Shown here: piece by piece, positions 1 to 12,101 of the stretch
How the letters are laid out: every line of letters starts with the position of its first letter
Position numbering within the stretch: the stretch's first letter is position 1
Assembly: GCA_964507075.1 (NCBI GenBank)
Contig: CAZDOL010000010.1
Location: 12,095 to 24,195 of the forward strand
Direction: 5' to 3'
Origin: an uncultured Gammaproteobacteria bacterium
Lineage (GTDB): Bacteria; Patescibacteriota; Patescibacteriia; UBA2591; UBA6264
Length of the DNA: 12,101 nt
Position numbers and translations under genes: made by a program
The notes under the pieces: generated by a model
The model's input: the letters and a program-made list of their open reading frames with translations, nothing else
The model's database searches: none
What the model was told of the DNA's origin: nothing

Positions 1-342
1 CCAATTATTTATATATTTTTTAAGCCACTTTTCAAAAATATTAAAATCTGTTTTTATCAACCTATCTTTTATTCCGAAAATCCACTCCGTGGCAATCGTT
101 GCCTCTTCGCTATAATCAGATTTTAAAAGTTGTTCGGATAAGTTAAATATCTCTTTTTTATCAAAATTCTTTATATCCTTAAAGTATTTTTTGGCAATTT
201 TACGAACAATCGGCGTTCTCACTCCATAACAAACAATTTTTTCTTTAAAAAACCTCTTAACAGCGCATTTATATTTCTCATCAACATTAACCTTAAGGTC
301 TTGACGAACATTTTCTATAATTCTTTGCGTCCCAATTTTCAT
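1..342 (-). CDS. DNA alkylation repair protein (AlkD/AlkC-like HEAT-repeat family). N-terminal 114 codons only; the gene runs off the left edge of the window.
   Basis: Missing from the ORF track because no stop lies inside the window. The reverse strand opens with ATG (complement of 340-342) and reads MKIGTQRIIENVRQDLKVNVDEKYKCAVKRFFKEKIVCYGVRTPIVRKIAKKYF...FEKWLKKYINNW, open to base 1 and in frame. The pattern (KYxxxxxRFFKExxxxYGVRTPxxRKIAK, then the acidic/aromatic EEATIATEWIF, then WLKKYINNW) matches my recollection of the N-terminal helices of DNA_alkylation family proteins such as B. cereus AlkD. Confidence 0.65.
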   Translation of the reverse strand, partial: MKIGTQRIIENVRQDLKVNVDEKYKCAVKRFFKEKIVCYGVRTPIVRKIAKKYFKDIKNFDKKEIFNLSEQLLKSDYSEEATIATEWIFGIKDRLIKTDFNIFEKWLKKYINNW

Positions 343-353
343 AATATTTTAAC

Positions 354-455
354 AAAAAATCAACTTTTGGACAAATTTTTGCAAAATCAATTTTTTCGCC
401 TTACAATACAATCCTATAGCACATTTCAGAGGATTAATTCAAGAGGACAGTCCCT
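354..455 (+). repeat. Repeat module A, copy A1 (~102 bp). It ends in a degenerate copy of the GGGGACAGTCCCC palindrome (aGGACAGTCCCt), followed by an extra AGTCCCC half-site at 464-470.
   Basis: Aligns base-for-base with 1951-2053 at roughly 85% identity by eye: aaaaaatca[a/g]cttttgg[a/g]caaatttttgc...caatacaat[c/t]ctatagcacatttc[a/c]gagga...acagtccct. It lies between the AlkD-like start codon (342) and the stop of the membrane-protein gene (480). Confidence 0.85.
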
Positions 456-479
456 ACTCAACAAGTCCCCATTCAAGAA

Positions 480-1196
480 TTATGCGATGTGATTTTTTAA
501 ATCCTTATTTTTAAATTTTGTTACTTTTTTATTACCAGAAACAAAATCATATCCAATTCCCGCTAAACAGCCCCATGAAAAATACCACAATAATTCAGTA
601 GCAGGGATATTACATAGAACAGTTATTCCAAATCTTGTATCAGCAAGTAACCAGTATGTATTCCAATAATCTGGAGAAATCACATTAAAAATAATTGCGT
701 AAATAGGAATGATTATAACCACAACTAACACTCCTGACATGATTGAAGGTATCCACAAATCATTTCTCATAAAAATCATTACTGCTGAAAAGATTATGAA
801 AGCAAGAGAGCTCACCAATATTGAGTTAAATCCTAGCCAGTTATTAAAAATAAATAAACAAGCAACGCCAAGTAAAAACAGAAACCCAAAGAATAGTTTT
901 CTATCTTTTTCTTGTTGAATATTCTTTACGGTAAAAATCGTGTCATATATAGATACTGCAATGCCCGTAATTAAAAATCCAAATAGAAAATCTTCAAATG
1001 AAACCACGGACTGTCCTAACAATAAAGGAGGTCTCCAGTAATCTTTGAAGTACCAAAATTCAGCAATTAAGCCAGCAAAGCCACCCACAATGCTTGCTCT
1101 CATAATTTTTGCTCTCAATTCTTTCTTAAAAAGAAAAATGGTTATCCAAAAAAGCAACAGAAAGACCGAGATTAGTAAATATGAATATTTATCCAT
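480..1196 (-). CDS. Polytopic membrane protein with a lycopene-cyclase-domain (CrtYc/d-like).
   Basis: 238-aa ORF, ATG to TAA. About seven hydrophobic segments. There are two copies of the short acidic motif I associate with lycopene cyclase domains (SFEDFLFGF and IPATELLWYF, i.e. P/SxE(D/E)-hydrophobic). The function in a non-carotenogenic context is unknown. Confidence 0.6.
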   Translation of the reverse strand: MDKYSYLLISVFLLLFWITIFLFKKELRAKIMRASIVGGFAGLIAEFWYFKDYWRPPLLLGQSVVSFEDFLFGFLITGIAVSIYDTIFTVKNIQQEKDRKLFFGFLFLLGVACLFIFNNWLGFNSILVSSLAFIIFSAVMIFMRNDLWIPSIMSGVLVVVIIIPIYAIIFNVISPDYWNTYWLLADTRFGITVLCNIPATELLWYFSWGCLAGIGYDFVSGNKKVTKFKNKDLKNHIA

Positions 1197-1226
1197 AATT
1201 TTAAAAAATTATTTTTATATTTTTAT

Positions 1227-1310
1227 GGGGACTGTCCCCTTCTTCGTTCACTCTAAAATACTGTCCCAGAACGATTTTCAAGACCAATTTTTTCATTTGG
1301 CAAAAAATGA
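1227..1310 (-). repeat. Repeat module A, copy A3, inverted and diverged. It contains the perfect palindrome GGGGACTGTCCCC (1227-1239) and a second GGGACAG core (complement of 1261-1267).
   Basis: The reverse complement of 1227-1239 is GGGGACAGTCCCC, the same as 2040-2052 and 3300-3312. The distance from the shared TTTTTGCCAAAT block (complement of 1295-1306) to the palindrome is 62 nt, identical to copy A2. The interior has diverged. Confidence 0.6.
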
Positions 1311-1326
1311 ACCAAAATAAACATTT

Positions 1327-1935
1327 TTAAATCATTGTTTGACTTTTGATAAATTCTGGCTGTTTTTCTTCCCAAGAATCAATGTTGCTTTTTACAAAAT
1401 CTACATATTCTTGACGCGCTTGTTCTAAATTCGCAACACCAGTATAAGATAAAAATTTATCTCTATCTATCAAATCATCATCGTATATTCTTTGACTATA
1501 AATTGAAAAACTGCTCCAACGATAATCCTCTGGGATGCTGACTATCTTCGCGCGAACTGCGTTTAAATCAATATAACATCCAACTGTCCAAAAATATTTT
1601 TCCTTATCAATTATGCTACTGTAAAATCTGTCTTGAAAAACATGACCAGAGCGATGATAGCGATGATTAAAATAAATCGCATATAAAAAATTAACTCGTC
1701 CCATAATTTTTGAAAGAGAATCTTGGCGTGTCTCAATAAGTAAATGAAAATGATTCGGCAAAAAATTATAAGAATAGAAATAAAACTGCAATTCTTTTTT
1801 TACTTTTCTAAGAATGCTCAATAATTTTTTGTAATCGCGAACGCTCAAAAAAATCCTTTTCTGATTATTTCCACGACAAACGATATGATAAATCGTTTCG
1901 TTTTGATCAATATATTCACGTGCTTTTCTTGGCAT
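1327..1935 (-). CDS. HUH Y1 transposase of the IS200-like / REP-associated tyrosine transposase (RAYT) type.
   Basis: 202-aa ORF, ATG to TAA. HUH motif at H62-F-H64 (LPNHFHLLIE). GHVFQDRF block. YIDLNAVRAKIV (Y121) followed by YRWSS (138-142), resembling the YIxxNPVRAGLV...YxWSS C-terminal signature of RAYT/TnpA_REP proteins. Flanked by inverted palindromes. Confidence 0.8.
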   Translation of the reverse strand: MPRKAREYIDQNETIYHIVCRGNNQKRIFLSVRDYKKLLSILRKVKKELQFYFYSYNFLPNHFHLLIETRQDSLSKIMGRVNFLYAIYFNHRYHRSGHVFQDRFYSSIIDKEKYFWTVGCYIDLNAVRAKIVSIPEDYRWSSFSIYSQRIYDDDLIDRDKFLSYTGVANLEQARQEYVDFVKSNIDSWEEKQPEFIKSQTMI

Positions 1936-1950
1936 AAAATAAATTTTAAT

Positions 1951-2053
1951 AAAAAATCAGCTTTTGGGCAAATTTTTGCCAAATCCAATTTTTTGCCCTA
2001 CAATACAATTCTATAGCACATTTCCGAGGACTAACTTTAGGGGACAGTCCCCT
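1951..2053 (+). repeat. Repeat module A, copy A2 (~103 bp). It ends in the perfect palindrome GGGGACAGTCCCC (2040-2052).
   Basis: Homologous to 354-455. It contains GGCAAA (1967-1972), which can pair with either TTTGCC at 1975-1980 or TTTGCC at 1992-1997. It starts 15 bp from the transposase start codon (1935). Confidence 0.85.
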
Positions 2054-2083
2054 ATATATTAATAATTTCTTTCCACGAACCAC

Positions 2084-2611
2084 TTATATTTTGTATTTAT
2101 TAATAAATTTAGTTGGCTCTTTCCAATAATTCATCTTAGTTCTTTTGCTTCCTTTCTTCCAATATCCAGGCAGAATTTTTTTCTCCCAGGGGCCAAGATA
2201 AATACTAAAATGTAAATGTTCTTCTTTCCACCAACCGTTTTCTGGAGTGTTGGCTTTACCAACTATACCGACTTGCTGTCCTAACTCAACGCTTTGCCCT
2301 TTTTCGACAAAACGTTTTTGCATATGAGCGTAGAGGGAGAAAAATATTATTTTATTTTTTGGGTGTTTATGGGCAATAACAATTATATTACCCCAATTAC
2401 CTCTTTCTTTTGCTCCAGTGTGCAATGCTGAATAAACTACCTTACCTTTACCGATGCTCATAATTTTTGTGCCAGCAGGACGATTCACATCTTCGCCAAG
2501 GTGAGTGCCCCAATGAATACTTTTGTAAATACAATCTTGCTTAAATTTATAACTATTAACACGGTATTTTTCAAGCGGAAATATTAAATTACGTGTATAT
2601 GGATATGCCAT
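2084..2611 (-). CDS. M23 family zinc metallopeptidase (LytM/lysostaphin-like catalytic domain).
   Basis: 175-aa ORF. HxxxD motif (HLGED), the NIIVIAH...YAHM core and a C-terminal HLH (EEHLHFSIY), in the order typical of Peptidase_M23. Confidence 0.8.
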   Translation of the reverse strand: MAYPYTRNLIFPLEKYRVNSYKFKQDCIYKSIHWGTHLGEDVNRPAGTKIMSIGKGKVVYSALHTGAKERGNWGNIIVIAHKHPKNKIIFFSLYAHMQKRFVEKGQSVELGQQVGIVGKANTPENGWWKEEHLHFSIYLGPWEKKILPGYWKKGSKRTKMNYWKEPTKFINKYKI

Positions 2612-2672
2612 ATTCTATTCATATAAATAAATATTTTTTATTAATTGCCAAATCTATTTATCTCTTCTTTCA

Positions 2673-2701
2673 TTGTAAATCACACAAATTTAGCGTATAA
2701 T
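2673..2701 (+). promoter_or_regulatory. Candidate sigma70-type promoter for tsaE.
   Basis: TTGTAA (2673-2678), a 17-nt spacer, then TATAAT (2696-2701), about 55 nt upstream of the tsaE ATG. Such hexamers arise by chance in AT-rich DNA, and a second TATAAT sits at 2730-2735. Confidence 0.3.
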
Positions 2702-2756
2702 AACTTAATTAAAAACTACATTTATATTCTATAATAATTCAGCAATATAATCAATT

Positions 2757-3263
2757 ATGAAAATCATCACTTTATCTGAAAGAGAAACCATATCTTTGGG
2801 CAAAAGGATTGCTAAACAGCTAAAAGGCGGAGAAACAATAGCTTTAATCGGCGAATTAGGAGCTGGTAAAACAATTTTTACTAAAGGAATAGCAGGCGGC
2901 CTTAAGGTTAAAAAAATTATCACTAGCCCTACTTTTGTCTTAATGAAGATATATAAAACAAATGAAGACAAACATAGAACAAGTTCAAGTAAATCAGGAA
3001 TACAAAAATTATGTCATGTAGACGCCTATCGCCTGAAGTCAGGCCAAGATCTAATTGACATAGGAATTAATGATTATTTAGGCCAAAAAGATACCATTAC
3101 AATAATTGAGTGGGCCAATCAGGTTGATAGCATTTTGCCTAAAGACGCGATTTTTGTTAAAATAAAAGCTGGAGACAAAAAAGACAGAAGAGCAATTACG
3201 ATTACTAAAGTTAAAATAAAAAATAAGGCGAAATCTTGCCAAATAGGAAAAATCGCTCTCTAA
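2757..3263 (+). CDS. tsaE: tRNA threonylcarbamoyladenosine (t6A) biosynthesis ATPase TsaE (YjeE family).
   Basis: 168-aa ORF. Walker A GELGAGKT, then SPTF and HVDAYRL motifs in the canonical order. It has a ~15-aa insert (NEDKHRTSSSKSGIQK) and a basic C-terminal tail. Confidence 0.85.
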   Translation: MKIITLSERETISLGKRIAKQLKGGETIALIGELGAGKTIFTKGIAGGLKVKKIITSPTFVLMKIYKTNEDKHRTSSSKSGIQKLCHVDAYRLKSGQDLIDIGINDYLGQKDTITIIEWANQVDSILPKDAIFVKIKAGDKKDRRAITITKVKIKNKAKSCQIGKIAL

Positions 3264-3299
3264 TACAGAGCAGTAGTGGGTTTGCGACAAGCAGAAAGC

Positions 3300-3337
3300 G
3301 GGGACAGTCCCCTAAAAAATTAGTCCCCTAAAAAATT
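3300..3337 (+). repeat. Palindrome GGGGACAGTCCCC (3300-3312), overlapping a perfect 16-bp tandem duplication AGTCCCCTAAAAAATT x2 (3306-3321 and 3322-3337).
   Basis: Read directly from the sequence. The duplication ends 1 nt before the valS ATG (3339). Confidence 0.9.
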
Positions 3338-3338
3338 T

Positions 3339-5735
3339 ATGGAAAAAACATACGAAGCAAAACAATTTGAAGAAAAAATCTATAAGCTTTGGAAAGAAAG
3401 CGAATTTTTTAATCCTGATAAATTGCCAGGAAAAAGAAAAGAAAAATATTCTATTACCATTCCCCCGCCAAATATAACGGGGTCTTTGCATATCGGACAC
3501 GCTCTTAATAATACGATTCAAGATATATTAATTAGATATCACCGCATGCTGGGAGACAAAACGCTATGGTTGCCAGGGACAGATCATGCTGGAATTGCTA
3601 CTCAGAATGTAGTAGAAAAAGAATTAAGCAAAAATGGGTTAACACGTCATCAATTAGGAAGAGAAAATTTTGTTAAAACTGTCTGGCAATGGAAAGAAAA
3701 ATATGGCAATTTAATTATCAAACAATTAGAAAAATTGGGGTGTTCTTGTGATTGGTCCAGATTACGATTCACCTTAGATGAGAAATACAAAGAAGCTGTC
3801 TTAACTGCTTTTACTAATTATCACAAAAAAGGATACATCTATCGTGGTCCCAGAATTGTAAATTGGTGTCCAAGATGTGAAACTGCCATCTCTGACATTG
3901 AAATCAAATATAAAGAAAGCATAGGTAAATTATGGTACATAAAATACCCTCTATCCAAAAATCCGAAATCCGAAACCCTAAATTCTAAACAAATTCAAAA
4001 TTCCAAACCTAAAATTCCAAACTTTATAGTTGTTGCTACCACTCGCCCAGAAACAATGTTGGGTGACACGGCGATAGCAGTTAACCCTAAAGACAAAAAA
4101 TACAAAGATTTTATAGGACAAAAAGTGATAATTCCTGTTGTTCAAAGGGAAATTCCTATTGTAGCTCATCATTTAGTTAAAATGGAATTTGGAACTGGCG
4201 CCGTAAAAATTACTCCTGCTCATGACAAAACTGATTGGCAAATCGGCAAAGCCAATAATCTACCAATTATTAATGTAATCGGCCCCAAGGGAAAAATGAC
4301 AGCAGAAGCTGGCAAATATGCTAATCTTTCTACAAAAGAAGCCAGAAAACAAATCATAATTGAATTAGAAAAACTAAATCTCTTAGAAAAAACCGAAAAT
4401 CACGAACACCAGGTTTCTCTTTGCGACCGTTGTGGCACCCCAATTGAACCTCAAATTTCTACCCAATGGTTTGTGAAAATGAAAGAGTTAGCAAAACCAG
4501 CCATAACCAGCGTCAAAAATGATAAAATCAAAATTATTCCCAAGCGATACAAAAAAGTCTATTTGGATTGGATGAATAATTTAGAAGATTGGTGTATTTC
4601 CCGACAACTTTGGTGGGGACATCAGCTTCCTGTTTGGTTTTGCGAAAACCAAAAAGACAAATTTATTGTTTCTATTACTCCACCCCCTTCTTGTCCCTAT
4701 TGCAAAAAATGCCAAATGAAACAATCCTCAGATGTTTTGGATACCTGGTTTTCGTCAGCCCTTTGGCCCTTTGCTACATTGGGTTGGCCTGAAAAAACCA
4801 AAGACCTGAAAGAATATTATCCTACCTCCATACTTTCCACAGCCAGAGACATCTTATATCTTTGGGTAGCCAGAATGGTATTCTCGGGATTTGAATTTAT
4901 GGGGAAAATACCCTTCCAAACTGTCTATATTCACGGAACCATTCTTACTTTAGAAGGAAAAAGAATGAGCAAATCCCTAGGAACTGGAGTTAATCCCTTA
5001 GGGTTTATGGACCAATATGGTGCAGACGCGACCCGTTTAGGAATTATACTTCAATCCAATAGAGACCAGCAAGAAATTCGTTTTGATTCTCGTGCCATTC
5101 TAGCAGCCCGCAATTTCATTAACAAGCTTTGGAACATTTCTAGATTTGTAAAACTTATAAATCAAGAAATTCCAAGGACAGAAATGAAAAAGCCAACCGT
5201 TGCTGACCAATGGATACTCTCTAAGATAAATAATCTTATTAATTCCGTTACCCAAAAAATCAAAAACAATGAATTAAGTTTAGCAGCTAAAGAGCTTTAT
5301 GAATTTGTTTGGCATGATTTTGCTGATTGGTATTTAGAAATAGCAAAATTCCAGAAAGACAATTTAAAAACAAAAAAACAAACCTCTGGTCTGCTCAGAA
5401 TGATTTTAGAAAAATGCCTTAAAATGCTCCACCCCTTTATTCCTTTTGTTACGGAAACGATTAATATTCAATTAAATAAAATAGGGGACAAAGAATTCTC
5501 TGATTTACTAATTGTAGCTGAATGGCCTCAAACCGATAAAAAAATGATTAATTCTCAAATTGAAAAAGAATTTGAAAAAATTAAAAACTTGGTTACAGAA
5601 ATAAGAAACTGGCGAAAAAAAGAAAAAATAGAGCCTCGAGAAATTATTATCTTGCCAAATATATTTAAAAATAAACTCCTAAAATTCAAACCAGAATATC
5701 AAAAAATCATCAAGCAATTATCTAAAATTAAGTAA
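3339..5735 (+). CDS. valS: Valine--tRNA ligase.
   Basis: 798-aa ORF. HIGH motif (SLHIGHALN), TTRPETMLGDTAIAVNP, DTWFSSALWPF, and KMSKS-type RMSKS. It is shorter than E. coli-type ValRS at the C-terminus. Confidence 0.95.
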   Translation: MEKTYEAKQFEEKIYKLWKESEFFNPDKLPGKRKEKYSITIPPPNITGSLHIGHALNNTIQDILIRYHRMLGDKTLWLPGTDHAGIATQNVVEKELSKNGLTRHQLGRENFVKTVWQWKEKYGNLIIKQLEKLGCSCDWSRLRFTLDEKYKEAVLTAFTNYHKKGYIYRGPRIVNWCPRCETAISDIEIKYKESIGKLWYIKYPLSKNPKSETLNSKQIQNSKPKIPNFIVVATTRPETMLGDTAIAVNPKDKKYKDFIGQKVIIPVVQREIPIVAHHLVKMEFGTGAVKITPAHDKTDWQIGKANNLPIINVIGPKGKMTAEAGKYANLSTKEARKQIIIELEKLNLLEKTENHEHQVSLCDRCGTPIEPQISTQWFVKMKELAKPAITSVKNDKIKIIPKRYKKVYLDWMNNLEDWCISRQLWWGHQLPVWFCENQKDKFIVSITPPPSCPYCKKCQMKQSSDVLDTWFSSALWPFATLGWPEKTKDLKEYYPTSILSTARDILYLWVARMVFSGFEFMGKIPFQTVYIHGTILTLEGKRMSKSLGTGVNPLGFMDQYGADATRLGIILQSNRDQQEIRFDSRAILAARNFINKLWNISRFVKLINQEIPRTEMKKPTVADQWILSKINNLINSVTQKIKNNELSLAAKELYEFVWHDFADWYLEIAKFQKDNLKTKKQTSGLLRMILEKCLKMLHPFIPFVTETINIQLNKIGDKEFSDLLIVAEWPQTDKKMINSQIEKEFEKIKNLVTEIRNWRKKEKIEPREIIILPNIFKNKLLKFKPEYQKIIKQLSKIK

Positions 5736-5740
5736 AAAAT

Positions 5741-5912
5741 AAGAACCCTTCGCTTCGCTCAGGAACCTTGTTATTCGCTTTTCCCCGCTAAGCGGGGCTT
5801 CGCTCATAATAAAAAAACAGCTAAAAATACTAAAATTAGCTGTTTTGTTTTTGTGTCATTATGAGCGAAGCGAATAACAAGGTTCTGACGAGCAGAGCGA
5901 GGAATGGTTCTT
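5741..5912. repeat. Nested imperfect inverted repeat filling the valS/pilB convergent intergenic gap.
   Basis: Perfect arm pairs: CTTCGCTCATAAT (5798-5810) with ATTATGAGCGAAG (5858-5870), and GAACCTTGTTATTCG (5763-5777) with CGAATAACAAGGTTC (5871-5885). The outer arms AAGAACC (5741-5747) and GGTTCTT (5906-5912) pair imperfectly in between. The left arm alone carries an extra GC hairpin, CCCCGC-TAA-GCGGGG (5783-5797). Confidence 0.85.
5811..5852. terminator. Bidirectional intrinsic terminator shared by valS and pilB.
   Basis: The stem AAAACAGCTAA (5814-5824) pairs with TTAGCTGTTTT (5836-5846) around an 11-nt loop. It is preceded by an A7 run and followed by TTTTGTTTTT, so a hairpin plus U-tract is produced on both strands, between convergent stop codons. 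Confidence 0.7.
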
Positions 5913-7611
5913 ATTCAGCTACTCGAAAAATTTCATCAACACTTGTAATTCCATCTATGGCCTTTAATAATCCGTCTTGAACCATAGTAATCATCCCTTG
6001 TTTTTTTGCCAACTCTCTGGCCTTGTATTCAGATAAATTCTCTTCTAAAATCATTTTCTCTACTGGCTGATCAATGACAAAAACTTCGTAAATACCAATT
6101 CGCCCATGATAACCCAACCCTTGACATTTGGGACATCCTTTCCCTTGATAAAATTTAAGATTATCTATATCAATTTTTGTGTCTGCAGATTCTGGAATAT
6201 CGGCCAAAAGAGCCTTAACCCTTGCTATCTTCTCTGCATCCAATTGAATCTCTTCTTTGCATTGTTCACAAATGCGCCTAACTAAACGCTGACCAATAAT
6301 AGCATTTAAGGCAGGAGCCAAAAGAAAAGGCTTTACCCCCATAGAAAGAAATCTGGGCAAAGCTCCAGCAGCATCATTAGTGTGCAAAGTAGAAACAACT
6401 ATATGCCCTGTCAAAGCTGCCTGAACAGCAATATCCGCTGTTTCAGAATCCCTTATCTCTCCCACCATAACTACGTCAGGATCTTGTCGTAAAATGGAAC
6501 GCAAGCCTTTAGCAAATGTATAATCTTTAGATTTTTGAACCTGGCTTTGATTTATCCCTTTTAATCTATATTCTACAGGATCTTCTAATGTAATAATTTT
6601 TGTTTCTTCATCATTCAATTTATTAAGGATAGCGTATAAAGTTGTTGTTTTGCCAGACCCAGTAGGGCCAGTAGTAACAATCATACCATTGGGGCGCTCT
6701 ACTTCTTTCTTTAAAGTATCATAAGCTCTACCCCTTAAGCCCAAATCATCAAAGGCCAAACCAGCAGCCGAAGAACGAAGTAAACGCATTACCACACTTT
6801 CCCCATAAGAAGTAGGAAGACACGAAACCCTAATGTCTATTTTCTCTTTTTCTAGATCAATAACAAAACGTCCATCTTGAGGACGACCAATAACATTTAT
6901 CTTTAAACCTGATAATAATTTAATTCTAGAAATAACTTGCGACCAAAATTTTTTATCTAACTCGGCCACATCCACTAAAATTCCATCAATTCTAAACCTA
7001 AACTTGATTCCATCTTCTTCGGCTTCAATATGAATATCTGAAGCTCTAGATTTAACCGAACTAGCCATTATTAGGGTGATTAAATTAGAAATATCTGTTT
7101 TTTGAACTTCTCTGTTTAGGTCCTTAAAATCTTTGATTTTATTTTCAAAATCTTTAAATTTTTCTAAACTAATTTTAACGCCCTTAGTGGCTTCTCTAAT
7201 TTTAGGTAATAAATCATAACGTTTGATAGCAAAATTCAAGCTTTGTTCTGATATTAAATAAAGCTCGGTTTTAATTCCATGAGCCGCCTCTAAATGAACA
7301 CAAAATTCTCCCAAAGAAACATTTTCTACTTGGGGAGAAGCTAATTTAGCAATCCGTTCAGTTCTATAAAAACAAATTGCTTGATAATTCAGGGCGTCTT
7401 CCTTGGGAATTAACCTCAGTGCTTCGGGAGAAATTGGAAAATCAACCAAATTGATATAAGACAAACCCAATCTGCGCGCTTTAGAACTGATTCTTTCTTC
7501 AATTTCTTTATCTTTAATGCCTGATAATCTATCTTTCAGTTGTTCTTGCTTATCATCTAAATTTAGATCTGAAGAATCACCGTAATTTAATAAATCATCT
7601 ATATTTAACAT
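5911..7611 (-). CDS. pilB: Type IV pilus / type II secretion assembly ATPase (PilB/GspE family).
   Basis: 566-aa ORF. N-terminal T2SSE_N-like region. Walker A GPTGSGKTTT, Asp box ITLEDPVE, Walker B VVMVGEIRD, His box TGHIVVSTLHTN, and a tetracysteine motif (CEQC...CPKC) followed by GRIGIYE. The symbol is family-level only. Confidence 0.9.
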   Translation of the reverse strand: MLNIDDLLNYGDSSDLNLDDKQEQLKDRLSGIKDKEIEERISSKARRLGLSYINLVDFPISPEALRLIPKEDALNYQAICFYRTERIAKLASPQVENVSLGEFCVHLEAAHGIKTELYLISEQSLNFAIKRYDLLPKIREATKGVKISLEKFKDFENKIKDFKDLNREVQKTDISNLITLIMASSVKSRASDIHIEAEEDGIKFRFRIDGILVDVAELDKKFWSQVISRIKLLSGLKINVIGRPQDGRFVIDLEKEKIDIRVSCLPTSYGESVVMRLLRSSAAGLAFDDLGLRGRAYDTLKKEVERPNGMIVTTGPTGSGKTTTLYAILNKLNDEETKIITLEDPVEYRLKGINQSQVQKSKDYTFAKGLRSILRQDPDVVMVGEIRDSETADIAVQAALTGHIVVSTLHTNDAAGALPRFLSMGVKPFLLAPALNAIIGQRLVRRICEQCKEEIQLDAEKIARVKALLADIPESADTKIDIDNLKFYQGKGCPKCQGLGYHGRIGIYEVFVIDQPVEKMILEENLSEYKARELAKKQGMITMVQDGLLKAIDGITSVDEIFRVAE

Positions 7612-7625
7612 AATAAAAATGTTAA

Positions 7626-8492
7626 TTAATTTTCAAGAATTAACCTGGCTTCTTTTATTAATTTATCTAACTTGTCTTTAGTAATCCCCGTTCTAATGCT
7701 TAATTTTTCTATTCCTTGAGACAGAAGTTGACTGGCCAGAATAACATTTTGCGAGAATAATCTCTCGGTTGAAATCTTATCTAAATGTTTTAAAATGGTA
7801 ACTGGGTAAAATTTTTTGTTCTCTATTAAACGATTAAGGCTTTTGTCTGTGGGATATTGCCAGCCCAATAGTTTAATATTTCTGCAGCTAGCGTATTGAA
7901 TGGCTGATTTAGAAAATTTTGTGTTTGATATTAACCAAGGGCGACTAAACCCTTTTTCTTTAAGGTCATCAAATCTGGCCCAAAGACAAAGAGCGTCCTT
8001 AAGGTCAGTTTTGATCCCAGGAGCATTGTGATACTTGCATTCTATTAAATACTTTTCTTTTTCTTGTTGTTTGCTGGATGTTATGGTAGCTACGGCATCC
8101 ACTTCGTGACTAACGCAACGCCCCATCAAAATAGGAGGACAATGAGCTTGATAATCATAAACCTTTAAAAGAAGGACAATAAATTTTTCAAAAATAAATC
8201 CACTAGGACCTAAGCCGAGCATAGCCTCTTTTAGGGCATAACGAGCCGAAGTTAATGGACTTAATTTTTCCAACAAGTTCAAAATTAAACGCAATATTTT
8301 TCTGGTAGACATTCCATCTCTGACTTGAGCCGAAACTAAACTCTCAATCTTCAAAGCTAATTTCCTGTCAGCTCCTGCCCGTAAACATGTTCTTCTAATT
8401 TTAAGAGAATTAAATTTAGCCTTTTGACCCGAGGCCTTAACTACATACATAAGCGCTTCGCTTAAATTTATTATTTTTTGCTTCAAGTCCAA
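7626..8492 (-). CDS. ATP-cone domain fused to an Mrr-like PD-(D/E)xK nuclease domain.
   Basis: 288-aa ORF. The N-terminal ~90 aa (VVKASGQKAKFNSLKIRRTCLRAG...STRKIL) look like an ATP-cone. The core has D132 (HEVDAVA) and E151-x-K153 (YLIECKYH), as in Mrr_cat restriction-endonuclease folds. The C-terminus is helical. The start at 8492 is TTG; an ATG at 8450 (MYVVKASG...) is an equally plausible start. The stop lies 14 bp upstream of the pilB start. Confidence 0.7.
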   Translation of the reverse strand: MDLKQKIINLSEALMYVVKASGQKAKFNSLKIRRTCLRAGADRKLALKIESLVSAQVRDGMSTRKILRLILNLLEKLSPLTSARYALKEAMLGLGPSGFIFEKFIVLLLKVYDYQAHCPPILMGRCVSHEVDAVATITSSKQQEKEKYLIECKYHNAPGIKTDLKDALCLWARFDDLKEKGFSRPWLISNTKFSKSAIQYASCRNIKLLGWQYPTDKSLNRLIENKKFYPVTILKHLDKISTERLFSQNVILASQLLSQGIEKLSIRTGITKDKLDKLIKEARLILEN

Positions 8493-8535
8493 AGAAATTG
8501 TACTGATAGGGTTTGAATTTCTTCACTCTTGCGCA

Positions 8536-8591
8536 ACCCTGTTAAATAAAATCTTCGATTTTAATTTGCTTTGCAAATTATTTAACAGGGT
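8536..8591 (+). repeat. Repeat family B, copy B1: a 56-nt hairpin element.
   Basis: ACCCTGTTAAATAA (8536-8549) pairs perfectly with TTATTTAACAGGGT (8578-8591). An inner TTTGC/GCAAA stem surrounds TTT. It is 54/56 identical to 11218-11273, and looser homology extends to about 8515-8645. Confidence 0.9.
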
Positions 8592-8647
8592 AACGATTTT
8601 GTTACTAAAATTTATTCGCTAAACGCTCCAAATTTTAGGCAAAATCA

Positions 8648-10003
8648 TTAATTATACAACCTTTCTTTAATTAAATCTATTTCTCTTTTTATTTTAACAT
8701 CCTTGTCAACTGCTGATTTTATTTTATCATAAGCATGCATAGCAGTAGTATGATCTCGTTTCCCTAATTCCTTACCAATAAAAGGGAAAGAAGCGTTTAT
8801 TTCTTCTCTCATTAAATACATAGCTATTTGGCGAGGCACTACAAATTCTTTTTTACGAGAAGAACTAATCATTTTAGCTACATCTAATCCATAAAAATTC
8901 GCTACTGTTTCAATTAATTGTTTTGGATGAATAAAGCCCGTTTTGGGCCTACTCTTCAAGGTGTTTAATATATTTTTGACCACGTCTAGCGTCAATTCAG
9001 TTTGGTGAAATTCATAATTGGCGATTAATTTGTTTAAAGCTCCCTCTAGCTCGCGAACATTATTCTGAACATGGGTGGCTAAATATTCTAAAACTTTATC
9101 TTCCAAAACACACTTCCTTTCTTTGCATTTTGATTTTAAAATAGCTATTCTTGTTTCTAGTCCCGGCGGGGCAATATCGGCAATTAAACCCCATGTTAAA
9201 CGAGAGGTTAATCGGTCTTGTAAAGCTGGAATTTCTTTTGGGGGTCTATCAGAAGCAATAACTATTTGCCTTTCCTCTTGATATAAGGCATTAAAAGTAT
9301 GAAAAAATTCTTCTTGAGTTCTCTCCTTGCCTGCCATAAACTGAATATCATCAATCAAAAGAATTTTCAAGTGGCGATAAAAATTTTTAAATTTTTCCAT
9401 TGTCCCATTACCAATCGCTTTTATAAATTCATTAGTAAACTCTTCGGCATTAGTATAAAACAACTTAGTCTTTGGATTTTTCTTTAGAGCCTCCTGTCCA
9501 ACTGCTTGCAATAAATGAGTTTTACCTAAACCCACTCCGCCATAGATAAACAAAGGATTATATTTTTTGCCCAAATTCTTGCACACCGCTTGACAAGCTG
9601 CATGGGCTAACTCTGATCCTTCCCCAACCACAAAATTTTTGAAAGTATATCTTGGATTTAATCCATGATTATTTTCAACATTAACTTGGGTCTCTTCTTC
9701 AGAAGGAGATATTTTAGCTATATTCACTCTTGGCTCTTCTTTGACTCCGCTTGACTCAACCTTATAAACTACATCCTCCACCTTGTCCTCTGTTGCCCCT
9801 CGTAAAGCTTCTAAAATATGTTTGTGATACTTCTTTTCTAACCAGCTCTTAGCAAAACTATTTGGAACTGCGATTACTATTAATTTATTATCATTTTTTA
9901 TTTCTAAAATATAAGTACCCTGAAGCCATGTTTTAAAATTGGCTTTAGAAATCAAAAGTTCTAACTCTGATAAGACTATATTCCAAATCTGTTTTCTTTC
10001 CAT
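8648..10003 (-). CDS. dnaA: Chromosomal replication initiator protein DnaA.
   Basis: 451-aa ORF, ATG to TAA. N-terminal IWNIVLSELELLISKANFKTWL. Walker A GGVGLGKTHLL, Walker B LLIDDIQF, the sensor region, and the C-terminal DNA-binding signature GKRDHTTAMHAYDKI. Confidence 0.97.
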   Translation of the reverse strand: MERKQIWNIVLSELELLISKANFKTWLQGTYILEIKNDNKLIVIAVPNSFAKSWLEKKYHKHILEALRGATEDKVEDVVYKVESSGVKEEPRVNIAKISPSEEETQVNVENNHGLNPRYTFKNFVVGEGSELAHAACQAVCKNLGKKYNPLFIYGGVGLGKTHLLQAVGQEALKKNPKTKLFYTNAEEFTNEFIKAIGNGTMEKFKNFYRHLKILLIDDIQFMAGKERTQEEFFHTFNALYQEERQIVIASDRPPKEIPALQDRLTSRLTWGLIADIAPPGLETRIAILKSKCKERKCVLEDKVLEYLATHVQNNVRELEGALNKLIANYEFHQTELTLDVVKNILNTLKSRPKTGFIHPKQLIETVANFYGLDVAKMISSSRKKEFVVPRQIAMYLMREEINASFPFIGKELGKRDHTTAMHAYDKIKSAVDKDVKIKREIDLIKERLYN

Positions 10004-10264
10004 ATAATAAATTAATATTTATCCCCTTTTCTTTATAATACTATACCACAACTATACTACAAAAAAATAATTACGGTAAGTTAATAAAATGTTAACAAAC
10101 TGTGAACAATCTAGTATATTAATAATATTACAAATATCTAATATTTACAACCCAAACATACTATTGCTAAAGTAATTAAGAATTGTTATAATGGATAATT
10201 AAACACTTAAGTAAACAAATAATTAAAATATTCTCAGATAACTAATTACCTAATTAACTAATTT
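10004..10264. other. Divergent dnaA-rpmF control region; candidate oriC.
   Basis: A 261-bp, very AT-rich spacer. Only degenerate DnaA-box-like 9-mers are present: TTATCCCCT (10019-10027), TGTGAACAA (10101-10109) and AATGGATAA (10190-10198), each 7/9 to TTATCCACA/TGTGGATAA. Gene orientation diverges here. There is no perfect box. Confidence 0.3.
10164..10192 (+). promoter_or_regulatory. Candidate extended -10 promoter for rpmF.
   Basis: TTGCTA (10164-10169), a 17-nt spacer ending in TGt (TG at 10184-10185), then TATAAT (10187-10192), about 72 nt upstream of the rpmF ATG. Confidence 0.4.
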
Positions 10265-10549
10265 ATGGCTTTACCAACACAAAAAAGATCAAAATCTCGT
10301 CAAAAACGGAGACAATATCAATATCGCCTCAAAAAAATATATTTATCTATTTGCCCTAAATGCAAAAAACCAAAACAGTCTCATCAGGCATGTCCTTTTT
10401 GCGGAACATATATGGGCAAAGAAATAATAAAACTAAAAACTAAAAAAAAGGATAAAAAGATGAACAAAGAGACAAAAAATCAGAAAGATAAAAAAGAAAA
10501 AAAGATTGAGAAAAAAGAAAAAGATAAAAAAGAAAAAAAGAAAAAATAG
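10265..10549 (+). CDS. rpmF: 50S ribosomal protein L32 (zinc-ribbon form) with a long Lys/Glu/Asp-rich C-terminal tail.
   Basis: N-terminal MALPTQKRSKSRQKRR and CPKC-x11-CPFC match bL32. Residues ~56-94 are KLKTKKKDKKMNKETKNQKDKKEKKIEKKEKDKKEKKKK. Confidence 0.9.
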   Translation: MALPTQKRSKSRQKRRQYQYRLKKIYLSICPKCKKPKQSHQACPFCGTYMGKEIIKLKTKKKDKKMNKETKNQKDKKEKKIEKKEKDKKEKKKK

Positions 10550-10557
10550 GTATTTAG

Positions 10558-10615
10558 GTAATCGGGTAATCGGGATACCCAATCCCCAATCCCTAATTAA
10601 CCAATTAACCAACTA
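10558..10615 (+). repeat. Run of short tandem repeats in the rpmF-nusB spacer.
   Basis: GTAATCGG x2 (10558-10573), then CCCAATCCCCAATCCC, then AATTAACC x2 and AAC. Read directly from the sequence. Confidence 0.8.
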
Positions 10616-10617
10616 AT

Positions 10618-11199
10618 ATGTCTCAAAGACGCTTAGCTCGCACTATGACTTTGCAGGTTTTGAGTGAATGGGATTTCAACAAATCTATGATTTTTAAGGA
10701 TGTTGATATACAAGAAATCATTCAACGCAACCTTAAAGAATTCTCCTCACTGCATCCCTTGACTTCCCGCCCGCCTTTGACTGAGCCAAAAGCGATGTCG
10801 GGCGTGGCTCGTCTGTCTTTGACTGAGCCAAAAGCGACATCAAACAGGTCGTCAAAGCGAAATCAAATAGGTTCTGATTTTCAAGAAAAACTTTTTTTTA
10901 AACAATTGGTTCAAAATATTTTAAAAAATATTAAAAAAATTGATTCTTTTATTATACAATACGCTCCTCAGTGGCCTATTGAAAAAATAACTCTCGTGGA
11001 CAGGAACATTTTAAGAATAGGGGTATTTGAACTACTAATCTCTGCCCAAACTCCTCCGAAGGTTATCATTAACGAGGCCATAGAAATAGCTAAATTATTT
11101 GGCAGTGAAACATCCAGTAAATTTATTAATGGTGTGTTGGGGGCTATTTATGAAAAAATGAAGGACTTTGCCCAAAATTCTGAGGCAAAGCCGAAATAA
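10618..11199 (+). CDS. nusB: Transcription antitermination factor NusB carrying an internal insertion of ~40 aa.
   Basis: 193-aa ORF. N-terminal RRLARTMTLQVL. C-terminal half has NILRIGVFELL, VIINEAIEIAKLFG and KFINGVLG, typical of NusB. Residues ~43-85 have no counterpart in the ~140-aa canonical protein. Confidence 0.9.
   Translation: MSQRRLARTMTLQVLSEWDFNKSMIFKDVDIQEIIQRNLKEFSSLHPLTSRPPLTEPKAMSGVARLSLTEPKATSNRSSKRNQIGSDFQEKLFFKQLVQNILKNIKKIDSFIIQYAPQWPIEKITLVDRNILRIGVFELLISAQTPPKVIINEAIEIAKLFGSETSSKFINGVLGAIYEKMKDFAQNSEAKPK
10756..10858 (+). repeat. GC-rich intragenic repeat block inside nusB.
   Basis: A perfect 21-nt direct repeat CTTTGACTGAGCCAAAAGCGA at 10775-10795 and 10817-10837. 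The 42-nt period equals 14 codons (LTEPKA...LTEPKA). A partial third copy CTTGACT lies at 10758-10764. Internal complementarity: GATGTCG (10794-10800) with CGACATC (10835-10841), GGCTC with GAGCC, and CTTTGAC with GTCAAAG. Confidence 0.85.
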
Positions 11200-11217
11200 T
11201 TTTGGTAGCGAAACTTC

Positions 11218-11273
11218 ACCCTGTTAAATAAAATCTACGATTTTAATTTGCTTCGCAAATTATTTAACAGGGT
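11218..11273 (+). repeat. Repeat family B, copy B2: a 56-nt hairpin element.
   Basis: Identical to 8536-8591 except T>A at 11237 (an unpaired bulge) and T>C at 11254 (the apical loop). Both stems are fully conserved. Flanking homology extends to about 11205-11333. Confidence 0.9.
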
Positions 11274-11336
11274 ACTCAAATTTATAACGAAATTTTCTTC
11301 GTTACTTCGTAACTCGTAAATTTAGACAAATTTGGT

Positions 11337-12032
11337 ATGAATAATTTACTTGAATTTGAAAAAAAAACAAAAACAAATTTTAATGACAAAAATTTGCTTA
11401 AGCAAGCTCTGATACATCGTTCCTATATAAATGAACATCCCAAATCAAATCTTAAAAACAATGAAAGATTAGAATTTTTAGGAGATGCTGTTTTAGAACT
11501 AATTATAACTAAACTATTATTCAAAAAATTTCCAAGCAAACCTGAGGGAGAATTGACTTGCCTGCGAGCCAGCTTAGTTAATGCTAAATCCCTGGCTAGA
11601 ATCTCAGCTAAATTAAAAATTAATAAGTATCTCTATTTAAGCAAGGGCGAAACTAGATCTATAAATCGCCAAAAAGATGCCATTCTAGCAGATGCTTTTG
11701 AGGCTATAATCGGAGCTATCTACTTAGATCAAGGGATGGAAAAAGCAGAGAAATTCATCAAACAAAATCTATGGCCCCAGTTAGATATGATTTTAAAACT
11801 AGAATTATATTTAGATCCAAAAAGTCATTTACAAGAAATTACTCAAAAAAAGTTTAAAATCACCCCACATTATAAAATAATAGAAGAAAAAGGTCCTGAT
11901 CATTTCAAAAAATTTATTAGTGGAGTCTTTTTGGAAAAAAAATTAATCAGTACTGGAGAAGGCAATAGTAAACAAAACGCAGAGACGGATGCGGCCAAAA
12001 AAGCATTAAAAAAAATAAAAACCAAAAATTAG
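11337..12032 (+). CDS. rnc: Ribonuclease III.
   Basis: 231-aa ORF. RNase III signature NERLEFLGDAVLEL, the second catalytic block DAFEAIIGAIYLD, and a C-terminal dsRBD (DPKSHLQEITQKK...GEGNSKQNAETDAAKKAL). Confidence 0.95.
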   Translation: MNNLLEFEKKTKTNFNDKNLLKQALIHRSYINEHPKSNLKNNERLEFLGDAVLELIITKLLFKKFPSKPEGELTCLRASLVNAKSLARISAKLKINKYLYLSKGETRSINRQKDAILADAFEAIIGAIYLDQGMEKAEKFIKQNLWPQLDMILKLELYLDPKSHLQEITQKKFKITPHYKIIEEKGPDHFKKFISGVFLEKKLISTGEGNSKQNAETDAAKKALKKIKTKN

Positions 12033-12047
12033 AAATTATTCAATAGT

Positions 12048-12101
12048 ATGTATCTTGAACGTTTAGAACTAATTGGATTTAAATCTTTTGCTAAAAGAAC
12101 C
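12048..12101 (+). CDS. smc: Chromosome segregation protein SMC. First 18 codons only; the gene runs off the right edge of the window.
   Basis: The ATG at 12048 opens MYLERLELIGFKSFAKRT, the conserved SMC N-terminus (LxLxGFKSF). The rnc-smc adjacency is common in bacteria. The assignment rests on only 18 aa. Confidence 0.6.
   Translation, partial: MYLERLELIGFKSFAKRT

Follow-up and report, generated by a model that had tools for sequence, protein, structure and literature searches.

Where a gene for a Y1 transposase-like protein lies between two inverted copies of a short palindrome, the question arises of what kind of element the two form together. It was addressed here for a 12,101-nt stretch of contig CAZDOL010000010.1 (the window), for which the initial annotation had proposed a REP/RAYT arrangement or, alternatively, an operator bound by a dimeric protein. 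The features concerned are listed in Table 1.

Table 1. Features of the window at and around the Y1 gene (positions are those of the window; strand "." where none applies)
Feature	Position	Strand	Remarks
alkD-like DNA alkylation repair gene, 5' part	1..339	-	PF08713, 73.4 bits; preceded by the solo module
Solo upstream-type module	340..455	-	degenerate palindrome at 443-455; reaches the ATG of the alkD-like gene
Tandem "flank + outer half-site" duplication	456..479	-	units ttcttgaatgGGGGAC / ttgttgagtaGGGAC on the gene strand; half-site 465-470
Lycopene_cyc-like membrane protein (Lyc) gene	480..1196	-	bounded by GTCCCC ... GGGGAC
Outer end of downstream TIR	1227..1239	.	same palindrome, centre base complementary to that of the 2040..2052 copy
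Downstream TIR body	1240..1326	-	mirror image of the upstream module; inner motif 1294-1309
HUH/Y1 (TIRYT/RAYT-like) gene	1327..1935	-	202 aa; HUH motif H62-F-H64; catalytic Tyr Y121 (from alignment)
Upstream TIR body	1936..2039	-	variable hairpin region, inner motif and sigma-70-like promoter match
Outer end of upstream TIR	2040..2052	.	13-bp palindrome, GGGGACTGTCCCC on the gene strand
M23 peptidase gene	2084..2611	-	lineage-specific; 3' end stops 31 nt outside the upstream palindrome
Solo palindrome + tandem 16-nt units	3300..3338	+	palindrome 3300-3312; abuts the valS ATG at 3339

The gene product belongs to the HUH/Y1_Tnp superfamily. It scored 53.8 bits against the Pfam model Y1_Tnp (PF01797; cut-off 23), and the HUH motif (HFH), candidate tyrosine and RWSS tail noted initially were confirmed by Pfam and by alignments, the motifs being NHFH, FQ, YIDLNA (with Y121 in YIDLNAV) and RWSS. 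H62 and H64 were invariant in 118 of 118 homologues and the tyrosine was kept in 113 of them. In a sequence alignment to E. coli TnpA_REP (PDB 4ER8), Y121 paired with the tyrosine of YIYINPV, in keeping with its assignment as the single catalytic Tyr. The AlphaFold model (pLDDT 87.4) showed the RRM-like fold of the IS608/TnpA_REP type; the top Foldseek matches were 4er8, 2a6o and 2xm3, the best being 4er8_A with E=5e-8, a structure of TnpA_REP with a REP hairpin bound. The NCBIfam model REP_Tyr_transpos (NF047646) gave 68.7 bits, under its curated equivalog cut-off of 80, whereas the IS200 model (NF033573) gave 21.9 bits against a cut-off of 55. Together with the best fold match, these scores bear out the description of the protein as being of RAYT/TnpA_REP flavour rather than a compact IS200 TnpA. 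Its homologues formed more than 1,600 protein clusters and, among the matches listed, the organism-named ones were Patescibacteria. With so many homologous clusters, and with the palindrome flanking the gene across Patescibacteria, the arrangement cannot be called unusual for such a genome, as had been supposed.

RAYT Group 1 (Bertels et al. 2017, PMC5581495) is equivalent to TIRYT and to TnpA_Y1 subclass 2.1. Subclass 2.1 is described by the motifs NHVH/NH[YF]H, W[EQ]/FQ, YIELNP/Y[IV]HLNP and an SS tail (Quentin et al. 2018, PMC6006769), as well as by a C-terminal HTH-like domain, a median length of 238 aa and no REP (PMC6006769). The window protein shares NH[YF]H, FQ, Y-x-x-LN and SS, but has 202 aa and no recognised HTH tail (the Pfam search of the protein found no HTH domain), and its YIDLNA is close to, not identical with, the published form. 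On the published motifs, it may be a member of subclass 2.1.

The 13-bp palindrome GGGGACWGTCCCC was found at starts 1227, 2040 and 3300 of the window, which reproduces the coordinates first given for the exact reverse-complement pair and its repeat: GGGGACTGTCCCC occupies 1227-1239, and GGGGACAGTCCCC both 2040-2052 and 3300-3312. The palindrome can also be written as GGKGNCWGNCMCC. The degenerate copy, GAGGACAGTCCCT, was placed at 443-455, and the half-sites were likewise recovered, at 465-470, 1263-1267 and 3323-3328. Chance would give a mean of 0.01 copies, and three matches occurred in none of 200 dinucleotide shuffles. That full copies are lacking from the rest of the window also held with one mismatch allowed, the degenerate copy apart, and no extra copies with up to two mismatches were present in 31 kb of contiguous sequence of the same species, where all four copies lie inside 2.9 kb. 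Tandem duplications adjoin two of the copies. A 16-nt unit, GTCCCCTAAAAAATTW, is repeated at 3307-3322 and 3323-3338, and the unit at 456-479 is present twice here and once in the related locus L210. Such half-site arrays adjoined 21 of 66 palindromes, on the outer side. The solo palindrome at 3300 has an ortholog with a flipped centre base in L210 and is missing from the 4-nt valS-tsaE spacer of another relative, L011.

The same architecture was observed in other genomes. At 26 Patescibacteria Y1 loci both palindromes were present in 21 cases and the upstream copy in 22, starting 93-134 nt 5' of the ATG and ending 81-129 nt 3' of the stop, with flanking inverted repeats of 90-130 nt. The centre base was A or T in 78 of 78 palindromes, and the centres of the two ends were complementary at each of the 21 two-ended loci. 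Four arm variants occurred, all of which keep complementarity (GGGGAC/GTCCCC, GGGGTC/GACCCC, GGTGAC/GTCACC and GGTGCC/GGCACC). Covariation of the arms would be equally expected for a dimer on double-stranded DNA. Each Y1 paralogue pairs with its own palindrome type: in MAG STA_78, locus L017 had the GGGGAC type only and L015 the GGGGTC type only, and the two loci of MAG KR13_N2.mb.83 (L010 and L031) also differed in type. Beyond Patescibacteria, the motif was present at homologues from Actinomycetota, Firmicutes and Betaproteobacteria. GGGGTCAGACCCC lay ~100 nt 5' of the Y1 homologues of Gaiellales (Actinomycetota); the Firmicutes homologues and one Solirubrobacteraceae locus have it on the downstream side only. 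Conservation of the architecture spans Patescibacteria and reaches Actinomycetota and Firmicutes. In most loci the terminal GGGGACAG, read inward, exactly fits the GGGGWSAS motif; the clade of the window has GGGGACTG, with T at the centre. The palindrome GGGGAC-W-GTCCCC is a form of this family motif.

As single-stranded DNA the 13-mer forms a weak hairpin of -3.3 kcal/mol, with a stem of 5 bp and a loop of 3 nt (CWG). That the palindromes are intrinsic terminators, or hairpins that stabilise mRNA between co-directional genes, is extremely improbable: all copies are intergenic and those at 1227 and 3312 appeared terminator-like in a scan, but the hairpin is short and weak, a T-run is not consistently present, the terminator-like count (3) was not above that of shuffles (2.1), and one copy sits ~100 nt upstream of the gene at a distance that is fixed across phyla.

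A canonical REP-RAYT system, in which the 13-mer or its module would be a genome-wide REP/REPIN population multiplied by a single-copy RAYT, is unlikely. The RAYT-like protein, by NCBIfam score and fold, speaks for it, as do the solo copies at 3300 and 443 and the solo palindromes or modules found about once per 16 kb near Y1 genes in other genomes. A metagenome scan with a plain 14-mer, in which a Y1 gene lay near one of 120 loci, mostly returned GC-rich contigs and therefore yields no per-genome count; it contained ~20 low-GC loci, including typical modules beside unrelated genes (L107, L204, L178 and L095). However, the hairpin tagged with GTAG or GT[AG]G is missing, the score stays under the curated RAYT threshold, the four copies are confined to 2.9 kb of 31 kb, L011 and L021 have just the flanking pair within 20 kb, and subclass 2.1/Group 1 has been reported without abundant repeats (PMC6006769, PMC5581495). 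The REP/RAYT arrangement proposed initially stands in part. The RAYT-type protein, the true inverted palindromes that bracket its gene and the extra copies are all there; the GTAG foot and the equivalog-level score of a strict RAYT or REPtron are not, and the flanks are TIRs of ~100 nt. With the REPtron of E. coli (TnpA_REP, PDB 4ER8; PMC8266576) the locus shares the closest solved fold with its HUH and Tyr chemistry, a single-copy, vertically inherited gene bracketed by inverted cognate palindromes, and paralogue-specific element types. It differs in the absence of a GTAG guide tetranucleotide, in a much shorter and weaker hairpin, in its long TIRs, and in that the copies present in the 31 kb of this species are few and local.

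Alignment of the inverted repeats that flank the ORF showed that they run well beyond the palindromes, giving TIRs of 117 and 100 nt (z=3.7 in the window genome, up to 8.8 elsewhere). The upstream TIR contains the inner conserved motif ATTTGGCAAAAATTTGCCC at 1966-1984 and a sigma-70-like match, TTGCCC-17-TAAAAT (1971->1943), the -10 hexamer of which finishes 7 nt ahead of the ATG. Between genomes the upstream module is 84-89% identical, compared with ~50% at synonymous sites, and the downstream TIR body is kept in L210 and in the further relative L211. The ~100-nt module suspected at the outset is real, as 346-454 shares 86% of its bases with 1943-2051 (83.9% when the whole module is compared) and stops at the start codon of another gene, the alkD-like one. 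L211 shows the same module-to-alkD layout. There, the solo module is 94% identical to the module of its own Y1 gene, a clear case of homogenisation within a genome, whereas the 83.9% in the species of the window is not above the identity between genomes. A palindrome or hairpin at the inner motif reached significance in L017, L018 and L031 alone and was dropped as a general feature. A sigma-54 promoter at the inner motif (TGGCACGATTTTGAT) was rejected on inspection, its spacing being one base short and its GC element missing.

These modules bear on a reading that extends the operator alternative of the initial annotation to regulatory DNA or RNA. By it the palindrome would bind a dimeric protein, which might be Y1, with the module as a portable promoter or leader and recombination as incidental. 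The perfect two-fold symmetry with arms that change together, module conservation far above that of neutral sites, and the promoter-like match directly 5' of the ATG are in line with it. Seven of ~9 solo modules face the 5' end of a gene, and the sense strand of several upstream modules has a much more stable fold than its complement (in L024, -22.8 vs -5.8 kcal/mol). Yet the orientation of seven in nine is not significant, and the folding asymmetry, which some upstream modules show strongly, did not hold consistently across the set (23 of 37). An Rfam scan of the window gave zero matches at the modules, and the mirror-image module after the stop codon is unable to serve the gene as a promoter. 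The module-less palindrome at 3300, the half-site arrays and the breaks of homology blocks at the sites are left unexplained as well. We consider this reading improbable.

The Y1 gene has resided long at its position, beside tsaE near dnaA, which is kept in L011 (70% identity), L017 (55%), L210 (83%) and L211 (85%), genomes whose housekeeping proteins are 55-92% identical. Relative to L210 its dN/dS is 0.147, and its dS of 0.62 falls within the range of neighbouring genes. Within the species the arrangement was identical in 22 contigs. One context in 22 contigs, conserved synteny and housekeeping-like dS are the behaviour described for RAYTs (Bertels 2017). As the initial annotation expected of a RAYT, the gene behaves as single-copy; it also behaves as vertically inherited and is probably domesticated, and purifying selection acts both on it and on its repeats. 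Exact-protein look-ups with the Y1 and Lyc proteins revealed no rearrangement polymorphism within the species.

Such residency makes it very unlikely that the locus is an active, ordinary IS200/IS605-type insertion sequence of ~826 bp with the palindromes as end hairpins. It is true that the unit is compact, with a gene and structured ends, that a homology block between L001 and L210 coincides with it, and that two MAGs contain two copies each; with the TnpA of IS608 and ISDra2 it shares the Y1 HUH fold and ends that would be expected to be recognised as ssDNA. However, the chromosomal position is fixed despite the divergence of the housekeeping proteins, with a neighbour-like dS, and the gene is single-copy with one context in 22 contigs. 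The paralogues within one MAG are each 55-58% identical to the window protein and differ in palindrome type. Moreover, the ends are inverted, not same-strand subterminal hairpins, the tyrosine motif is Y---N (class 2; Y-I-D-L-N), not Y---Q, and the IS200 model score is far below cut-off. At 202 aa the protein also exceeds the ~150 aa of a compact TnpA and carries a conserved extension at its C terminus.

While the Y1 gene stays in place, the region around it is hypervariable among relatives, and palindrome copies or half-sites sit where related genomes differ in gene content or order. The blastn homology blocks stop at most 16 nt from palindromes. The Y1 unit (L001 9882-10718 = L210 9882-10721) and the Lyc gene (L001 10725-11471 = L210 8946-9692) are swapped in order, the Lyc block lying on the opposite side of Y1 in L210. 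The Lyc gene has a dS of 0.29 [0.20-0.41], compared with 0.54-1.16 for nine neighbours, and behaves as a movable gene unit. One slot has different gene content in L001 and L211, and L210 contains a fragment of a gene that breaks off at a palindrome. The M23 peptidase gene is absent from the matching place in L210, L211 and L011, where homology ends at the palindrome. The alkD-like gene is complete in L001. Three junctions of variable genes (tsaE/M23, alkD/POR and CNNM/alkD) have no palindrome. An equation of a 329-aa ORF of L010 with the CNNM gene of L210 was dropped as tblastn gave no match. Homologous recombination between the ~100-nt modules, or replication slippage, could produce the breakpoints without the Y1 protein.

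Taken together, the locus is probably a TIRtron, that is, a long-resident, single-copy HUH/Y1 gene of TIRYT type within two ~100-nt TIRs whose outward ends are the cognate palindrome. TIRtrons are known as RAYT-like genes with TIRs at similar distances, many of which carry GGGGWSAS (Di Nocera, De Gregorio & Rocco 2013, PMC3733652). The likeness extends from the fixed distance of the TIRs, with both ends at most of the Patescibacteria loci, and the GGGGWSAS-type motif to the low copy number and the shared protein motifs; TIRs in some cases form small repeat families, and some published TIRs are self-complementary. By contrast, members from Patescibacteria were not found in published TIRtron reports, nor were a terminus that is a perfect 13-bp palindrome with covarying arms around a W, conserved modules of ~100 nt in which TTTGGCA forms an inner motif, the outer-side half-site arrays, or copies at gene-content breakpoints. 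A literature search for the 13-mers gave one unrelated match, in an antisense-oligonucleotide paper, and one for RAYT together with Patescibacteria gave nothing relevant.

From these comparisons we infer that the Y1 protein acts on the palindrome. Like its relatives TnpA_REP and IS608 TnpA, it would recognise the site and nick and rejoin DNA there or adjacent to it, probably while the DNA is transiently single-stranded and the palindrome can fold into a stem of 5 bp closed by a CWG loop. Occasional strand transfer between palindrome copies may keep both ends matched and leave behind solo palindromes or modules and, on the outer side, the tandem "flank + half-site" duplications. Segments bounded by GTCCCC...GGGGAC could be excised and inserted at another palindrome, each junction regaining a palindrome.

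A bolder proposal, which we hold to be possible but doubtful, is that the Y1 gene and the palindromes form a platform for site-specific shuffling and capture of genes, an HUH-nuclease analogue of the integron. On ssDNA the protein would cut the 13-bp palindrome in its middle, and segments of one to a few genes between GTCCCC...GGGGAC would be moved to other palindromes. This would yield the hypervariable island from tsaE to alkD/POR by the replication origin, with half-site arrays as scars. The analogy to integron cassette arrays (attC) is functional only: a short palindromic site recurs between co-oriented genes, close relatives diverge in gene content and order with breaks at these sites, and the lower dS of one gene points to a separate history. 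The locus is not an integron, since a Pfam search of the 31 kb found no integrase-family gene. IntI tyrosine recombinase, attI and Pc are lacking, and the candidate enzyme is an HUH nuclease; unlike in integrons, sites are missing at some junctions, and neither a circular cassette nor an insertion event was observed.

The TIRtron is an already known, little-studied arrangement. About one bacterial species in four has a RAYT-like Y1 protein, and Group 1/subclass 2.1/TIRYT is the largest group of these proteins; in the TIRYT and RAYT literature we found no biochemically characterised member. The Patescibacteria set offers a well-defined candidate substrate, a 13-bp palindrome that occurs in four natural variants with covarying arms. 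Each variant goes with a protein of its own, two such pairs sometimes sharing a genome, so that a specificity-swap experiment is easily designed. If the breakpoints are not made by the enzyme, the locus adds one more ordinary case to an arrangement already described. If they do reflect its action, the palindromes and their Y1 protein would provide a way for gene content to turn over in ultra-small, streamlined genomes, where conventional mobile elements are few.

The Pfam Y1_Tnp profile, a search proposed in the initial annotation, matched the window protein at 53.8 bits. The NCBIfam 'REP-associated tyrosine transposase' model gave 68.7 bits, below its cut-off of 80, and the NCBIfam IS200 model only 21.9 bits. 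The sole meaningful sequence match in the PDB was E. coli TnpA_REP (4ER8), with which the HUH motif and the Tyr proposed as catalytic both align. Foldseek searches with an AlphaFold model (pLDDT 87.4, 29 homologues as input) returned 4er8_A first (E=5e-8), with the transposases of IS608 and ISDra2 next. The profile scores and the closest fold place Y1 with the RAYT-like kind and not with IS200. More than 1,600 homologous clusters were found, and among the listed matches with a named source organism all were Patescibacteria. The best 120 of these homologues were mostly about 200 aa long, with most of the query covered; of 118 sequences, all carried the NH-x-H motif and 113 the Tyr motif. P0028, a homologue 59% identical on a 28.8-kb NCBI contig, has His at the Y121 column of alignment A2, which may reflect either loss of activity in that copy or a sequencing variant.

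The three exact 13-mers and the half-sites lie where they had been reported in the window (33% G+C), and the degenerate copy is present as well. Shuffled windows gave a mean of 0.01 13-mer matches and never reached three. Over 31 kb of contiguous sequence from this species, all four palindrome copies cluster around Y1 in a 2.9-kb stretch; elsewhere there are none, even allowing two mismatches. Of 66 palindromes from Patescibacteria-like loci, 21 had a further half-site of the same arm no more than 45 nt away, against an expectation of about 0.01 per side. The half-site arrays are tandem duplications of flanking sequence plus outer half-site (unit 12-18 nt) and lie outward of the palindrome in every case where the module sets the orientation. 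The initial annotation, a domesticated RAYT-like gene with cognate palindromes, was right in kind.

Coordinates of the features in the window
Feature	Position	Strand	Remarks
Degenerate palindrome	443-455		
Palindrome GGGGACTGTCCCC	1227-1239		
Palindrome GGGGACAGTCCCC	2040-2052; 3300-3312		
Half-site arrays	456-479; 3307-3338		tandem-duplication examples
Lyc gene	480-1196	-	Lycopene_cyc-like membrane gene; L210 counterpart at 8961-9677
Y1 ORF	1327-1935	-	202 aa; NHFH, YIDLNAV, RWSS
Module piece	1943-2051; 346-454		109-nt stretch 5' of Y1, and its repeat
TTGYCC-17-TAAAAT	1943-1971; 346-374	-	both module copies
75-nt hairpin	5797-5871		between convergent valS and pilB-like genes
mrr gene	7626-8492		between pilB-like gene and dnaA
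57-nt repeat core	8536-8592; 11218-11274		flanks to 8613 and 11295

The Y1 flanks extend beyond mere 13-mers and form inverted repeats 117 and 100 nt long. In each, the outer part carries the palindrome, the middle part is variable and in many cases hairpin-forming, and the inner part holds a ATTTGGCAnnATTTTGAT-like motif separated from the coding sequence by about 25-45 nt. The piece 5' of Y1 is repeated with 86% identity directly 5' of the alkD-like gene. In both copies the promoter-like match puts its -10 element just before the ATG, at 7 nt for Y1 and 3 nt for alkD, and a Shine-Dalgarno sequence is lacking; a genuine promoter here would give transcripts with no leader or almost none.

Homologous loci were compared using one genome per species plus metagenome contigs. 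A palindrome pair surrounds Y1 in 21 of 26 Patescibacteria loci, starting 93-134 nt before the ATG and ending 81-129 nt past the stop; protein identity to the window across the loci surveyed is only 45-85%. The centre bases of paired palindromes are complementary in 21/21 loci, and all perfect copies (78/78) have an A or T centre. Four variants occur (GGGGAC/GTCCCC, GGGGTC/GACCCC, GGTGAC/GTCACC and GGTGCC/GGCACC), the arms of which always covary. Two MAGs, STA_78 (L015 and L017) and KR13_N2.mb.83 (L010 and L031), have two Y1 paralogues, each surrounded by its own variant alone, which makes them natural specificity pairs for experiments. L015 also holds five GGGGTCTGACCCC copies and a triple degenerate array within 19 kb. 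Farther afield, Gaiellales (Actinomycetota) homologues have GGGGTCAGACCCC some 100 nt upstream; Firmicutes homologues have it only downstream, as does one Solirubrobacteraceae locus; the non-palindromic GGGGTCAGG lies upstream of homologues in Betaproteobacteria and Holophagales.

Y1 is resident, not mobile. It adjoins tsaE, downstream of dnaA-mrr-pilB-valS, in the related loci L011, L017, L210 and L211 (70, 55, 83 and 85% identity, respectively), and all 22 contigs with the exact protein show a single arrangement. Against L210, its dN/dS of 0.147 and its dS of 0.62 both fall inside the ranges of nine neighbours (dN/dS 0.05-0.27). Between these genomes the non-coding modules retain 84-89% identity, whereas about half of the synonymous sites have diverged and spacers elsewhere between genes do not align; the modules are therefore under constraint. 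In the mrr gene, Mrr_cat and a C-terminal AF1548-like domain occur together with a weak match to the ATP-cone, and the gene keeps its dnaA-adjacent place in L011, L017 and L210.

Gene content between tsaE and alkD/POR varies among close relatives: M23, Y1, Lyc_cyc-like and alkD in the window; PALP, lactamase_B, Lyc_cyc-like, a fragment, Y1, orf90, orf94, CNNM and alkD in L210; Y1, orf138 and alkD in L211; and Y1 only in L011. When L001, the locus of the window's species, was aligned with L210 by blastn, the palindromes were the break points of the blocks. The Y1 unit (L001 9882-10718) matches L210 9882-10721, and the Lyc block (10725-11471) matches L210 8946-9692, on the opposite side of Y1. 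The dS of the Lyc gene, 0.29 (0.20-0.41), is below the 0.54-1.16 of nine neighbours, which suggests a more recent shared origin. A symporter-like gene fragment in L210 ends at a palindrome, and the solo palindrome between valS and tsaE is common to the window and L210, with its centre base flipped, and absent in L011. A palindrome, degenerate copy or half-site lies at most variable-gene junctions and is absent from most conserved ones.

By analogy with TnpA_REP (4ER8) and IS608 TnpA (2VJV; PMC8266576), the Y1 protein would recognise the palindrome and nick and rejoin single-stranded DNA there. A cut at or near the palindrome centre would yield units bounded by GTCCCC...GGGGAC, and re-insertion at another palindrome would rebuild one on either side, in agreement with the junctions observed. 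The hairpin is weak (-3.3 kcal/mol), and the symmetry of the site would suit a dimer on duplex DNA equally well. Some variable-gene junctions have no palindrome site, which counts against cutting and rejoining by Y1; some of the patterns could stem from slippage or from homologous recombination between modules.

Solo palindromes in other genomes lie 0.4-7.5 kb from Y1. Scanning metagenomes for GGGGACAGTCCCCA gave 120 loci, only one with a Y1 homologue nearby; most were GC-rich, with copies often paired or arrayed, and about 20 were low-GC, including typical modules beside unrelated genes. From these loci and the solo copies, the motif is widely used as a repeat unit. The identical 13-mer forms dense arrays on GC-rich contigs L106 (1496-3757; nine copies, six with 17-nt spacing), L133 (7599-7781), L100 and L136, near which no Y1 homologue was detectable. 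Many GC-rich contigs carry A/T-centred inverted 13-mer pairs 20-50 nt apart. Orthologous nitroreductase-like genes of two genomes are each preceded by a solo palindrome and module (L023 7508, L025 142); some solo modules are therefore old and conserved in place.

Other small repeats are also present in the window. The 57-nt repeat, unrelated to the palindrome, has one copy in the dnaA-mrr spacer and one in the nusB-rnc spacer; the two cores are 96.5% identical and fold into a Y-shaped hairpin (-18.8 kcal/mol). A partial third copy lies at L219 ~19510-19583, and the orthologous dnaA-mrr spacer of L210 has none. The 75-nt hairpin (14-bp outer stem, -29.8 kcal/mol) has pieces at two L210 places, one after tsaD in opposite orientation, which suggests a third small repeat family.

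In TIRtrons, RAYT-like genes (TIRYTs) lie between terminal inverted repeats at similar distances; GGGGWSAS is common to many TIRs, some of which are self-complementary and some small repeat families (Di Nocera et al. 2013, PMC3733652). TIRYTs belong mostly to TnpA_Y1 subclass 2.1, equal to Bertels Group 1, with the motifs NH[YF]H, FQ, Y[IV]HLNP and an SS tail and without associated REPs (Quentin et al. 2018, PMC6006769). Group 1 is the largest and most widespread group, its flanking 16-mers only modestly repeated (Bertels et al. 2017, PMC5581495). These three papers do not mention Patescibacteria, and full-text literature searches returned nothing relevant on RAYT in Patescibacteria or on the 13-mers. 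The window protein carries NHFH, FQ, YIDLNA and RWSS, and GGGGACAG fits the published GGGGWSAS. Of the earlier REP/RAYT reading, the RAYT-like Y1 with cognate palindromes stands, but the system matches the TIRtron in its TIRs and GGGGWSAS and should be re-filed as such. Nor is it unusual for such a genome, as had been supposed, the arrangement being common in Patescibacteria. The system is a further instance of a kind that is known but little understood; the link of the palindrome to gene-content breakpoints is the part of the finding that may be new.

Follow-up and report, generated by a model that had tools for sequence, protein, structure and literature searches.

In-frame insertion of a GC-rich palindromic repeat in nusB of a Patescibacteria lineage and its 36- to 42-nt relatives in other CPR genomes

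To our knowledge, selfish DNA residing within essential protein genes has been described in very few systems, namely the Rickettsia palindromic elements (RPEs) and the GC clusters of yeast mitochondrial VAR1. RPEs are about 100 to 150 bp long, and the members of each family code, in one frame, for a conserved peptide. By definition REPs lie outside genes, usually with hundreds of copies per genome, and MITEs carry terminal inverted repeats and target-site duplications and typically span 50 to 500 bp. Target preferences of the GC clusters were reported in the older literature, and the double-hairpin elements of Allomyces mitochondria are comparable to them. In R. conorii, 44 RPE insertions have been counted, nearly half of them within open reading frames (ORFs) (Ogata et al. 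2000 and 2002, as summarised in PMC10969869), and MITEs can land in genes to give in-frame fusions (PMC10969869). Yeast mitochondrial GC clusters are GC-rich palindromic units of 30 to 80 bp that also lie in frame in VAR1/rps3, where the product's size is changed by them (PMC4464245). Our search of the literature, which covered a minority of subscription journals, returned no description of such elements in the ultra-small CPR bacteria (Patescibacteria).

Here, we analysed a nusB gene located in a stretch of 12,101 nt, hereafter referred to as the window. Its initial annotation, made from the sequence alone, proposed that an RPE-style palindromic element is inserted in frame in this gene. DNA and protein alignments, copies outside the gene, a structural model of the loop, base composition and independent assemblies all support this proposal.

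The insert in nusB

The nusB product is a member of the NusB family with the all-helical NusB fold. It matches Pfam PF01029 (E 2.9e-32; 112.3 bits versus a cutoff of 23.1) and the TIGR01951 profile (E 3.9e-35; 121 bits versus a cutoff of 88.35), and PDB NusB chains align to its residues 90-181 (E 2e-19), with the alignment picking up again at residue 44-46 of the solved chains. The rnc gene lies directly downstream. The GC-rich block that had been noticed within this AT-rich gene is evident from windowed base composition: GC content is 52.8% in the insert versus 32.7% in the remainder of nusB and 32.8% in the entire window, and the 100-nt interval 10750-10849 reaches 56% versus 20-37% in the flanking intervals. 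The block was first placed at 10745-10865; its existence holds, and alignment with insert-free orthologues sets slightly wider limits (Table 1).

Table 1. Coordinates of nusB and of the parts of its insert (window positions)
Feature	Positions	Strand	Description	Basis
nusB CDS, host gene of the insert	10618-11199	+	193 aa	ORF list, Pfam, TIGR01951, PDB chains
Entire insert, as compared with the empty allele (GAATTCTCGTC / TTCTAATTTT)	10749-10871	+	123 nt, 41 codons, 52.8% GC	DNA alignment with insert-free orthologues L013/L014
Decayed outer 5' arm	10749-10765	+	ACTGCATCCCTTGACTT	Alignment with relatives; comparison with A and B consensus
Near-intact 42-nt A-type core	10766-10807	+	CCCGCCCGCCTTTGACTGAGCCAAAAGCGATGTCGGGCGTGG	Genome-collection matches with flanks; folding of consensus versus window copy
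Direct repeat, copy 1	10768-10795	+	Includes perfect 21-mer at 10775-10795	
Direct repeat, copy 2	10810-10837	+	42 nt downstream of copy 1; includes perfect 21-mer at 10817-10837	
Second unit of the 42-nt tandem duplication	10810-10849	+	Heavily decayed towards A/T (CGCCCGCC to CGTCTGTC; TGTCGGGCG to CATCAAACA)	
Decayed outer 3' arm	10850-10871	+	CGTCAAAGCGAAATCAAATAGG	Alignment with relatives; B consensus

The claim that usual NusB proteins have just a short loop at this site is borne out by protein comparison. Of the 120 NusB proteins closest to this one, 113 have a short loop of fixed length at the position, and extra residues (12, 27-29 or 41) occur only in the seven nearest relatives (P0001-P0007 of the 120 best NusB matches), which makes the segment a clean insertion. 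Among genomes whose flanking sequences are 81-90% identical, the length of the insert is 0, 12, 27-29 or 41 residues. In the AlphaFold model, which has seven helices, insert residues ~44-85 form a disordered loop between helices 31-43 and 91-103; pLDDT drops below 50 solely at residues 46-85 and is mostly above 90 elsewhere, so the surface-loop location that was anticipated agrees with an otherwise confident NusB fold. The junctions are supported against a chimeric assembly by 23 contigs, drawn from independent JGI, ENA and Logan assemblies of different samples, that all code for this same 193-aa protein; related nusB alleles are present in NCBI MAGs.

The internal repeats described in the initial annotation were all recovered. 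Two 28-nt direct repeat copies (89% identity, period 42) include the perfect 21-mer CTTTGACTGAGCCAAAAGCGA, a two-copy case that arose in 0 of 200 shuffles; a partial third copy, CCCTTGACT, lies at 10756-10764, and additional shorter periodicities of 18 and 23 nt were detected in the block. The peptide quoted for the block is correct. The complementary segments listed as evidence of self-complementarity are present, but the window copy does not fold better than shuffled sequences. As RNA, the block reaches -37.7 kcal/mol (z -1.6), with 13 of 200 shuffles equally good, and as DNA the window A core reaches -7.0 kcal/mol (z -1.0); folding beyond the shuffle level was found for neither. The second tandem unit as DNA yields -4.4 kcal/mol (z -0.8). 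The family consensus of the A core folds at -11.2 kcal/mol (z -2.9), a value that none of 200 shuffles attained, and the consensus hairpins of the two units amount to -11.2 and -12.2 kcal/mol. The window A core shares 41 of 42 bases with this consensus, the sole difference being a G>A change (CAAAGGC in relatives, CAAAAGC in the window) that disrupts one stem pair.

The nusB site is polymorphic among relatives. DNA alignment reveals scarless empty alleles in the insert-free L013 and L014, and a clean insertion of a single B unit (see below) at the site in L015. In three relatives an intact A core sits inside an older copy, whose arms flank it, L010 has a 'TC' loop variant of A, and the second tandem unit is missing in L016, L007 and L010. 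The outer 5' arm reads ACCGCCCGCCTTAACTT in relatives, a second copy of the family 5' motif CCGCCCGCCTT, and the outer 3' arm reads CGTCAAAGCGAAGTCGGGCAGG, resembling the 3' arm of B, the 36-nt element (GCGAAGCGGGCAGG). In species trees of dnaA, rnc and smc, the empty L013/L014 are sister to the filled L007/L016, and L015 and L010 cluster with the window. This placement of filled and empty relatives indicates that the site was gained, replaced or lost repeatedly.

The A and B elements beyond nusB

Two members of a superfamily were defined, A (42 nt) and B (36 nt), which have the 5' motif CCCGCCCGCCTT in common. The A core was sought in a genome collection with a 22-nt degenerate exact-match pattern, so that conservation of the pattern itself is by construction, and turned up on 11 contigs from MAGs of other CPR bacteria (Berkelbacteria, Portnoybacteria, Saccharibacteria and Paceibacterales). 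These contigs also have in common 8 nt upstream and ~13 nt downstream of the pattern; four high-GC, non-CPR matches to the pattern are devoid of the common flanks. One Berkelbacteria MAG has three such contigs and one Paceibacterales MAG has two, and MAGs hold only 1-3 exact copies each, numbers that are a lower bound given that the collection scans count exact matches and omit diverged copies. The exact window 21-mer had 0 matches in genome contigs. The prediction of further nucleotide copies thus held in other CPR genomes, for which alone multiple copies within one genome were demonstrated, and not in the window's own genome, where the ~40 kb recoverable contains one element locus and no second A or B copy. 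Queried with the insert by blastn-short, the first 17 loci (~200 kb) did not yield a second A copy either; the one marginal 22-nt match led to B in a spacer of L007.

A is also found in trigger factor (tig): the filled protein has 305 aa, and relatives 92% identical to it have 291 aa. The 14 residues by which they differ are precisely the reverse translation of A; judged by this filled/empty pair, A behaves as a discrete 42-nt unit. A further copy lies in frame within DnaX. In both genes, the A nucleotides are in reverse orientation and specify peptides unrelated to the nusB loop.

B was identified in 86 metagenome stretches (about 80 contigs), with all 36 nt identical in 66 of 80 copies. It is located in spacers, many copies adjoining genes, in the loop of the A element, and inside protein genes. 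Exact copies of the elements number only about one per 8-15 kb locus. Unique sites within ORFs amount to 18 of 62 (~29%), the hosts including AspRS (aspS), TsaD, FolD, GatA, RNase HII (rnhB) and MiaA; further hosts of the family are a murC-like gene and a P-type ATPase. Host genes were verified by Pfam domains on either side of the element. The preservation of the reading frame, first remarked on for the block in nusB, extends to all 18 of these intragenic sites, where the flanks are in register and the used frame has no stop. B is translated in six frames and both orientations. We rejected the idea that six open frames reflect design: 36% of composition-matched B shuffles are likewise open, and A has only 4-5 open frames.

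Insertions are clean at 35-36 nt and 42 nt. For B, this is apparent, without any duplication, in the L007 spacer versus L013, in AspRS (481 versus 469 aa), at nusB of L015 and in L055, where B sits in the loop of an A element; L091 has a B-B tandem. A regular-expression search for A or B copies split by nesting retrieved only L055 beyond nusB, and none of four filled/empty comparisons revealed a target-site duplication. Some B copies adjoin direct repeats of 13-15 nt. These consist of two AT-rich heptamers each, and such heptamers are common as tandem arrays in the window's genome. The interpretation of these repeats as 14-nt target-site duplications was discarded, since 36+14 nt breaks the frame and arrays also occur without B (the window's leuS, tsaD of L025).

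No transposase or other mobilising function was found linked to A or B. The window encodes a RAYT-like ORF (1327-1935; NF047646, E 4.9e-19), whose 68.7 bits are below the family cutoff of 80. It is flanked by another palindrome, GGGGACWGTCCCC, neither A nor B, and is missing in syntenic relatives that carry the nusB insert; tblastn of its product against all loci (~750 kb of element-bearing sequence) returned self matches only. Scans of viral contigs gave 0 matches for both A and B, and hence no sign of a phage vector. A scan of the window and 12 element-bearing loci at the Rfam 15 gathering threshold reported tRNA and tmRNA only, with nothing on the elements, which therefore fall in no Rfam 15 family at that threshold.

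Comparison with described repeats

The resemblance to RPEs that was first noted holds for behaviour and not for family membership, as the units are far shorter and belong to a different phylum. Like RPEs, A and B are dispersed palindromic repeats of a host-dependent bacterium with a reduced, AT-rich genome, and are translated in frame at fold-tolerated positions of unrelated housekeeping genes, here nusB, tig, dnaX, aspS, tsaD, folD, gatA, rnhB, miaA, the murC-like gene and the P-type ATPase gene. In contrast, they measure 36-42 nt, are read in up to six frames as unrelated peptides and so have neither the length nor the conserved peptide of an RPE family, insert into one another's loops, and hardly differ between phylum-level lineages; their hosts are Patescibacteria by the names of MAG records and protein matches.

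Yeast mitochondrial GC clusters are the closest match in size, composition contrast and behaviour. They are likewise scattered in an AT-rich genome, fall into consensus classes, occur singly or in tandem, and reside mostly in spacers with some copies in frame. The correspondence in size, composition, single, tandem or nested arrangement and in-frame copies is one of behaviour only: GC clusters are organellar and eukaryotic, have one protein-coding target as opposed to at least 12 housekeeping genes here, and presumably bear no sequence relationship to A or B.

With the REP/REPIN-RAYT system, the elements share 20-40-nt imperfect, GC-rich, bulged palindromes without terminal inverted repeats beyond the hairpin, as evidenced by the consensus hairpins and the absence of duplication at four filled/empty sites, and the window encodes a RAYT-like protein. 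However, ~29% of B sites are in ORFs, exact copies per MAG are few, and the RAYT-like gene is flanked by GGGGACWGTCCCC instead of cognate palindromes and has no homologue at the other loci. MITEs (Correia, ERIC, RUP, Nezha) are similarly small, non-autonomous repeats that land in genes, but A and B are only 36-42 nt long and lack terminal inverted repeats and flank duplication. On a strict definition, the nusB element belongs to none of the RPEs, REPs and MITEs.

Origin of the nusB block

The nusB block is probably a fossil of selfish repeated DNA and not a designed part of NusB. Protein-level conservation, a lack of other copies and unsupported junctions, which the initial annotation had named as evidence against an inserted element, were not observed. 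Its own alternative was a lineage-specific functional extension, i.e., a basic, proline-rich loop selected for a role at the protein level. NusB is a transcription factor that contacts RNA and NusE, the frame is kept, and several related lineages as well as 23 contigs still carry the insert. We nonetheless regard this explanation as quite unlikely, because the length of the loop varies from none to 41 residues between closely similar flanks, its structure is predicted to be disordered, and its outer arms and second unit decay by G>A and C>T rather than being conserved. The same nucleotides also occur in spacers and in unrelated genes in both orientations and several frames, as in trigger factor and DnaX, where the reversed element encodes unrelated peptides. 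Selection might instead have repeatedly placed the hairpins as functional nucleic-acid signals (e.g., sites for binding, processing, RNase III or RNA stability, or DNA-level uptake or recombination sequences), with the nusB copy acting at the RNA or DNA level. The extreme conservation of the 36- and 42-nt units over very different CPR lineages, a consensus fold that beats shuffles, and the many spacer copies that adjoin genes, along with rnc directly downstream of nusB, are in line with such a role; near-identity across phylum-level lineages is unusual for neutral junk and could reflect a conserved cellular function. Signals of this type are unlikely, however, given elements that run with or against the host gene, use every reading frame, nest in one another, and come and go as all-or-none clean insertions, not by gradual point mutation. 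The low apparent density, the lost stem pair of the window copy, its decaying duplicate and the lack of an Rfam match point in the same direction.

A purely local origin, in which nusB sequence slipped during replication or was duplicated and nothing was imported, would fit the 42-nt tandem duplication, the 18- and 23-nt periodicities and the abundance of tandem heptamers in this genome. It is very improbable, since slippage cannot make 53% GC from flanks of 33% GC, accounts for the second unit only, and does not explain why hairpins of Berkelbacteria, Portnoybacteria, Paceibacterales and other lineages agree with the core at 41 of 42 bases. CPR bacteria have unusual intervening sequences in rRNA genes, and the element could accordingly go untranslated, either because the transcript loses it or because ribosomes bypass it, in the manner of mitochondrial 'byp' elements, which derive from GC clusters. 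There is very little to recommend this option when all 18 intragenic B sites are in register with no stop in the used frame and the units measure 36 and 42 nt, as frame preservation would be needless if they were removed. An assembly or sequencing artefact is scarcely credible for a protein recovered from JGI, ENA and Logan contigs alike, with related alleles in NCBI MAGs.

We propose, in keeping with selfish repeated DNA, that a GC-rich, imperfectly palindromic element entered the loop between helices 2 and 3 of NusB in a recent ancestor of a small, AT-rich clade of Patescibacteria. Since the lengths of A and B are multiples of three and both are mostly stop-free, insertion would keep the frame, and translation would turn the element into a flexible loop at the NusB surface, tolerated by the protein and presumably neutral for its function. 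The window lineage then underwent the further 42-nt tandem duplication, probably by slippage between repeated arms, and the outer arms and second unit are now decaying to A/T under the mutational bias of the genome. The window copy is probably no longer mobile because its core has lost one stem pair. The family as a whole is likely to be mobile by copying and insertion rather than recurrently created, and may move as a folded single-stranded hairpin, conceivably through a trans-acting enzyme such as an HUH/Y1 transposase.

It is a tentative but serious possibility that the nusB block is one copy of a CPR-wide, previously undescribed superfamily of ultra-short (36-42 nt) GC-rich hairpins, whose targets may be AT-rich spacers, one another's loops and the surface loops of essential proteins, with no target-site duplication. 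If so, an active, sequence-specific mobilisation machinery, probably acting on single-strand hairpins, would be shared or exchanged among Patescibacteria, and its insertions would be a general source of extra loops in CPR proteins. These elements are three to four times shorter than RPEs and target core information-processing genes (nusB, aspS, tsaD, dnaX, tig, gatA, rnhB). GC-rich in-frame blocks of AT-rich CPR genes should not be taken as functional domains during annotation. A widespread family would account for many lineage-specific loop insertions in CPR proteins, imply a mobilisation mechanism that holds 36-42 nt nearly invariant across phyla, and provide natural filled/empty markers for the strain-level population genetics of uncultivated bacteria.

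The GC-rich insert of nusB

In the AT-rich window (32.8% GC), dnaA on the minus strand, rpmF, nusB and rnc lie in this order, with leuS, tsaE, a type II/IV secretion ATPase gene and a Y1-transposase-like ORF further upstream. The nearest NusB matches are annotated as Parcubacteria or Patescibacteria, which places the organism in the Candidate Phyla Radiation (CPR). Independent JGI, ENA and Logan assemblies include 23 contigs that encode an identical 193-aa NusB; the insert junctions are therefore real, which removes the initial annotation's concern about chimeric assembly. That annotation had described a GC-rich, repeated, self-complementary block in nusB. Windowed GC confirmed the contrast (a peak of 56% against flanks of 20-37%), and the perfect 21-nt repeat at a 42-nt period belongs to a 28-nt direct repeat whose like was never seen in shuffles. 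The listed complementary segments are present too, and the observation is confirmed; in its present form, the block folds as RNA not significantly better than shuffled sequence (z -1.6).

The insert was delimited by aligning first the 23 closest NusB proteins, next all 120 best matches, and finally the nusB DNA of the encoding contigs. A fixed stretch of 16-18 residues (NLKEF..FFK) occupies the site in 113 of the 120 proteins. Extra residues are confined to the seven nearest, P0001-P0007, and number 41 in P0001 and P0002, 27-29 in P0003-P0005, and 12 in P0006 and P0007. The empty nusB allele reads GAATTCTCGTC|TTCTAATTTT. AlphaFold with the protein alignment (A1) returned a confident NusB fold whose sole low-confidence stretch, residues 46-85, lies between helices 31-43 and 91-103, and alignment with solved NusB chains picks up again at their residue 44-46. 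The insert is thus predicted to occupy the helix 2-3 loop, in keeping with the surface loop initially proposed.

Features of the window and of related loci (L numbers)
Feature	Locus	Coordinates	Strand	Remarks
RAYT-like Y1 transposase-like ORF	window	1327-1935	-	202 aa; best match REP-associated tyrosine transposase NF047646
13-nt palindrome GGGGACWGTCCCC	window	1227-1239, 2040-2052, 3300-3312		third copy after tsaE
leuS	window	3339-5735		798 aa
leuS with His_Phos_1	L010; L014	2214-5087; 2309-5182		957 aa
AT-rich 7-8-mer arrays	window	3959-4022, 10557-10616		inside leuS; upstream of nusB
~54-nt palindromic family	window	8537-8590, 11219-11272
~54-nt palindromic family	L001; L013; L119	20237-20292; 16608-16663; 14488-14537
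rpmF 3' end	window	10444-10546		A-rich tandem repeat
nusB	window	10618-11199	+	193 aa; above both Pfam and TIGRFAM NusB cutoffs
Whole insert	window	10749-10871		123 nt, 41 codons; 52.8% GC vs 32.7% in rest of nusB
GC peak (100 nt)	window	10750-10849		56% GC
Insert head	window	10749-10765
A core	window	10766-10807		42 nt
Second unit	window	10810-10849
Insert tail	window	10850-10871
28-nt direct repeat	window	10768-10795, 10810-10837		period 42
CCTGCCTACCGGCAGGCAGG(C) and small GC hairpins	L007	9366-9400, 9540-9562, 9897-9989, 14680-14731
CCTGCCTACCGGCAGGCAGG(C) and small GC hairpins	L010; L015	9932-9978; 280-314

The A and B elements

Blastn against the first loci gave no second copy of the window insert. 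The same search matched 22 nt between nusB of the relative L015, in which another GC-rich sequence, of 36 nt, occupies exactly the insert site, and the dnaA-rpmF spacer of L007, whose insertion agrees with the L015 sequence at 30 of 36 bases. A metagenome collection scanned with their common 21-mer, CCGCCCGYCTTGCYTCGCAAC, gave 86 matches. About 80 of these extend into the same 3' half, outside the search pattern, and define a 36-nt unit, CCCGCCCGCCTTGCTTCGCAACGCGAAGCGGGCAGG (B), identical in 66 of the 80 copies; five high-GC matches with the 3' half absent were rejected as chance. A degenerate pattern from the window core, CCTTTGACTNNGCCAAARGCGA, matched 15 times in the GTDB genome collection, 11 times in CPR MAGs, among them three contigs of one Berkelbacteria MAG and two of one Paceibacterales MAG; the other CPR matches include a Portnoybacteria MAG and two Saccharibacteria-labelled MAGs. 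An extended core, CCCGCCCGCCTTTGACT(GA|TC)GCCAAAGGCGATGTCGGGCG.GG, is common to all 11 CPR matches and absent from all four non-CPR matches. With 41 of 42 positions of the window core identical to the 42-nt consensus (A), nucleotide copies of the repeat do exist elsewhere, as the initial annotation had envisaged. A and B have their first 12 bases in common and similar 3' arms, and on this sequence evidence are related members of one superfamily.

With at least 70 stop-free codons required on both sides, 18 of 62 unique B sites are intragenic, all in register and none out of frame. Pfam domains matched on either side of the element confirmed AspRS, TsaD, FolD, GatA, RNase HII, MiaA, a MurC-like ligase and a P-type ATPase as hosts of B, and trigger factor and DnaX as hosts of A. 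These dispersed, frame-preserving copies support the original reading of the nusB block as an in-frame element in the style of Rickettsia palindromic elements (RPEs). B is found in both orientations, and translation is seen in every one of its six frames (PARLASQREAGR, PPALLRNAKRAG and RPPCFATRSGQ, plus three in reverse), so no particular peptide is being selected.

Filled and empty alleles were compared at four sites: AspRS (481 aa against 469 aa in 88% identical relatives; 12 residues, the 36 nt of B), trigger factor (305 aa against 291 aa in 92% identical relatives; 14 residues, the 42 nt of A in reverse), nusB (L015 with B against empty L013 and L014; 36 nt) and the dnaA-rpmF spacer (L007 against L013; 35 GC-rich nt between identical flanks). 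All are clean unit insertions, and target-site duplication was found at none. In L055, the loop of an A element is interrupted by a B unit precisely between ACT and TCGCC; B units stand in tandem in L091, and other GC hairpins enclose several copies. As DNA, both consensus sequences form hairpins (A, -11.2 kcal/mol, z -2.9; B, -12.2 kcal/mol, z -2.0). No Rfam family matches the elements, and no copies occur among 2.9 million viral contigs scanned.

The AspRS site of B holds other short inserts in other lineages (PPSAKASEGKG, PSFAKASEGEGKRLAGRSSESEG and PSTSSGQGKG; P0210, P0230 and P0236), and in a MurC-like ORF of L052 several elements combine into a stretch of roughly 50 residues with GKLEI repeated at its flanks. 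It appears that certain protein loops are hot spots for more than one type of element. On metagenome contig Ga0315282_10019711 (L030), an ORF that spans at least 1558 aa encodes a giant, repetitive protein of surface type with a B element and, just downstream of it, a putative Hint/intein-like segment ending ...GIIAHNT.

Other repeats of the region

The window's genome contains a second small palindromic family of about 54 nt, ACCCTGTTAAAT-[hairpin 1]-[hairpin 2]-ATTTAACAGGGT, with 12-nt terminal inverted repeats and internal hairpins that vary between copies while pairing is kept. One copy lies directly 3' of nusB, and another is in frame within tsaD (peptide VHPVKSRKAGSPTAKFNRG). The tandem arrays in leuS and upstream of nusB are built of AAATCCG and AAATTCC, and of GGTAATCG, CCCAATC and AATTAACC; the leuS heptamers are in frame (peptide KNPKSETLNSKQIQNSKPKIPNF). 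Similar heptamers, usually two per side, adjoin many B copies (e.g., L030, L038, L043, L057, L062 and L075); tsaD of L025 has them without a B copy. Three relatives share the hairpin CCTGCCTACCGGCAGGCAGG(C) upstream of nusB, and L007 has it in another spacer too; in the dnaA-rpmF spacer of L007, further small GC hairpins form clean insertions. Neither kind is present in the window. The longer LeuRS of L010 and L014 has an embedded His_Phos_1 (histidine phosphatase) domain match. The lysine/glutamate-rich tail of L32 derives from a tandem repeat with a period of about 8-45 nt, and L32 varies from 80 to 103 aa among relatives.

History and mobility of the nusB copy

The nusB inserts of L016, L007 and L010 are roughly 80-90 nt long, without the 42-nt duplication, and are built from the shared 5' motif, CCGCCCGCCTT followed by A/GACTT, an intact A core and a 3' tail, CGTCAAAGCGAAGTCGGGCAGG, similar to the 3' arm of A or B. 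They may represent an older family member whose arms now enclose an A core, with a junction that would fall at the loop position used by B in L055. The second unit is extra in the window and its relative L017. C>T and G>A changes have accumulated in it and in the head and tail; it has no stable fold (-4.4 kcal/mol, z -0.8), and one G>A change lowers the stability of the window core from -11.2 to -7.0 kcal/mol.

The dnaA, rnc and smc trees agree on ((window/L017, L015, L010), (L013/L014, (L007, L016))), apart from the order within the first clade, which varies from gene to gene, and place the empty L013/L014 as sister to filled genomes. L015 holds B where relatives hold A, and L010 has a 'TC' loop variant of A also present elsewhere in the family. 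Site occupancy set against these trees indicates more than one gain, exchange or precise loss at the nusB site; NusB C-terminal tails conflict with the species tree, and recombination between lineages may have contributed. In nusB, a dispersed palindromic repeat has been inserted in frame, without target-site duplication, into a loop predicted to be disordered. The insertion is polymorphic among close relatives, and the window copy, which is decaying in its lineage, is a fossil whose functional importance is modest.

Three features suggest that the A/B family is mobile and would move as a folded single strand: it depends on hairpins, inserts into a hairpin loop and leaves no duplication. The same features recall HUH/Y1 systems (IS200/IS605, REP/RAYT). 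The RAYT-like protein of the window, which matches NF047646 below the cutoff of 80 bits (68.7 bits, E 4.9e-19), is disfavoured as mobiliser because GGGGACWGTCCCC, not A or B, flanks its gene on both sides, because the gene is missing from syntenic L007 and L010, which carry the nusB insert, and because no homologue was found near other A/B copies in the loci searched. Neutral decay does not account for the near-identity of the units across phyla, which argues for strong constraint by a recognition machinery, frequent horizontal spread or a cellular function; with B read in every frame and in both orientations, we regard the last as very improbable.

In their effect, A and B repeat the RPE phenomenon, in which housekeeping genes contain selfish palindromes that are translated (PMC10969869), but they differ in length and lack a conserved peptide. 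They share hairpin form and absence of duplication with REPs but not the extragenic location or cognate RAYT, and lack the terminal inverted repeats and target-site duplication of MITEs. They come closest to the mobile GC clusters of yeast mitochondria (PMC4464245), which are alike in size and in compositional contrast, fall into classes, form tandem and nested arrays, and occupy a protein gene in frame. The literature searched, incomplete in coverage, holds nothing on such elements in CPR bacteria, also when queried with literal DNA and peptide strings. Starting from the nusB copy, the analysis arrived at what seems to be a family of ultra-short, intragenic hairpin repeats that is CPR-wide and has not been described before.
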